Origin: Burkholderiales bacterium
GTDB lineage: Bacteria; Pseudomonadota; Gammaproteobacteria; Burkholderiales; Burkholderiaceae_C
NCBI GenBank assembly: GCA_025363275.1
Contig: JANYEE010000156.1
Span: forward strand, 5,215 to 69,214
Reading direction: 5' to 3'
Length of the DNA: 64,000 nt
The number at the start of each line of letters is the position of its first letter. Position 1 is the stretch's first letter. The position numbers and the translations under genes are program-made. Below the pieces are notes generated by a model that ran no database searches, was not told where the DNA came from, and was given only the letters and a program-made list of their open reading frames with translations. This document shows positions 1 through 64,000 of the stretch, one piece after another.

Positions 1-281
1 CCGGCGTGTCCCACTACCGGGGACGGGATAACTGCAACGATGACTCCATCGGCATTGAGTTCGAAGGCCTGGAAGGCGACACATTTGAGTGTGCGCAGTA
101 CGAGACATTGCAGTCGCTGGTCAGCGCGTTGGCGGGGCGCTACCCGATTGCCCACATTGCCGGCCACGAACACCTAGCGCCCGGGCGTAAAAATGATCCC
201 GGCATTGGCATGGATTGGGCACTTTTGCAACGCTCGTTGGGTTTAGCACCCCCGTGTTTTCCCGCTGTCACAAAAAAATAG
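1..281 (+). CDS. ampD: 1,6-anhydro-N-acetylmuramyl-L-alanine amidase AmpD, C-terminal fragment (5' end lies outside the window)
   Basis: The ORF is open to the window edge. Its translation (NDDSIGIEFEGLEGDTF..YETLQSL..IAGHEHLAPGRKNDPG..DWA) is colinear with the C-terminal half of E. coli AmpD (NDFSIGIELEG..GHCDIAPDRKTDPGPAFDWA). Confidence 0.85.
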   Translation, partial: GVSHYRGRDNCNDDSIGIEFEGLEGDTFECAQYETLQSLVSALAGRYPIAHIAGHEHLAPGRKNDPGIGMDWALLQRSLGLAPPCFPAVTKK

Positions 282-548
282 TAACTATTTTTTTGTGCCT
301 TCCAACGGTCTTGCAATGCCCCCGGCGGCGGCCCTTGCAAGGCCTCGCAAAATCCCTTTTTCAAGCAGCATGCGGCCCCGCGGGGTAAAACAGGCTAGAA
401 CCTGCGCCAACATTGGTTTTCTTCGCAAAACCCACGCCCCGATGCGCGCTGCAACGCTATGGCGTACAACTACAAAAACAGAGCGCAGCAGCCTGTAGTC
501 CTGCCTGTTGCATAACCCGGGCCCAATCCCGACTTCAGAAGCTCGATA

Positions 549-595
549 CACTACCGGTAGTGGCTTGTAGACCCCTCACACACCAGATATAGTGT
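549..595. promoter_or_regulatory. Two candidate NrdR boxes upstream of nrdA
   Basis: Box 1 is CACTACCGGTAGTG (549-562), a perfect 14-bp palindrome. Box 2 is ACACCAGATATAGTGT (580-595), which resembles the NrdR box consensus acaCwAtATaTwgtgt. Their centres are 32 bp apart (about 3 helical turns), and they lie about 100-145 nt upstream of the nrdA ATG. Confidence 0.6.
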
Positions 596-693
596 GCGTT
601 GCTTTAATCGACAAACGCCAAAATACCTGTGGCATGCCGCTTTGAGCATGACCATCGACCCCAAAAAATAATACTGTTTTAGACGAGGAAAAC

Positions 694-3630
694 ATGCAAT
701 CTGTCTCCCAAGCAACTACGTCCGTGAGCACCGGAGTATTGGGCGCCCACCACGCCCCGGCCAGCGAATCTGGCAGCGTAAATATGCTGGCGCACTACCA
801 GATCATTCGTCGCAATGGCGGCGTCGTGCCTTTTGAGCCCAACAAGATCGCCGTGGCGATGATGAAAGCCTTTTTAGCAGTGCACGGCACCCAAGGCGCA
901 GCCTCAGCCAGCGTCCGTGAAACCGTTGACGGTTTGACTCAGCAGGTGATCCGCGCGCTGATGCGCTCGCGTCCCGGTGGCGGTACCTTTCATATTGAAG
1001 ATGTGCAAGACCAGGTCGAACTAGGCCTGATGCGCGGTGGCCACCACGAGATTGCCCGTGCTTATGTGCTGTACCGCGAACGTCGCACCCAGGAGCGTGC
1101 CAAGCAACTGGCTGAAGTTGCACCTGTGGCCCCAACACTGCACGTACTTGAAGGCGGCCAGCGCGTCGCCCTCGATTTGAACCAACTGCGTGCCCGTATT
1201 GAGACCGCTTGCTCTGGTCTGGGTGCCGATATCAAGGCCGAGCCTATCTTGGCCGAGACCATGCGAAATCTGTATGACGGTGTGCCACTGGATGAGGTTT
1301 ACAAAGCCTCTATCCTGGCAGCCCGCACGCTGATCGAGAAAGACCCCGACTACACCTACGCCACTGCGCGCCTGCTGTTCCACACCATTTCACGCGAAGT
1401 GCTGGGCCGTGATGTAGCCCAAGCCGACATGGGCGCAGCCTATATCGAGTATTTCCCTGGCTTCATCAAGCGCGGCGTGGAAAACGAGTTGCTTGACGAG
1501 AAACTGCTGCAGTTTGACTTGAAGCGCCTGGGCGCTGCCCTCAAGCCTGAGCGCGATATGCAGTTTGACTACCTGGGCATGCAAACTCTGTACGACCGCT
1601 ACTTCCTGCACGTGGGTAAGCAGCGCATTGAACTACCACAGGCTTTTTTCATGCGCGTGTCCATGGGCCTGTCGCTGAATGAAATCGACCGCGAAGCCCG
1701 CGCCATCGAGTTCTATGAAGTGCTGTCCAGCTTTGACTTCATGTCCAGCACGCCTACGCTGTTCAACAGCGGCACACTGCGCTCGCAATTGTCCAGTTGC
1801 TATTTGACTACCGTGCCGGATGATCTAGACGGCATCTACGAGTCCATCAAGGAAAACGCCCTGCTGTCCAAATTTGCCGGCGGCCTGGGCAATGACTGGA
1901 CCCGCGTACGCGCCCTGGGCTCCCGCATCAAGGGCACCAACGGTGAATCCCAAGGTGTGGTGCCGTTCCTGAAAGTGGTGAACGACACCGCTGTAGCGGT
2001 GAACCAGGGTGGCAAGCGCAAGGGCGCTGTGTGCACCTACCTGGAAACTTGGCACTTGGATATTGAAGAATTTCTGGAGCTGCGCAAGAACACCGGCGAC
2101 GACCGCCGCCGCACCCACGACATGAACACCGCCAACTGGATCCCCGATCTGTTCATGCGCCGCGTGATGGAAAAAGGCAACTGGACATTGTTCTCGCCCT
2201 CCAACGTGCCTGATTTGCACGATTTGTTCGGCGCCGATTTCGAGAAGGCCTATGTCGCCTACGAGGAAAAGGCCGCCCGTGGCGAAATCAAACCTGCCCG
2301 TACCATCGAAGCCAGCGATCTGTGGCGCAAGATGTTGACCATGTTGTTCGAAACTGGGCACCCTTGGATCACATTCAAGGACGCTTGCAACGTACGCTCG
2401 CCTCAACAGCATGCCGGCGTGGTGCACTCGTCCAATCTGTGTACCGAGATTACGCTCAACACCTCAGATACGGAAACTGCGGTGTGCAATCTGGGTTCTG
2501 TGAACCTGCAGCAGCACTTGAAAGATGGTGAGAACGGCAAGGTTTTAGACCATGCCAAGCTGCAGCGCACGATCACCACGGCCATGCGCATGCTGGACAA
2601 CGTGATTGACATCAACTACTACGCGGTCAAAAAGGCGCGGGACTCCAACCTCCGCCACCGCCCCGTAGGCCTGGGCTTGATGGGCTTCCAGGACAGCCTG
2701 TACGAGTTGCGTATTCCTTACGCCAGCCAGGCTGCTATCGAGTTCGCGGACCAGTCCATGGAGGCGATCAGCTACTACGCCTATTGGGCATCAACCGAGT
2801 TAGCCCGTGAGCGTGGCACTTACTCCAGCTACCGCGGGTCCCTGTGGGACCAGGGCATCCTGCCGCTGGACACATTGGATCTGTTGGCCAAAGCACGCGG
2901 CGGCTATGTTGAAGTCGACCGCTCCGCTACCCTGGACTGGGACAGGCTGCGCAACAAGATCGCCAAGGACGGTATGCGCAATTCCAATTGCGTCGCCATC
3001 GCGCCAACTGCCACCATCTCCAACATCATTGGTGTAGACGCGTCCATCGAGCCTTGCTTCGGCAATCTGTCGGTCAAGTCTAATTTGTCCGGCGAATTCA
3101 CCGTGATCAACAGCTACCTGGTGCGTGATCTGAAGCGTATCGGCCTGTGGGACGACGTGATGGTGATGGACCTGAAACACTTCGATGGATCGCTGAGCCC
3201 TATTGACCGCGTTCCGCAAGAGATTAAACAACTTTACGCAACTGCATTTGAAGTAGAAACCCAGTGGTTGGTAGAGGCCGCATCACGCCGCCAAAAATGG
3301 ATTGACCAAGCCCAGTCATTGAACATCTACATGGCTGGCGCATCGGGTAAAAAGTTGGACGAGACCTATAAGCTCGCCTGGTTGCGCGGCCTCAAAACTA
3401 CCTACTACCTGCGTACCATGTCGGCCACCCACGCAGAGAAATCCACCGTAACTGCAGGTCGGATGAACGCTGTGTCGTCGGGTAACGATTCAAAGAGCAG
3501 CATGCGCAGCTCTAACGCTTTGGAAGCAGCTGCAGCCGCCGCACAAATGCAAATGGAGATGGCCACCAACGCTGCTACCGACATTAAATTTTGCGGTGTA
3601 GACGACCCTACCTGCGAGTCGTGCCAATGA
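694..3630 (+). CDS. nrdA: Ribonucleoside-diphosphate reductase class Ia, alpha subunit
   Basis: 978-aa ORF with an ATP-cone-like N-terminus, the catalytic-site NLCTEI motif and a C-terminal Cys pair (CESCQ). A GAGGA Shine-Dalgarno sequence lies upstream of the ATG, and nrdB follows. Confidence 0.97.
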   Translation: MQSVSQATTSVSTGVLGAHHAPASESGSVNMLAHYQIIRRNGGVVPFEPNKIAVAMMKAFLAVHGTQGAASASVRETVDGLTQQVIRALMRSRPGGGTFHIEDVQDQVELGLMRGGHHEIARAYVLYRERRTQERAKQLAEVAPVAPTLHVLEGGQRVALDLNQLRARIETACSGLGADIKAEPILAETMRNLYDGVPLDEVYKASILAARTLIEKDPDYTYATARLLFHTISREVLGRDVAQADMGAAYIEYFPGFIKRGVENELLDEKLLQFDLKRLGAALKPERDMQFDYLGMQTLYDRYFLHVGKQRIELPQAFFMRVSMGLSLNEIDREARAIEFYEVLSSFDFMSSTPTLFNSGTLRSQLSSCYLTTVPDDLDGIYESIKENALLSKFAGGLGNDWTRVRALGSRIKGTNGESQGVVPFLKVVNDTAVAVNQGGKRKGAVCTYLETWHLDIEEFLELRKNTGDDRRRTHDMNTANWIPDLFMRRVMEKGNWTLFSPSNVPDLHDLFGADFEKAYVAYEEKAARGEIKPARTIEASDLWRKMLTMLFETGHPWITFKDACNVRSPQQHAGVVHSSNLCTEITLNTSDTETAVCNLGSVNLQQHLKDGENGKVLDHAKLQRTITTAMRMLDNVIDINYYAVKKARDSNLRHRPVGLGLMGFQDSLYELRIPYASQAAIEFADQSMEAISYYAYWASTELARERGTYSSYRGSLWDQGILPLDTLDLLAKARGGYVEVDRSATLDWDRLRNKIAKDGMRNSNCVAIAPTATISNIIGVDASIEPCFGNLSVKSNLSGEFTVINSYLVRDLKRIGLWDDVMVMDLKHFDGSLSPIDRVPQEIKQLYATAFEVETQWLVEAASRRQKWIDQAQSLNIYMAGASGKKLDETYKLAWLRGLKTTYYLRTMSATHAEKSTVTAGRMNAVSSGNDSKSSMRSSNALEAAAAAAQMQMEMATNAATDIKFCGVDDPTCESCQ

Positions 3631-3685
3631 TTTTGTGCATGCCATCGCACACTGCGCGATGTAACAGAGCAACACATCGAGTCGG

Positions 3686-3712
3686 TGAAATGCAGGAGTG
3701 CTTTGCATTTCA
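3686..3712 (+). other. Intercistronic hairpin between nrdA and nrdB
   Basis: TGAAATGCA (3686-3694) pairs with TGCATTTCA (3704-3712), giving a 9-bp stem. The 9-nt loop GGAGTGCTT contains a GGAG, and only a short T run follows. Confidence 0.5.
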
Positions 3713-3737
3713 TTTCACTGCTCTCATAATTCACTGA

Positions 3738-4955
3738 TTGGAACTATTTATGTTGACCTGGGACGAAGAAGTCAAGCCCTCACTGCCGACGAATTTGCAG
3801 AACATGCCGATTGCTGATTTTTCAGCAATGCGCAATGCAGTGGTGTCGGCGCCCCGTACCTCCGACGCGAATTTGCAAACCGTAGCTGCCGCTACCAGTT
3901 TTGTAGCAGAAGCTGCGCAAAAGGCTGCGGTTCCATTCCAGCGCATGCGCGCTCAAGACAAGCGCATCATCAACGGCCAAACCGACGTCAACCAGTTGGT
4001 TCCGTTCAAGTACAAGTGGGCTTGGGAAAAGTACCTGGCTACGTGTGCCAACCACTGGATGCCGCAAGAGGTCAACATGACCCGCGACATTGCTTTATGG
4101 AAAGACCCCAATGGCCTGACCGAAGATGAGCGCCGTATCGTCAAGCGCAATCTGGGCTTCTTTGTGACAGCCGATTCGCTAGCTGCCAACAACATCGTGT
4201 TGGGCACCTACCGCCACATCACTGCGCCAGAGTGCCGTCAGTTTCTGTTGCGCCAAGCTTTTGAAGAAGCCATTCATACCCATGCCTACCAATACATCGT
4301 GGAATCCTTGGGCTTGGACGAGAGCGAGATCTTCAACGCGTATAACGAAGTTCAATCGATCCGCGAAAAAGACCAGTTCCTGATCCCGTTCATTGACGCT
4401 ATAAGCGATCCGAACTTTCACACCGGCACGCATGAGACTGACCAGACGCTACTGAAATCCTTGATTGTTTTCGCGTGCTTGATGGAAGGCTTGTTCTTTT
4501 ATGTAGGCTTCACCCAAATTCTGGCGCTGGGTCGCCAGAACAAGATGACGGGTGCTGCTGAACAATACCAATACATCCTGCGTGACGAGTCCATGCATTG
4601 CAACTTCGGTATTGACCTGATCAACCAGCTGAAGCTCGAAAATCCGAACCTCTGGACTGCTGAGTTCAAACTGGAAATCAAAGCCCTGTTTGAGCGAGCG
4701 GTGGAGTTGGAATACCGCTATGCCGAAGACACCATGCCACGCGGCGTGCTGGGCATGAATGCTTCCATGTTCAAAGGCTACCTGCGTTACATCGCCAACC
4801 GCCGAGCCACCCAAATTGGCCTGGAAGCGTTGTTCCCCAATGAAGAAAATCCGTTTCCTTGGATGAGCGAAATGATCGATCTGAAGAAGGAACGCAATTT
4901 CTTTGAAACCCGCGTCATCGAATACCAGTCCGGTGGCGCCCTGTCCTGGGACTGA
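3738..4955 (+). CDS. nrdB: Ribonucleoside-diphosphate reductase class Ia, beta subunit
   Basis: Di-iron ligand motifs are present ([19 protein letters not shown]). The gene lies directly downstream of nrdA. The start is either TTG 3738 or ATG 3750, and there is a roughly 80-aa N-terminal extension before the conserved core. Confidence 0.93.
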
Positions 4956-4982
4956 TTCATTTCCATGACAACCCCGATTTCA

Positions 4983-5021
4983 CCTGACCAACAGCGCCAC
5001 CCAGAAGGTGCGTTGGTTAGG
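4983..5021 (+). other. Long imperfect hairpin just after the nrdB stop
   Basis: CCTGACCAAC (4983-4992) pairs with GTTGGTTAGG (5012-5021), with one G.U pair. An inner CACC/GGTG pairing adds to the stem. No T tract follows. Confidence 0.45.
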
Positions 5022-5033
5022 TGTTACCACGTT

Positions 5034-5075
5034 CATGCTGCTGGGAAACTGCCCAACAGCATGAATCGCTTTTTG
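5034..5075 (+). terminator. Probable rho-independent terminator of nrdAB
   Basis: CATGCTGCTGGG (5034-5045) pairs with CCCAACAGCATG (5052-5063), giving a 12-bp stem with 1 mismatch and a 6-nt loop. It is followed by AATCGCTTTTTG. Confidence 0.6.
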
Positions 5076-5128
5076 CGTTCCAACTTGCAAAAAGTGCTCT
5101 TTGTTTATTGATCAAGGAGAAAATTCAA

Positions 5129-5641
5129 ATGGCAACTGCAAAAAAACCGGTCGCAAAAAAGGCCGCTCCCGCGAAGAAAGCTGCACCTGCTAAAAAAGCA
5201 GCGCCAGCTAAAAAAGTAGCCGCCAAGAAAGCTGCACCCGCTAAAAAAGCGGCACCAGCCAAAAAGGTAGCTGCGAAAAAGGCTGCTCCTGCTAAAAAAG
5301 CGGCGCCAGCCAAAAAAGTAGCCGCCAAGAAAGCTGCACCCGCTAAAAAAGCGGCACCAGCCAAAAAGGCAGCTGCGAAGAAAGCGGCACCAGCCAAAAA
5401 AGCAGCTGCCAAGAAAGCTGCACCCGCTAAAAAAGCAGCTGCTAAAAAGGCCCCTGCCAAGAAGGCTGCGGTAGCCAAGAAAGCGGCACCCGCAAAAAAG
5501 CCAGCAGCTAAAAAGGCAGCCAAAAAGCCGGCTGCGAAGAAAGCCGCGAAAGCACCCGCTGCCAAAGCTGCTGCTCCTGCGGCTCAGACCACGCTAAACC
5601 CCCAGGCTGCGTGGCCTTTCCCAACCGCGAGCAAGCCTTAA
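5129..5641 (+). CDS. Histone H1-like, Lys/Ala/Pro-repeat nucleoid-type protein
   Basis: The start was trimmed to ATG 5129, which is preceded by an AAGGAGA Shine-Dalgarno sequence. The 170-aa protein consists almost entirely of KKAAPAKKAAPAKKVAA-type repeats. The upstream 36 codons of the track ORF have no support. Confidence 0.85.
   Translation: MATAKKPVAKKAAPAKKAAPAKKAAPAKKVAAKKAAPAKKAAPAKKVAAKKAAPAKKAAPAKKVAAKKAAPAKKAAPAKKAAAKKAAPAKKAAAKKAAPAKKAAAKKAPAKKAAVAKKAAPAKKPAAKKAAKKPAAKKAAKAPAAKAAAPAAQTTLNPQAAWPFPTASKP
5150..5560 (+). repeat. Coding tandem repeats (51-nt / 17-aa unit; one exact 52-nt duplication at a 102-nt offset)
   Basis: Positions 5216-5267 are identical to 5318-5369 (52/52 nt). 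The surrounding sequence is a degenerate reiteration of GCNAARAARGCNGCNCCN. Confidence 0.9.
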
Positions 5642-5661
5642 TCCTTCGGGAGACAGGTTCC

Positions 5662-5694
5662 AAAGCCCGGTGCTGTAAAGCCCGGGCTTTTTTC
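5662..5694. terminator. Rho-independent terminator (bidirectional context)
   Basis: AAAGCCCGG (5662-5670) pairs with CCGGGCTTT (5682-5690) and is followed by TTTT. It lies between the convergent H1-like and DUF3426 genes. Confidence 0.8.
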
Positions 5695-5718
5695 ATGGGC
5701 GCACAGTCCGCTTGGAAC

Positions 5719-6813
5719 CTAGGGGTAGAACGCCAGCAGGCGGTAGCCACTGATGCGCTCTGCGCTACCCGCTGTTTTCACATTCAGTGGCACTGCAGTC
5801 GTCAGCTCGCCGCCCGCCACCAAAGTGCCTTGCTGCGCACCCAGTTCCGCAGCCGACAGCACATGCCGAATCATCGGCTGGTCTTGCGTGTCCGTGAGAG
5901 TCAATTCAACTGCAGGTGCGGCCACGTCAATGGGGGCAGTATTCTTGAGAGTCAAGTTGAGGCGATACACATCACCACGCACTTTGACAAACGAGGAGGC
6001 ATCGATCACCACAGAGTCGATTTGCTTGAACGGTTCGATCTGGCATTCCAGGGCATCACACATTGCGGTGAGGGCAGGACGCAATTCCGGCACGCTGGCG
6101 GCGAGCCGATCGCGCTCGTACAACGTCACTTGCAAAGCTAAACCGGCTACCAGCAACACAGCAAAGCATGCCAAACTGCGCCGCACCCAAGGTTTGTTCC
6201 ACCCGGAATCTTTGCGGGCGTTGCGCATGAACGTCGGCGCAGACAAAGGGACGGGCGCTGAAGCCGTTGCAGCGCTTAGGGCAAATGCACCATCAACTTC
6301 TTCAGGTTCGACACAGGCCTGCGTTTCTACTGGCAATGGATGGGGTGAGGCCTCCCAAGACGGCTCAACAATCCCCTCTTCGCGCATGGCTTCGGCTTCG
6401 GATGCCTGCAACTCGGGGTCTTCGCCGGGCATTTCCAAGTGCAGTGCCGGATCGGCCTGGTACACAGCGCCAGGGCGTACGTCCATCAAAGCATCGTACG
6501 GGGTGGAGGGCGCGTCCGGCCACTCCAGTTGGGCTGCTAGTGCTTGCTCCAGTTCAGGCGCAGGATCGACCGGCATTTGCGGCTCGGTATCAACACCCGA
6601 CTCCTCCACCGGCACAGGGGCTTGCCAACGCGTGCTTTCTGGCACTGCCTCGGATTGCGCTACAGGCGCCTGGCCACCACCTTGCAAATGGGCATTGGCA
6701 TCAAAAACCTCGTCGCATTGGCCGCAGCGCACCCAACCTTCTGAAACACGAAGCTGGTCAGGAACGACTTTGAAAAGTGTGGTGCAGGCAGGGCAGCGGG
6801 TGATCAGGCTCAT
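5719..6813 (-). CDS. Zinc-ribbon (MJ0042-type) plus DUF3426-like membrane protein
   Basis: The N-terminus reads MSLITRCPACTTLFKVVPDQLRVSEGWVRCGQCDEVFDA (CxxC..CxxC). An acidic Pro-rich linker, one transmembrane segment and a beta-rich C-terminal domain follow. The position downstream of prmA is typical for Burkholderiales. Confidence 0.8.
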   Translation of the reverse strand: MSLITRCPACTTLFKVVPDQLRVSEGWVRCGQCDEVFDANAHLQGGGQAPVAQSEAVPESTRWQAPVPVEESGVDTEPQMPVDPAPELEQALAAQLEWPDAPSTPYDALMDVRPGAVYQADPALHLEMPGEDPELQASEAEAMREEGIVEPSWEASPHPLPVETQACVEPEEVDGAFALSAATASAPVPLSAPTFMRNARKDSGWNKPWVRRSLACFAVLLVAGLALQVTLYERDRLAASVPELRPALTAMCDALECQIEPFKQIDSVVIDASSFVKVRGDVYRLNLTLKNTAPIDVAAPAVELTLTDTQDQPMIRHVLSAAELGAQQGTLVAGGELTTAVPLNVKTAGSAERISGYRLLAFYP

Positions 6814-6847
6814 CGTGTCGCCATTGTAGAGTCGACCCTGCTGTGCC

Positions 6848-7729
6848 TTAAAGGGATGCCGTCATCAAAATCCAGCCGTCTTCTCGGTCGGTGACTTGCA
6901 ATTGGCAGTAGGGTGTGTAGGCTACTTTGAGCTCATCGGCCTGACGGTCTAAAATGCCGGCCAACACCAAATGGCCATGCTCGGCTACATAGGCGTGCAA
7001 CAGCGGCGCCAATACTTTGAGCGGCGTGGCCAAGATATTGGCTAGCACCAGGTTGTAGGTGCCATGGGCCAGCTCGGGCAAACCCGCTTGCAACTGCACG
7101 CCATTGGCACGGGCATTGAGTTGTGTCGATTCCACAGCCGCCGTATCAATGTCTACCGCATCCACCGAAGTGGCACCAAACTTAGCAGCACCAATAGCCA
7201 GAATGCCGGAGCCGCAACCGTAATCCAGCACCCGCGCAAACCCAGGGTGCGCTGCTATCCAGCGCAAGCACATGCGGGTGGTGGGATGGGTGCCTGTGCC
7301 GAAAGCCAAGCCGGGGTCGAGGCGGATGATTTGGCGAGCCTGGACCGGTGGTTCATGCCAAGTAGGCACGATCCAAAACTCGGGCGTAATCTCCACCGGC
7401 GCAAACTGGGATTGCGTCAAACGCACCCAATCCTGATCCTGCAATTCTGACAGGCCCAACACCTGGCAACCTTCAAAAAAATCTTGCGCCAGCAGCAAGG
7501 CTGAGGCCTCTTCGGCCAGAGCCTTGTCGGCAAACAAGGCCGTGATGCGTGAACGCTGCCAGCCGTCCTTGGGGGCTGGCATACCAGGCTCACCAAACAG
7601 GGCCACTTCGGCATCGGTCTGCGCGTCCGCGTCTTCCACGCTGACGCTCAAAGCCTCCAGTGCGTCTAACGCGTCGCTCAGCGACTCGACCCGGTCTTGC
7701 GGGCACATCAGCATCAGTTCGAACATCAT
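6848..7729 (-). CDS. prmA: Ribosomal protein L11 methyltransferase
   Basis: Length and sequence are PrmA-like, with the SAM-binding motif LDYGCGSGILAI. The gene follows accBC. Confidence 0.93.
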   Translation of the reverse strand: MMFELMLMCPQDRVESLSDALDALEALSVSVEDADAQTDAEVALFGEPGMPAPKDGWQRSRITALFADKALAEEASALLLAQDFFEGCQVLGLSELQDQDWVRLTQSQFAPVEITPEFWIVPTWHEPPVQARQIIRLDPGLAFGTGTHPTTRMCLRWIAAHPGFARVLDYGCGSGILAIGAAKFGATSVDAVDIDTAAVESTQLNARANGVQLQAGLPELAHGTYNLVLANILATPLKVLAPLLHAYVAEHGHLVLAGILDRQADELKVAYTPYCQLQVTDREDGWILMTASL

Positions 7730-7734
7730 GCAGC

Positions 7735-9084
7735 CTAGCGCTTGTGCTGTTCCAACCAGTGTTCCAGGTAGTGGATGTTGGTTCCACCGTCCATGAATTT
7801 AGCGTCCACCATCAGTTCGCGGTGCAGCGGGATATTGGTATTAATACCTTCGACCACGGTCTCGGCCAGCGCCGTGCGCATGCGGGCCATGGCCTGCTCA
7901 CGGGTGTCGCCATGCACAATGATCTTGCCGACCATGGAGTCGTAGTTGGGTGGCACAAAGTAGTTGGTATAAATGTGGGAATCAACCCGCACACCGGGCC
8001 CACCGGGAGCGTGCCACATGGTGATGCGGCCCGGGGACGGCACAAACTTGTAGGGGTCTTCGGCATTCACCCGGCACTCGATGGCATGGCCACGCATGAC
8101 GATGTCGCGCTGGGTGAAAGGCAACTTTTCGCCCGCAGCCACCATGATCTGGGTCTTGACGATGTCCACACCCGTAACCATCTCAGTGACAGGATGCTCC
8201 ACCTGCACGCGGGTGTTCATCTCAATAAAATAGAACTCGCCATCTTCGTAGAGAAACTCAAAGGTACCCGCACCGCGGTAACCGATCTTCTTACAGGCGG
8301 CCACGCAGCGTTCGCCGATGCGTTCAATCAGCTTGCGGTTGATGCCCGGCGCTGGCGCTTCTTCTAGAATCTTCTGGTGGCGACGTTGCATGGAGCAATC
8401 CCGCTCGCCCAGGTAGACCGCATTCTTGTGCTTATCCGCCAGGATTTGGATTTCGATATGGCGCGGGTTCTGGAGAAACTTCTCCATGTACACCGCTGGG
8501 TTGCCGAACGCGGCACCCGCTTCAGCTTTGGTCATCGCTACCGCATTGATCAGTGCGGCTTCGGTATGCACCACACGCATACCGCGTCCACCGCCGCCGC
8601 CCGCTGCCTTGATGATGACCGGGTAACCCACGGCTTTCGCCGTGCGGCGAATCTGCACCGGGTCATCAGGCAACTCGCCTTCAGAACCAGGCACGCAGGG
8701 CACGCCCGCCTTGATCATCGCCTGCTTGGCAGACACCTTGTCACCCATGATGCGGATGGATTCAGGTGTTGGACCGATGAACTGGAAACCGCTTTTCTCA
8801 ACCCGTTCGGCAAAGTCAGCGTTTTCACTCAAAAAGCCGTAGCCTGGATGAATGGCTTCGGCATCGGTCACTTCGGCGGCCGAAATGATGGCCGGCATGT
8901 TGAGATAACTCAAATTAGAAGGTGCGGGGCCAATACAGACAGCTTCTTCGGCTAATCGTACGTATTTAGCGTCGCGATCCGCTTCGGAATACACCATCAC
9001 GGCTTTAACGCCCAGCTCTCGGCAGGCACGCTGAATCCGCAAGGCAATCTCACCGCGGTTGGCAACAAGGATCTTTTTAAACAT
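7735..9084 (-). CDS. accC: Acetyl-CoA carboxylase, biotin carboxylase subunit
   Basis: The protein begins [16 protein letters not shown] and has ATP-grasp motifs (GGGGRGMR). The start was trimmed to ATG 9084, because the track ORF's extra 24 codons overlap the accB stop region. Confidence 0.97.
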
Positions 9085-9101
9085 AGGCGAGGTACGGTGC
9101 C

Positions 9102-9554
9102 TTATTCGATGATGAACAGGGGCTGCCCGTATTCGACGGCTTGGCCGTTCTCGCAAAGAATCTTTGAAACAGTGCCAGATTTGTCTGCTTCGATCTCATT
9201 GAGGATCTTCATGGCCTCAATAATGCAGATCGTGTCGCCTTCTTTGACGATATCGCCGATTTCGACAAAAGGCTTGGCACCTGGAGATGATGACCGATAG
9301 AAAGTACCTACCATGGGAGATTTGACGGTGTGGCCACTTGGCACTTCAGCCGCTGGCGCATTCACAGCAGCATCGACAGGCGCAGCAGATGCCATAGGCA
9401 TCGCGGCGTACATGGGCTGGGGTGCGTAAGCTTGTACCATGGGGCCGCCACCTTTGACGATCCGTACTTTGCCTTCGGCCTCGGTAATTTCAAGCTCCGA
9501 GACATTGGACTCGGACACCAAGTCGATTAGGGTTTTAAGTTTGCGTAAATCCAT
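9102..9554 (-). CDS. accB: Acetyl-CoA carboxylase, biotin carboxyl carrier protein
   Basis: The biotinylation motif [15 protein letters not shown] is present. ATG 9554 is preceded by a GGAGA Shine-Dalgarno sequence. Confidence 0.95.
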
Positions 9555-9644
9555 GGAATCTCCAACAACGGCCATTTGGCAAGCGGCGAATTTACAGCAA
9601 AACCATCGAAATGACGATAAATTTATTTATTTTTCGCCAAGTGA

Positions 9645-9686
9645 GGTTAAAAATTACGCCACCCAATAAAGGCCGGGCGTAAATTA
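9645..9686 (-). terminator. Possible terminator after the redoxin gene
   Basis: On the minus strand, TTACGCC pairs with GGCGTAA (7 bp) around a 16-nt loop and is followed by TTTTT. It lies about 38 nt downstream of the stop at 9724. Confidence 0.4.
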
Positions 9687-9723
9687 CCAGGGTGTTTAGC
9701 GCCAAAAAATGAGGGCTAGTGCT

Positions 9724-10317
9724 CTATTTTAAACCAGCCCACATCGCCAGCTCTTGCGGAGTTACCCGACCCATCTTGCGGTGCAAAACAGAACCATCGG
9801 CGCTCAGCACAACACTGAAAGGCAACGCACCTGCCAAGTTACCCATGGATCGTGTCAGTTCAGTACCCGCCAAACCGGCCATACCCACTGGAAAATCCAA
9901 CGGCGACTTTTGCAAAAAGGCCTGAACTGGCTGCAACTTATCTACGGCCAAACCCAGCACTTGCCAGCCTTGGGCCTTGTTCTTCAGGTAAAAATCGTTG
10001 ATCAGTGGCAGCTCCTCTACGCAAGGAGGACACCAGGTTGCCCAAAAATTAAGCAGCAGTGGCTTGCCAAGCAGGCTTTTCATCGGCAACGTCGCACCTT
10101 GCGGCGTAGGCCACTCGGCTTGCCAGAAACCTTCTGGGGGCGGTGTGCCGGTGGGCGTAGACGCAGACAACGGCGTCGCCTGGCGCCACCAAGCCAGGCC
10201 CAGCCCCGCAACCGCCGCTGCGCCTCCCACCGCGACCATCAGGGCCCGCCGCCCCGGCGCAAGCAAGGTGGACGATGCACCAGGAGTGGGTGTAGACGAG
10301 TTAGCAGACTTTTTCAT
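9724..10317 (-). CDS. TlpA-family thiol:disulfide oxidoreductase (periplasmic redoxin)
   Basis: Contains the WCPPC active-site motif (LLNFWATWCPPCVEELP) and an N-terminal signal with an RR motif. It overlaps the upstream ORF by 4 nt. Confidence 0.88.
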   Translation of the reverse strand: MKKSANSSTPTPGASSTLLAPGRRALMVAVGGAAAVAGLGLAWWRQATPLSASTPTGTPPPEGFWQAEWPTPQGATLPMKSLLGKPLLLNFWATWCPPCVEELPLINDFYLKNKAQGWQVLGLAVDKLQPVQAFLQKSPLDFPVGMAGLAGTELTRSMGNLAGALPFSVVLSADGSVLHRKMGRVTPQELAMWAGLK

Positions 10318-10922
10318 AGTGCCTGATCATGCAGCAAACCGCGTAGGGCCGCGGCATCGCCCCGAGGACTCCGGCCCCGCGGGCCGGGTTTCAGGGCACC
10401 ACGCAAATCATCAAAGTCGTAAATCAGCAAGTGCACGCCTACATGCTCACCGAGCTCGGCACTGCGGGCCTGAATGCTCAAGGCGTCGATCTGCTCGCCC
10501 GTAAAACCGGTCACGGTGCTGGGGTCAAAACGCACCCCCAAGTCGATCAGGCTAATTTCTGCCGACTTGGAATCATCACAAAACAGCTGCAGGTAAATGT
10601 CCGAGCGGCGCGTGGCCGTGCCGTGCCAGACCGCACCGCTTATATAGGGGCGAAACCGCTGCAAACGGTCCATCCACTGCAGCGCCAGACTGCGCAGGGC
10701 GCGCAGCTCCTGCGGCTGGGTGTCGGCACAAAATAGCGCGATGTAATCCTCCACCTGCGCCTCCAGCAGCGCGTTATCGGGCAGGGCGGTACGCTCAGGA
10801 AGGCCCAACTGCTTCACAGCGCGGCGCTTGGCTCCGCCATATTCCAGCCCCTCTTCCACCACGAGGCGGGCGGCCACGGCGGCGATCTCTTCTTTCAAGG
10901 TGTCCATGGCACCATTGTGCAT
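10314..10922 (-). CDS. Conserved hypothetical protein, possibly a degenerate nucleotidyltransferase fold
   Basis: 202-aa ORF, translationally coupled to the redoxin gene. The segment ISGAVWHGTATRRSDIYLQLF resembles the G[SA]x(9-12)SDIDL motif of pol-beta-type nucleotidyltransferases, with the second Asp replaced by Tyr. The start is either 10922 or 10907. Confidence 0.6.
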   Translation of the reverse strand: MHNGAMDTLKEEIAAVAARLVVEEGLEYGGAKRRAVKQLGLPERTALPDNALLEAQVEDYIALFCADTQPQELRALRSLALQWMDRLQRFRPYISGAVWHGTATRRSDIYLQLFCDDSKSAEISLIDLGVRFDPSTVTGFTGEQIDALSIQARSAELGEHVGVHLLIYDFDDLRGALKPGPRGRSPRGDAAALRGLLHDQAL

Positions 10923-10943
10923 GGGCTAGATGCGCCTTGCTTT

Positions 10944-11000
10944 GCTCCTAAATTCATAGCTACTCAGGCATATTCCACTAGGGCCTCAGGCATAAAACGC
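10944..11000 (+). repeat. Intergenic modular repeat, copy X (about 57 nt)
   Basis: The sequence is GCTCCTAAATTCATAGC + TACTCAGGCATATTCCACTAGGGCC + TCAGGCATAAAACGC. It is related to the copies at 12568-12624 and 25527-25583. Confidence 0.8.
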
Positions 11001-11047
11001 TTGAAATTAGCCTAAAAGATGCTGCCAGACCACCTTTAGAATGACCC

Positions 11048-12580
11048 ATGCACATTCATATTCTGGGTATTTGTGGCACTTTCATGGGTGGCCTGGCCGC
11101 CTTGGCCCGCGAGGCCGGCCACCGGGTGACGGGTTGCGATGCGGGCGTTTACCCGCCCATGAGCGACCAATTGCGCGCGCTGGGTATTGATCTGGTGGAA
11201 GGATTCGGCGCGGATCAGCTCGACCTGAAGCCCGATATGTTTGTGGTCGGCAACGTAGTAAGCCGCGTGCGCCTGGCCGATGGCACACCCAAATTTCCGC
11301 TGATGGAGGCCATTCTGGACGCCGGTGCGCCCTACACCAGTGGCCCCCAGTGGCTGGCCGAGCACGTTTTGCAGGGCCGCCATGTGCTGGCGGTGGCAGG
11401 TACCCACGGCAAAACCACCACCACCGCCATGCTGACCTGGATTTTGGAATGCGCGGGTTTGCAACCGGGCTTCCTGGTTGGCGGCGTGCCGATGAACTTT
11501 GGCGTTTCTGCGCACCTGGGAGGTGGGGTGGCAGAGGCGCCCGCAAACACGCAAGGCTGGGCGGGAGTGGCTTCTGCGCAGGTCAAGGAGGAGCCTGCGC
11601 AGCGGGCGGGGGACACGGAGCAGAAGCCACTCCTGCCCAGCCGCCGTTTTGACGCAAAGTATTTCGTCATAGAAGCCGACGAATACGACACCGCCTTCTT
11701 CGACAAGCGCAGCAAATTCGTCCACTACCGCCCTCGCACGGCCGTGCTAAACAACCTGGAATTCGACCACGCCGATATTTTTGACAACTTGGCCGCGATT
11801 GAGCGCCAGTTTCACCACCTGGTGCGAACCGTACCCGGCACGGGCCGCGTGGTGACCAACGGTCTGGAGGAGAGCTTAGTGCGGGTGCTGCACCAGGGCT
11901 GCTGGAGCGAAGTGCGCAGCTTTGGTGCCACGGTGAGCGACTTCAGCGCGGAGGGCGAACCGCACGACTTCGCCGTGCTGCACCTCGGCAAGCCTGTGGC
12001 GCGCGTGCAGTGGGCACTGGGCGGCGTGCACAACCAGCTCAATGCACTGGCCGCCATTGCAGCAGCCGAGCATGTGGGCGTGGCACCCGATGTGGCGGCC
12101 CAAGCACTCGCCAGTTTCGAGAACGTCAAACGCCGTATGGAAATTCGCGCCCACGCACCCCTGCGCTCGGCACCCCATGCCGCAGCCGTCACGGTGTACG
12201 ACGACTTTGCCCACCACCCCACGGCCATCCGAACCACCGTCAACGGACTGCGTCGGCGCTTAGACACCCGTTTGGGTGCGGCGCGCATTCTGGCGGTGTT
12301 TGAGCCCCGCTCCAACACCATGAAGCTGGGCGCGATGAAAGCACAGCTACCCTGGAGCCTGGAAGAGACCGACCTGGCGTTTTGCCACACGGGTGGACTG
12401 GACTGGGACGCGGCCGAAGCGCTGGCGCCCATGGGCGCTCGGGCCCAGGTGGCGGGTAACGTAAACGCATTGGTTGCGCAGGTGCTGGCGGCGGTGCAAC
12501 CTGGCGACCACATCGTCTGTATGAGTAACGGCGGGTTTGGTGGCATCCACGGCAAGCTGATCGAAGCGCTACAAATTTAA
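11048..12580 (+). CDS. mpl: UDP-N-acetylmuramate:L-alanyl-gamma-D-glutamyl-meso-diaminopimelate ligase
   Basis: Near-colinear with E. coli Mpl ([63 protein letters not shown]). It carries an insertion of about 43 aa between SAHLG and YFVIEADEYD. Confidence 0.95.
   Translation: MHIHILGICGTFMGGLAALAREAGHRVTGCDAGVYPPMSDQLRALGIDLVEGFGADQLDLKPDMFVVGNVVSRVRLADGTPKFPLMEAILDAGAPYTSGPQWLAEHVLQGRHVLAVAGTHGKTTTTAMLTWILECAGLQPGFLVGGVPMNFGVSAHLGGGVAEAPANTQGWAGVASAQVKEEPAQRAGDTEQKPLLPSRRFDAKYFVIEADEYDTAFFDKRSKFVHYRPRTAVLNNLEFDHADIFDNLAAIERQFHHLVRTVPGTGRVVTNGLEESLVRVLHQGCWSEVRSFGATVSDFSAEGEPHDFAVLHLGKPVARVQWALGGVHNQLNALAAIAAAEHVGVAPDVAAQALASFENVKRRMEIRAHAPLRSAPHAAAVTVYDDFAHHPTAIRTTVNGLRRRLDTRLGAARILAVFEPRSNTMKLGAMKAQLPWSLEETDLAFCHTGGLDWDAAEALAPMGARAQVAGNVNALVAQVLAAVQPGDHIVCMSNGGFGGIHGKLIEALQI
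11557..11640 (+). repeat. Inverted repeat inside the mpl insertion
   Basis: CTGGGCGGGAGTGGCTTCTGCGCAG (11557-11581) matches the reverse complement of 11616-11640 (CTGGGCAGGAGTGGCTTCTGCTCCG) at 22/25 positions. The loop is 34 nt. Confidence 0.8.
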
Positions 12581-12624
12581 TAGCACTACAGGCATGTTTT
12601 ACCTGGGCCACAGCTTGTTTTATG
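12568..12624 (+). repeat. Intergenic modular repeat, copy Z
   Basis: The sequence is GCTACAAATTTAATAGC + ACTACAGGCATGTTTTACCTGGGCC + ACAGCTTGTTTTATG. It overlaps the last 3 sense codons and the TAA stop of mpl. Confidence 0.8.
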
Positions 12625-12664
12625 TTTTAAACCAGTTAAAAGGGGTGCTCCAACGCCCTACACC

Positions 12665-13810
12665 ATGCTGACACCACCGCCCAGCCTGATTGACCTGATG
12701 CGCAGCAGCCCGCGGCGCGCGCCGGTGACGTTGGTGTTTCTGACGGCCAACGTCGCGGTGTTTTTGTTGATGCTGCTGTTTGGCGCGGGCTGGTGGCACA
12801 CCCCCAACGGCGTGCAATTGGCCTGGGGCGCTAATTTCGGGCCCGCCACACAAGACGGCCAGTGGTGGCGGCTGTTCACGGCCCTGTTTATCCACTTTGG
12901 CGTGATCCACCTGGGCCTCAATATGTGGGCGCTGTGGGATGTGGGCCGATTGGTAGAGCAACTCTACGGCCGCTGGCGCTTTGCGCTGCTGTACCTGGGC
13001 AGTGGCGTGGTGGGCAATCTGGTGTCGTTGGTGATGCAGGGCAACCAGGCAGTATCAGGCGGTGCATCGGGCGCAGTGTTTAGCCTGTATGGCGCGCTGC
13101 TGGTGTTCTTATGGCGCGAGCGGCGGCAGGTCGACCGGGGCGAATTCCGTTGGCTCTTTGGCGGCGCAGTGGCATTTAGCACCCTGATGCTAGTGCTGGG
13201 CCACGTGGTGCAGGGCATCGACAACTCTGCGCACGCTGGCGGTCTGGTGGCCGGCATGCTGCTGGGTGCGCTGCTGGCATGGCCCTGGACACCGCGCAGC
13301 CCCCCTGTGCTGCGGGCCAACATCGCGGGGCTGTTGCTGTTGCTCATAGCCCTGGCTGTATTGATTACACGCTTGCCAGCACCCACGTACCTGCTCGGCG
13401 ACGAGCTGCGGGCGCGTGCTGCCATTGAAGCATTCCTGGTGCAGGATCAAGGCGCCAGCCGGGTACTGGACAAACTATTGCAGCAAAGCGCCAATGACCC
13501 ACAAACCTTCAATACCCTGGCAGGCCACATTGAAACCGATGTGAGCGCGGTGTACGCCAAGAGCTTTGAGCAACTGCTACGAACCACGCCGGGCAGCGCG
13601 GCACCGTCTGCCGCCACCCTGCAAACCCTGCGCGATTACGCCGACCTGCGGGCCGAGGCCACGCGGGAACTGGCCCACAGCATTCGCGCCGGCAATGTGG
13701 CCCAAGCCAGAGCGGCGCTACAAAAAACTCGGCAGGCGCCAGCACGCGCAGCGTCGGCTGCTGCAGCGTCTACATCTGCGTCAAGGTCAGTGGCTAAGCC
13801 AGCGCCTTGA
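12665..13810 (+). CDS. Rhomboid-family intramembrane serine protease with a C-terminal soluble extension
   Basis: The catalytic motifs GASGAVF and HAGGLVAG are present, along with multiple transmembrane helices. The C-terminal tail of about 140 aa is Ala-rich. Confidence 0.88.
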   Translation: MLTPPPSLIDLMRSSPRRAPVTLVFLTANVAVFLLMLLFGAGWWHTPNGVQLAWGANFGPATQDGQWWRLFTALFIHFGVIHLGLNMWALWDVGRLVEQLYGRWRFALLYLGSGVVGNLVSLVMQGNQAVSGGASGAVFSLYGALLVFLWRERRQVDRGEFRWLFGGAVAFSTLMLVLGHVVQGIDNSAHAGGLVAGMLLGALLAWPWTPRSPPVLRANIAGLLLLLIALAVLITRLPAPTYLLGDELRARAAIEAFLVQDQGASRVLDKLLQQSANDPQTFNTLAGHIETDVSAVYAKSFEQLLRTTPGSAAPSAATLQTLRDYADLRAEATRELAHSIRAGNVAQARAALQKTRQAPARAASAAAASTSASRSVAKPAP

Positions 13811-14267
13811 ACATATTGATATTGGTGGTCAAAAAGCCCAGCTTGACATAGAGCGCATGGGCCTGCGGGTTGTGCCCGAACACATGCAGCGCCAAGCCCG
13901 AGAGTCCCAGCTCCAACGCCCTCTTCTCCAGCTCCGCAAAGGCCCAGGTGGCATGTCCTTGGCGGCGGTAAGGCTCGTCCACCATCACATCAAAAATATG
14001 GGCCACCTTGCAATCGCCCCGCTGCATCGCGGCGATCCAGATCATGCCCACCACCGCGCGCTGCGGGCCGTGCTCCATCACATACAAATGGTGGTCAGGG
14101 GTAGCTAAGCCCTGGGGCAAACTAGTCTGCATGGATTGGCGCGCCAGCTCCAGCGCTTGCGACTGTGCCCACTGCCCTGAACGCACTTTATCCTGCGCGT
14201 ATTCAGGGATCATGATCTGCAGATAGCGTTGAAACTGCACTTCATTCATCGGCACTAAAGTCTTCAC
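13794..14267 (-). CDS. GNAT-family N-acetyltransferase
   Basis: 157-aa ORF with the acetyl-CoA-binding motif YRRQGHATWAF. Confidence 0.8.
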   Translation of the reverse strand: MKTLVPMNEVQFQRYLQIMIPEYAQDKVRSGQWAQSQALELARQSMQTSLPQGLATPDHHLYVMEHGPQRAVVGMIWIAAMQRGDCKVAHIFDVMVDEPYRRQGHATWAFAELEKRALELGLSGLALHVFGHNPQAHALYVKLGFLTTNINMFKALA

Positions 14268-14289
14268 AGGCAGCTCCTGGAATGATCCG

Positions 14290-15441
14290 TTACTTTAGCT
14301 TGCGTCGCGCCTTCACGGCCTCAGACAGCACGTCAAGTGACTCCAGCGACTGGCCCCAGCCCAGGCAGGCATCGGTGATGCTCTTGCCGTACTCCAGCGC
14401 GTGGGCATCGTCTTTGCCGGGCGTGAACTTTTGCGCGCCAGCATTCAGGTGACTCTCAATCATCACCCCGAAGACGCTGCGCGACCCACTGGAAATTTGC
14501 GCCGCAATATCGCGGGCTACCTCCACTTGCTTTTCGTGCTGCTTGCTGCTGTTGGCGTGGCTGCAATCCACCATCAGTGCTGGGTTGAGCTTGGCTTTAC
14601 TCAACTCGGCGCAGGCCTCGGCCACGCTCTTGGCGTCAAAGTTGGGTGCTTTACCGCCGCGCAGAATCACATGGCAGTCTCTGTTGCCATTGGTTTGCAC
14701 AATCGCTACCTGGCCGTTTTTGTGTACCGACAAGAAGTGGTGGCCACCCGCAGCCGCTTGAATCGCATCGGTAGCGATCTTGATGTTGCCATCGGTGCCA
14801 TTCTTGAAGCCAATGGGCGCGGACAGGCCGGAGGCCAATTCACGGTGCACCTGGCTCTCGGTGGTACGCGCACCAATCGCGCCCCAGGCAATCAGATCGC
14901 CCAGGTACTGGGGCGAGATCACATCCAAAAACTCGCTGCCTGCGGGCAGGCCCAGGCGGTTGATCTCGATCAGCAACTGGCGCGCAATGCGCAGGCCCTC
15001 ATCAATACGGAAGCTCTCATCCAGGTAGGGGTCGTTGATCAAGCCCTTCCAGCCCACGGTGGTACGGGGTTTTTCAAAATACACACGCATCACAACCTCC
15101 AGCGTATCGGCGTATTTGACGCGCTGCTCTTTCAGGCGGCGGGCGTATTCCACCGCAGCAGCCGGGTCGTGAATCGAGCACGGCCCGATGATGACCAACA
15201 GCCGGTCGTCCTTACCGTGCATGATGTTGTGGATACGTTTGCGGGTATCGGTGATCAGCGCTTCCACAGGCGTCCCCTGGATGGGGAAGAAGCGGATCAA
15301 ATGTTCAGGGGGTGGCAACACGGTGATGTTCTGAATACGTTCGTCGTCGGTCTGGCTGGTACGGTCTGCAGGGCGGGCAGAGTGCGGATACCAGGCGTCC
15401 GTGGAAGACGATGCGGCAGAAGAGGAAGCTTTGGTTGGCAT
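14290..15441 (-). CDS. aroG: 3-deoxy-7-phosphoheptulonate (DAHP) synthase, class I
   Basis: Colinear with E. coli AroG (DDRLLVIIGPCSIHD, VMRVYFEKPRTTVGWKGLINDP, GARTTESQVHRELASGLS, KSITDAC). ATG 15441 has a GGAG Shine-Dalgarno sequence. The isoenzyme specificity cannot be determined from sequence. Confidence 0.95.
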   Translation of the reverse strand: MPTKASSSAASSSTDAWYPHSARPADRTSQTDDERIQNITVLPPPEHLIRFFPIQGTPVEALITDTRKRIHNIMHGKDDRLLVIIGPCSIHDPAAAVEYARRLKEQRVKYADTLEVVMRVYFEKPRTTVGWKGLINDPYLDESFRIDEGLRIARQLLIEINRLGLPAGSEFLDVISPQYLGDLIAWGAIGARTTESQVHRELASGLSAPIGFKNGTDGNIKIATDAIQAAAGGHHFLSVHKNGQVAIVQTNGNRDCHVILRGGKAPNFDAKSVAEACAELSKAKLNPALMVDCSHANSSKQHEKQVEVARDIAAQISSGSRSVFGVMIESHLNAGAQKFTPGKDDAHALEYGKSITDACLGWGQSLESLDVLSEAVKARRKLK

Positions 15442-15492
15442 AACAGGACTCCAGTACAAATGAAACTGATCAATGAAACCGACAAAAAAAAC

Positions 15493-15528
15493 CGCAAAAA
15501 AAAACCGCCGGTGGCTCCGGCGGTTTTT
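15493..15528 (-). terminator. Intrinsic terminator in the aroG 5' leader (attenuator terminator)
   Basis: On the minus strand the sequence is AAAAACCGCCGG-AGCCA-CCGGCGGTTTTTTTTT. The stem is 7 G/C base pairs (15505-15511 with 15517-15523) extended by A-U pairs, followed by a U run. It lies about 50 nt upstream of the aroG ATG. Confidence 0.8.
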
Positions 15529-15560
15529 GGAAGATTCAGGACGTTCTCTTGTGGATACGT

Positions 15561-15629
15561 TCAGATCTCTCTACCGCCTAAAGCGCTTGAGAACCAAAAG
15601 TAACTAAAAAAGAAACGTGCGAAATGCAT
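15561..15629 (-). CDS. Putative aromatic-rich leader peptide (22 aa), MHFARFFFSYFWFSSALGGREI
   Basis: Hand-translated from ATG (15629) to TGA (15561). It has 5 Phe, 1 Tyr and 1 Trp within codons 6-13 and lies 32 nt upstream of the terminator. No strong Shine-Dalgarno sequence is present. The ORF is absent from the track because it is too short. Confidence 0.6.
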   Translation of the reverse strand: MHFARFFFSYFWFSSALGGREI

Positions 15630-15661
15630 AAAGTCACTGTAGCACAGTTGAAAATAGCCCC

Positions 15662-15907
15662 ATGCCCGCTACCGAACTCCTAGTCACCTCAGCAGGTCAA
15701 ATTGCGGACAAAGAATTACTGATCCCCACCGGCAAGGAAGGCGCTTACTTCCCGCATGTCCAGGATTGGGTCACCGCACAACTCAGCGCTAAAAGACCCG
15801 TCAAGGACATCAGCAAACTGGTGCTGGTCAAAGGCATCAAGCAATGGGCAGTTTTTGAGCAAAAGCTCGGCGGCAAGTCGGTGCGCACCGTTTTCAAGAT
15901 CACTTAA
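15662..15907 (+). CDS. Hypothetical small protein (81 aa)
   Basis: I recognise no family for this ORF. GC looks lower than in the neighbouring genes. It converges on the next gene with a 4-nt overlap. Confidence 0.45.
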   Translation: MPATELLVTSAGQIADKELLIPTGKEGAYFPHVQDWVTAQLSAKRPVKDISKLVLVKGIKQWAVFEQKLGGKSVRTVFKIT

Positions 15908-16467
15908 TCGGCCTTACGGATCCAGCCCATCAGGCGCGACCAGGCGCTGGTGTGGATCTCGGTCTCGGCGCTGGCCTTGCTGGATTGCTCGTACACATCC
16001 AACAACAGGGCACCTGCCCCCAGCAGTCGCCAGGCGCTGACATCAAAGTCGGATTGCAGCGGAGCCTGGGCTACCGGCAGGCCCACGAGTTGCGCCCATT
16101 GCGTGAGTTGCGATCGAAACTGGTTCACCGCCGCCATGTGGGCTTTGAATTCCAGAAATCGGTCCCAATCGCGATTCAAGTCCAACACCATGGCGTGGTG
16201 ATCACGTAGGGTATCCAACAAATCCAGAAAATAAGGGGCCAGCCAAGTGGCGTCTTCGTGTGGCAGGCGCCAAGCTTCGGTTAAGGCTTCAATTTGCGCT
16301 GACAAGCTATGCAGGCTTTCCCCCATTTGTAGGGATTCTTCATCCGCTACGGCAGCACGCAAAATCTCGCTGTATTCGCCGTAGCTGCGCACGCTGGATG
16401 GTGGCGCCGACGTATTGCGCGCCGCCGGTGTGGGGATGGGAGACTGCCCTACGTTGGAGTCGGGCAT
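15904..16467 (-). CDS. Hypothetical protein (187 aa) downstream of tldD
   Basis: The ORF starts 10 nt after the tldD stop, so co-transcription is likely. It has a Pro/Ser-rich N-terminus followed by a predicted helical body, and no motif I recognise. Confidence 0.6.
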   Translation of the reverse strand: MPDSNVGQSPIPTPAARNTSAPPSSVRSYGEYSEILRAAVADEESLQMGESLHSLSAQIEALTEAWRLPHEDATWLAPYFLDLLDTLRDHHAMVLDLNRDWDRFLEFKAHMAAVNQFRSQLTQWAQLVGLPVAQAPLQSDFDVSAWRLLGAGALLLDVYEQSSKASAETEIHTSAWSRLMGWIRKAD

Positions 16468-16477
16468 GACCCCTCCT

Positions 16478-17938
16478 TTAGGCGGTGCCGCCTACCGTCA
16501 AACCATCAATCCGCAGGGTGGGCTGGCCCACGCCCACGGGCACGCTTTGGCCCTCTTTGCCGCAAGTACCTACACCGCTATCGAGCTTCATGTCGTTGCC
16601 GATCATGCTGACGCGTTTGAGGCATTCCGGTCCGTTACCGACGATGGTGGCGCCCTTGACGGGGTACAGAATCTTGCCGTTTTCCACCCAGTAAGCCTCC
16701 GAAGCCGAGAACACAAACTTGCCGCTGGTAATGTCCACCTGGCCACCGCCAAAGTTGACGGCATACAAACCCTTCTTAATGCTCTTGACGATTTCTTCTG
16801 GCTCCTTGTCGCCGCCCAACATATAGGTGTTGGTCATGCGCGGCATGGGCACATTGGCATAGCTCTCGCGCCGACCGTTACCGGTGGGGGCCACACCGGT
16901 CAGGCGCGCGTTCATGCTGTCCTGGATGTAGCCCTTCAAAATGCCATCTTCGATCAACACATTGCGCTGCGTGGTGTTGCCTTCGTCGTCCACATTCAAG
17001 GAGCCACGGCGGTCAGCGATGGTGCCGTCGTCCAGCACAGTCACGCCCTTGGCAGCTACGCGTTGGCCGATGCGACCGCTGAAGGCGCTGCTGCCCTTGC
17101 GGTTGAAATCGCCCTCCAGGCCATGGCCGATAGCCTCGTGCAGCAGGATGCCGGGCCAGCCGGAACCCAGCACCACAGTCATTTCACCTGCTGGTGCGGG
17201 GCGTGCTTGCAGATTGGTCAGCGCCGCGTGCACGGCTTCGTTCACGTATTGCTCAATTTGCGCATCGCTGAAGTAGGCCAGGCCAAAGCGCCCCCCGCCG
17301 CCGCTGGAGCCGGACTCTCGGCGGCCTTTTTGCTCGGCAATCACACTCACACTCAGGCGCACTAAGGGTCGCACATCGGCCGCCAACGTGCCATCTGCGC
17401 GGGCCACCAGCACCACGTCGTATTCGCTGGCCAAACCAGCCATTACTTGGATTACGCGGGGATCTTTGGCTCGGGCCAACTTCTCTACCTTGCCCAACAA
17501 CTCCACTTTGGTGGTGCTGTCCATGCTCAGAATCGGATCGACGCCAGGGTACAAACTGCGGCTGGATGCTATCTTTTTAGTAGCTACCTTGGCACGTTTC
17601 GTCTGGGCTTGGGCCGAAATGGTTCGCACCGTGCGGGCTGCATCGAGCAACGAGGCCTCAGAAATGTCATCCGAGTAAGCGAAGGCGGTCTTCTCGCCAC
17701 TGACGGCGCGCACGCCGACGCCCTGGTCGATGCTAAACGACCCGGTTTTGACGATACCCTCTTCCAGGCTCCAGCCCTCGGAGCGGGTGTACTGAAAGTA
17801 CAGATCCGCCTCATCCACTTGGTGCGCCTTAATTTCGTTCAGCGCGCGGGTCAGATGGGATTCATCCAGACCGAAGGGAGTCAGCAGCAGGGATTTGGCC
17901 GTGGCCAAGCGTTCGATAGTGGGTTCGCGAGAAATCAT
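16478..17938 (-). CDS. tldD: Metalloprotease TldD
   Basis: 486 aa of the PmbA/TldD family, with the HEAIGHGLEGD metal-binding motif. Confidence 0.95.
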   Translation of the reverse strand: MISREPTIERLATAKSLLLTPFGLDESHLTRALNEIKAHQVDEADLYFQYTRSEGWSLEEGIVKTGSFSIDQGVGVRAVSGEKTAFAYSDDISEASLLDAARTVRTISAQAQTKRAKVATKKIASSRSLYPGVDPILSMDSTTKVELLGKVEKLARAKDPRVIQVMAGLASEYDVVLVARADGTLAADVRPLVRLSVSVIAEQKGRRESGSSGGGGRFGLAYFSDAQIEQYVNEAVHAALTNLQARPAPAGEMTVVLGSGWPGILLHEAIGHGLEGDFNRKGSSAFSGRIGQRVAAKGVTVLDDGTIADRRGSLNVDDEGNTTQRNVLIEDGILKGYIQDSMNARLTGVAPTGNGRRESYANVPMPRMTNTYMLGGDKEPEEIVKSIKKGLYAVNFGGGQVDITSGKFVFSASEAYWVENGKILYPVKGATIVGNGPECLKRVSMIGNDMKLDSGVGTCGKEGQSVPVGVGQPTLRIDGLTVGGTA

Positions 17939-17955
17939 GGGGCCATTTTAGGCCT

Positions 17956-19113
17956 CTAGCTTTGAACCAGGCGTTTGCTATTGGCAATGGACATCAGAAT
18001 CCCCAGGGCTAATCCCAGCGTAACCATGGCAGTGCCCCCGTAGCTGATGAACGGCAACGGCACACCCACCACGGGCAAGATGCCGCTGACCATGCCCATA
18101 TTCACAAAAGCATAGGTGAAAAAGATCATGGTCATGCTGCCCGCCAGCAACCGCGAAAAAAGGGTGGGGGCCTCCAGTGCGATTAGAAAACCGCGCAGGA
18201 TCAAAAAGACGAACGCGACGATCAGCAAAGCATTGCCGATCAAGCCAAATTCCTCGGAAAACGCGGCAAACACGAAATCGGTGGTGCGCTCGGGGATGAA
18301 TTCCAAATGCGTCTGAGTGCCCTGCATAAAGCCCATGCCAGTGACGCCGCCCGAGCCGATGGCAATCATGCCCTGGATGATGTGAAAGCCCTTACCCAGC
18401 GGATCGCGCGTGGGGTCCAGCAGCGTGCAAATGCGCTGCTGCTGGTAGTCGTGCAGTATCGGCCAGCGCACGCCGTCGGCACACAGCTGGGGTTCAAACC
18501 AGACGATCAGCGTGATACCGATTAACCCCAGCAGCACTGGCGGGATCACCAGTTTCCAGCTCATGCCGGCAAAGAAAATCACTGACACGCCAGTTATCAG
18601 CACCAGCAAGGAGGTGCCCAAATCGGGCTGCCTCATGATCAGGCCGACCGGCAGTGCCAGCAGCGCAGCGGCGGCCACAAAGTCCAGCGGGCGCAATTGC
18701 CCCTCGCGCTTTTGAAACCACCAGGCCAGCATCAGCGGCATGGCGATCTTCAAAATCTCACTGGGTTGGATTTGCGTCACCCCTACATACAACCAGCGCC
18801 GCGCGCCCTTTTTAGTGACACCAAACACGGCGACTGCAATTAGCAGGGTTACACCCAACGCATAAAGCGGCACGGCGAACACCATCAACCTTTGTGGTGG
18901 CACCTGCGCCACCACAAACATGATGGTGGCGGCAATTAACATATTGCGGCCATGGTCCTCAAACCGGGTGCCGTGGTCAAAACCGACCGAATACATCGTC
19001 AACATACCGGCACATGCCAGCATGAACACGGCAAATGCCAAGGGGCCATCGAACCCCGCAAACCACGGGGCCATACGCCGCCGCAGAGAAATAGAACCAA
19101 ATTGTTGCGCCAT
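17956..19113 (-). CDS. rodA: SEDS-family peptidoglycan glycosyltransferase RodA
   Basis: Colinear with E. coli RodA (DPLGKGFHIIQGMIAIGSGG, PERTTDFVFAAFSEEFG, GILPVVGVPLPFISYGG). Confidence 0.92.
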   Translation of the reverse strand: MAQQFGSISLRRRMAPWFAGFDGPLAFAVFMLACAGMLTMYSVGFDHGTRFEDHGRNMLIAATIMFVVAQVPPQRLMVFAVPLYALGVTLLIAVAVFGVTKKGARRWLYVGVTQIQPSEILKIAMPLMLAWWFQKREGQLRPLDFVAAAALLALPVGLIMRQPDLGTSLLVLITGVSVIFFAGMSWKLVIPPVLLGLIGITLIVWFEPQLCADGVRWPILHDYQQQRICTLLDPTRDPLGKGFHIIQGMIAIGSGGVTGMGFMQGTQTHLEFIPERTTDFVFAAFSEEFGLIGNALLIVAFVFLILRGFLIALEAPTLFSRLLAGSMTMIFFTYAFVNMGMVSGILPVVGVPLPFISYGGTAMVTLGLALGILMSIANSKRLVQS

Positions 19114-19142
19114 GGAGAGCGATTATCGGACTATGCGCGGAC

Positions 19143-21335
19143 ATGCCAAAGCGGCGTGGGACAATCCCGCCCATGTTTTTATTGTTTGAAGAAGCCGGAA
19201 AGTTCATGGCCGGCAGGGTGCTCTCGGAGGCAGATGCCTCGTCCCAGGTGGAGCTCGACAGTGGTAAGCGCGTCAAAGTGAAGGCCGCCAACGCCCTGAT
19301 CAAGTTTGAAAAGCCCAGCCCGGCTGACTTTGTGGCGCAAGCCCAAGGCTTAAGTGCCGGCATTGAGCTGGAAATGGCTTGGGAATTTGCGCCAGACGAA
19401 GAGTTTGGTTTTGCCGACTTGGCGCGGGACTATTTTTCTGCCACTGCGCCCCTATCGGAGCAAGCAGCGATGCTGTTCAAGCTGTTTGAGTCGCCCCACT
19501 ATTTCCGCCGTGCGGGCAAAGGGCGCTTTCGCAAGGCACCCGCCGACATCATTGCCCAGGCGTTGGCAGCCATCGAGAAAAAACGCCTACTGGCTGAGCA
19601 AATTGCCCAGTGGGCCAAGGATCTGACAGCGGGCATTTGCCCCCCGCCGGTGCAAGAACAGCTATACAAGATTCTGTTCAAGCCCGACAAAAACGCGCCC
19701 GAGTACAAGGCCGTGGTGGAAGCCTCGCGCGCCACCCACATTGCGCCTTTGGAGTTGCTGCAAAAGGCGGGGGCAATTGCATCGCCCTATTTGTTCCACT
19801 GGAAGCGATTTCTGCTGGAAAACTTTCCCAAAGGCACAGGCTTTCCCGCCGTTAGTGCACCGCCCATCAATGACGAGCTGCCGCTGGCCGCTGTACAGGC
19901 GTTCTCGATTGACGACTCACAAACCACCGAAATTGACGACGCCCTGAGCGTGCAGGGCCTGGGCACCGGTACCGTCACCTTGGGCATTCACATCGCCGCG
20001 CCCGCCCTGGCGGTGCAGCCGGGCGATGCGGTGGACCTAGTGGGCCGTGCCCGTATGTCGACCGTCTACATGCCGGGCTACAAGGTCACCATGTTGCCCG
20101 ATGCGCTGGTGCAAACCTACACGCTTCAAGAGGGGCGAGATTGCCCGGCCCTGTCCTTGTACGTAACACTGGACGAAGCCACGCTGGAAATTAAAGGCAG
20201 CGCGTCCAAGGTCGAACGCGTGCCGATTGCCCACAACCTGCGCCACGACAAGCTGGATGCGGTGGTGACTGAGGACTGGCTCCGTCATCTGCCAGGCCGC
20301 CCCAAGGATGACTGCACCCCCTCGGGGGGCCTGACAGCGTCAGGATTGGGGGCTACATCGGATCCGACTTTTGAGCATCAAAACGACCCAGGGCCCGCAC
20401 AAAGCCTGCGTGAGCAGCTATCATTTTTATACCGCCTGGCGCGCGACCTGAAGGCCAAGCGCGAAGTAGTACGGGGCAAACCCGAGACCTTTAACCGGCC
20501 GGACTACAACTTCCGTCTGCAAGGCAATAAGGGCGCTGAGCCACAGGGCTTTGAGACCGTCGAGATCACCACCCGCCAACGCGGCGCACCGCTGGATCTG
20601 ATCGTGGCCGAGGCCATGATTCTGGCCAACAGCACCTGGGGTGCGTGGATGGCCGAGCTGGGCGTGCCCGGTATTTATCGTAGCCAGGCGTCTCTGGCGC
20701 CAGGCGTGAAAGTGCGCATGGGCACCAAGGCCGCGCCGCACGCAGGCATTGGCGTCAAGTGCTACGCCTGGAGCACCTCGCCCCTGCGCCGCTACACCGA
20801 TCTGGTCAACCAGTGGCAAATCATTGCCTGCGTGAAGCACGGCAAGACTGCCGCGCTGGCCGCGCCCTTCAAGCCCAAAGACGCAGATTTATTTGCCATC
20901 ATCAGCAACTTTGACGCGGCCTACAGTGCCTACAACGGCTACCAGGGCGCGATGGAGCGCTTCTGGACGCTGCAGTACCTGGCACAAAACGGTGTCACGG
21001 AGATTGAAGCCAGCCTGTTCAAGGAAAACATGGTGCGCGCCGACACCCTCCCCCTGGTGCTGCCGGTGATGGGCGCCCAGGGTCTGCCACGCGGCGCGCG
21101 GGTGCGCGTCAAGCTCGGGGCGATGGATTTAATTACGCTGGACATTGGCGGCACGGTGATTGAGCGCCTGGATGCGCCGACGGTCGCAGGCGACGCCAGC
21201 GACGCCACTGTGGGAGATAGTGAGGAAGACGACGACAGCGAAGGCAACGAAGTGGCCGGCCCGATTGCTATTGCGGTAGATGTGAGCGATGCACCCGCGC
21301 AGGATGCTCCGGCCAACGATAATCCGGCGCAGTGA
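19143..21335 (+). CDS. RNB-domain 3'-5' exoribonuclease (RNase II family)
   Basis: RNB catalytic motifs are present (SIDDSQTTEIDDALSV, TSPLRRYTDLVNQWQ). The likely true start is ATG 19173 (MFLLFEEAGKF). The C-terminal tail is acidic. Confidence 0.88.
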   Translation: MPKRRGTIPPMFLLFEEAGKFMAGRVLSEADASSQVELDSGKRVKVKAANALIKFEKPSPADFVAQAQGLSAGIELEMAWEFAPDEEFGFADLARDYFSATAPLSEQAAMLFKLFESPHYFRRAGKGRFRKAPADIIAQALAAIEKKRLLAEQIAQWAKDLTAGICPPPVQEQLYKILFKPDKNAPEYKAVVEASRATHIAPLELLQKAGAIASPYLFHWKRFLLENFPKGTGFPAVSAPPINDELPLAAVQAFSIDDSQTTEIDDALSVQGLGTGTVTLGIHIAAPALAVQPGDAVDLVGRARMSTVYMPGYKVTMLPDALVQTYTLQEGRDCPALSLYVTLDEATLEIKGSASKVERVPIAHNLRHDKLDAVVTEDWLRHLPGRPKDDCTPSGGLTASGLGATSDPTFEHQNDPGPAQSLREQLSFLYRLARDLKAKREVVRGKPETFNRPDYNFRLQGNKGAEPQGFETVEITTRQRGAPLDLIVAEAMILANSTWGAWMAELGVPGIYRSQASLAPGVKVRMGTKAAPHAGIGVKCYAWSTSPLRRYTDLVNQWQIIACVKHGKTAALAAPFKPKDADLFAIISNFDAAYSAYNGYQGAMERFWTLQYLAQNGVTEIEASLFKENMVRADTLPLVLPVMGAQGLPRGARVRVKLGAMDLITLDIGGTVIERLDAPTVAGDASDATVGDSEEDDDSEGNEVAGPIAIAVDVSDAPAQDAPANDNPAQ
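20285..20359 (+). repeat. GC-rich palindromic repeat element, copy inside the RNB coding sequence
   Basis: TCATCTGCCAGGCCGCCCCAAGGATGACTGCACCCCCTCGGGGGGC...TTGGGGGCTACATC matches 49640-49724 at about 41 of 48 aligned columns, plus a 12/13 tail. Confidence 0.8.
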
Positions 21336-22192
21336 ACCTCCGGTCCTTTAGCGCCATGCAACTTGCCCTGGGTGCATCCATTGCGGTGCACGCGGTAGTG
21401 TTGACCGTGCGTTTTGTGGACCCTGAATCGTTTAACCGCGTGTTCGAAGACACACCTCTGGAAGTCATTTTGGTGAATGCCAAAAGCGCGGACAAGCCGG
21501 ACAAAGCCAAAGCGGTTGCCCAGAGCAACCTGGCGGGCGGGGGTGAGGCCGAGAAAGGTCGCGCTACCAGTCCGCTGCCGTCTTCAGCACTGACCGAGGT
21601 AGGCGACTCGCTGGAAGAAGAGTCGGTCAAGAAGCTGCAAAGCTTGCAAGAGCAGCAAATGCTCTTGCTATCGCAAATCAAGAGCCAACTGGCCGCCATG
21701 CCGCCGCCCGACCCGACCAAAGCGGCGAGTCGGGCAGAGCAAATGGAGCGCGAGGAAAAGCGCCGCCAATTGATCAACCTGCTGGCCGAGATTGAAAGGC
21801 GCATCAACAAGGAAAATGCCCGACCCAAAAAGCGCTACATCAGCCCCGCGGCGCGCGAGGCCGTGTTTGCTATTTACTACGACGGCCTGCGCACTGCGAT
21901 TGAGACCCAGGGCACCGAGAACTTTCCAACCGCTGCGGGTAAAAAACTCTATGGTGAACTGACGATGATCGTCACCGTGAACCACGACGGGCGCGTACTG
22001 GAAACCGAGATTGTGGAAAGCTCGGGCAACCGCCTGCTGGACCGGCGGGCTGCGGCCATTGCACGCAGTGCCGGACCCTTCGGCTCCTTCAATAAGGCCA
22101 TGCGCCGCCAGGCCGACCAGATCGTGGTGGTGTCGCGCTTTAAATTCACCCGAGACGAGACGCTGGAAGCCAACGTCGCAGCGCGCCCATGA
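21332..22192 (+). CDS. TonB-like protein (TonB C-terminal domain)
   Basis: It has an N-terminal transmembrane helix, a charged Glu/Lys/Pro linker and a C-terminal domain resembling TonB_C (GELTMIVTVNHDGRVLETEIVESSG). The start forms an ATGA overlap with the RNB stop. Confidence 0.7.
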   Translation: MNLRSFSAMQLALGASIAVHAVVLTVRFVDPESFNRVFEDTPLEVILVNAKSADKPDKAKAVAQSNLAGGGEAEKGRATSPLPSSALTEVGDSLEEESVKKLQSLQEQQMLLLSQIKSQLAAMPPPDPTKAASRAEQMEREEKRRQLINLLAEIERRINKENARPKKRYISPAAREAVFAIYYDGLRTAIETQGTENFPTAAGKKLYGELTMIVTVNHDGRVLETEIVESSGNRLLDRRAAAIARSAGPFGSFNKAMRRQADQIVVVSRFKFTRDETLEANVAARP

Positions 22193-22929
22193 AATCCGCT
22201 CTTCGGTTCGTCGGTTTGCTGGTGCTAGCCCTGCTGGCCTTGCAGCTGTATTTCGTATTGCGCATTGCGGCCATGGCCGTTATCGCCCCCGAGTCCACCA
22301 CCTTTGAGCGCTCCCAAGCGTGGCAGATAGTGTCTGAAAAAGGCCGCCTGCCCTGGAGCCAGCAGTGGGTGCCCTACGCGCAGATTTCAGACAACCTGAA
22401 GCGCGCAGTGATTGCTTCTGAGGACGATGGTTTCAGCATCCACGGCGGTGTAGATTGGGATGCAATCCGAAAGGCTTGGGACAAAAACGCCAAGGCCGAG
22501 CAGCGCGCAGCCACCCGTAAACCCACTGCGTCCCAGGCCGCTGTGAGTGCGAAACCGCCCAAGATCATCGGCGGCTCCACTATCACGCAACAGCTCGCCA
22601 AAAATCTGTTTTTGGCTGGTGAGCGCACGCTGCTGCGCAAGGGCCAGGAACTGGTGGTAACGCTGCTGCTGGAGCAGCTCTTGAGTAAAGAACGGATTCT
22701 GGAGATTTACCTGAACCATGTGGAATGGGGCGAAGGTGTGTTTGGCGCCGAGGCTGCGGCCCAACACTACTTTCGCAAACCTGCAAGCAAACTTAATGCC
22801 TACGAGGCGGCGCGGCTGGCAGTGATGTTGCCGCGTCCGCGTTACTTTGAGAAGTTACCCAACTCGACGTATGTAGCGGGGCGCACGGGAGTGATCGTGG
22901 GGCGCATGGGCGATGCGCAGTTGCCTTGA
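22189..22929 (+). CDS. mtgA: Monofunctional biosynthetic peptidoglycan transglycosylase
   Basis: GT51 motifs are present (IASEDDGFSIHGG, GGSTITQQLAKN, RKGQE), along with an N-terminal transmembrane segment. Confidence 0.93.
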   Translation: MKSALRFVGLLVLALLALQLYFVLRIAAMAVIAPESTTFERSQAWQIVSEKGRLPWSQQWVPYAQISDNLKRAVIASEDDGFSIHGGVDWDAIRKAWDKNAKAEQRAATRKPTASQAAVSAKPPKIIGGSTITQQLAKNLFLAGERTLLRKGQELVVTLLLEQLLSKERILEIYLNHVEWGEGVFGAEAAAQHYFRKPASKLNAYEAARLAVMLPRPRYFEKLPNSTYVAGRTGVIVGRMGDAQLP

Positions 22930-22946
22930 ATCGGTCGCGTAACGCT

Positions 22947-23747
22947 TCAGCGTTCGGGCTTTTTAATCCACGCACTTATGTCAGCGACGGCCGTTGACTC
23001 CATGCCAATAAATCCATGCCAATGGTTACCCTCACACGCTGAACCCGTGGGGTTCGCGCCACCATTGACAAACATCAGCTTCTTCATAGGGCTGCCACTT
23101 AAACCGCTCAATATGCTGGGAACTTCATAAGGTTTACAAATATCACACGCGTCCTTTTCGTGGTGATAAACCAGCATAGGAAGCTTGATCCGCTGGAGAT
23201 CCTGCTTTGGGATGGCTCCAGCCTTCTTGTAGGACACGACGCTTGAGCTCAAAACCCCGCCAGCGATTTGTGGGTCCTGAAGCCGAACCAAGGTTGAAGT
23301 TGCGCTAATCGTTCCCCTGCTGGTTCCAATCACCCAAATAGGTGCTGTACTTTTTGTCTTCACCCACTCCAACACGGCCCTGACATCTTGCATATGGATA
23401 TCTGAAATCCGATCCTCATAACCAAGCTCATCAGAATCGTTAGGGCGGCCGAAAATTGCGAGATTGAAACCCTCATCCGCCCACAGTCTGGAGGTACGGA
23501 CCAAAAAATTGTTGCTTGACGGCCAGCCATTTTCGACCCTACCAAAGCCACCTCCTCCTCCAGGAAAGACTAAAAGCGTAGCGGTAGCTGCTTCGGTAGC
23601 GTGCCAAAACACGGTGACTTTTGTATCCGCGCGACTGGGAACTTTGACCAACTCCCCCGCTTTACTATCGGCAACATACAGCGCCAACACACCCGTTGCG
23701 AAGAACCACAGTAGCCATCGAAAGCTCAGGGGGAAAGTCAGACTCAT
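22947..23747 (-). CDS. Secreted or membrane-anchored alpha/beta hydrolase
   Basis: It has an N-terminal hydrophobic signal, a GTSRG nucleophile elbow and later His/Asp candidates. GC content is visibly lower than in the flanking genes. Confidence 0.7.
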   Translation of the reverse strand: MSLTFPLSFRWLLWFFATGVLALYVADSKAGELVKVPSRADTKVTVFWHATEAATATLLVFPGGGGGFGRVENGWPSSNNFLVRTSRLWADEGFNLAIFGRPNDSDELGYEDRISDIHMQDVRAVLEWVKTKSTAPIWVIGTSRGTISATSTLVRLQDPQIAGGVLSSSVVSYKKAGAIPKQDLQRIKLPMLVYHHEKDACDICKPYEVPSILSGLSGSPMKKLMFVNGGANPTGSACEGNHWHGFIGMESTAVADISAWIKKPER

Positions 23748-23852
23748 AGAAACCGATCCAAGTAAAAATCAAAAGCGCACGATGCAGTTTGAAGTGGGGG
23801 CGTGTCCGCAAACACGACCCGGATCCATGAACTTTGAAACCAACTGAAAAAG

Positions 23853-24512
23853 TTGTCAAGCCGCTTCTTTGGGGGTCTGAGCCCTCTGTATCATCCGCCC
23901 ATGCTTGCCAAGTTGATGAGTTACTTTTTGCTCGGTCTGATCCGGGTGCTGACTGGGTCCCAGGCGCGCTGGCACGGGTGTCCGCCCAAGGCGGAGCAGC
24001 GTATTTATTTTGCCAACCACCAAAGTCATGCCGACTTGGTGATGATCTGGGCAGCGCTGCCGCTGGAGTTGCGCAGTGTCACCCGCGCGATTGCCGCCAA
24101 AGACTACTGGACCAAGACGCCCTTCAAGCAATGGCTGACCACGGCCGTATTCAATGTGATTTATGTCTCGCGCGACCGCACTTCGGACGAAGACCCGCTG
24201 GAGCCCCTGGTCGAAGCACTGGGCAATGGCGATTCGATCATTCTGTTTCCCGAAGGCACGCGCGGCCACAACGAGTTGCCGCAGCCCTTCAAGGCCGGGC
24301 TATACAACCTCGCACTCAAATGCCCGGGTGCTGTGCTGGTGCCCGCCTGGATCAATAATGTGCAACACGTACTACCTAAGGGTGAAGTAGTGCCGGTGCC
24401 GGTGCTGTGCTCCGTGACATTTGGTGCGCCGATTCAGGTGCGGACCGGTGAAGCCTGTCGCGCCTTTTTAGATCGGGCGCGCGACGCCGTCATTGCCCTG
24501 CGGGATGTGTAG
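23853..24512 (+). CDS. Lysophospholipid (1-acyl-sn-glycerol-3-phosphate) acyltransferase family protein
   Basis: The HxxxxD motif (HQSHAD) and the FPEGTRG motif are present. The start may be the downstream ATG (MLAKLMSYF). Confidence 0.85.
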   Translation: MSSRFFGGLSPLYHPPMLAKLMSYFLLGLIRVLTGSQARWHGCPPKAEQRIYFANHQSHADLVMIWAALPLELRSVTRAIAAKDYWTKTPFKQWLTTAVFNVIYVSRDRTSDEDPLEPLVEALGNGDSIILFPEGTRGHNELPQPFKAGLYNLALKCPGAVLVPAWINNVQHVLPKGEVVPVPVLCSVTFGAPIQVRTGEACRAFLDRARDAVIALRDV

Positions 24513-24521
24513 GACCACCGC

Positions 24522-25511
24522 ATGTACGCGTATCTCAAGAGCTTTACCCCCACGCAGCAGATCGGTGCACTGTTTGTCATCGTGTTTGGCCTGCTGCTGC
24601 TGGCCAGTGTGTTTGCGTTTTTGTTGTCGCTGCGCGAATACGCCGATGACACCATGGCCGAGCGCCGCCGCATGGAGTTACGCAAGCTCGACGGCATGAT
24701 CCGCACCAGTTGGTTCATGATGCTGATTTTTTGGATCAGTTGGGTAACCGGAGACTGGGTGGCGCTGGCTCTGTTTGGCTTAGTGTCTTTTTTCTCGCTG
24801 CGCGAGTTCATGACCTTGTCGCCCACCCGACGGGGCGACCACCGCAGCCTGGTGCTAGCCTTCTTTGCCGTGCTACCCGCGCAGTATTGGCTGATTGGCA
24901 GTGGTCACTTCGACATGTTCACGGTGTTCATCCCGGTCTACGTGTTTCTGGCGCTACCGTTGACCAGCGCACTCGCCAATGACCCGCTACGCTTTCTGGA
25001 GCGCAATGCCAAGCTGCAGTGGGGCATCATGGTCTGTATCTACGGTATGAGCCATGTGCCGGCGCTGCTGCTGCTGAAGTTCCCCGGCTACGACAACAAG
25101 AACGCATTCATGGTGTTCTTCTTGGTAATCGTAGTGCAGACTTGCATGGTGACCCAACACTTTGCTGCGCGCAAACTGCCCAGCCCGCCGGTGGCGCCCG
25201 CTATCAGCCAGAGTTTCAATTGGCGCAGTTGGTTGATCGGTATCAGCGTAGCCAGTGTATTTGGCGGGTTGCTGTTTTTCATCACCCCCTGGGTACCGGG
25301 CACGGCGTTTGCGTTTTCTTTCATCGCCTGCGCGGCCGGTTCGATGGGGCATTTTGTGATGAAGGCACTCAAGCGCGACCGTGGCATTCCTAACTGGGGC
25401 CCGGAAGGCCAAGGCGTAACCGGCGCGGGCGGGCTGCTGGACCGGGTCGATGCGCTGTGCTTTGCGGCGCCAGTGTTCTTCCACTCAGCGCGCTGGTACT
25501 TTGATCTGTAA
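24522..25511 (+). CDS. CdsA-family (phosphatidate cytidylyltransferase-like) membrane protein, divergent paralog
   Basis: The protein is polytopic. Its C-terminal KALKRDRGIPNWGPEGQGVTGAGGLLDRVDA aligns with the CdsA signature KRxxxxKDxxxxxPGHGGxxDRxD but has PN in place of KD and GAGG in place of GHGG. Confidence 0.75.
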   Translation: MYAYLKSFTPTQQIGALFVIVFGLLLLASVFAFLLSLREYADDTMAERRRMELRKLDGMIRTSWFMMLIFWISWVTGDWVALALFGLVSFFSLREFMTLSPTRRGDHRSLVLAFFAVLPAQYWLIGSGHFDMFTVFIPVYVFLALPLTSALANDPLRFLERNAKLQWGIMVCIYGMSHVPALLLLKFPGYDNKNAFMVFFLVIVVQTCMVTQHFAARKLPSPPVAPAISQSFNWRSWLIGISVASVFGGLLFFITPWVPGTAFAFSFIACAAGSMGHFVMKALKRDRGIPNWGPEGQGVTGAGGLLDRVDALCFAAPVFFHSARWYFDL

Positions 25512-25526
25512 ATCATGCTTTTAAGT

Positions 25527-25583
25527 GCCTTTTATGCCTGGGGCCCAGGTAAAACCTGCCTCAGCAGCTCCTAAATTCATAGC
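25527..25583 (-). repeat. Intergenic modular repeat, copy Y (body inverted)
   Basis: The reverse complement reads GCTATGAATTTAGGAGC + TGCTGAGGCAGGTTTTACCTGGGCC + CCAGGCATAAAAGGC. The plus-strand 17-mer at 25567-25583 is identical to 10944-10960 and directly abuts the ruvC ATG. Confidence 0.8.
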
Positions 25584-26156
25584 ATGCGAATCTTGGGTAT
25601 CGATCCTGGTCTGCGCACCACTGGCTTTGGCCTGGTGGATGTGGTGGGTGCCGACTTGCACTATGTAGCCAGTGGCGTCATCAGCACCCAACACCTGGAC
25701 ACACGCGCACTGCCCGAGCGCTTAAAGGTACTGTTTGATGGCATTGGCGAGGTGGTACAGCGCTACCAGCCCACCTGTGCGTCGGTCGAAATTGTCTTTG
25801 TGAATGTGAACCCCCAGTCCACTTTGCTGCTGGGCCAGGCACGCGGCGCCTTGATTACCGCGCTAGTGAACGCCAACTTGGCTGTCGCTGAATACACCGC
25901 TTTACAGATGAAGCAGGCGGTGGTGGGCTATGGACGGGCAGACAAAGTGCAAATCCAATCGATGGTGCAGCGGCTGCTCGCTCTGCCCGGCCTGCCAGGA
26001 CCGGACGCCGCCGATGCGCTGGGCCTGGCCATCACCCACGCCCACGCGGGCAAGGCAATGGCGCGTATGGCGCTGGCCGATGGCATTGGGGGGACTACAA
26101 ACGTGAAGGGCGGCGGAAAAGGCAAGTCGACTTACAAAGACGGGCGCCGCGGCTAG
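25584..26156 (+). CDS. ruvC: Holliday junction resolvase RuvC
   Basis: The protein begins [16 protein letters not shown] and contains the [13 protein letters not shown] motif. The extra C-terminal tail of about 20 aa is Gly/Lys-rich. Confidence 0.95.
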
Positions 26157-26160
26157 CTGC

Positions 26161-26460
26161 TTACGCTTTTTGATCCAGCAAAACGCCCGCTAGTTTGTCG
26201 CTGGTTTTGAACACCGCCAGATTGGCCAAAAAGCTGTTTTTGGCTTGCAATTGGGCCACAACATCAGCCTCCAATGACGAGCCCACAGCCTCAGCCTGCT
26301 CCGTCTGGGCTTGCACACCACCACCCTCCTTGGGCGTTTGCACTACTTCCTGGCGGCGGTAGCCGGGCGTAGCCAAATTGGCCACGTTATTGGCCGAAGC
26401 CTGAAGCTGGGTTTGCGCCGCGCTCATGCCCGACAGGGCGATGGAAGAAATAGAGGCCAT
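26161..26460 (-). CDS. Minimal flagellar basal-body rod-family protein (99 aa)
   Basis: The N-terminus IALSGMSAAQTQLQASANNVANLATPGYRRQEV carries the axial-protein hallmark ANNxAN..T.GY[KR]. The C-terminus LQAKNSFLANLAVFKTSDKLAGVL resembles the conserved C-terminal helix of rod and hook proteins. An AGGA lies about 10 nt upstream of the ATG. Confidence 0.65.
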   Translation of the reverse strand: MASISSIALSGMSAAQTQLQASANNVANLATPGYRRQEVVQTPKEGGGVQAQTEQAEAVGSSLEADVVAQLQAKNSFLANLAVFKTSDKLAGVLLDQKA

Positions 26461-26534
26461 GGTGTGTGTCCTGCAAAGGAGATGGACAAATTATGCGCCC
26501 GACATCGCCAGGCACCAAGCCAGTGCGGCTGGCC

Positions 26535-27458
26535 TTACCAGGCGCGCGCCGGCTGCGCAAAGCCAACCGGGGCTTCGCGCACGTCTTCAAAGGTCACGAT
26601 TTCCCAGGCGTCAGAGTGCGACAGCAGCTCGCGCAGGAGCTTGTTGTTCAGCGCGTGGCCTGAGCGGAAAGCGCTAAAGGCTGCCAGCAGGGGTTTGCCA
26701 ATCACGTACAGGTCGCCCATCGCGTCAAGAATCTTGTGTTTGACGAATTCATCGTCGTAGCGCAAGCCATCGGAGTTCAAAACTTTGTAGTCGTCCATCA
26801 CGATGGCATTGTCCAGACCACCGCCTAAGGCAAGGCCATTGGCGCGCATCATTTCCACATCTTTGGTGAAGCCAAAGGTGCGGGCGCGGGCAATGTCGCG
26901 GGAGTACGAGCCAGTGCTCATGTCAAACTCGACCATTTGCCCGGATGAGTCCACGGCGGGATGGTTGAATTCGATCTCGAAGCGCAGCTTGTAGCCGTGA
27001 AAAGGGTCCAGTCGGGCCCACTTTTCATTGGCACCGCTGCCCTCACGCACTTCTACGGGTTTGAGCACGCGGATAAAGCGGCGCGGCACGTTTTGCAGCT
27101 CAATGCCGGCGCTTTGCAGCAAGAACACGAACGAAGCGGCTGAACCATCGAGGATCGGCACCTCTTCGGCTGTAATGTCCACATACAGATTGTCCACGCC
27201 CAGGCCAGCGCAGGCCGACATCAAGTGTTCTACAGTGGCGACCTTGGCGTTGCCGCTGGACACCGTAGAGGCCATGCGCGTGTCTGTCACGGCAGTGGCG
27301 CTCATCACAATGTCCACCGGGTCGGGCAAATCCACCCGGCGAAAGACGATGCCCGTATCAGGCGCCGCCGGTCGCAGGGTCAACTCGACACGCTGGCCAC
27401 TGTGAAGACCCACGCCCACGGCGCGGGTCAGAGACTTGAGGGTTCTTTGTTTTAACAC
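26535..27458 (-). CDS. lpxC: UDP-3-O-acyl-N-acetylglucosamine deacetylase
   Basis: The protein begins MLKQRTLK, covers the full-length LpxC fold ([10 protein letters not shown]) and follows ftsZ. Confidence 0.96.
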
Positions 27459-27470
27459 GCTACGATTTTA

Positions 27471-28736
27471 CTAGTCAGCTTGCTTTCTGAGGAAAGCGGG
27501 GATTTCGTAGTCATCCATGCCGCCGCTAGACAAAGCATCTACTTTGGCCGCCGCCTGGGTGCGGTTGGTGCGCCACACGCTGGGGGTAGACATACCCGCG
27601 TAGTCGGGTTGGGCTCCGCCCATATTTGTCATACCGTTGCCCACATGACCCGCAGTGCCACCCAAACTTGCGTTTGCGCCGCTGGCCACCGGGGTGTTCA
27701 GCGTTGGCACATGGAAATGCACGTTGTCGGTACCGGTGCGCAGCACTTGCAATGGGGGCGCTGTGCGGCGGATACCTTGGCGGCTCAAGCCAGTGGCGAC
27801 CACAGTCACGCGGATGTCTTCGCCGAGCGAATCGTCGTACGCTGTGCCGTAGATCACGTGTGCGTCAGACGAAGCGTAGGCGCGGATGGTGTTCATCGCC
27901 AGCTTGGATTCGGACAGCTTCAACGAACCCTTGGCCGCGGTGATCAACACCAGCACGCCTTTGGCGCCAGATAGGTCAATACCTTCCAACAACGGGCAAG
28001 CCACCGCTTGTTCTGCCGCAATGCGCGCGCGGTCGGGACCATTGGCCACAGCGGTGCCCATCATGGCCTTGCCTGGCTCTCCCATCACGGTACGCACATC
28101 TTCAAAGTCAACGTTGACATGGCCGGGCACATTGATGATTTCGGCAATACCGCCAACGGCGTTCTTCAACACGTCATTGGCGTGGGCAAAGGCTTCGTCC
28201 TGGCTCACGTCGTCGCCCAGCACTTCCAGCAGCTTCTCGTTCAGCACCACGATCAGCGAATCCACATTGGCCTCGAGTTCGGCCAAACCAGCGTCCGCAT
28301 TGGTCATGCGTCGGCCGCCTTCAAAGTCAAAAGGCTTGGTCACCACGCCCACCGTCAAGATGCCCATCTCTTTGGCCACGCGGGCAATCACAGGCGCCGC
28401 GCCGGTGCCAGTGCCGCCGCCCATTCCAGCGGTGATGAACAACATGTGCGCGCCATCAATCGCTGCGCGGATAGCGTCCTCGGCCATTTCAGCGGCATCA
28501 CGTCCCTTGTCAGGTTTGCTGCCCGCGCCCAAACCACTGCCACCCAGCTGAATAGTCTTGTGCGCAGTACTGCGGGAGAGTGCCTGCGCATCGGTATTCG
28601 CGCAAATGAATTCCACGCCACCCACCGCAGTGCTGATCATGTGCTCCACGGCATTTCCGCCGCCACCGCCGACTCCGATCACCTTGATTTGTGTGCCTTG
28701 GTTAAACGCTTCTTCTTCAATCATTTCGATGGGCAT
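27471..28736 (-). CDS. ftsZ: Cell division protein FtsZ
   Basis: The tubulin signature GGGTGTGAAPV is present, and the C-terminal peptide DYEIPAFLRKQAD matches FtsZ. Confidence 0.98.
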   Translation of the reverse strand: MPIEMIEEEAFNQGTQIKVIGVGGGGGNAVEHMISTAVGGVEFICANTDAQALSRSTAHKTIQLGGSGLGAGSKPDKGRDAAEMAEDAIRAAIDGAHMLFITAGMGGGTGTGAAPVIARVAKEMGILTVGVVTKPFDFEGGRRMTNADAGLAELEANVDSLIVVLNEKLLEVLGDDVSQDEAFAHANDVLKNAVGGIAEIINVPGHVNVDFEDVRTVMGEPGKAMMGTAVANGPDRARIAAEQAVACPLLEGIDLSGAKGVLVLITAAKGSLKLSESKLAMNTIRAYASSDAHVIYGTAYDDSLGEDIRVTVVATGLSRQGIRRTAPPLQVLRTGTDNVHFHVPTLNTPVASGANASLGGTAGHVGNGMTNMGGAQPDYAGMSTPSVWRTNRTQAAAKVDALSSGGMDDYEIPAFLRKQAD

Positions 28737-28874
28737 GTTGTTACTCCTGAAAAATTTAATAAATGGGTCTGAATCAAAAATAGGGGACTTGCGGGTTGGG
28801 TCATGAAGGCGGGTCTACGCACCTCCGTCGTCGGTGCGGGCTGCCCCGCGCTAACCAAATTTTGTTATCCATGG

Positions 28875-30104
28875 TCAGAAGTTCCCTACAAACCAGTCTT
28901 TGACCGATCCAAAGGCCGACTTCATCGAACCGGCCTTTTGCGCCACCTTGTAGCCGCGCATGCGGCCCAGGCGGGCTTCTTCCAGCAGGCCCATCACGGT
29001 GGCAGCTCGGGGCTGTGCCACCATGTCGGACAGCGCACCGGAATACTTGGGGATACCGCGGCGCACTGGTTTTAAGAAGATGTCTTCGCCCAGCTCCACC
29101 ATGCCGGGCATGATGCAGCTGCCACCGGTGAGTACGATGCCGCTAGATAGAACTTCCTCAAAGCCCGACTCGCGCATCACCTGGTTAACCAAGCTAAAAA
29201 TTTCTTCAATACGCGGTTCGATCACACCGGCCAACGCCTGGCGGCTCAGCATGCGCGGGCCACGATCACCGAGTCCGGGCACTTCCACTTGCGTCTCGGG
29301 GTCCACCAGCAATTGTTTGGCGTGGCCGCTTTCTACCTTGATATCTTCGGCGTCTTTGGTCGGTGTGCGCAGGGCCATCGCAATGTCGCTGGTGATCAGG
29401 TCACCGGCAATCGGAATCACGGCGGTGTGGCGAATCGAGCCATTGGTAAAGATCGTCACATCCGTTGTCCCCGCGCCAATATCTACCAGCGCCACGCCCA
29501 GTTCTCGCTCGTCTTCGGTCAACACACTCAGGCTACTGGCTAGCGGATTCAGCATCAGCTGATCGACTTCGAGGCCGCAGCGGCGTACGCACTTGACGAT
29601 GTTTTCTGCCGCGGCTTGCGAACCAGTCACGATGTGGACCTTCACCTCGAGGCGAATGCCGCTCATGCCAATCGGCTCTTTCACCAGTTGGCCGTCGATG
29701 ATGAATTCTTGGGGCTCCACCAGCAGCAAGCGCTGGTCGGCCGAGATGCTGATGGCCTTGGCGGTTTCGACGACACGTGCGACATCAGCTGCCGTCACTT
29801 CCCGGTCCTTGATAGCCACCATGCCGCTGGAATTCATACCGCGGATATGGCTGCCCGTGATGCCGGTGTAGACCCGCGTTATCTTGCAGTCGGCCATCAA
29901 TTCGGCTTCGCGCAGAGCCTGCTGGATGCTTTGCACCGTGGCATCAATATTGACCACCACGCCGCGCTTGAGCCCATTGCTGGGCGCCACGCCCAAGCCC
30001 GCCAGCTTGAGCTTGCCATCGGGCATGACTTCTGCCACCACCGCCATGACTTTGGCAGTGCCGATGTCGAGGCCGACGACCAGATCTTTATATTCTTTTG
30101 CCAT
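28875..30104 (-). CDS. ftsA: Cell division protein FtsA
   Basis: An actin-like ATPase (VGLDIGTAK, VDIGAGTTD) in the expected dcw position. Confidence 0.97.
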   Translation of the reverse strand: MAKEYKDLVVGLDIGTAKVMAVVAEVMPDGKLKLAGLGVAPSNGLKRGVVVNIDATVQSIQQALREAELMADCKITRVYTGITGSHIRGMNSSGMVAIKDREVTAADVARVVETAKAISISADQRLLLVEPQEFIIDGQLVKEPIGMSGIRLEVKVHIVTGSQAAAENIVKCVRRCGLEVDQLMLNPLASSLSVLTEDERELGVALVDIGAGTTDVTIFTNGSIRHTAVIPIAGDLITSDIAMALRTPTKDAEDIKVESGHAKQLLVDPETQVEVPGLGDRGPRMLSRQALAGVIEPRIEEIFSLVNQVMRESGFEEVLSSGIVLTGGSCIMPGMVELGEDIFLKPVRRGIPKYSGALSDMVAQPRAATVMGLLEEARLGRMRGYKVAQKAGSMKSAFGSVKDWFVGNF

Positions 30105-30136
30105 ATTCAGTCCTGTAAATCCTGCTCGGTTTTGCG

Positions 30137-30919
30137 TTACTTCTTGGGGGTGTCGGCCACGGTAGTGCTCACACCGCGCAGCTTCAGGGCGTAGCCGTTG
30201 TCATGCCGTAAATCGGCCGACTCCACCGCGTTCGCATGCCGTCCATACCGTGCAGCCACCTGGGTTACGGTTTTCAAAAACCGCTGTACGCGGGCTGCCA
30301 CTTCCTCAATCGACCCCCGCCCCATCTCAATGTCCGCACCGTTGTCCAGGTGAACGCGCCAGCTTCCGCGACCCGTCAGCTCCACCTGTTCCAGCTCCAA
30401 GTCCAGGGCCAAAAACAGAGGCTTTAGCGTGCGATACATGTTCAACACTTCTACGCTTTGGCCCTCAGGCCCACTCAGGCGCGGCAACATGTCCTGCTCA
30501 ACCTCGCCCACATTGGCTTCAAATACTTCGCCGTAGTTGTTAATCAATTGCGAATCGCCTTCGCTGCCCCAGTAGGCGACGGCCTGGTGCTCTTGCAGCT
30601 TCACCAGCAAGCGGTTCGGAAAGTCGCGCCGCACCACCGCCTGGCGTACCCAAGGCACCGACTCGAACACGCCACGCACCTGCGTCAGATCGACAGTGAA
30701 GAAGGTGCCGCCGATGCGCGGTGCCACATTGGCGCGCAAGTTCAATGCGCTGTTGTGGGTCACTTCGCCGGTAACGGTGATTCCGGCAATATCAAAAATA
30801 GGCAAGCGCGCGGCCCACCGGGCTGTCGCCACCGCGCCCAGAATGCAAAAACCGACGAGCAAGACCACAGCGGTCGTGTTCATCAGCTTGACATCCAGCG
30901 GGGTAGCTACTGGGTTCAT
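30137..30919 (-). CDS. ftsQ: Cell division protein FtsQ
   Basis: It has a single transmembrane segment plus a POTRA/FtsQ-type domain. The start was trimmed to ATG 30919, which forms an ATGA overlap with the ddl stop. Confidence 0.9.
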
Positions 30920-31881
30920 ACAACTTTCCCTGTATCCAGCGCAGCGCTTTGCAGCAGGCGTACGCACAAATCTTCGTAACTAATACCCGCCGCCCGGGCC
31001 GACTTGGGCACCAACGAATGGCTGGTCATACCGGGCGAGGTATTGATCTCCAGCAAATAGGGCTTGCGTGTCTTGCCATCAATCATTACGTCCACCCGGC
31101 CCCAGCCGCGGCAATCCAACACACGATAGGCCTTGAGCACCAGCGCCTGGATGGCCTCTTCTTCACCTTCAGGCAAGCCGCAGGGCACCAGGTATTGGGT
31201 GGTGTCGGTGAAGTACTTGTTTTGGTAGTCGTAGTTGCCCTCGGGCGCCACGATGCGGATCACCGGCAGTGCGTAAGCGTCGTCACCGTTACCCAACACC
31301 GGGCAGGTCACTTCATCGCCTTCGATGCATTCTTCGCACAAAATATGCGAGTCCAGCTTGCCGGCTTCGGCCACCGCTTCGGCCATGCCAGAGTAGCCGG
31401 CTACTTTGGTCACGCCAAAGGACGAACCCTCGTGCGCAGGTTTGACGATGACGGGCAGGCCCAGGGTATCCGGTACCTCGATAACTCTTTGCCGGTCAAA
31501 CGCGCCTTGGCGCAAGAGCGCGTAGCGTGGTGTGGGAATGCCTTCTGCAATCCAGATGCGCTTGGTCATGACTTTGTCCATGGCAATGCTGGAGGCCATG
31601 ACACCCGAACCGGTATAGGGAATACCCAACAGCTCGAGTGCGCCCTGCACCGCGCCACCCTCACCCAGGCGGCCATGCAGGGCAATAAAGCAGCGCGCAA
31701 AACCATCCCGCTTGAGCTCCGAGAGGTCGCGCTCAGAAGGGTCGAAGGCATGGGCATCAACACCCTTGGAAAGTAATGCCTGCAAGACACCCGCACCCGA
31801 CATCAGCGATACCTCGCGTTCCGTCGAATGACCGCCCATCAACACGGCTACTTTGCCTAAATATGTAAGGTTTTGGCTCAT
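30916..31881 (-). CDS. ddl: D-alanine--D-alanine ligase
   Basis: An ATP-grasp Ddl ([22 protein letters not shown]) in the expected dcw position. Confidence 0.96.
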
Positions 31882-33332
31882 GGCCCAGACCTTTCCTGCC
31901 TAGCCTGCTCTGTTTTTTGTAGCAAGCTAACAACTTTTCCTGGTACGCCACCAATCGATCCTGCCCCCATGCACAGCAGCACATCACCCGGTTGGGCGTT
32001 GTCAATCGCGGCCTGTGCCATGGTGCTGATGTCGTCCACAAAAATAGGCTCGACCTTGCCGCCAATGCGCAGGGCACGGGCCAAGGCACGCCCATCGGCC
32101 GCTACGATGGGGGCCTCACCGGCGGCATAGACCTCGGCCAGCAAAACGGAGTCCGCCAGGGCCATGACCTTGACGAAGTCTTCAAAGCAATCGCGTGTGC
32201 GGCTGTAGCGATGCGGTTGAAAGGCCAGCACCAAGCGGCGGCCTTCAAACGCGCCACGGGCCGCGGCCAGCGTGGCTGCCATCTCCACCGGGTGGTGGCC
32301 ATAGTCGTCAATAACCGTCACGATGCCGCCCGGCTTGCCATCCCTACTGGGCAACGGCAGGTCGCCATAGCGCTGAAAGCGCCTGCCCACCCCCTTGAAC
32401 TCAGCCAATGCCGCCACTACGGCAGGATCTGCAACGTCCAACTCCACCGCCACCGCAATCGCCGACAGGGCATTGAGCACGTTGTGGCGACCGGGCAAGT
32501 TCAGCACCACATCCAGATCAGGCAGCACCACACCATTACGTCGCTGTACGGTGAAGTGCATTTGCGCCCCCACTGCCCGCACATTGACCGCGCGCACCTG
32601 GGCGTCTTCATTGAAGCCGTAGCTGGTGATGGGACGTGTGACCTGGCCCAGGATGTCCTGAATGCCGGGGTCATCAGTACACAAAATGGCAGTGCCATAG
32701 AACGGCATGCGGTGCAGGAATTCCACAAACGCGTTCTTCAAACGGCCCACGTCGTGACCGTAGGTTTCCATGTGGTCGGCGTCGATATTGGTCACCACCG
32801 CCATGACAGGCAGCAAGTTCAAGAAGGATGCATCCGACTCATCGGCTTCGACCACGATGTAGTCACCACTGCCCAGCTTGGCGTTGGCACCGGCGCTGTT
32901 GAGGCGGCCGCCAATCACAAAAGTTGGGTCCAATCCGGCCTGCGCCAGCACGCTGGCCACTAGGCTGGTCGTGGTGGTCTTGCCATGGGTTCCAGCAATC
33001 GCAATGCCTTGTTTGAGACGCATCAGCTCAGCCAGCATCAGCGCGCGGGGTACCACGGGGATACGCCGGGCGCGTGCCGCCACCACTTCAGGGTTGTCAC
33101 CTTGCACCGCAGTGGATGTGACGACGGCATCTGCAGCAGCCACATTGGATTCAGCGTGACCCACATAGGTTTGTATGCCCAACGAGGCCAGGCGCTGCAA
33201 GGTCGCGCTATCGGCCAAGTCCGAACCGGAAATGGTGTAGCCGAGGTTGCTGAGCACCTCGGCGATGCCGGACATGCCGGAGCCGCCGATACCCACAAAG
33301 TGAATATGTCGAATGGCGTGCTTCATGCGCAC
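31878..33332 (-). CDS. murC: UDP-N-acetylmuramate--L-alanine ligase
   Basis: Motifs [12 protein letters not shown] and GTHGKTTT are present. The start is either 33332 or 33326. Confidence 0.97.
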
Positions 33333-34387
33333 AACTCCTCACAGGCGGCCACCACTGCAGCGGTGGCACCTGTTTTCTGTAATGTTTTAGCTTGCAGCGC
33401 AAGTTTCATAAGCGCAGGACGCTCTGTTTTTTGTAGCATGGCAGCCAGGCTTTGTGGGGTGAGTTCCGTCTGCGGCAGCAACCAGGCTGCGCCCTGCGCC
33501 ACCAGAAACTGCGCGTTGCGGGTTTGGTGGTCGTCCACCGCCGACGGGAAAGGTACAAACACGGCCGCCGCACCCACGGCGGCGATCTCGGTCACGGTGC
33601 TAGCGCCCGCGCGGCATATCACCAGATCGGCATCGGCAAAGGCCTGCGCTGTGTCTTCAATAAAGGGGGTCAGGCTGGCGGCAACACCCGCCTTGACGTA
33701 GTTGGCGCGCAAGGTTTCGATCTGCTTTTCACCGCTCTGGTGGGTCACCACCGGGCGTTGCGCGGGGTCGATCAAGGCCAGCGCCTGCGGGACAATGGAG
33801 TTCAACGCCGTGGCACCCAAACTGCCGCCCACCACCAGCACCCGCAGTGGCCCAGTGCGCCCGGCAAAGCGACTCTGGGGATCGGCCTGAGTCATGAAAC
33901 TCGCGCGCAACGGGTTGCCAACCCACTGACCTTGCGTAAACACTTGGGGGAAAGCGGTAAAGACGCGGTCTGACACGCGCGCCAGCATTTTGTTGGCCAT
34001 ACCAGCCACCGAGTTTTGTTCGTGCAATACCAGGGCCTTGCCCAAAAAGGTGGCCATCATGCCGCCCGGAAACGAGATGTAGCCACCCAGGCCCACCACG
34101 ACTTGCGGCTGCACACGTCGGATGATCTGCAGGCTTTGCCAGAAGGCGCGCAAAAGGCGCAGTGGCAGCACTGCGAGGGTGCGCAGGCCCTTGCCACGCA
34201 CTCCCGAGAAATCGACTAACTCCAGCGGAAAACCTTGCGGCGGTATCAGGCGGCTTTCCATGCTGCCCGGTGCGCCCAGCCAGTGCACGCGCCAACCCTT
34301 GTCGCGTAATGCGTGCGCGACTGCCAGACCCGGAAAGATGTGGCCCCCGGTTCCACCCGCCATGATGAGTGCGCACTTTTGCGTCAT
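33323..34387 (-). CDS. murG: Undecaprenyldiphospho-muramoylpentapeptide beta-N-acetylglucosaminyltransferase
   Basis: Contains the [16 protein letters not shown] motif and lies in the expected dcw position. Confidence 0.97.
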
Positions 34388-35649
34388 ACCCGGCCTCCAT
34401 GCATCAGTTGCCGGTTCTCAAAATCAATACGCAACACAACCGCTATCGCCACCAAATTGACCAGGATGGCTGAGCCGCCGTAGCTCATCAACGGGAGCGT
34501 CAAACCCTTGGTGGGCAGAGCGCCCAGGTTCACGCCCATGTTAATGAAGGATTGAAACCCCATCCAGATGCCCACGCCCTGAGCCACCAACCCGGCAAAC
34601 ACGCGGTCCAGCGCAATCGCCTGCCGGCCGATGTGCATGATGCGGCGGGTCAGCCACAAGAACAGACCAATGATGATGAGAACGCCCACCAGGCCGAATT
34701 CTTCGCCAATCACGGCCAGCAAAAAGTCGGTATGCGCTTCGGGTAGCCAATGCAGTTTTTCCACGCTGCCGCCCAAGCCCACACCAAAAATTTCACCCCT
34801 CCCAATCGCAATCAAAGAATGCGACAACTGGTAGCCCTTGCCCAATGCGTATTTCTCGGTCCAGGGGTCCAGGTAGGCAAAGATGCGCTCGCGGCGCCAG
34901 TCGCTTAGAGCGATCATCAGCGCAAAGGCGACCACCAGAATCGCCGCAATCAAAAAGAACATGCGGGCGTTCACGCCACCCAAAAACAGAATACTCATAG
35001 CGATCACCGCAATCACCATGAAGCCACCCATATCGGGTTCGGCCAGCAGCAGCAGCCCGACCACCGCTACGGCCAGCGCCATGGGCGATACGGCACGGAA
35101 GAAGTGCTCTTTCACATCCATCTTGCGGACCATGTAATCCGACGCGTACAGCAGCACGGCAAACTTGGCCAGCTCAGAGGGCTGGAAGTTCATGATGCCC
35201 AGCACGATCCAGCGCCGCGCACCGTTAACACCTTTGCCAATGAAAGGCACCAACACCAGCATCAGTAACACGAGCGATGCCACGAACAACCATGGCGCGA
35301 GCTTTTCCCAGGTGCGGATCGGTACCTGGAATGCGATCAGCGCGGCTACAAAGGCGACACCGACCGAAATCAGATGGCGCATCAAAAAGTGGGTGTGCGT
35401 GTAGTTTGAGAAGCGCGGGTTGTCCGGCATGGCGATCGATGCGGAATACACCATCACCATGCCCCACATCAGCAAGGCTACTGTGACCCAGACCAAAGGC
35501 TGATCGAAGCCACGCACCGTGGCGGGCGCCGTGGTGGTCGAAAAAGAACCGCGACCACCCAAACGCACCGGCAGCACGCCGCCTGCGCCATCGGCACCCG
35601 CCGTGCGGGCGGCCCACCAGCCGGCAATACCCTGAAGTACCGCGCTCAT
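34384..35649 (-). CDS. ftsW: SEDS-family cell division protein FtsW
   Basis: A polytopic SEDS protein ([32 protein letters not shown]) located between murD and murG. Confidence 0.96.
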
Positions 35650-37478
35650 GCCAGGGTCTCCAATTGGGTGCCCGACGCCAGCGCCAAGTTCTGCACCGCG
35701 GTGCAGAAAACTTGCGCGCGGTGGGCGTAGTTGTCAAACATGTCAAAGCTGGCGCAAGCTGGCGACATCAGCACCGCGTCGCCCGCATGGGCGCGCTGGT
35801 TAGCTTGGACCACCGCCTCTTCCATCGTGTCCGCATGAATCAGCGGTACGCTGCTGTCTTGCAAGGCCGCAGCGATGGCCGGTGCATCGCGCCCGATCAA
35901 CACCACGGCGCGGGTAAAGCGGGACACTGGGCCGGCCAAAGGCGCAAAGTCTTGCCCCTTGCCTTCACCGCCCAAAATCAGCACCAGCTTGCGATCCGCA
36001 CCCAGCCCTTGCAGGGCGGCCACCGTAGCGCCCACATTCGTGCCCTTGCTGTCGTCAAAAAACTCTACTCCGTTGAGGATGCCAATAGGCTCCACACGGT
36101 GTGGTTCCCCACGGTATTCGCGCAACCCAAACAAAATCGGCGCCAGAGCGCAACCCGCTGCGGCGCATAGCGCCAAGGCTGCCAGGGCATTGGCGGCGTT
36201 GTGGCGCCCGCGGATGCGCAGCACATCGGCTGGCATCAGTCGCTGGATATGGAGCTCCTCCACTTCGTCGCGGCGCTTCTTGCGGGTTTCGTCCGCCTCC
36301 AGCGCGCGCACCAGCCAGACCATACCGTTGACCTCTTCGATACCGAAATCACCAGGGCGCTGGGGCATATCGGTGCCAAAGGTGGTGTGGGCGCGCTCCT
36401 GGGGGCGTTGCAATTTAACGCGAATGGGCAGGGGCCGCATGGCCATCACGCCAGAATCGTCGCGGTTCAGCACCATCAAGCCGTGCTGGCCAAAGATGCG
36501 CGCCTTGGCCGCAGCATATGCAGGCATGCTGCCGTGCCAGTCCAAGTGGTCTTGGCTCACGTTCAGCACCACGGCAGCTGTGGGCTCAAAACCCACCACG
36601 CCATCGAGCTGGAAGCTGGACAACTCAAGCACCCACACGTCGGGAAGCGTGTCGGCATCCAGATGGCCTGCTAGCGTATCCAGCAAAGTGGGGCCAATGT
36701 TGCCAGCCACTGCCACCGACTTACCGGCGTGAGCCACCAGCTGGCCCGTCAAAGAAGTGACCGTGGTCTTGCCATTCGTGCCCGTGATAGCGAGCACCGC
36801 TGGGACGTAGGCCCGCTGGGTGCGAAGCGCCTGCAGGGCCATCGAAAACAGGTCTAATTCGCCTGTAGCCCGCATATTCATTGTCTTAGCAGCTATTAAA
36901 ACAGGAGCAATTTTTTCGGGACTGAGGCCCGGCGAGCGGTACACCGCATGCAGGTTTTGACCTTCGACCAGCGTGGCGGTGAATGCACCGGCCACAAAGC
37001 GGACCTGGGGCAGTTCCTGCTGTAGGGTGGCGAGCTGGGGTGGTGCTTCGCGGGTGTCGGCTACGGTCACTTGGGCAGCGCCGGTGCGCACGCACCAGCG
37101 TGCCATGGCCAAGCCTGAAGCTCCCAGGCCCAGGATCAGAATGCTCTGGCCTTGCATTGCTTCATGCGGGAAGCTCTGCGGCAGAGGACTCTGCTCCATC
37201 ACATCAGTAGGCCCCACCCGCTGTGCGGGCGCCTCATTGACCTGCGCAGAGCCCTCTGCCTCAGAACTTCCTGGCGCTACTGCCGCAGAAGCATCTTCAG
37301 CAAAGATGTGGGCCACAAAGGCCGCTGCGTCACGCGCGGCGGTCAGTGTGGTGGGCAGGCTGCGTACCTCCTTGGTGGGAGTTACCGCTGCAGCCTCCGG
37401 CGCGCGCAGCTCCACTGCTGCCTCCTCAAGGGGCACTGCAGGGCTTTCGCCAGGGATGTGCTGATCGCCAGTGTTCAT
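35646..37478 (-). CDS. murD: UDP-N-acetylmuramoylalanine--D-glutamate ligase, with a possible N-terminal extension of about 107 aa
   Basis: Contains GLGASG and GTNGKTT motifs. ATG 37478 overlaps the mraY stop as ATGA. The canonical N-terminus ([15 protein letters not shown]) would start at 37157. Confidence 0.85.
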
Positions 37479-38653
37479 CGAAGTTTCAAGGTCGACAGGC
37501 CCACCAGGCACAGCAGCATGGTGATGATCCAGAAGCGAACCACTACTTGGGTTTCTTTCCAGCCTTCTTTTTCAAAATGGTGGTGCAGCGGCGCCATCTT
37601 CAACAGGCGGCGGCCTTCGCCGTATTTGCGGCGGGTGTATTTGAAGTAGCTCACCTGCAACATGACCGATAGCGCTTCCACCACGAAGATGCCACCCATG
37701 ATGGACAGTACGATTTCCTGGCGCACGATGACGGCAATGGTGCCTAGTGCAGCACCCAGTGCCAGCGCTCCCACGTCTCCCATGAATACTTGCGCTGGAT
37801 GCGTGTTGAACCACAGGAAGGCCAAGCCGGCGCCCGCCATGGCCGAGCAGAAAATCAGAAGCTCGCCCGAACCAGGAATGTGCGGGAAGAACAGGTATTT
37901 GGAATACACCGCACTGCCGGTGACGTAAGCAAACACGCCCAGTGCCGAACCCACCATCACCACCGGCATGATGGCTAGGCCGTCCAGTCCATCGGTCAGG
38001 TTGACGGCATTGCTGGAGCCGACGATGACCAAGTAAGTCAACACTACAAAACCAAACACGCCCAGCGGGTAGCTCACTTCCTTAAAGAACGGCAACTGCA
38101 AACCAGCTTTGGGCGGCAGGTTTACATCGAAGCCAGAGCGCACCCAGTTAAAGAACAGCTCGATGACTTTCAGGTTAGAGCTCTCGGAAATGCTGAACAC
38201 CAGGTATATAGCCGCGATCAGGCCAATCACCGACTGCCAGAAATACTTTTCCCGAGAGCGCATGCCCTCAGGGTCTTTGTGCACCACCTTGCGCCAGTCG
38301 TCCACCCAGCCAATGGCGCCAAAGCCTAGCGTGACCAGTAGCACGATCCACACAAAGCGGTTGCTCAAGTCAAACCACAGCAGCGTGGAGATAGCAATCG
38401 ACAACAAAATCAACACGCCACCCATGGTGGGGGTACCGCTCTTGCTGAGGTGGGATTCCATGCCGTAGCCGCGAATCGGCTGGCCGATCTTTAGTTCGCG
38501 CAGTCGGCGAATGACCACGGGCCCCGCCGCCAAGCCAATCAACAGTGCGGTCAGCGCCGCCATCACCGCGCGAAACGTGAGGTACTGAAACACCCGGAAA
38601 AATCCGAATTCAGGCGATAAGGTCTGCAGCCACTGGGCCAGACTCAACAACAT
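37475..38653 (-). CDS. mraY: Phospho-N-acetylmuramoyl-pentapeptide transferase
   Basis: A full-length MraY (about 10 transmembrane helices; [13 protein letters not shown]) in the expected dcw position. Confidence 0.97.
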
Positions 38654-38674
38654 AGACGATCTCCGAGAAAAACT

Positions 38675-40054
38675 TTAGTGCGCATGCAAAGCCTCCACAA
38701 CCCGTTCCATTCGCATAAAGCGGGAACCCTTGACCAGGATGCTGGCCACGTGGGGCACCTGGATCTGGACCGCCGCTAGCAACGCATCCATGCCGTCAAA
38801 GTGCTGCGAACCTTCAAATACTTCGGTAGCGCAAGTGGCCAAACTACCAATGGCCAGCAATTGCTCGATACCCTTGGCCTTGGCGTATCGGCCCGCTTCG
38901 GCGTGGAACTGCGGGCCTTCATGGCCCACCTCGCCCATATCGCCCAGCACCAGCAAGCGTGGGCCAGGTAATTCAGCCAAAACATCAATGGCAGCACGCA
39001 TGGAATCGGGGTTGGCGTTGTAGGTGTCATCCACCAGCGTGCACGTGTGCGTGCCCAGCACCACCACCTGGGCACGCGAACGGCCTTTGACCGGCACGAA
39101 GGCCTCCAGCCCTTGCACGATGGCTGTGGTGCTTACGCCTGCCGCCAGTGCGCAGGCTATCGCCGCGAGCGAGTTTTTGACGTTGTGACGGCCGGCAATG
39201 GCCAGGTGGTAATGCAGATCAACGCCTGGAGCACAGGCATGTACTTGCCACGCCCCTGCGTCCCAGTGGGCGCTTACGCAATGCACACCGGCGGATGTAT
39301 CTTCCAGTGCAAATGCGGACACTGCGCGCTGGCCGACCAATGATTGCCAAATATCGGTGTAGTCATCATCGGCCGGGAATACCGCGGTGCCTGTTGCCGG
39401 CAAGGCCGAAATCACAGTGCCGTTTTCCTGCGCCACAGCTTGTACGGTGTGCATAAATTCCAGATGCTCGCGCTGCGCATTGTTCACCAGTGCCACCGTA
39501 GGTTGGGCCATAGCAGCCAGCACGGCGATTTCGCCCGGGTGGTTCATACCCAACTCGACTACGGCGATCCTGTGCTCTGCGCGCAAACGCAGCAGGGTTA
39601 ATGGCACGCCAATCTCGTTGTTCAAATTACCGCGGGTGGCTAAGGCGCCACCGTCGGGACTGAAGGCTTTCAGAATCGACGCCAGCATTTGTGTCACAGT
39701 GGTTTTGCCGTTGCTGCCGGTCACGGCAATCAGCGGCAGCGCGAATTGGGCGCGCCAAACCGTTGCCAACTCGGACAGGGCCAGCTTGGTGTCAGGCACT
39801 TCAATGCGAGCAAAGCCAGGCAAGCTTGCACCAGCGCCAAAGTGGCAAATGGCAGCTACGGCACCGCGCGCTTGCGCGTCTTGCAGCAGGTCATTGGCAT
39901 CAAAGCGTTCGCCCTTCAGCGCAATGAAAAGATCGCCCGGCTCCACGGTGCGCGAATCGGTGTGTACGCGCGTAACCGCTATATCTGGAGAGCCGATCAG
40001 ATGCGAGTCCGACAGCCATTGCGCAGCTTGGCCGAGTTGCAGCATGGCGCTCAT
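38675..40054 (-). CDS. murF: UDP-N-acetylmuramoyl-tripeptide--D-alanyl-D-alanine ligase
   Basis: A Mur ligase with the VTGSNGKTT motif, in the expected position. Confidence 0.96.
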   Translation of the reverse strand: MSAMLQLGQAAQWLSDSHLIGSPDIAVTRVHTDSRTVEPGDLFIALKGERFDANDLLQDAQARGAVAAICHFGAGASLPGFARIEVPDTKLALSELATVWRAQFALPLIAVTGSNGKTTVTQMLASILKAFSPDGGALATRGNLNNEIGVPLTLLRLRAEHRIAVVELGMNHPGEIAVLAAMAQPTVALVNNAQREHLEFMHTVQAVAQENGTVISALPATGTAVFPADDDYTDIWQSLVGQRAVSAFALEDTSAGVHCVSAHWDAGAWQVHACAPGVDLHYHLAIAGRHNVKNSLAAIACALAAGVSTTAIVQGLEAFVPVKGRSRAQVVVLGTHTCTLVDDTYNANPDSMRAAIDVLAELPGPRLLVLGDMGEVGHEGPQFHAEAGRYAKAKGIEQLLAIGSLATCATEVFEGSQHFDGMDALLAAVQIQVPHVASILVKGSRFMRMERVVEALHAH

Positions 40055-41574
40055 ACGGCGGCACCAATGCGCAATGCCAAGGCGGCGCCTGCATGGGCAC
40101 GGTCAGAGAATTCAATCTTGATACCGGCTATTTCTTGGGTAGATTCATGACCCTTACCAGCCAACAAGATCACATCGTTAACGTCAGCATTGGCAACAGC
40201 CTGAGCGACAGCTTGTGCACGATCGGACTGTACTTGCACCGCAATACACGGTGGCATGCCCAGCAGTATTTGGGCAATGATGGCTTCGGGCTTTTCACTG
40301 CGGGGGTTGTCACTGGTCACGATGACCTGGTCCGCCTTTTGGGCTGCCAGCGCGCCCATCATCGGACGCTTGGTGTTGTCGCGGTCGCCACCGCAACCAA
40401 AAACACACCAAAGCTTGCCACCGCGCTGAACTGCCAGCGGACGCAATGCGTCCAGTGCCTGACCCAATGCATCCGGGGTATGCGCATAGTCCACTGCCAC
40501 CAGGGGTGCGTTCGGCTCTATCAAACACTCCATGCGCCCAGGCACCGGATGCAAGTTAGAACATACAGCCACCGCATCTTCCAGAGCCACACCGAGGCTG
40601 CGCATGGCGGCTATTACGCCAAGCAAATTGGCTACGTTGTAGGTGCCAACCGTTTGTGTGGCGACGGAGCAATGCTGCGCACCTTCGTGCACTTCAAATT
40701 GCAGACCTTGCTCTGCATAGCGGATATTTTGTGCTTTCAGGCGGGCATCCTGCCGGGTCGAAGTGGTCCAGACATCCAGTGCGCGGGAAGTCAGCGCTGC
40801 AGCTAAATCCATACCCTGCGGATCGTCGATATTGACCACTGCGTGCTGCAGACCGGGCCAGGTAAATAGCCTGACCTTGGAAGCCCAGTAGGCTTGCATG
40901 CTACCGTGGTAGTCCAAGTGGTCTTGCGTGAAGTTGGTGAAAATCGCAACTTGAATACTGGTACCACTCAGACGCTGCTCTTCCAAGCCAATGGAAGAAG
41001 CCTCCACGGCACAAGCGCGCAGGCCGCTATTCACAAACTTGCGCAAAGTCTTTTGCAGTAGAACAGGATCGGGTGTGGTGAATCCGGTAGGTACCAACGC
41101 CAGATCTGCAGGCGAAGGCACCGCACCCGCTGCGGGGGCACGCCCAACACCCAGCGTACCGATCACGCCGCACGGCATGGCTTTGGCGCCTGGCAACGCC
41201 GACAAGGCTTGCGCCAGCCACCACGCCGTAGAGGTCTTGCCATTGGTCCCGGTCACTGCGGCTACTGCGAGTTCATGCGAAGGTTGCTCGAAAAATTCTG
41301 CGGCAATCAGACCGCTATCGGCCTTCAACCCCGCATAGGTCGCGACCCGTGCGTCAGCCCACGCAAAAGCACCTGCGCCATCGTGCTCGACCAGACAAGC
41401 AGCAGCACCCTGTGCCAGTGCCGACGCTACGTACTGCCGGGCATCTGATACACCACCAGGCCAGGCCAGGAAACCATCGCCCGCTACAACCTCGCGGCTG
41501 TCCGATTGCAGGCTACCGCCGGTAGCCTGGCGCAACCACTGGGCTGCCGCTCGGGGAGTGGTGAGCAACTGCAT
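40051..41574 (-). CDS. murE: UDP-N-acetylmuramoyl-L-alanyl-D-glutamate--2,6-diaminopimelate ligase
   Basis: Contains VTGTNGKTS and the DAP-specific DNPR motif (TSDNPRSE). Confidence 0.96.
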   Translation of the reverse strand: MQLLTTPRAAAQWLRQATGGSLQSDSREVVAGDGFLAWPGGVSDARQYVASALAQGAAACLVEHDGAGAFAWADARVATYAGLKADSGLIAAEFFEQPSHELAVAAVTGTNGKTSTAWWLAQALSALPGAKAMPCGVIGTLGVGRAPAAGAVPSPADLALVPTGFTTPDPVLLQKTLRKFVNSGLRACAVEASSIGLEEQRLSGTSIQVAIFTNFTQDHLDYHGSMQAYWASKVRLFTWPGLQHAVVNIDDPQGMDLAAALTSRALDVWTTSTRQDARLKAQNIRYAEQGLQFEVHEGAQHCSVATQTVGTYNVANLLGVIAAMRSLGVALEDAVAVCSNLHPVPGRMECLIEPNAPLVAVDYAHTPDALGQALDALRPLAVQRGGKLWCVFGCGGDRDNTKRPMMGALAAQKADQVIVTSDNPRSEKPEAIIAQILLGMPPCIAVQVQSDRAQAVAQAVANADVNDVILLAGKGHESTQEIAGIKIEFSDRAHAGAALALRIGAAV

Positions 41575-43316
41575 CAGAAGCTCTCCTCCACCGACTGCGC
41601 CACGATCTGGGGACGCACAGCCATGTCGGGCTGCACACCCAATGTACGCAGCGTCTGCTGCACTGTATCGCTAAACACCGGTGCAGCTACATCTCCACCA
41701 AAGTACTTGCCATTGCTGGGCTCGTCAATCATCACTGCCACCACAATGCGCGGGTTGTCGATTGGCGCCATGCCTACAAACCAACCGCGGTACTTGCGGT
41801 TTTTATCGGTACCGTAGCCTTTGCCGATTTGCTTGTAGGCCGTACCGGACTTGCCACCGACAGAGAAGCCCATGGTCTGGGCCTTTTGACCGGTTCCACC
41901 CGGGCCTGCGGCCATCTGTAACATCTTGCGCACCTGCCCCGCCGTTTTGGCCGACAGCACCTGCACACCAGGGGCCATTTCGCTACTCTTACTCAAAGTG
42001 ACAGGAATGATTTGACCGTCGCGTGCAAACACGGTGTAAGACCGCGCCATCTGAAACAGTGAAGCCGATAGACCATAGCCATAGGACATGGTGGCCTGCT
42101 CAATCGGACGCCAAGTTTTGAAAGGACGCAAGCGCCCGGAGACGGCGCCAGGAAAACTAATTTGCGGCTTTTGACCGAAGCCCGCCTGCGTGAATAGCTC
42201 CCACATTTCATGGGGTTGCATCTGCATCGCTATCTTGGTGGTTCCCACATTGCTCGACTTCTGAATCACGCCTTCTACCGTCAATACGCCATTGGGATGC
42301 GAGTCTGAGATCGTAGAGCCGGTGATCGTGATGCGGCCAGGGGTGGTATCAATAATGGTTTGGGGGGTGACGCGCCCAGTTTCTAGTGCCAAACCAATAG
42401 TAAAAGGCTTCATCACAGAGCCAGGCTCAAAAGTGTCTGTCAGTGCACGGTTGCGCAATTGCTCACCACTGAGGCTGCGGCGCTTATCGGGGTTGTAGCT
42501 GGGATAATTGGCGAGCGCCAGAACTTCGCCAGTGCGTACATCCAGCACTACAACGCTACCCGCCTTGGCTTTGTTCTCCAGCACTGCATCGCGCAGCTTT
42601 TGGTAGGCAAAAAACTGGACTTTGCTGTCGATGCTGAGCTGCAGGTCTTTGCCAGAAGCGGGTGGGATTTGGTCGCCCACGTCTTCCACCACGCGACCCA
42701 GCCGATCTTTGATCACACGCCGCGATCCGCTCTTTCCCGCCAGTTGCTTGTTGAAGGTGAGTTCCACGCCTTCCTGCCCCTGGTCTTCCACATTCGTGAA
42801 CCCGACCACATGCACGGCCGACTCGCCCTCAGGGTATTCGCGTTTGTATTCCTTGCGCTGGTAAATACCCTTGATGTTGAGCGCCGCAATTTCTTTGGCC
42901 ACAGGTTCTTCTACCTGCCGACGCAACCAGACGAACGACTTGTCGTCGTTCTCTAACTTTTTAGCAAGCTCGTTTTCAGGTAATTCCAGCAGTTTGGCCA
43001 ATTGCTTTTGCTGCTGTTTGCTAATTTCTACATCTTCCGGAATAGCCCAGATACTGGGCGCTGCCACGCTGGACGCCAGGATCAAACCGTTGCGATCCAG
43101 AATGCGGCCACGGTTGGCAGGTAATTCCAATGTTCGGGCAAAGCGCACTTCGCCCTGGCGCTGAAAGAAATCATTCGCCACCACTTGGATATAGGCCGCA
43201 CGTGCAGCCAGTCCACAAAATGCCAATGCAATAGCACCCACGACGAACTTGCTGCGCCACACGGGTGTGCGACTGGCGAGCAACGGGCTTGCGGTGTACT
43301 GAATGCTGCGGCTCAC
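41574..43316 (-). CDS. ftsI: Peptidoglycan D,D-transpeptidase FtsI (PBP3)
   Basis: Has an N-terminal transmembrane segment and the transpeptidase motifs SVMK, SSN and KSGT. Confidence 0.95.
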   Translation of the reverse strand: MSRSIQYTASPLLASRTPVWRSKFVVGAIALAFCGLAARAAYIQVVANDFFQRQGEVRFARTLELPANRGRILDRNGLILASSVAAPSIWAIPEDVEISKQQQKQLAKLLELPENELAKKLENDDKSFVWLRRQVEEPVAKEIAALNIKGIYQRKEYKREYPEGESAVHVVGFTNVEDQGQEGVELTFNKQLAGKSGSRRVIKDRLGRVVEDVGDQIPPASGKDLQLSIDSKVQFFAYQKLRDAVLENKAKAGSVVVLDVRTGEVLALANYPSYNPDKRRSLSGEQLRNRALTDTFEPGSVMKPFTIGLALETGRVTPQTIIDTTPGRITITGSTISDSHPNGVLTVEGVIQKSSNVGTTKIAMQMQPHEMWELFTQAGFGQKPQISFPGAVSGRLRPFKTWRPIEQATMSYGYGLSASLFQMARSYTVFARDGQIIPVTLSKSSEMAPGVQVLSAKTAGQVRKMLQMAAGPGGTGQKAQTMGFSVGGKSGTAYKQIGKGYGTDKNRKYRGWFVGMAPIDNPRIVVAVMIDEPSNGKYFGGDVAAPVFSDTVQQTLRTLGVQPDMAVRPQIVAQSVEESF

Positions 43317-43618
43317 GGCGTACCCACCTTGGGAACGGTTGCCCGACTGGCATCCGCGGCGTAGGTCACGTAGGTGGTAATGCCCGCTTGGGCCTGGCGC
43401 ATTTGTAGCTTGTCGCGTGCCAGGCGCTCCACGCGCGCAGGCGTTGCCTGCGAACGCTTGGTCACCTGCAGCACGTCTTTCTCAGTCTCTAGGCGGCGTG
43501 CCTCGGTGTGCGCGCGGTCTAGCTCCGTGGTCAATCGGCGTGAGTCGTACTGAACACTGACCAAGTACAAGGCACTGGCCATCACCGCCACCAACAAAAC
43601 TAAATTTAAACGGATCAC
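43313..43618 (-). CDS. ftsL: Cell division protein FtsL
   Basis: 101 aa with a transmembrane segment followed by a coiled coil, located between rsmH and ftsI. Confidence 0.88.
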
Positions 43619-44550
43619 GACGCCGTCCTCTGCGCCACGCGCATGATGGCGCTACGTGAACGCGGATTGGTGGCTACCTCTTCAGCACTGGGCTTAACCC
43701 GGTCCAGGGCCTTGAATTTCATGACCTTGGGTGCCGCAAACGGCGCACGGCGGTCGTATTCATCTTTGGAGTGCTTCGCAATGAACTGCTTGACGATGCG
43801 GTCCTCCAATGAATGGAAGCTGATTACCGCCAAGCGGCCACCGGGTTGTAGCAGATGCAGGCAGGCTTCTAACGCCTGTTGCAACTCCTCAAGCTCGGCG
43901 TTGATGAAAATCCGAAGAGCCTGAAATGTGCGCGTTGCAGGGTTCTGGCCCGACTCGCGGGTTTTGACCGTGTCAGCCACGAGCTGGGCCAGCTCGGTGG
44001 TGGTTGAAATTGGGCCCCGCTCTTGTCGGCGAGCAACAATCGCCTTTGCAATGTTGCCAGCAAACCGTTCTTCACCATATTCACGTATCACCTCCGCGAT
44101 TTGATTGACCTCGGCCGTCTCCAGCCACTGCGCCACGCTCTCACCCCGGGTGGTGTCCATGCGCATGTCCAGCGGGCCATCGAAACGGAAGCTAAAACCC
44201 CGCGCGGGGCTGTCGATTTGCGGGGAGCTCACCCCCAAATCCATCAGCACGCCAGCCACGCTGCCGCCCTGAATTTCGTTCATGTGCGAAAACGCCGAAT
44301 GCCGGATGGAAAACCGGCTGTCTTGTATTGCGTTGGCTTCTGCGACCGCCTCTGGGTCGCGGTCAAACGCGATCAAGCGCCCCAACGGGGAGAGACGGGA
44401 GAGTAAGAGACGGGAGTGACCACCGCGACCAAAGGTGCCATCGACATAGGTGCCATCCGCAGCAGTCGATTCAGCGCCTTGGCCGTCTTCCAACAAAGCG
44501 TCCACTGCCTCGTTCAACAAAACGGTGGCATGGGTCCGGGCAATTTCCAC
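43615..44550 (-). CDS. rsmH: 16S rRNA (cytosine1402-N4)-methyltransferase
   Basis: Contains the [10 protein letters not shown] motif and is the second gene of the dcw cluster. Confidence 0.96.
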
Positions 44551-44559
44551 GATGCCGAC

Positions 44560-45015
44560 CTAAAAGGAGAAGTCTTTAAAAACATCGGGCATGTCGCCCT
44601 GCATGGCCTGCGCCTCTTGGGCGTCGTAGGTGGCCTTGTCCCACAGCTCGAAGTGGTTGCCCATTCCCAGCAGCATGGTGTCTTTGCCAATAGCAGCAGC
44701 AGCGCGCAGCTCAGGCGAAATCAACACACGCCCGGTGGCATCCATGTCCACGTCCATCGCATTACCCAAAAAGATGCGCTTCCACCATTGGGCCGACATC
44801 GGCAACGCAGCAATACGGTCACGGAATTTTTCCCACTCTGGACGGGGAAATACCATCAGGCAACCGTGCGGATGCTTGGTAATGGTGAGCTGGCTGGCGG
44901 CAGTCGCACTCAAGACATCGCGATGCCGGGTCGGCACGCTGAGCCGTCCCTTTGCATCCAGACTGATTGAAGAAGCCCCTTGAAACACCAGATTTACCCT
45001 TTTTCTCTTTACCAC
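44560..45015 (-). CDS. mraZ: Transcriptional regulator MraZ
   Basis: Two SpoVT/AbrB-like repeats are present ([21 protein letters not shown]). The canonical N-terminus (V)FQGASS suggests an alternative GTG start at 44988. Confidence 0.93.
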
Positions 45016-45035
45016 AGTGAATTAGCCAAGAAATT

Positions 45036-45096
45036 GGCACTTTTCACCACTAAATTGCACTTTTTTGCACTGTAGCAGTAAAAGTACAAGTTGCAA
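45036..45096 (-). promoter_or_regulatory. Candidate Pmra promoter with four phased MraZ boxes
   Basis: The minus strand reads cAGTGCaaaa-aAGTGCaatt-tAGTGGtgaa-aAGTGCcaat, with an exact 10-bp phasing (plus-strand NCAC ends at 45040, 45050, 45060 and 45070). A candidate -35 TTGCAA (45091-45096), a 16-nt spacer and a -10 TACAGT (45069-45074) overlap the first box. Confidence 0.65.
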
Positions 45097-45217
45097 GATG
45101 GCTTGCGAGAAAAAATTTCAATGAAATCAAGGACTTAGAAGCGTTTTTGCAACCACTCAATGGGTAAAAATCGTTCTAAATTAAGCACTTAGCGCAGGCA
45201 ATGAAAGTAACGCTTGA

Positions 45218-45239
45218 AGCCAACCTGTAATAAGGTTGG
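45218..45239 (-). terminator. Possible terminator hairpin after the STAS-like gene
   Basis: GCCAACCT pairs with AGGTTGGC (8 bp) around a 6-nt loop. The downstream T run on the minus strand is only weak. Confidence 0.35.
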
Positions 45240-45329
45240 CCGTGCCTTTTACACTAAGTAACGGGACAGCCCGCGCGCTTTAGATGCGGCAAGGGCAAGG
45301 TCCACGTCCGCGGCAGGGTGGTTTGCGTC

Positions 45330-47090
45330 CTACTCGATCGCCATGGGCGTGACCCGGGCGTACTCCGTGATGCCAATCACGTTGAAGAATGCTGCCACCA
45401 AGCGATGCACGTCGCGGAACTGCACCTGACAACCCTGCGAGTGGCAGGTAGCAGCCCAATTCAAAATACTGCCAGCTGCAGAAAAATCGACCCGAAGCAG
45501 CGCCTTGCAAGACACTACGAGGTGGGCACCGGGTGCGTGCTCCGCGCCGAGCAGCTTGAGCGTAGCGCCAGATTCGCCCACAACCTGACCAGACAGCTCC
45601 AAAGCCGCACTGGCCGCACCATGAAGGCCCAGGGGCATGGTCGCCGTGCTACCACCGCCACTGTTGCCTTGGACCGCAACAACCGAGTCCGTATCACCAT
45701 CGACATAGCTGCATAAAGCGGGCTGCCACTCTGGCGGGGGAACTTCGAAGGTAATACAAAAATCGAGTGCTGCCAGTTCAAACTCGTCCTGCAAACGCAT
45801 TGTGCGCAAGGCATCTAGGCGCACAGTCCATGCGGCATCATCGGAGCCGCGGCTGCCAGAGGGCGTCAAGTCACGCAAGGCTTTGGCAAGCCGGTCGCCG
45901 CCATTGAACCGCAATTCAACCGCTTCGGTGCACAGACTGCCGAACAGACCTGCCAAAAAAGGTAATGCGTTGTCGGCAATATCGTGTAGCTGCGTCCAGT
46001 CCAGACTCCAGGGCGGTGGTGTGCGAGACAGCGCAACGCGCAGGTCCTCCATGCTTGCAGCGGTCAGTTCGGCGGGGCAGGTCCACATGGCTTTAGCCGA
46101 CGGCAAACCACTGGCAGAGCCTAGGGTCTCGGCAGCGTACGAAACCATGGGCCCGGCCCGAACGGCGGCAATATCAATCCACCGTGGCCGCAGTGGATCC
46201 AGCCGCGCTGAATGGTCCATAACCGTGCGGTCGAAGGCATCTGCTTGACCGGTTGCACGGTAAAAGTCCAGCAAAGCGACCACCCACGCTTGGGCAACCT
46301 CGGGGACCAAGGCATCCCCACGCAATGCGCCGACCAACGCGCTCTCTGCTCCGGCATCGTCGCCGTTGGCGAATCGAATGGCGGCCTCCTCCAACTCGGG
46401 GTCGGTAATCAAGTCGTCAGGCTCCATGGCGAACAGGTCAGAGCTAGAAAATCCAGCCTCATCGAGGCTGGGACCAGACGCTGAGACAGAATTACGAGGG
46501 GCACCTGGCGCGCGAGGCAAGGGGGGCATGCCCGCCCCCATTTCAGTGGGAGCAAACTCCACGACGGGTGTTGGCATTTGGGGTTGCAGACCCGCAACGG
46601 CAGTGGGCGCAAACAAATCTTCGGACAGCCCTGACGCCATGGTAGAGGCCTCGGTCCGTGCGGACTCTGACGGGGCTACCGCGGGAGGGGTAGCAACAGG
46701 AAAACCTGGCGATGACTGTGCAGCAGCGGCCTCTTGCTTACCTTTCCACCACTGCTTGGACATCTGGGCTTCTATTTCGTCGATCTTTTTCAGCGTATCA
46801 GCGCGCCCTTCGGCATCCGCCGGCAGGCTGGACTGAAAAAACGACGGTCGTGCTGCACCTGCCATGGCGGTGGGATCTTTGCGCCGCAATTTACGCAGAT
46901 TGTCGAACTCGCGCTTGCGAACAAAGTCGTTTTGCCGCTTGCGCTCGATCATCGCCTTCAAGGCTTGCTTGTCGTAACCCACCTCCTGCTCCGGCTCTGG
47001 GCGATCCAACTCCGACCAATCCTTGGTCGGATTGCGCACGAACATCGCCATCTTGGACAAAAGATTGGGGCGGTCGTCTTTGGTGGCCAT
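45330..47090 (-). CDS. Large protein of unknown function with C-terminal STAS-like domain(s)
   Basis: 586 aa. A basic, conserved-looking N-terminus (KQALKAMIERKRQNDFVRKREFDNLRKLRRKD) is followed by a Pro/Ala-rich linker. The C-terminal region LELSGQVVGESGATLK..LVVSCKALLRVDFSAAGSILNW resembles anti-sigma-antagonist (STAS) folds. Confidence 0.7.
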   Translation of the reverse strand: MATKDDRPNLLSKMAMFVRNPTKDWSELDRPEPEQEVGYDKQALKAMIERKRQNDFVRKREFDNLRKLRRKDPTAMAGAARPSFFQSSLPADAEGRADTLKKIDEIEAQMSKQWWKGKQEAAAAQSSPGFPVATPPAVAPSESARTEASTMASGLSEDLFAPTAVAGLQPQMPTPVVEFAPTEMGAGMPPLPRAPGAPRNSVSASGPSLDEAGFSSSDLFAMEPDDLITDPELEEAAIRFANGDDAGAESALVGALRGDALVPEVAQAWVVALLDFYRATGQADAFDRTVMDHSARLDPLRPRWIDIAAVRAGPMVSYAAETLGSASGLPSAKAMWTCPAELTAASMEDLRVALSRTPPPWSLDWTQLHDIADNALPFLAGLFGSLCTEAVELRFNGGDRLAKALRDLTPSGSRGSDDAAWTVRLDALRTMRLQDEFELAALDFCITFEVPPPEWQPALCSYVDGDTDSVVAVQGNSGGGSTATMPLGLHGAASAALELSGQVVGESGATLKLLGAEHAPGAHLVVSCKALLRVDFSAAGSILNWAATCHSQGCQVQFRDVHRLVAAFFNVIGITEYARVTPMAIE

Positions 47091-47130
47091 AAGCAGCTTT
47101 GACTATACGTGGGCTATCGGCAGCGCTCCA

Positions 47131-48411
47131 TCAATCACCAAACATCTTTTGCTTCAACTCACGGCGTTGTTGCGCTTCCAGCGACAGGGTCGCTGTGGGG
47201 CGGGCTAACAAACGGCCTACGCCGATGGGTTCGCCGGTTTCGTCGCAGTAGCCGTAGTCGCCAGCATCGATGCGAACAATCGATTGTTCGATTTTCTTCA
47301 GCAGCTTGCGCTCGCGGTCGCGGGTGCGCAGTTCCAGCGCATGTTCTTCCTCAATCGTGGCGCGGTCAGCCGGATCGGGGGTGACTGAGCTGTCTTCACG
47401 CAAATGCTCGGTGGTTTCGCCAGCACTAGCCAAAATATCGGTCTTCAAGCGGCCCAGACGCACTTTAAAAGCAGCCATCTGCACGTCGTTCATATATTCC
47501 GAATCAGGCATGGCGATCATTTCGGCGTCGGTCAGCTTTTCGGGTGGCGTAGTCTTCCAGTTGTTAACCAACTTGGCGTCTTTTTTGACGGCCGAAGGCA
47601 ACATGGGAGCGATTACGGTCACAGGGGACGACTGGGAATAACTGGATTTGGCGGCGGTGGAGGCCACGCTTTGCGCCATCGAAGGCACGGTCACTTGGGC
47701 TAGGCGCGACGACGGACGACCCGCTTTGGCTGGCACGGGGGTAGGCACAGGCGCCACCGGGGCGACCACAGATTTGGGTTTGACAGGAGATGAGGAAACA
47801 ACAGTCGGCATAGTCACAGATTTGGCAGCCGGTTTGGGCACCGGCTTGGGAACAGAAATAGGCGGAGCCTTCACGGCAGCTTTTGGCGCCGGTTTGGCAA
47901 CCGCTTTGGGTTTGGGCGCGGGCACCGGCTTTTTAGCTGTCTTGGCCGCTCCCTTCGAAATTACCTTGGCGGCAGGTTTGGCTACCGCTTTGGCGACTGG
48001 CTTAGGGGCTGTCTTGCTAATTGGCTTGGCCACGCTTTTGGCGGGCGCGGCCTTGGCAGCTTTCGCTGCAGGCTTCACGACCGCTTTGGCAAGCGGCTTG
48101 ACGGCTGGCTTGGCGACAACTTTTTTGGCTGCAACTTTGACAGTCGGTTTGACCGCAGGCTTGGCTGGGCTTTTTACCGCGCTTGGGGCGGCTTTGGTGG
48201 GTGTGGCTTTACCGGATTTCGTTTTCACTTCTTGTCTCCTGGCAGGACTGGCCTGCGCATGCTCCGCCGATTCCGAACTTCGGCTACGTCCCCGCGAGGG
48301 TTTGTCAGCCGGGCTTTCTTCGGCGCGCGAGTTTACAGGCTCTCGCCTAGGAAAACCCATCAGTTGCAAAAGCGAGACAATCATTGGACTTCCAAACCTT
48401 GTTTTATTCAA
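47131..48411 (-). CDS. dksA: DksA-family RNA polymerase-binding factor with a long Lys/Ala/Pro-rich N-terminal extension
   Basis: The C-terminal 150 aa or so is colinear with E. coli DksA (DPADRATIEEEHALELRTRDRERKLLKKIEQS..GDYGYCDETGEPIGVGRLLARPTATLSLEAQ). The upstream 270 codons or so are open and encode AKP repeats. An internal alternative start is possible (MLPSAVKK, near 47593). Confidence 0.8.
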   Translation of the reverse strand: MNKTRFGSPMIVSLLQLMGFPRREPVNSRAEESPADKPSRGRSRSSESAEHAQASPARRQEVKTKSGKATPTKAAPSAVKSPAKPAVKPTVKVAAKKVVAKPAVKPLAKAVVKPAAKAAKAAPAKSVAKPISKTAPKPVAKAVAKPAAKVISKGAAKTAKKPVPAPKPKAVAKPAPKAAVKAPPISVPKPVPKPAAKSVTMPTVVSSSPVKPKSVVAPVAPVPTPVPAKAGRPSSRLAQVTVPSMAQSVASTAAKSSYSQSSPVTVIAPMLPSAVKKDAKLVNNWKTTPPEKLTDAEMIAMPDSEYMNDVQMAAFKVRLGRLKTDILASAGETTEHLREDSSVTPDPADRATIEEEHALELRTRDRERKLLKKIEQSIVRIDAGDYGYCDETGEPIGVGRLLARPTATLSLEAQQRRELKQKMFGD

Positions 48412-48468
48412 CGTGAAAAAGTGGCATTGTGCTGCAGTGCGTTGTGGTGTTCGATGAGTCCACTGCTA

Positions 48469-49563
48469 TCAGACCAGCGACTGCTCCAGCCCCTGCAACA
48501 AAATATCTTTTGGCAAATCAATTCCGATGAACACCATCTTGCTGCAGCGGTGTTCATCAGCGCCCCATACAGGGCCCAGATCGCTGCCCATTAACTGGTG
48601 CACGCCCTGGAAAATCACTTTCCGGTCTGTTCCCTTCATCAACAGCACCCCTTTGTAGCGCAGCATGCGCGGGCCGTAAATATTGACGATGGCGCCGAGG
48701 AAATCTTCCAGCTTGGCGGCATCAAAGGCTCGGTCGGACTTGAAGACGAAGCTTTTGACATCGTCGTCATAGTGATGGTGGTGCCCGTGGCTGGCGTGGC
48801 CATGGTCGTGTTCATTGGCGTTATCGTGCGACGGGTGGTCGCAGTGCTCGCCATGTTCATGGTCATGCGCGTGATCATGGTCATGCCCCGCGTGATCGTG
48901 GCTGTTGTCTTTCAGGAAATCGGGGTCAATGTCCAGCTTGGCATTGAGGTTGAACCCACGCAGATCGAACACTTCATTCAAACCCACCGCGCCAAAGTGC
49001 ACCGCCTTTTGGGGTGCGCGCGGGTTCATATGCTTGATGCGGTGCATCAGCGCATCCAACTCGTCTTTAGACACCAAATCCGACTTGCTGATAAAAATTT
49101 GGTCGGCAAAGCCGATTTGGCGACGCGCTTCCTGGCGGTCATTGAGCTGCTGGGCAGCGTGTTTGGCATCGACCAGCGTCAGGATTGAGTCCAGCAGGTA
49201 AGTTTCCGCGATCTCGTCGTCCATGAAAAAGGTCTGGGCCACGGGGCCGGGATCGGCCAAACCGGTGGTTTCGATCACGACGCGCTCAAAATCCAACTCG
49301 CCTTTGCGCTTCTTCTCCGCCAGATCCCGCAGGGTTGCGCGCAGATCTTCGCGTATCGTGCAGCAAATGCAGCCATTGCTCATCTGAATGATCTGCTCGT
49401 TGGTGTCGCTCACCAGAATATCGCTGTCGATGTTCTCTTCACCGAATTCGTTTTCGATGACTGCGATCTTTTGGCCATGTGCCTCACCCAACACGCGTTT
49501 AAGCAGCGTGGTTTTGCCTGAACCCAGAAAGCCGGTCAGGATGGTGGCGGGTATCAAACTCAT
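48469..49563 (-). CDS. COG0523-family GTPase (CobW/ZigA-like putative zinc metallochaperone)
   Basis: Contains the P-loop GFLGSGKTT, the GCICCT metal-binding motif and a His-rich insert (HDHAGHDHDHAHDHEHGEHCDHPSHD..HGHASHGHHHH). Confidence 0.9.
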   Translation of the reverse strand: MSLIPATILTGFLGSGKTTLLKRVLGEAHGQKIAVIENEFGEENIDSDILVSDTNEQIIQMSNGCICCTIREDLRATLRDLAEKKRKGELDFERVVIETTGLADPGPVAQTFFMDDEIAETYLLDSILTLVDAKHAAQQLNDRQEARRQIGFADQIFISKSDLVSKDELDALMHRIKHMNPRAPQKAVHFGAVGLNEVFDLRGFNLNAKLDIDPDFLKDNSHDHAGHDHDHAHDHEHGEHCDHPSHDNANEHDHGHASHGHHHHYDDDVKSFVFKSDRAFDAAKLEDFLGAIVNIYGPRMLRYKGVLLMKGTDRKVIFQGVHQLMGSDLGPVWGADEHRCSKMVFIGIDLPKDILLQGLEQSLV

Positions 49564-49639
49564 GAGAAATCCAAAAATCAGCAGGTGGGGAGTGTAGCGG
49601 CCAAATCAAGTGCCAGCCTTACGGATGCGTCAGGTGATT

Positions 49640-49724
49640 TCATCGCCGGGCCGCCCCAAGGTGAAATGCGGCCCCCTCGGGGGGCAGCGACCCACACGAA
49701 GCGGGGGAGCGTGGGGGCAACATC
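49640..49724 (+). repeat. GC-rich palindromic repeat element, intergenic copy
   Basis: TCATCGCCGGGCCGCCCCAAGGTGAAATGCGGCCCCCTCGGGGGGC...GTGGGGGCAACATC. A tight inner hairpin GCCCCC-TCG-GGGGGC and an outer CCCCA/TGGGG pairing are present. It is homologous to 20285-20359. Confidence 0.8.
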
Positions 49725-49725
49725 T

Positions 49726-50907
49726 CTAGCGGCGCATCACTACAAGTCCCTTCAGATACTCGCCCTCTGGAAAAGCGATAGTCATGGGGTGGTCGGGCGC
49801 ACCGCCCATGCGCTGGGTGATGAAGCCATCCACTCCCGCATCGGATCCAGCCCCGGCCACAATTTTGTGGAACAGGTCCGCACTAATGCCGCCCGAGCAC
49901 GAATAAGTGAACAACACCCCCCCCGGCTCCAACAGCTTTAGCGCCAGGCGGTTGATGTCCTTATAGGCCCGTGCAGCGCGCTCAGCGTGCGCAATGGTAG
50001 GCGCAAACTTGGGCGGGTCGAGCACGATGGCGTCAAACGTGCGCCCCTGATCCAAAAACTGGCGCAAAGAGGCGTTCACATCGGCGTCCATTAGCGTGGT
50101 GCGGGCGGCGTCAAAGCCATTCAAAGCCACATTGGCAGCTACTTTCTCAATCGCAGGGCCTGAGCTGTCAATGGAGGTCACGTGGGCTGCACCGCCCGAC
50201 AAGGCCGCCACGGTAAAACCACCGGTGTAGCAATAGCAATTGAGCACACGTTGAAAATTCAGACGCTTGGCGTGATCGGCAAACAGCTTGCGGCTGTCGC
50301 GCTGGTCCAGGTAGAAGCCGGTTTTGTGACCTTCGGCAATATTGAGTACAAGCTTCCAGTCGTGCTCGCGCAGCACCAGCTCCACCGCGCCTTCCCCGCG
50401 CAGCCAACCCGTCACTTCGGGTAGCCCCTCCAGTGCGCGGCTGCTAGCGTCGGATCGCTCGTACAACTTGGTCAGCCCGGTTTCTACCAGCAGCGCATCC
50501 GCAATGACCGCCTTCCAGCGCTCGGCACCCGCGGACAGGAACTGCGCGACCAGCGTGTCGCCGTAGCGATCCACTATCAGTCCGGGCAAGCCGTCAGACT
50601 CACCGTGAATCAGGCGTATACCGTCGCTTTGTATATCAAATCGGCCTCTGGCCCTTATAGAACGTGTGCAAGCAGCTATAAAAAAAGGAGCGTCTATGCG
50701 CTGCGCCTCGTCAAAGCTCCAGACCCGGGCGCGGATTTTCGACTGGGGGCTGAACGATGCCCAGCCTAAAAATTGCCCCGCGTGGGACTCCACGCGCACC
50801 GTTTCACCCGCGTCGCCGCTGCCTTTAGCAATAGCCGATTCAAAAATCCAGGGGTGGCGGCGCAGCAAGGAGCGCTCTTTGCCATCACGCAAACGAATAG
50901 TTTTCAT
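49726..50907 (-). CDS. rlmI: 23S rRNA (cytosine1962-C5)-methyltransferase RlmI-like
   Basis: The protein begins MKTIRLRDGKERSLLRRHPWIF (PUA-like N-terminus) and has a class I SAM methyltransferase core. The start was trimmed to ATG 50907. Confidence 0.88.
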   Translation of the reverse strand: MKTIRLRDGKERSLLRRHPWIFESAIAKGSGDAGETVRVESHAGQFLGWASFSPQSKIRARVWSFDEAQRIDAPFFIAACTRSIRARGRFDIQSDGIRLIHGESDGLPGLIVDRYGDTLVAQFLSAGAERWKAVIADALLVETGLTKLYERSDASSRALEGLPEVTGWLRGEGAVELVLREHDWKLVLNIAEGHKTGFYLDQRDSRKLFADHAKRLNFQRVLNCYCYTGGFTVAALSGGAAHVTSIDSSGPAIEKVAANVALNGFDAARTTLMDADVNASLRQFLDQGRTFDAIVLDPPKFAPTIAHAERAARAYKDINRLALKLLEPGGVLFTYSCSGGISADLFHKIVAGAGSDAGVDGFITQRMGGAPDHPMTIAFPEGEYLKGLVVMRR

Positions 50908-51033
50908 GCCGCGATTGTGATGTAAGGGCTCTCGGGGTCGCTGCTCTAGCAATTTGTTGCAAAACACTGCACACTTTTTACCCGTCTTAAGCTGCCAGCA
51001 CCCAGACCCAATGAGAAGAAACTTGGAGACCGC

Positions 51034-52644
51034 ATGCAATTCCACAACCTCAAAATTTCCACCCGATTAACCCTGGGTTTCGGCGCCTTGGTGGTCATGG
51101 TGGCCCTGGTCTCCATACTGGGGATGGCCATCGCACGCAGTACCAGCAATTCCATCAACACGATTTACAACAACCGATTGGTACCTATTACCCAGCTCAA
51201 GCAAGTCGTTGACAGCTACATGTCTGTGGTGCTGGACGCTGGAAACAAGGTGTCTTTGGGGTTGCTGGAAACGCCCAAAGCGATTGAGCAAGTCAAGAGC
51301 GGGATTGCGAAAGCCTCTGCGCAATGGAAGTCCTACGCCGACAACGCCAGCTCGGACGAAGAAAAAAAAGTGATAGCGGACATCAACGCGATGATGGCCA
51401 AGGCCGAACCCTCCATCAGAGACTTCACCGCAGCCTTGGAGAAGAATGATATGTACAAAATATCACTGCTGATACGGGACTTGGACGAAACCATCAACCC
51501 GATTGGCAAGGCCGTAAACAAGCTGATTGATTACCAGCTTGAAGAAGTCAAGATCGAACATGGGGCGGCTGCGCAGCGTTACACCAATGGCTTGTCAGTG
51601 TTTGCGGTGATTGTGCTGATTTCACTGGCAGCAGGAAGCGCCATTGGCTGGACACTGATTCGCGCCATAACCGCACCGTTGAACCAGGCCGTGACGATTG
51701 CGCGCAATGTGGCGGGCGGCAATCTTACGCAGCATATTGACAGCGAAGGCAAGAGCGAGACTGCCTTAATGCTCTGCGCACTGAAAGACATGCAAACCAG
51801 CCTGGTGGAGGTAGTCTCCACGGTACGCTCGGGCAGTGAGGGCGTGGCCACGGCCAGTGCCGAGATTGCCCAGGGCAACCACGATCTGTCGGCGCGCACC
51901 GAGCAGCAGGCCAGCGCACTGCAAGAGACCGCCGCATCGATGGCAGACCTGAACTCCACCGTGACCCAAAACGCAGACTCTGCCCGCCAGGCTAATCAGT
52001 TGGCCTTGAACGCCTCGACGGTGGCGATTCAAGGCGGCCAGGTGGTCAGCCAAGTGGTGGAAACCATGAAGGGCATCAACGACTCCTCGCGCAAGATTGC
52101 AGACATCATTTCGGTCATCGATGGCATCGCCTTCCAGACCAATATCCTGGCGCTGAATGCCGCCGTGGAAGCGGCCCGTGCGGGCGAACAGGGCCGCGGC
52201 TTTGCGGTAGTAGCAAGTGAAGTGCGGTCACTGGCCGGGCGCAGTGCGGATGCGGCCAAAGAAATTAAGACACTGATCAACGCCAGCGTAGAGCGCGTGG
52301 AGCAAGGCACGGTGTTGGTAGACCGTGCCGGTACCACGATGACCGAGGTCGTTAACTCGATCCGCCGGGTCACAGACATCATGGGTGAGATCAGCGCGGC
52401 CAGCAGTGCGCAGGCGTCGGGCGTAGCCCACGTGGGCGATGCCATCTCGCAAATGGACCGTACGACACAGCAAAACGCGGCGCTGGTGGAGGAAATGGCG
52501 GCTGCGGCGTCCAGTTTGAAGAGCCTGGCGGGTGATCAAGTGGATGCGGTATCGGTGTTCAAGTTGCCGGGCGATGGCGGTGATGGGAGCCCATTCGGGT
52601 CGCACAGCTTGTCGCACCATCGACCTGCCAGATTACTGAATTAG
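51034..52644 (+). CDS. Methyl-accepting chemotaxis protein
   Basis: Two transmembrane segments flank a four-helix-bundle-type sensor, followed by a HAMP domain and the signalling hairpin [37 protein letters not shown]. Confidence 0.95.
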
Positions 52645-53639
52645 GACGCCTTCTTTCGTCCACCCAGTTTTGCCCTCGGATGGGCCGCATCGTAGGCTTT
52701 GGCCAGGTGCTGAAAATCCAATCGCGTGTAGACCTGCGTGGTGGTGATATTGGCGTGACCCAGCAGCTCTTGTACCGCGCGCAAGTCACCACTGGATTGC
52801 AGCACATGGCTGGCAAATGAGTGGCGCAGCATGTGGGGGTGCACGGGTGCTAAGAGCCCTGCTAGCTGGCTGCGGCGTTTTAAACGTTGCCATACCGACT
52901 GGGCCGTCAAGCGGGTGCCGTAGCGGCCCGTGAACAAGGCGTTGGCCGCATCGGCCTGGGTTGCGTGTACGGGCGCAGCGCCCTGCGCGCTGGAGGTGCC
53001 ACGCAAAGACAGCCAACGCTGGAGCGCCATTAGGGCAGTGGCACCCACCGGCACGGTGCGGCGCTTGGAGCCTTTGCCCAGCACATGGGCTTCAGCGGCT
53101 TGAAAGTCAATCCAACCTTTGGCGGTGCTGCTGGCCACCGCGTCCAAACCAATCAACTCCCCCACGCGCAAGCCGCTGCCGTACAGCAGCTCCACCATCG
53201 CCGCATCGCGCGCTTCCAGCCATGGGTCGTCTTCGCTTTCAAAGTCGGCAAACTGTACCGCATCGTCCACGCCCATGGCTTTGGGCAAGGGCTTGGGGGC
53301 TTTGGGCGCGCGCACGTCTTGCACCGGGTTGCTGGTCACCAGGCTTTCGCGGCCCAGCCAGGTGTAGAAGCCGCGCCAGCCCGACATGATGAGCGCGATG
53401 CCGCGGCCACTGCGGCCACCCGAATGCATCTGCGCCACCCAGCGGCGGATATGGTGGTTTTGTACCTGCACCAACTCCACCCCGGTCTGGGTGGCTAGCA
53501 TTTGCAGCTTGGCCAGGTCGAGTGTGTAGAGCTCTACGGTGCGGGTGGCCAAGCGCTTCTCAAAACGCACATGCTCCAGATAGCGCTGTACCAGGGGTGA
53601 GGCAGCTACCGGGGCGGGGTTGGCTGCATCAGAGTCCAT
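52641..53639 (-). CDS. xerC: Tyrosine recombinase XerC
   Basis: Catalytic motifs are present ([23 protein letters not shown]). The context is the conserved dapF-DUF484-xerC arrangement. The start was trimmed to ATG 53639. Confidence 0.92.
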
Positions 53640-53679
53640 GCGCTTTAGTGCAAATTTGAGCGCTGGTGCAACCGCGGCC

Positions 53680-54414
53680 TTAACGCAGGCGCGATAGCGC
53701 GGCGCTGGCCAGATCGCCAATGCGGGATAAAAAGTCAGTGCCCATGCCGCTGTGGAAGCGGTGCGCATCGGGCGAGCCCAGCACCAGCAAACCAAAGGCC
53801 GGGGCCAGGCCGCCGCCGCTTTGCTCGGAGCGCAGGGGGATCAGCGCCAGGGAGGTCACGGTGTGTGCTTCAGGCAACCAGCTGGCGGCTTCAAAGCCGG
53901 TGTTCAGGCCACAAAACGGCTCGGCCAGCGAACTGGCAAACACCACCGCGTCTTCGCTCACGCCACTGGCAAAGGGCAAGTGGGCGTATTCGGTAGCCAC
54001 ACCCCAGACACGGATGCCTACTTGGGGTACCGAGAACTGGCCGCGGATTTCCTCGACGATCTGATCGGGCATACCCGCTAGGTCATTGGCCAAAAACAGG
54101 GTGCGCGCCCAGCGCAGGATCCTATCCGAGAGCATCACGTTTTCGTTGCCATTGCGGATCATCTCCATGATGCGCTGCTCCAGCACCTTGATCTTTTCGC
54201 GCAGCATTTCGGCCTGGCGCTCTTGCAGGCTCACGGCGCGCTTGCTGTGCGGGCTAGTGAATTGCACCGCCGCCAACAACTCAGAGTGGCGCTGAAAGAA
54301 GTCGGGTGTATTGCCCAGGTAGTGGGCAATATCGTCTTCGGTAATGGGGTTGCTTAAAACCTGGTTCATGGGCTGGGTCATGTGATGGTCTGGAGGGTTC
54401 ACAGGGTGTGTCAT
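53680..54414 (-). CDS. DUF484-family protein
   Basis: Lies in the conserved position between dapF and xerC. The N-terminal [24 protein letters not shown] is typical of the DUF484/YigA family. Confidence 0.85.
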
Positions 54415-55286
54415 AGGTTGTCAGGAATCTCGATTTCGGCGCTGAACACCGTGGTGGCCGGGCCGGTCATGGTAACGGGCGCGCCGCCGCCCGCCCATTG
54501 AATGGTGAGTGTGCCACCAGTGGCCTGCACATCAACCGTGTCGTCCAGCAGGCCCAAGCGAATGCCTGCCACTACCGCCGCGCAGGCACCGGTACCGCAG
54601 GCCAGGGTCTCACCCACACCGCGCTCAACCACCCGCAGGCGTATGCGGCTGCGGCTTTGCACCTGCAAAAAACCCACATTCACGCCTTGGGGAAATTGCG
54701 GGCTAGCCTGAATAGCGGGGCCCAAAGTGCCGACGTCTGCAGTATCCACATCGGGCACCAGCAACACGGCATGGGGGTTACCCATTGACAGAACTGCTAC
54801 AACAATAGGAGCACCCGAGGCAGTATTTACCTGGGCCACCGGCCAATTCAGCCATAAATTCTGGGTCTGAGGGCTGATACCTCGCGGATCAAAGGGAATG
54901 TCTTCCAGCGCAAACACCGGGGCTCCCATGTCCACGGTGACGCGGCCATCAAGCGCGATGCGAGGCTCGATGACGCCTTTCATGGTTTTTACGCGCAAGC
55001 TATCTTTGGTGCTCAGGCCTTTATCCCGAACAAAGCGGGCAAAGCAGCGCGCGCCGTTGCCGCACTGCTCCACCTCGTTGCCATCGGCGTTGTGGATCAC
55101 GTATTCAAAATCCAGCTCGGGCGCGGGCGCAGGCCGCACCGTGAGGATTTGGTCGGCCCCCACCCCAAAGTGGCGGTCGCCCAAAAAGCGGTAGTGCGCG
55201 CTGGTGAGGCCCAGCCGGCCACGGGTTTCGTCCAGCACGACAAAGTCATTACCGGCACCTTGCATTTTGGTAAAGGGAATACGCAT
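54411..55286 (-). CDS. dapF: Diaminopimelate epimerase
   Basis: Contains [12 protein letters not shown] and the two catalytic Cys motifs ([18 protein letters not shown]). Confidence 0.96.
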
Positions 55287-55328
55287 CCCCCTGATTATCC
55301 GCGTGTGCCGCTGGCGTAGCGCAGGCCG

Positions 55329-56000
55329 TCAAACGTGCTTGGTAGCCGACGTGGACGCCATGGCCTGCAAATTGGCCAGCAAATCGCCAAAACGCTCGCC
55401 CTGCACCACGACATGGTCACGCAGTGCCAGAGCAGTGGCCTCGGCGTCGCCCGCCGCAATGGCAGCCACGATGGCTTGGTGCTCGCGAAAAGACATGGCC
55501 AGACGATTGCGCACGCGCAACTGCAAGCGGCGATACGGACGCAAGCGGCGTTGCAGTTGCGAGGCCTGCTCGATCAAAAACGTGTTGTGGCTACCTGCGT
55601 AAATGGCGGCATGGAAGGTCTCATTGCAATAGAAGTAGGCATCCGAGTCCTGCCGGGCCATCGCCTGATCGCAGGCCTTCAATGCTTGCACCAACTCCGC
55701 GCGCTCAAGCTCTGTCATGCGTCGGGCTGCCAGACGGCCACACATGGCTTCGAGTTCGCTCATGACCTCAAACATCTCAATCAGCCGCGTCGGCCCAATG
55801 CTGGTGACCACGGCACCGCGGCGCGGTCGTATTTCGATCAGCCCCTCGGCAGCCAACTGAATCAGGGCCTCGCGCACCGGCGTTCGGGATACACCGTATT
55901 GCTCTACCAGCGTTGCCTCGTCCAGCGCACTGCCCGGAGACAGCTCACCGGTTGCGATCTGCTCCTCAATTTTTTCGCGCAACTGATCAGAAATTTTCAT
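55329..56000 (-). CDS. GntR-family (FadR/FCD subfamily) transcriptional regulator, probable regulator of the malonate locus
   Basis: Has a winged helix-turn-helix (GVSRTPVREALIQL) and an FCD-type C-terminal domain. It is divergent from the TRAP-mdc operon. Confidence 0.88.
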   Translation of the reverse strand: MKISDQLREKIEEQIATGELSPGSALDEATLVEQYGVSRTPVREALIQLAAEGLIEIRPRRGAVVTSIGPTRLIEMFEVMSELEAMCGRLAARRMTELERAELVQALKACDQAMARQDSDAYFYCNETFHAAIYAGSHNTFLIEQASQLQRRLRPYRRLQLRVRNRLAMSFREHQAIVAAIAAGDAEATALALRDHVVVQGERFGDLLANLQAMASTSATKHV

Positions 56001-56088
56001 CCGCGGATTGTCCCATCTCTTTGCTTAATGGATGCTAAAAATGCATCAGGGTATTTACCGATACACAACAAAAATACAAATCAATACA

Positions 56089-56104
56089 TTTATGTATACA
56101 TAAA
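56089..56104. promoter_or_regulatory. 16-bp perfect palindrome TTTATGTATACATAAA, candidate GntR operator
   Basis: The palindrome lies immediately upstream of the AGGAG Shine-Dalgarno sequence and ATG 56120 of the TRAP binding protein. Its core TGTATACA fits the GT-N-AC GntR/FadR half-site logic. Additional ATACA half-sites occur at 56061, 56074 and 56084. Confidence 0.6.
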
Positions 56105-56119
56105 CCAGGAGACACAACC

Positions 56120-57136
56120 ATGCGACGTCGTAGCCTTATTCAATCAGTAGGTGGGCTTATTGGCAGCGCACTGCCCTTTGCTTCGGCGTTTGCGCAGAGC
56201 GCAACGCTAAAAATTTCACACCAATTCCCCGGCGGGACGATCAAAGAGGGCGACTTCCGCGACCGGCTGGTACGCACCTTCGCTGCCGAAGTAGAAAAGC
56301 GCACCAAAGGCGCGCTGAAGTTTGAGATTTATCCTGGCTCATCACTGATGAAAACGCTGGCCCAATTCTCATCAATGCGCAAAGGCGCGCTCGACATGGC
56401 GCTGATTCCGCTGTCTTATGCTGGCGGAGAAATTCCTGAAGTGAATATCGGCCTGATGCCCGGCCTGGTAGTGTCTTATGAGCAGGCTTACAGCTGGAAA
56501 AGTAAACCGGTCGGTGCAGAGCTGAACCGCATTTTGCTGGACAAAGGCATTGTGTTGGTCAGCTGGATTTGGCAAGCGGGCGGCGTTGCATCGCGCTCCA
56601 AGGCCATCGTCGATCCAGAAGACGCCAAGGGCATGAAGATCCGCGGCGGGTCGCGCGAAGTGGACATGATCCTAAAAGAAGCGGGCGCATCGGTAGTCAA
56701 CCTGCCATCCAACGAGATTTATGCGGCCATGCAAACTGGTGCGATGGACGCTGCAATGACGTCAAGCACATCGTTCATTTCGTTCCGCTTGGAAGAAGTA
56801 GCGAAGGCGCTAACCACCGGCCGAACTGGTGCGTACTGGTTCATGTTTGAGCCACTGATGATGTCCAAAAGCATTTTTGATGCCCTGCCCAAGGACCAGC
56901 GCGACACCATCATGGCCGTGGGCGCCGAGATGGAAAAGTTTGCGATGGAAAACGCCAAGAAAGACGACATTGAAGTCGCCAACGTGTACCAAAAGGCCGG
57001 CGCCAAGGTCGTCGATTTGCCCGCAGCCTCCATCAAGAAGTGGCAGGATCTGGCTCGCGCGACCGCATGGAAGGACTACGCCGCCAAGAACGCTGGTAGC
57101 GCCAAACTGCTGGCACTGGCTGAGCAAACATTGTGA
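56120..57136 (+). CDS. TRAP transporter substrate-binding protein (DctP family)
   Basis: 338 aa with a signal peptide and DctP-family features. It is the first gene of a TRAP triplet. Confidence 0.9.
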   Translation: MRRRSLIQSVGGLIGSALPFASAFAQSATLKISHQFPGGTIKEGDFRDRLVRTFAAEVEKRTKGALKFEIYPGSSLMKTLAQFSSMRKGALDMALIPLSYAGGEIPEVNIGLMPGLVVSYEQAYSWKSKPVGAELNRILLDKGIVLVSWIWQAGGVASRSKAIVDPEDAKGMKIRGGSREVDMILKEAGASVVNLPSNEIYAAMQTGAMDAAMTSSTSFISFRLEEVAKALTTGRTGAYWFMFEPLMMSKSIFDALPKDQRDTIMAVGAEMEKFAMENAKKDDIEVANVYQKAGAKVVDLPAASIKKWQDLARATAWKDYAAKNAGSAKLLALAEQTL

Positions 57137-57702
57137 GCCACGGCTTTGAAATGGATACGGGGGCGGCCCCCGTGCGCATGGTGCCCAAAAACGCCACCGT
57201 AGCGCTTCTGACCGGCGCGCTGGACTGGCTGAACCGCCAGGTGTTACGCCTGTCCATGCTCGCCTTGCTGCTGGCGTCCTGCGTGCTCACTTATTCGGTC
57301 GTCACCCGATACCTGCTCAAAAGCTCCACCGACTGGCAGGACGAAGCCGCCGTGTTTTTGTTGGTGGGTGCCACGTTCATGTGCACGGCGTATGTGCAGT
57401 CGCTGCGCGGGCATGTGGGCATTGAGGCGCTGGCCACTTTGCTCCCTCCCGGTGTGAACGCGGCGCGACTGATTCTGGTGGATGTTATTTCTACGCTGTT
57501 CTGCGCGTTTTTCTCCTGGAAATCATGGTCTTTGTTCCATGAAGCCTGGACCGAAGGCCAAACCACATCGAGCAGTTTTGCACCCCCCCTGTGGATTCCC
57601 TATTCGCTGATGGCCGTTGGCATGACCGTGCTGACAGTGCAACTTTTTTTACAGTCTGCCATCCGGTTGACCGGTGGTGAAGTCCGCGGAGAAGCGCAAT
57701 GA
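57133..57702 (+). CDS. TRAP transporter small permease (DctQ family)
   Basis: 189 aa with 4 transmembrane segments. It overlaps both neighbouring genes by 4 nt. Confidence 0.88.
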   Translation: MSHGFEMDTGAAPVRMVPKNATVALLTGALDWLNRQVLRLSMLALLLASCVLTYSVVTRYLLKSSTDWQDEAAVFLLVGATFMCTAYVQSLRGHVGIEALATLLPPGVNAARLILVDVISTLFCAFFSWKSWSLFHEAWTEGQTTSSSFAPPLWIPYSLMAVGMTVLTVQLFLQSAIRLTGGEVRGEAQ

Positions 57703-59048
57703 GCGAACTGGCAATTGGCCTCTCTTATGGCGCAGCCACGCTGTTGGTGATGTTTTCGGGTATGCCCATTGCGTTTGCGCTGGGCACCGTGGCGGTCACT
57801 TTTATGTACTTTTTCATGCCCGCGTCGTCGCTGGACACGGTCGCGCAAAACGTCTACGAGGAGATGGCCTCCATCACGCTCTTGTCCATCCCGCTGTTCA
57901 TCATGAAGGGCGCGGCCATTGGTAAATCCCGTGCGGGTAAAGACTTGTACTCAGCTATCCACGCCTGGCTGCACAAGGTGCCAGGTGGCTTGGGAATAGC
58001 CAACGTATTTGCCTGCGCGCTGTTTGCAGCCATGGCGGGCTCCAGCCCCGCTACCTGTTCAGCCATCGGTTCGGCTGGAATTCCAGAGATGCGCCGGCGT
58101 GGCTACTCGCCCGGCTTTGCCGCTGGCATCATCGCTGCGGGCGGCACGCTGGGCATTTTGTTGCCGCCTTCGATTGTGATGATTCTGTATGCCGTAGCGG
58201 CCGAGCAATCCTTAGGGCGTTTGTTCCTGGCCGGTATTGGCCCCGGCATCTTGCTGGTATTGATGTTTGCAGGTTATGCCGTGGTGCGCGCCCGCAAGGA
58301 ATACCAGATGGCCAAGGCGATTTACGAGGCCGGCGGTACCAAATCTGCCTACCTAGACGAAGAGCACTTCACGCTGGCGCAGAAAGTAGAAATGCTACCG
58401 CGCGTTCTGCCCTTTCTGGTGCTGCTGCTGGGCGTCATGGTGGCCCTGTACGGCGGCTACGCTACGCCATCAGAAACCGCAGGCCTTGGCGGCTTGATGG
58501 CACTCGGCCTGGTGGCGGTGGTGTACGGATTGTGGCGCCCCAAAGACATAGCACCGATCCTGTCATCGACCCTTAAAGAATCCACCATGCTGATGCTCAT
58601 CATCGGCATGTCGCTGCTCTACAGCTATGTGATGAGCCACCTGCACATCAGCCAGGGTGCTGCGCAGTACATCGTCGGCATGCAACTCTCCAAATGGGTA
58701 TTGCTGGCCGTAATTTTGTTAATGGTGATTGTTCTGGGCTTCTTTTTGCCGCCAGTGTCCATCATCTTAATGACCGCACCCATCATCCTGCCCCCGCTCA
58801 AAGCCGCAGGCTTTGATCTGATCTGGTTTGGTGTGGTGATGACCATCGTGATGGAAATGGGCCTGATTCACCCACCGGTAGGACTGAACATTTTTGTGAT
58901 TAAGAATGTGGCCCCTGACATCCCCCTCAAAGATGTGATTTGGGGTGTGATGCCCTTCGTCGGGCTGATGTTTGTCGCGGTGTTTTTGCTGTGCCTTTTT
59001 CCCGAAATTGCGACCGGATTACCCAACCTGGTGATGGGCACCAAGTAG
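57699..59048 (+). CDS. TRAP transporter large permease (DctM family)
   Basis: A 449-aa polytopic protein of the DctM family. Confidence 0.92.
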   Translation: MSELAIGLSYGAATLLVMFSGMPIAFALGTVAVTFMYFFMPASSLDTVAQNVYEEMASITLLSIPLFIMKGAAIGKSRAGKDLYSAIHAWLHKVPGGLGIANVFACALFAAMAGSSPATCSAIGSAGIPEMRRRGYSPGFAAGIIAAGGTLGILLPPSIVMILYAVAAEQSLGRLFLAGIGPGILLVLMFAGYAVVRARKEYQMAKAIYEAGGTKSAYLDEEHFTLAQKVEMLPRVLPFLVLLLGVMVALYGGYATPSETAGLGGLMALGLVAVVYGLWRPKDIAPILSSTLKESTMLMLIIGMSLLYSYVMSHLHISQGAAQYIVGMQLSKWVLLAVILLMVIVLGFFLPPVSIILMTAPIILPPLKAAGFDLIWFGVVMTIVMEMGLIHPPVGLNIFVIKNVAPDIPLKDVIWGVMPFVGLMFVAVFLLCLFPEIATGLPNLVMGTK

Positions 59049-59049
59049 C

Positions 59050-60726
59050 ATGAATGCTCCTGATGTCCAATGGAACCGGCAGGCACAAAGCAAAGCGCGC
59101 CGACTGGCGCGCGCAGCACAGGCGCTGGGTGCCGGTTTGCAGGGCAAGCGGGTAGCGGCAGACGATACCGTCAAGCTACTGTCCGCCGTGTTGGAGAGTG
59201 GCGACCGCGTGTGCCTGGAGGGCAACAACCAGAAGCAGGCTGACTTTCTTGCGCGCGCGCTCAATCAGCTAAACCCAGCTGATATTCATGATCTGCACAT
59301 GGTGCAGTCGGTGCTGGCGCTGCCCGAGCACTTGGACTTGTTTGAAAACGGTATCGCAAGCCGACTGGATTTTTCGTTCTCAGGTCCTCAAAGCGCGCGC
59401 CTGGCCAAGATGGTCACCGCCGGGCAAATTCAGATCGGGGCGATCCACACTTACCTGGAGTTGTTCAGCCGCTATTTTGTGGACCTGACGCCCCGCATCT
59501 CCCTGGTGTGCGCGCAGGCTGCTGATGCGCAGGGTAACTTGTACACCGGTGCCAACACGGAGGACACACCGGCCATTGTGGAGGCCACCGCTTTCAAGAG
59601 CGGCATCGTGATCGCGCAGGTCAACGAAATGGTGGATACGCTGCCGCGCGTTGATATTCCCGGCGAATGGGTGAACTTTGTCATCCCGGCACCCCAGCCC
59701 CATTTCATTGAGCCATTGTTCACGCGCGACCCGGCACAAATTTCCGAGATTCAAGTGCTCATGGCCATGATGGCCATCAAAGGTATCTATGCCGAATACG
59801 GCGTGCAGAGGCTCAACCACGGCATTGGTTTTGACACCGCCGCTATCGAATTACTGCTGCCCACCTACGCCGAATCGCTGGGGCTCAAGGGCAAAATCTG
59901 CAAGCACTGGGCGCTCAACCCGCACCCGGCCATGATTCCAGCCATTGAAGCGGGTTGGGTCGAGTCCATCCATTCCTTCGGGTCAGAACTGGGTATGGAA
60001 AACTACGTGCGGGCCCGCTCCGACGTGTTCTTTACCGGGGTGGACGGCAGTCTGCGCAGCAACCGCGCAATGAGCCAAGCCGCGGGCCACTACGCCTGCG
60101 ACATGTTCATTGGCTCAACCCTGCAAATCGATCTGAATGGCCACAGCTCCACGGCCACTGCCGGGCGCATTGCCGGCTTTGGCGGTGCACCCAATATGGG
60201 TGCTGACGCCCGGGGCCGGCGGCACGCCTCCCCCGCGTGGCTCAAGGCCGGTGCACAGGCCCGCCAGGGGCGCACGGGTGTATCGGCCATGCCACGCGGC
60301 CAAAAACTGGTAGTGCAAATGGTAGAAACTTTTCGCGAGCATATGCAGCCAGCCTTTGTAGAGAAGCTGGACGCCTGGCAGCTGGCCGAGCAAGCCAAAA
60401 TGGAAATTCCACCGGTGATGATTTACGGCGACGATGTCACGCACATCCTGACTGAAGAAGGCATCGCCAATTTGCTGCTGTGCCGCAGCGACGAAGAGCG
60501 CGAGCAGGCGATTCGCGGTGTAGCAGGCTTCACGCCCATTGGCCTGGCGCGTGACCGCCGTATGGTGGAAAATCTGCGCGACCGCGGCATTGTGCAGCGC
60601 GCTGAAGACCTCGGCATTGACAAACGCGACGCCACCCGCAGCCTGCTGGCTGCACGCACAATGCGCGATCTGGTGCGTGCATCGGGGGGGCTCTACAACC
60701 CACCCAAGCGCTTTCGCAACTGGTAA
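59050..60726 (+). CDS. mdcA: Malonate decarboxylase alpha subunit (acetyl-S-ACP:malonate ACP transferase)
   Basis: 558 aa, followed by mdcC, mdcD and mdcE. It starts 1 nt after the dctM stop. Confidence 0.9.
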   Translation: MNAPDVQWNRQAQSKARRLARAAQALGAGLQGKRVAADDTVKLLSAVLESGDRVCLEGNNQKQADFLARALNQLNPADIHDLHMVQSVLALPEHLDLFENGIASRLDFSFSGPQSARLAKMVTAGQIQIGAIHTYLELFSRYFVDLTPRISLVCAQAADAQGNLYTGANTEDTPAIVEATAFKSGIVIAQVNEMVDTLPRVDIPGEWVNFVIPAPQPHFIEPLFTRDPAQISEIQVLMAMMAIKGIYAEYGVQRLNHGIGFDTAAIELLLPTYAESLGLKGKICKHWALNPHPAMIPAIEAGWVESIHSFGSELGMENYVRARSDVFFTGVDGSLRSNRAMSQAAGHYACDMFIGSTLQIDLNGHSSTATAGRIAGFGGAPNMGADARGRRHASPAWLKAGAQARQGRTGVSAMPRGQKLVVQMVETFREHMQPAFVEKLDAWQLAEQAKMEIPPVMIYGDDVTHILTEEGIANLLLCRSDEEREQAIRGVAGFTPIGLARDRRMVENLRDRGIVQRAEDLGIDKRDATRSLLAARTMRDLVRASGGLYNPPKRFRNW

Positions 60727-60749
60727 GCCATCACTTGCAGTAGGTCGTC

Positions 60750-61073
60750 ATGGAAAAACTCAACTACGCACTGCCAGGCACCACCGCACCCGGCGCATTT
60801 GATGCGATCCTGGTCGGCGTGGTGGGGTCTGGCAACCTGGAGGTCATGGTGGAGCCTGGCTTCGATGGCACCACCTGCACCGTCGATATTTCTACATCTG
60901 CCCGCGGTTTCGCGCCCATCTGGGAGGCAGTGGTCAACGACTTTCAAAGCCGCCACGCCCTGCGCGGTGTTGCCATTTCGATCAACGACATGGGCGCCAC
61001 CCCTGCTGTGGTGAGTTTGCGCCTAGACCAGGCCGTGGCCGCTTTGCCCATGCCTACCAAGAAAGCACCATGA
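60750..61073 (+). CDS. mdcC: Malonate decarboxylase acyl carrier protein (delta subunit)
   Basis: 107 aa with the prosthetic-group serine motif GVVGSGNLEVM. Confidence 0.88.
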   Translation: MEKLNYALPGTTAPGAFDAILVGVVGSGNLEVMVEPGFDGTTCTVDISTSARGFAPIWEAVVNDFQSRHALRGVAISINDMGATPAVVSLRLDQAVAALPMPTKKAP

Positions 61074-61957
61074 AACACAGCTTTGCTGAATCCACGGCGC
61101 GCATGCGCGTGAACCACCTGCTGGACAACGGCTCGTTCCACGAAATTTTAGGCCCGGCCCGGCGCGTGGTGAGCCCGCACTTGGCGCTACTAGGCGTGCC
61201 GTTTTCTTTTGACGATGGTGTGGTGATCGGCAGTGGAATCTTGAACGGCCAGCCCGTATTGATTGCCGCGCAAGAAGGTGAATTCATGGGCGGTGGCGTA
61301 GGCGAGGTACATGGCGCCAAGCTGGTGGGCCTTTTCAGGCGCGCGCTGCGCGACCGGCCGTCTGCGGTTGTGGTGCTGGCCGAGTCCGGTGGCGTGCGAC
61401 TGCACGAGGCCAACGCCGGCCTGATTGCCGTGTCGGAAGTGATGCGCGCCTTGCTCGATGTCCGTGCTGCTGGTATTGCAGTGTTGATGCTGATCGGCGG
61501 GGCTAACGGCTGCTTTGGTGGAATGGGGCTGATAGCCCGCTGCGCAGACTACGTTGTCATGAGCGATATCGGCCGTATGTCAATGTCGGGACCCGAAGTG
61601 ATTGAGTCAAGTCACGGTGTGGAAGAATTCGATTCACGCGACCGTGCGCTGGTGTGGCGCACCACCGGCGGCAAACACCGCTATCTGATGGACGACTGCG
61701 ACGCGTTGGTGGAAGACGACATAGAAGCGTTCCGGCAAGCTGCCATTGAGGGGCTGCGCCACACTCGCCCCCTGACCCTGCAAGCCCTGCTGCAAGAGCA
61801 TGCATTGCTTACCAACCGCATCACCGATTTCGGCGATTGCAAGGATGCCACTGACATCTGGCAGCGCCTGGGCGTACCCAACACGAGCCAGGTGACAGAC
61901 CTGGAAGCCGCGCAAGTGCAGGTACTCAAGCCTTTGGCAACCGCGGAGGCGCTGTGA
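61070..61957 (+). CDS. mdcD: Biotin-independent malonate decarboxylase beta subunit
   Basis: A carboxyltransferase-like protein of 295 aa, in the expected operon position. Confidence 0.88.
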   Translation: MKHSFAESTARMRVNHLLDNGSFHEILGPARRVVSPHLALLGVPFSFDDGVVIGSGILNGQPVLIAAQEGEFMGGGVGEVHGAKLVGLFRRALRDRPSAVVVLAESGGVRLHEANAGLIAVSEVMRALLDVRAAGIAVLMLIGGANGCFGGMGLIARCADYVVMSDIGRMSMSGPEVIESSHGVEEFDSRDRALVWRTTGGKHRYLMDDCDALVEDDIEAFRQAAIEGLRHTRPLTLQALLQEHALLTNRITDFGDCKDATDIWQRLGVPNTSQVTDLEAAQVQVLKPLATAEAL

Positions 61958-62664
61958 ACTGGGAAAAGCTGGTCACTGCGATTTTTGGTTCCCACCACCA
62001 GGTGACACGGTTGGGCGATGTCATCAGCGGCACGGGCGAACTGCGCGGCCAAACCTTGGCAGTGGTAGGCACTACCGACCACACCGCCATCGGTATAGAG
62101 ATTGCACTGGCCCAGGCCCAACTGGTGCTCGAGACGGTACAAAACCACCCGGGGCGCGCGATCTTGTTGCTGGTTGACACCCAGGGGCAGCGCCTACGCC
62201 ACCGTGATGAGCTCCTGTGCATCAACCGCTACATGGCACATCTGGGCTGTTGCATTGAGCTTGCGCGCCGCCAGGGGCACCAGGTCATCGGGTTGGTGTA
62301 TGACCAGGCGCTCTCCGGGGGATTCATCACATCAGGGCTGATTGCGGACGCCTGCTACGCACTACCCGAGGCTGAAATCCGCGTGATGCGATTGCCCGCT
62401 ATGGCGCGCGTCACGAAGATACCGGAAGAAGTGCTCGAAGCGCTCTCTGCTTCTAACCCTGTATTTGCTCCCGGCGTAGAGAACTATGTAGCCATGGGTG
62501 GCATCCGCAGCCTGTGGACCGGTGACCTGGCTGCGGCGCTGCAAGATGCATTAAATACCGCCCCACGCGTCGACGTGCGGGCTACCGACGGCGCCGCGCG
62601 CGGCGGACGCATGCTGGCGGCGCAAGTGATCGAGCAGGTGCTGGCCGACGGTGTAGCCGCCTGA
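61954..62664 (+). CDS. mdcE: Biotin-independent malonate decarboxylase gamma subunit
   Basis: 236 aa, in the expected operon position after mdcD. Confidence 0.85.
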   Translation: MNWEKLVTAIFGSHHQVTRLGDVISGTGELRGQTLAVVGTTDHTAIGIEIALAQAQLVLETVQNHPGRAILLLVDTQGQRLRHRDELLCINRYMAHLGCCIELARRQGHQVIGLVYDQALSGGFITSGLIADACYALPEAEIRVMRLPAMARVTKIPEEVLEALSASNPVFAPGVENYVAMGGIRSLWTGDLAAALQDALNTAPRVDVRATDGAARGGRMLAAQVIEQVLADGVAA

Positions 62665-62696
62665 GGGCGGGTTCTGGCTCGCCAACCGCTTACCCG

Positions 62697-63344
62697 ATGT
62701 TTGGCCTGCAGCGTAACCATCTGGTTTGGCTCCAGCCCGATGCGTGGCAAGGCATCGTGGCCCGCGCGTGGGACGACGAGGCCGCCGGCATTTTGAAGCA
62801 CTGGGCAGAGCAGCAGTTACCGCTGGTAGTGGCCCGCCAGCGCGAGGGTACTGACCCTGCCCATATCAGCTTGGGTTTACCCGCCCCACTACAGTGGGGG
62901 CGCCGCAAGCTGGCTTTGGAAGCTACCGAGAACGACGTTTTGCGAACCGGAAATTTTCCGTGGCTGCACGAACTGGTGCAACAGGGTACTTGGAGTGAGG
63001 GCGTGCGCGCGCGCGCGCGCACGCTCAAAGCACTGGGGCTATCTGCGCGCGTGTACGGCTCGCACGGCTGGCAGCACATCACCGGCATGCTGTGCGTACG
63101 CGCAGCCTCAGATCTGGACCTGTGCTTTGAAGCACCCGACCTGAATACGGCGATGGCGCTGTGCAAAGTGTTGGCAGAGTTGGACGATGGCATGCCGCTG
63201 GACGGTGAAATGGTGTTCCCACAGGGCGGTAGTGTGGCGTGGCGCGAACTGCACCAGCTAGCCATCGGCCAAGCGCGCCAGGTGTTAGCGCGTAACCACC
63301 AAAATGTGCGGCTGGTTGATATCCATGGATTACGAAGCCTGTGA
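62697..63344 (+). CDS. mdcG: Malonate decarboxylase holo-ACP synthase (phosphoribosyl-dephospho-CoA transferase)
   Basis: Contains LVWLQPDAW..YGSHGWQHITG..ASDLDLCF, which is characteristic of MdcG. Confidence 0.85.
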   Translation: MFGLQRNHLVWLQPDAWQGIVARAWDDEAAGILKHWAEQQLPLVVARQREGTDPAHISLGLPAPLQWGRRKLALEATENDVLRTGNFPWLHELVQQGTWSEGVRARARTLKALGLSARVYGSHGWQHITGMLCVRAASDLDLCFEAPDLNTAMALCKVLAELDDGMPLDGEMVFPQGGSVAWRELHQLAIGQARQVLARNHQNVRLVDIHGLRSL

Positions 63345-63356
63345 CAGGCCGCCCAT

Positions 63357-64000
63357 GACTGTACGGCCGAGCATTGCAGAGCATCAGGCCTTGCAGGCGC
63401 TAGGGCGTCACGCTGTGCGCGCGCTGTACGCTGAAGTTGCACTAGAGCCCAAGCCCGGCTTGGTGTCGTTTCGTGACTGTGGCAGCCACACCGACATGAC
63501 TGCCGCCACGTTTGTGCGCAGCCTGTTTGCATTGCGCCATTACTTTCCAGCCGTAGCCCGTGCAGGATTTATGGATGCGCCGTTTTCGACATTGGAAAAT
63601 TTGGGCCGCTGTGCCGAAGCGCGCATGCTGCAAGCAACCGGTGGCGTCAACACCCACCGGGGCGCCGTGTTTGGCTTGGGCCTTCTCTGCGCCAGTGCCG
63701 GGTATCTGATTGCGCAGGATCGATCCATCACGGCTCGCCAACTGCGTGAGGTTCTTCTCGAGCAATGGGGCCACGCATTAGGCCGCCGTGCGGAAGAGGC
63801 ACGCAGCCGTCCCCCCGCATCGCACGGACAGCGTGCGGCACGGTGCTTCGGATTGCGCACAGCAGGCGATGAAGCTGCACTGGGTTTTCCAACACTGTTT
63901 GACACCACACTGCCCGCCTTGCAGCGCGCGAGCTCCGCGGGCGCGCCACTGCGGGCGGCCAAGGTGCAAGCCCTGTTTGCCACGATGGCCGTGCTAGACG
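63357..64000 (+). CDS. mdcB: Triphosphoribosyl-dephospho-CoA synthase MdcB, N-terminal part (runs off the window)
   Basis: Not in the ORF track because there is no stop within the window. Hand translation from ATG 63357 gives MTVRPSIAEHQALQALGRHAVRALYAEVALEPKPGLVSFRDCGSHTDM...GGVNTHRGAVFGLGLL, which matches CitG/MdcB hallmarks. Confidence 0.8.

Follow-up and report, generated by a model that had tools for sequence, protein, structure and literature searches.

The question raised by this locus is whether a short open reading frame (ORF) rich in aromatic codons and an intrinsic terminator, both lying upstream of the DAHP synthase gene aroG, form a ribosome-mediated attenuator of that gene, as the original prediction proposed. 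DAHP synthase supplies all three aromatic amino acids and sets the flow of carbon into the shikimate pathway. Control of enterobacterial DAHP synthase transcription by TyrR and TrpR is textbook knowledge; for Burkholderiales, transcriptional control of the enzyme is, to our knowledge, essentially undescribed. We consider it highly probable that aroG is controlled by a ribosome-mediated leader-peptide attenuator that responds to how fully tRNA-Phe, tRNA-Tyr and tRNA-Trp are charged. The evidence consists of the sequence elements themselves, their conservation and covariation, mutually exclusive folds of the RNA, and the geometry of these folds relative to the ribosome footprint; from these we infer the site of transcription initiation, translation of the ORF, ribosome stalling and premature termination in vivo. 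The main features of the window (the whole 64-kb stretch of DNA that was analyzed) are as follows.

15636..15644, minus strand: predicted extended -10 promoter element, TGc-TACAGT, which ends 6 nt 5' of the leader ATG
15561..15629, minus strand: leader ORF, 22 codons plus TGA, encoding the peptide MHFARFFFSYFWFSSALGGREI (direct reading of the sequence)
15591..15614, minus strand: regulatory block where the ribosome is proposed to stall, comprising codons 6-13 (F F F S Y F W F)
15496..15528, minus strand: intrinsic terminator, composed of AAAAACCGCCGG, the loop AGCCA, CCGGCGGUUUUU and more U's (U9 in all)
15449..15452, minus strand: Shine-Dalgarno sequence of aroG, GGAG, 7 nt 5' of the ATG (direct reading)
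14290..15441, minus strand: aroG, class I-alpha DAHP synthase of 383 amino acids, the putatively regulated gene (Pfam/NCBIfam)

The aroG product matches Pfam PF00793 (3.5e-95) and NCBIfam TIGR00034 (531 bits), and scores 539 bits, under the cutoff of 568, against the AroG equivalog NF006723. The leader ORF is located 120 nt 5' of aroG on the same strand and has its own start (ATG, 15629..15627) and stop (TGA, 15563..15561). Our re-reading of the sequence and its translation reproduced what had been claimed for it, namely an ORF at 15629..15561 encoding MHFARFFFSYFWFSSALGGREI, with F, Y or W at seven of the eight codons 6-13. The mixture of Phe, Tyr and Trp codons fits the logic of the pathway because all three aromatic amino acids derive from the DAHP synthase reaction.

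Conservation in relatives had been suggested as a test of the proposal, and we compared the window with 80 aroG loci from GTDB species of other Burkholderiales. An ORF scan that required at least five aromatic residues in nine, at a location 100-260 nt upstream of aroG, found an F/Y/W-rich ORF of 18-30 codons at the equivalent place in 64 of the 80 loci, and a covariance model (R1) adds two loci, both cut at the 5' end. The carriers include Comamonadaceae, genera of the Rubrivivax/Roseateles/Aquabacterium type, Alcaligenaceae, Burkholderia, Paraburkholderia, Caballeronia and Oxalobacteraceae. Equal aromatic richness occurs in just 16 of 3725 (0.4%) other small ORFs of the same loci, and R1 has one strong match in the 64-kb window (15497..15632, minus strand, 100 bits). 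The terminator is present in all 62 sequences of our alignment, which consists of the window and 61 loci. Judged from this comparison of sequences, the co-occurrence of an aromatic leader and a terminator upstream of aroG is not due to chance.

ATG is the start codon of 61 of the 62 leaders in the alignment, and leader length ranges from 18 to 30 amino acids. A leader contains on average 4.6 Phe, 1.8 Tyr and 0.85 Trp residues, and all three types are present in 50 leaders. The stop codon, the length and the aromatic block are kept across the alignment; nucleotides and residue order, in contrast, vary. Codon usage differs from that of the structural gene, with TTT accounting for 64% of Phe codons in the leaders compared with 17% in aroG (family-wide), and TAT for 41% of Tyr codons compared with 23%. 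Such enrichment in rare codons is typical of leader peptides. The other two reading frames are open in 38-39 of the 62 sequences, a figure that carries no information for a stretch as short as the leader.

The terminator has a G/C stem formed by CCGCCGG (15523..15517) and CCGGCGG (15511..15505) around the loop AGCCA, which an A5/U5 extension lengthens to 12 bp, and nine U in all (15504..15496) follow CCGGCGG. The hairpin starts 32 nt past the leader stop and appears in both the minimum free energy (MFE) and the centroid structure of the window RNA computed by RNAfold. Sequence and folding thus agree with the 7-bp G/C stem, A-U extension and U9 run originally described at this distance. All 62 aligned sequences share an invariant CCGCC/GGCGG core in their terminators, 94% of the alignment cells of the terminator are paired, and the pair 147:163 switches from G-C to A-U in 20 sequences. 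A simple promoter and terminator scan listed neither this hairpin nor a promoter at the leader. The hairpin was probably missed because greedy stem extension consumes five of the U's and leaves four T in the 8-base tail, and the promoter was missed because the scan requires a -35 box, an element dispensable for extended -10 promoters. We did not count either miss as evidence against the element. The hairpin is symmetrical, with A5 before and U9 after the stem, and scores on the plus strand as well.

The consensus structure calculated by RNAalifold recovers the terminator as a single helix; because it gave the terminator alone, we tested the alternative helices explicitly. Three further features are involved.

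15565..15578, minus strand: region 2, which supplies the 5' strand of the antiterminator: GGCGGU (15578..15573) and GAGAGAU (15571..15565), within leader codons 18-22
15517..15535, minus strand: region 3, AAUCUUC (15535..15529), an A tract and the 5' arm of the terminator, CCGCCGG (15523..15517)
15535..15623, minus strand: P1, a long imperfect hairpin that may act as anti-antiterminator when the RNA is not translated (seen in the ribosome-free MFE of both full and nascent RNA)

Region 3 can pair with region 2 to form the antiterminator, or alternatively with region 4 to form the terminator. When the 5' part of the RNA is masked, GGCGGU pairs with ACCGCC (15524..15519) as the original prediction had it; the pairing of 6 bp held up and its extent did not, as the antiterminator is larger and includes a second, inner helix of GAGAGAU with AAUCUUC. 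The folding that had been called for therefore yields mutually exclusive terminator and antiterminator structures. All 62 sequences contain a GGCGG-like pentamer, GG[C/U]G[G/C], inside the leader ORF, with alignment positions G55 and G58 invariant. The antiterminator helix CCGGCGG:CCGCCGG is 87.6% paired, and its pair 61:147 changes from C-G (23 sequences) to U-A (16 sequences). The three strands co-vary, reading CCGGCGG/CCGCCGG/CCGGCGG in 21 sequences and CUGGCGG/CCGCCAG/CUGGCGG in 12; this covariation is carried by few positions, most antiterminator and terminator pairs being invariant and the sequences phylogenetically related. The inner helix, GAGG:CCUC, is visible in folds of individual sequences and has a column-wise pairing of 66%, a low value that arises because MAFFT shifts the variable spacer.

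The leader copy of GGCGG falls in frame 0 of 32 leaders but in frame 2 of another 29, so that the same nucleotides encode GGRE, TAAGEA or PLADREG. The presence of the motif in differing frames in different genomes indicates that the constraint acts on the RNA and not on the peptide. This bears on the possibility that the ORF encodes a TnaC-like arrest peptide sensing free aromatic amino acids, or a functional hydrophobic micropeptide, which we consider very improbable. The conserved aromatic core (F/Y)F x (Y/F) F W F S is what such a peptide could look like, and the C-terminal GGRE seems conserved at first sight; however, GGCGG and GAGAG are kept as nucleotides while their frame, and hence the amino acids, differ between clades, and the order and number of F, Y and W vary freely. 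The enrichment in the rare codons TTT and TAT points to decoding speed, and sensing of free amino acids would have the wrong sign, as biosynthesis would be induced when its product is abundant.

Folding of truncated transcripts without masking, which ignores the ribosome, gave the antiterminator in 28 of the 62 sequences, and we therefore used masking by the ribosome footprint instead. With the RNA masked to 12 nt beyond the last aromatic codon, the antiterminator appears in 55 of 62 MFE folds. In a footprint scan of the window, the RNA without a ribosome forms P1 and the terminator. With the A site at any of codons 1-13, all six antiterminator pairs are formed; at codon 14 five of the six remain, and from codon 15 to the stop none. 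The fold thus switches at the end of the aromatic block. Taken together, the retention of leader, terminator and antiterminator in the window and 61 loci, the covariation and the footprint geometry support the proposal of ribosome-mediated attenuation.

P1 includes the helix UCUC (15592..15589):GAGA (15571..15568) and holds GGCG in its apical stem. The UCUC:GAGA helix is 92.7% paired in the 62 sequences, with double changes at four of its four pairs, a result matched by none of 500 shuffles. Outside this helix P1 is not conserved, the folding of the upstream part is no better than that of shuffled sequences (z = 0.38), and the antiterminator is already present in the MFE structure of the untranslated nascent RNA in 35 of 62 sequences. 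Any anti-antiterminator, conserved only as a 4-bp UCUC:GAGA helix, would accordingly be weak. The terminator is part of every full-length MFE structure (about -20 kcal/mol, compared with -16 for the antiterminator of the window), so read-through would have to be kinetic, as is usual for attenuators. The stop codon lies at least 16 nt past GGCGG in 34 of the 62 relatives, where a static footprint at the stop leaves the core helix unmasked, and over the whole family, just 28 of 62 sequences lose the antiterminator when static masking is applied at the stop codon. Termination with the core helix unmasked at the stop would therefore need timely passage of the ribosome through region 2, or steric effects.

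The original prediction could not place a promoter. We propose the extended -10 element at 15644..15636 as a plausible candidate. In 37 sequences of the alignment, namely the window and 36 loci, the pattern TGnTAnnnT ends 6-9 nt 5' of the leader ATG; 34 of the 37 have a pyrimidine at -1, and the background density of the pattern is 2.3e-4 per nt. The predicted transcription start is at about 15629, at or beside the A of the AUG, and the conserved box suggests that the leader mRNA is leaderless. The mini-ORF was described as having no convincing Shine-Dalgarno sequence, and indeed none precedes the leader ATG in any clade, an absence that the predicted leaderless start would plausibly explain. 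In Comamonadaceae-type loci, leader translation would consequently rely on the leaderless start. The 5' UTR of the Burkholderia and Oxalobacteraceae loci is about 30 nt, and with no Shine-Dalgarno sequence these loci would need initiation that is independent of it.

The same box, TGTGCTACAGT, could alternatively be an operator. In such a scenario, a protein or a ligand-binding RNA (a TyrR/PhhR-like repressor at the box, a TRAP-like protein or a riboswitch) regulates aroG and the ORF is irrelevant. The position of the conserved box 5' of the ATG would suit an operator, and in the window it contains the palindrome CTGT-GCT-ACAG; we dropped this candidate because the palindrome is not conserved among the relatives, which read cGTGCTACATT. 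The conserved letters are instead those of an extended -10 element (TG-n-TA---T), at a fixed distance of 6-9 nt from the ATG and with a pyrimidine at -1. With respect to a riboswitch, there is no conserved aptamer-like domain beyond the terminator and its alternatives, and the 64-kb window contains nothing that attains the gathering score of an Rfam 15 family. We therefore give this scenario little credence.

The attenuator could operate as follows. The conserved extended -10 promoter would direct initiation to the A of the leader AUG or an adjacent nucleotide, and a ribosome would translate the 22-codon leader while RNA polymerase advances. When aromatic aminoacyl-tRNAs are plentiful, the ribosome would run through codons 14-22 to the UGA and sit on region 2 (GGCGGU..GAGAGAU) during the synthesis of regions 3 and 4. 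With region 2 occupied, the 12-bp terminator and U9 would form and transcription would end about 55 nt before aroG. When any of the aromatic aminoacyl-tRNAs is scarce, the ribosome would stall within codons 6-13, covering region 1 (UCUC and the sequence upstream of it) and leaving region 2 free. Until the terminator 3' arm has been synthesized, region 2 could then pair with the 5' arm and the nucleotides preceding it (GGCGGU:ACCGCC and GAGAGAU:AAUCUUC), and the antiterminator would block the terminator and allow the polymerase to continue into aroG. If there is no translation at all, P1 would hold region 2 and the terminator would form.

A promoter-to-terminator unit of this size resembles an sRNA gene, and the terminated transcript of about 130 nt could be a trans-acting or dual-function sRNA whose proximity to aroG is incidental or secondary. 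Models of sRNAs give weak, sub-threshold scores, which come from the terminator (BSnc120, 23.9 bits; sroD, 19.9 bits). We see slim prospects for an sRNA because the unit always lies directly 5' of aroG in the same orientation, in 60-plus genomes whose neighboring genes otherwise differ, and the promoter scan finds no promoter-like site between the terminator and aroG. Moreover, conservation falls on the codons, the reading frame and the alternative pairings with the terminator rather than on a single-stranded segment resembling a seed.

The least credible scenario is that the hairpin simply ends an upstream transcription unit, or terminates in both directions, and that the mini-ORF arose by chance in a T-rich spacer: the hairpin's A5/U9 symmetry and plus-strand score would suit this role, and a homologue of the 187-aa gene of the window lies upstream on the same strand in L001, L002 and four other relatives, ending about 25 nt before the leader in L001, but in the window the neighbor of the leader is a divergent plus-strand ORF (15662..15907) with no minus-strand gene end near the hairpin, a promoter element stands between the upstream gene and the leader ORF, the start (ATG in 61 of 62), stop, length of 18-30 codons and aromatic block persist in 62 sequences, and a plain terminator needs no third, co-varying copy of its arm inside an ORF.

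Returning to attenuation, a shortage of aromatic amino acids very probably turns aroG on through the leader. The attenuator would explain how aroG transcription is matched to the supply of the three aromatic amino acids in Comamonadaceae, Burkholderia, Oxalobacteraceae and Bordetella-type bacteria. In strain engineering, deleting the leader or the terminator should relieve the attenuation of aromatic production in hosts from Burkholderia, Paraburkholderia, Acidovorax and Variovorax. A stronger proposition is that the leader mRNA of Comamonadaceae-type genomes, the window among them, is truly leaderless, its start being placed on the A of the AUG by the extended -10 box, and that the element is the main, multivalent tRNA-Phe/Tyr/Trp control of shikimate pathway entry across much of Burkholderiales, in place of TyrR and TrpR. 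We put this forward tentatively, at slightly under an even chance. Leaderless mRNAs are considered rare in Proteobacteria. If the proposition is true, the element would give this phylum a leaderless ribosome-mediated attenuator of wide distribution, and a leaderless start would make it a clean natural system for the study of leaderless coupling of translation and transcription.

For genome annotation the element represents a new family of cis-regulatory RNA, lacking a match in Rfam or NCBIfam. The Rfam models for known leaders stay below threshold: Phe_leader (RF01859) attains 18.6 of the 55 bits that its gathering score demands (E = 1.5), with a match essentially confined to the terminator region, and Leu_leader (RF00512) attains 21.1 of 50 bits, also driven by the terminator. 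Five leader peptides had no NCBIfam match at E up to 1, and none of ten exact leader peptide sequences was present in a collection of 15 billion proteins. We found no literature on an aroG leader in Burkholderiales, Bordetella or betaproteobacteria, and did not find the element in Weinberg 2017, Naville & Gautheret 2010, Leyn 2016, Seliverstov 2005 or the Brewer 2021 supplement; Vitreschak et al. 2004 (FEMS Microbiol Lett 234:357), the likeliest source, or RegPrecise may contain an earlier prediction.

Attenuation at a DAHP synthase gene does have precedents, contrary to what the original prediction implied. The aroR-aroF attenuator of C. glutamicum is established (Neshat 2014, as presented in PMC11802643): a leader with Phe-Tyr-Phe precedes an operon that includes a DAHP synthase gene, and stalling under Phe limitation raises read-through; according to the same account, the attenuator is reportedly unresponsive to Tyr. 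Like the Burkholderiales element, it combines an aromatic leader peptide with a DAHP synthase gene downstream. As far as its published description goes, it differs in being actinobacterial, in its much shorter regulatory motif and in having no Trp, and the two attenuators are likely of independent origin. In Acholeplasma, uORFC-13-1 upstream of aroF was predicted by comparative genomics (Brewer et al. 2021, PMC8632094); it is restricted to this genus of Mollicutes, with 24 representatives, a recognizable ribosome binding site (RBS) and at least one Phe codon. It resembles our element in that a uORF with Phe codons is followed by an intrinsic terminator before the DAHP synthase gene, and differs, by its published description, in possessing an RBS and lacking a mixed F/Y/W block. 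We expect no sequence relationship between the two. Neither C. glutamicum aroR nor uORFC-13-1 was matched as an Rfam model in our Rfam scans of the window.

In Actinobacteria, there are leaderless cysteine-responsive and other leader-peptide attenuators in which the mRNA begins at the leader start codon. These belong to another phylum and respond to other amino acids, and the leaderless start proposed for the present element is a prediction from promoter geometry. The pheL-pheA attenuator of E. coli and the classical trpL, hisL, leuL, thrL and ilvL attenuators share the design. In these, too, a short leader ORF is enriched in the cognate codons, some of them rare, and an intrinsic terminator precedes the structural gene; the four-region logic is the same, with an antiterminator formed by a copy of the terminator 3' arm just past the regulatory codons. 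The Burkholderiales element differs from them in that it shares no sequence or structure homology with them, belongs to an order other than Enterobacterales, has no Shine-Dalgarno sequence and probably a leaderless start, and targets the common-pathway DAHP synthase instead of a terminal-branch gene. Its leader mixes Phe, Tyr and Trp codons and is multivalent in the manner of the thr and ilv leaders. The mechanism itself is classical, which makes for moderate conceptual surprise; the Burkholderiales aroG element is real, and it is a new family within a known kind of attenuator.

The elements on which the original prediction was built, a 22-codon aromatic-rich ORF upstream of the DAHP synthase gene aroG and a terminator with 9 U starting 32 nt past its stop codon, were confirmed by translating the minus strand of 15300..16100 and by RNA folding. 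The features of this part of the window are listed below.

Features around aroG (positions within the window)
13794..14267, minus strand: GNAT acetyltransferase gene (Pfam PF00583, 1.2e-16)
15441..14290, minus strand: aroG, class I DAHP synthase (Pfam PF00793, 3.5e-95; TIGR00034, 531 bits)
15523..15517 and 15511..15505, minus strand: G/C core of the terminator hairpin, 12-bp stem
ATG 15629..15627 to TGA 15563..15561, minus strand: leader ORF, 22 codons, translation MHFARFFFSYFWFSSALGGREI
15644..15636, minus strand: predicted extended -10 element, TGc-TACAGT, ending 6 nt before the leader ATG
15662..15907, plus strand: 81-codon ORF, divergent from the leader and the nearest gene on its 5' side

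Codons 6-13 of the leader read F F F S Y F W F. The 12-bp hairpin (AAAAACCGCCGG, loop AGCCA, then CCGGCGGUUUUU; U tract 15504..15496) appears in both the MFE and the centroid structures computed by RNAfold for 148-nt and 199-nt leaders (z-scores -2.7 and -2.8), and aroG has its own Shine-Dalgarno sequence, GGAG, 7 nt 5' of its ATG. A second U8 run (GCGGUUUUUUUU, 15495..15484) directly follows the U tract. The hairpin was not reported by a simple terminator scan of the window; we infer that five U's are consumed by the stem extension, so that the 8-base tail window retains just 4 T, and do not take the miss as counter-evidence. Because the terminator (15496..15528) is symmetrical, with A5, stem-loop and U9, its plus strand also scores as a hairpin plus U tract, with 23.9 bits for BSnc120 and reverse matches to our covariance model R1. 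It might also stop antisense transcripts leaving aroG, acting in both directions. AroG residues 1-30 (15352..15441, minus strand) form a Ser/Ala-rich N-terminal extension of ~30 residues (MPTKASSSAASSSTDAWYPHSARPADRTSQ...); the NCBIfam and Pfam models begin at residue 28-32 or later, and the extension is partly common to Comamonadaceae relatives, whose matches begin at residues 1-10.

Searching with the AroG protein yielded 80 Burkholderiales loci belonging to different GTDB species. Leader ORFs rich in F/Y/W (18-30 codons, at least 5 aromatic residues in 9, 100-260 nt 5' of aroG on the same strand) are present in 64 of the 80, and nearly all of them precede a U-tract hairpin whose core is ACCGCC(G/A)G ... 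C(C/U)GGCGG; this is the joint conservation that had been proposed as a check. Examples are MTSAKSFFAYFWFSSASGGREILA in Polaromonas, MSAARAFYFAYFWFPVSGGREARA in Variovorax, MQVRSAFYFYFWFSVPGG in Comamonas, MSAKFYFYFFWHLRPLADREG in Burkholderia, Paraburkholderia and Caballeronia, MSPRFYAYFFFFSRPAAEGTG in a Bordetella-labelled MAG and MNFARFYFYFHFSYSSPMAVEKR in Oxalobacteraceae. Only 16 of 3725 other small ORFs on both strands of the same loci have the same aromatic density. Model R1, built from a MAFFT alignment of the window and 61 relatives (A1, 177 columns), has exactly one strong match in the 64-kb window (15497..15632, minus strand, 100 bits) and recovers the element in L023 and L044, both outside the alignment, and in L018 and L073, which are cut at the 5' side by contig ends. 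That the hairpin belongs to a trans-acting sRNA is very improbable, as this would account neither for the constant placement and orientation ahead of aroG across more than 60 genomes nor for the codon-level features.

The element is patchily distributed within Burkholderiales and neighbours. R1 has no match in the Polynucleobacter, Cupriavidus, Rhodocyclaceae, Methylotenera and Ferrovum loci, and both an aromatic leader ORF and an R1 match are lacking in L034, L035 and L037 (Polynucleobacter), L039 (Cupriavidus necator), L054, L059 and L065 (Rhodocyclaceae), L071 (Methylotenera), L074 (Ferrovum), L047, L072 and L077; lineages without the element must control aroG by other means. Variant leaders in L022, L023 and L032 (Aquabacterium/Comamonadaceae MAGs) include His among the aromatic codons (MSTVRFYFWHFHLPPH..., MRTTVRYHFWHFHIQH...) and have GGCGC in place of GGCGG, while L076 and L079 combine aromatic leaders with another terminator sequence (R1 14 bits or none).

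In A1 the terminator is paired in 94% of alignment cells, far above every slid control, with one pair changing from G-C to A-U in 20 sequences, and it is the sole helix predicted by RNAalifold. A third GGCGG-like pentamer lies within the leader ORF in 62 of 62 sequences, with alignment positions G55 and G58 invariant. Its pairing with the terminator 5' arm (antiterminator CCGGCGG:CCGCCGG) is found in 87.6% of cells; at pair 61:147, 23 sequences have C-G and 16 have U-A, and the three strands change together within a sequence (CCGGCGG/CCGCCGG/CCGGCGG in 21, CUGGCGG/CCGCCAG/CUGGCGG in 12). Per-sequence folds add an inner helix of GAGAGG with CCUC(C), in the window GAGAGAU with AAUCUUC, which MAFFT shifts blur in the column test. 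The UCUC directly 3' of the last aromatic codon pairs with the GAGA of region 2, the antiterminator 5' strand, in 92.7% of cells, with double changes at all four pairs and 0 of 500 shuffles matching. In the window this pairing sits in a long imperfect hairpin, P1 (15623..15535); beyond its 4-bp core P1 is not conserved, and its upstream half folds no better than shuffles. The reading frame of the leader GGCGG varies: 32 leaders have it in frame 0 (G-G) and 29 in frame 2 (A-A, or L-A-D). The constraint on the 3' part of the leader is therefore on RNA rather than on a peptide tail. This conservation irrespective of frame makes an arrest peptide or functional micropeptide very unlikely, and the sign of regulation also contradicts it.

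We folded nascent window RNA, before the terminator 3' arm is made, with a ribosome footprint masking -15 to +12 relative to the A-site codon's first nucleotide. In ribosome-free RNA, P1 forms in place of the antiterminator, and the complete transcript takes up P1 together with the terminator (-41.4 kcal/mol). Placing the A site anywhere on codons 1-13 gives an MFE structure with all six GGCGGU:ACCGCC pairs; on codon 14 there are five, and from codon 15 to the stop none. The modelled switch point therefore coincides exactly with the end of the aromatic block. The alternative GGCGGU:ACCGCC pairing put forward from sequence inspection is thus upheld by masked folds, paired cells and covariation, and terminator and antiterminator are mutually exclusive in window RNA. 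In full-length window RNA the terminator is always preferred, and read-through would therefore have to be kinetic, as it is in the classical trp, his and phe attenuators. Family-wide, the antiterminator is allowed at 390 of 437 aromatic A-site positions, and at the last aromatic codon in 53 of 62 sequences. The predicted masking by a ribosome at the stop codon holds in the window, but with a static footprint at that codon the core helix is blocked in no more than 28 of 62 sequences, since many leaders end at least 16 nt beyond GGCGG, and 35 of 62 untranslated nascent RNAs fold into the antiterminator. On these models the stall-gives-read-through half of the mechanism is general across the family, whereas the anti-antiterminator and stop-ribosome masking of region 2 appear clean in the window's type and weaker elsewhere.

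The leader has no evident Shine-Dalgarno sequence, as originally stated, but the promoter then considered unplaceable has a candidate in the extended -10 element at 15644..15636. Comamonadaceae-type loci share one conserved block 5' of the leader, (c)TGTGCTACA(T/G)T, which reads as an extended -10 element (TG-n-TAnnnT; background density 2.3e-4 per nt). In 37 sequences its end lies 6-9 nt, mostly 7-8 nt, 5' of the leader ATG, and in 34 of these a pyrimidine immediately precedes the ATG. As the -10 box usually lies 7 +/- 1 nt from the start site, with a Y(-1)R(+1) preference, transcription should start on the A of the leader AUG or no more than 1-2 nt from it. In these loci, including the window, the leader is probably read from a leaderless mRNA, which would account for the absent Shine-Dalgarno sequence. 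Burkholderia sensu lato (L050-L053, L056-L058, L060, L066, L068) and Oxalobacteraceae loci (L061, L062, L064, L067, L069, L080) have TTG(C/T)CA, ~17 nt, then TATAAA or TATAGT, ~35 nt 5' of the leader ORF; their predicted 5' UTRs of ~30 nt contain no recognisable Shine-Dalgarno sequence, and SD-independent initiation therefore seems family-wide, beyond the leaderless-looking loci. An operator or riboswitch is highly improbable, the palindrome in the -10 box not being conserved and no aptamer-like domain being present.

The 81-codon ORF has gene-like GC by codon position (0.57/0.38/0.63) and no Pfam or NCBIfam match, and none of the 80 related loci contains a homologue. L001 is the closest relative; there the homologue of a 187-aa gene (window 15904..16467, minus strand) stops ~25 nt short of the leader, which suggests that the window bears a ~270 bp insertion at this ORF. 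Only 32 nt separate the ORF's start codon from that of the leader, so the promoters of the two must overlap. Since this nearest upstream gene is divergent, the hairpin terminates no minus-strand gene. A plain or bidirectional terminator beside a chance ORF has very little probability: it leaves unexplained why the ORF keeps its start, stop and aromatic block, why a third copy of the arm co-varies, and why a predicted promoter separates the ORF from the gene upstream. The GNAT acetyltransferase gene, encoded on aroG's strand, begins 22 nt beyond the stop codon of aroG; the two may share a transcript, which would place this gene under the same attenuator.

These results make it very likely that the aroG leader is a ribosome-mediated attenuator. 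Transcription would begin on, or 1-2 nt from, the A of the leader AUG, and the leader would be translated; a ribosome stalled on the F/Y/W codons would let the antiterminator form, with kinetic read-through into aroG, whereas in the window's type a ribosome at the stop would mask region 2, giving the terminator. In sequences without stop masking, termination would have to depend on timed ribosome passage through region 2 or on sterics. TTT makes up 64% of Phe codons in leaders compared with 17% in aroG, and TAT 41% of Tyr codons compared with 23%, a usage that supports sensing by decoding speed. All three of Phe, Tyr and Trp are present in 50 of 62 leaders, which fits an enzyme feeding all three aromatic branches.

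We found no description of a Burkholderiales or Betaproteobacteria aroG leader in full-text searches or in a set of targeted papers, and a prior prediction in Vitreschak et al. 2004 or RegPrecise is possible. The operons named in the abstract of Vitreschak et al. are reportedly branched-chain, His, Thr, Trp and Phe, with DAHP synthase not among them. In a comparative-genomics survey of proteobacterial regulons, DAHP synthase genes appear only as TyrR/TrpR targets in Gammaproteobacteria (PMC5343134). In C. glutamicum the aroR leader (Phe-Tyr-Phe) attenuates the aroF operon (Neshat 2014, reviewed in PMC11802643), and a uORF motif 5' of aroF is predicted in Acholeplasma (PMC8632094); leader-peptide control of a DAHP synthase gene is therefore not new in principle. 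No Rfam 15 family reaches its gathering score on either strand of the 64-kb window; on the leader Phe_leader scores 18.6 bits against a gathering score of 55 and Leu_leader 21.1 against 50. No NCBIfam model matches any of five leader peptides, and ten exact leader-peptide sequences are absent from ~15 billion predicted proteins. From its conservation and covariation we regard the element as a real, widely conserved, unannotated cis-regulatory element and a predicted new family of leader-peptide attenuator whose codon block is multivalent for Phe, Tyr and Trp. It is of use in annotation, physiology and engineering. Although in no curated family, it would work by analogy like the pheL, trpL, hisL, leuL and thrL attenuators; the mechanism is classical, and the leaderless start, if true, is its most novel aspect.
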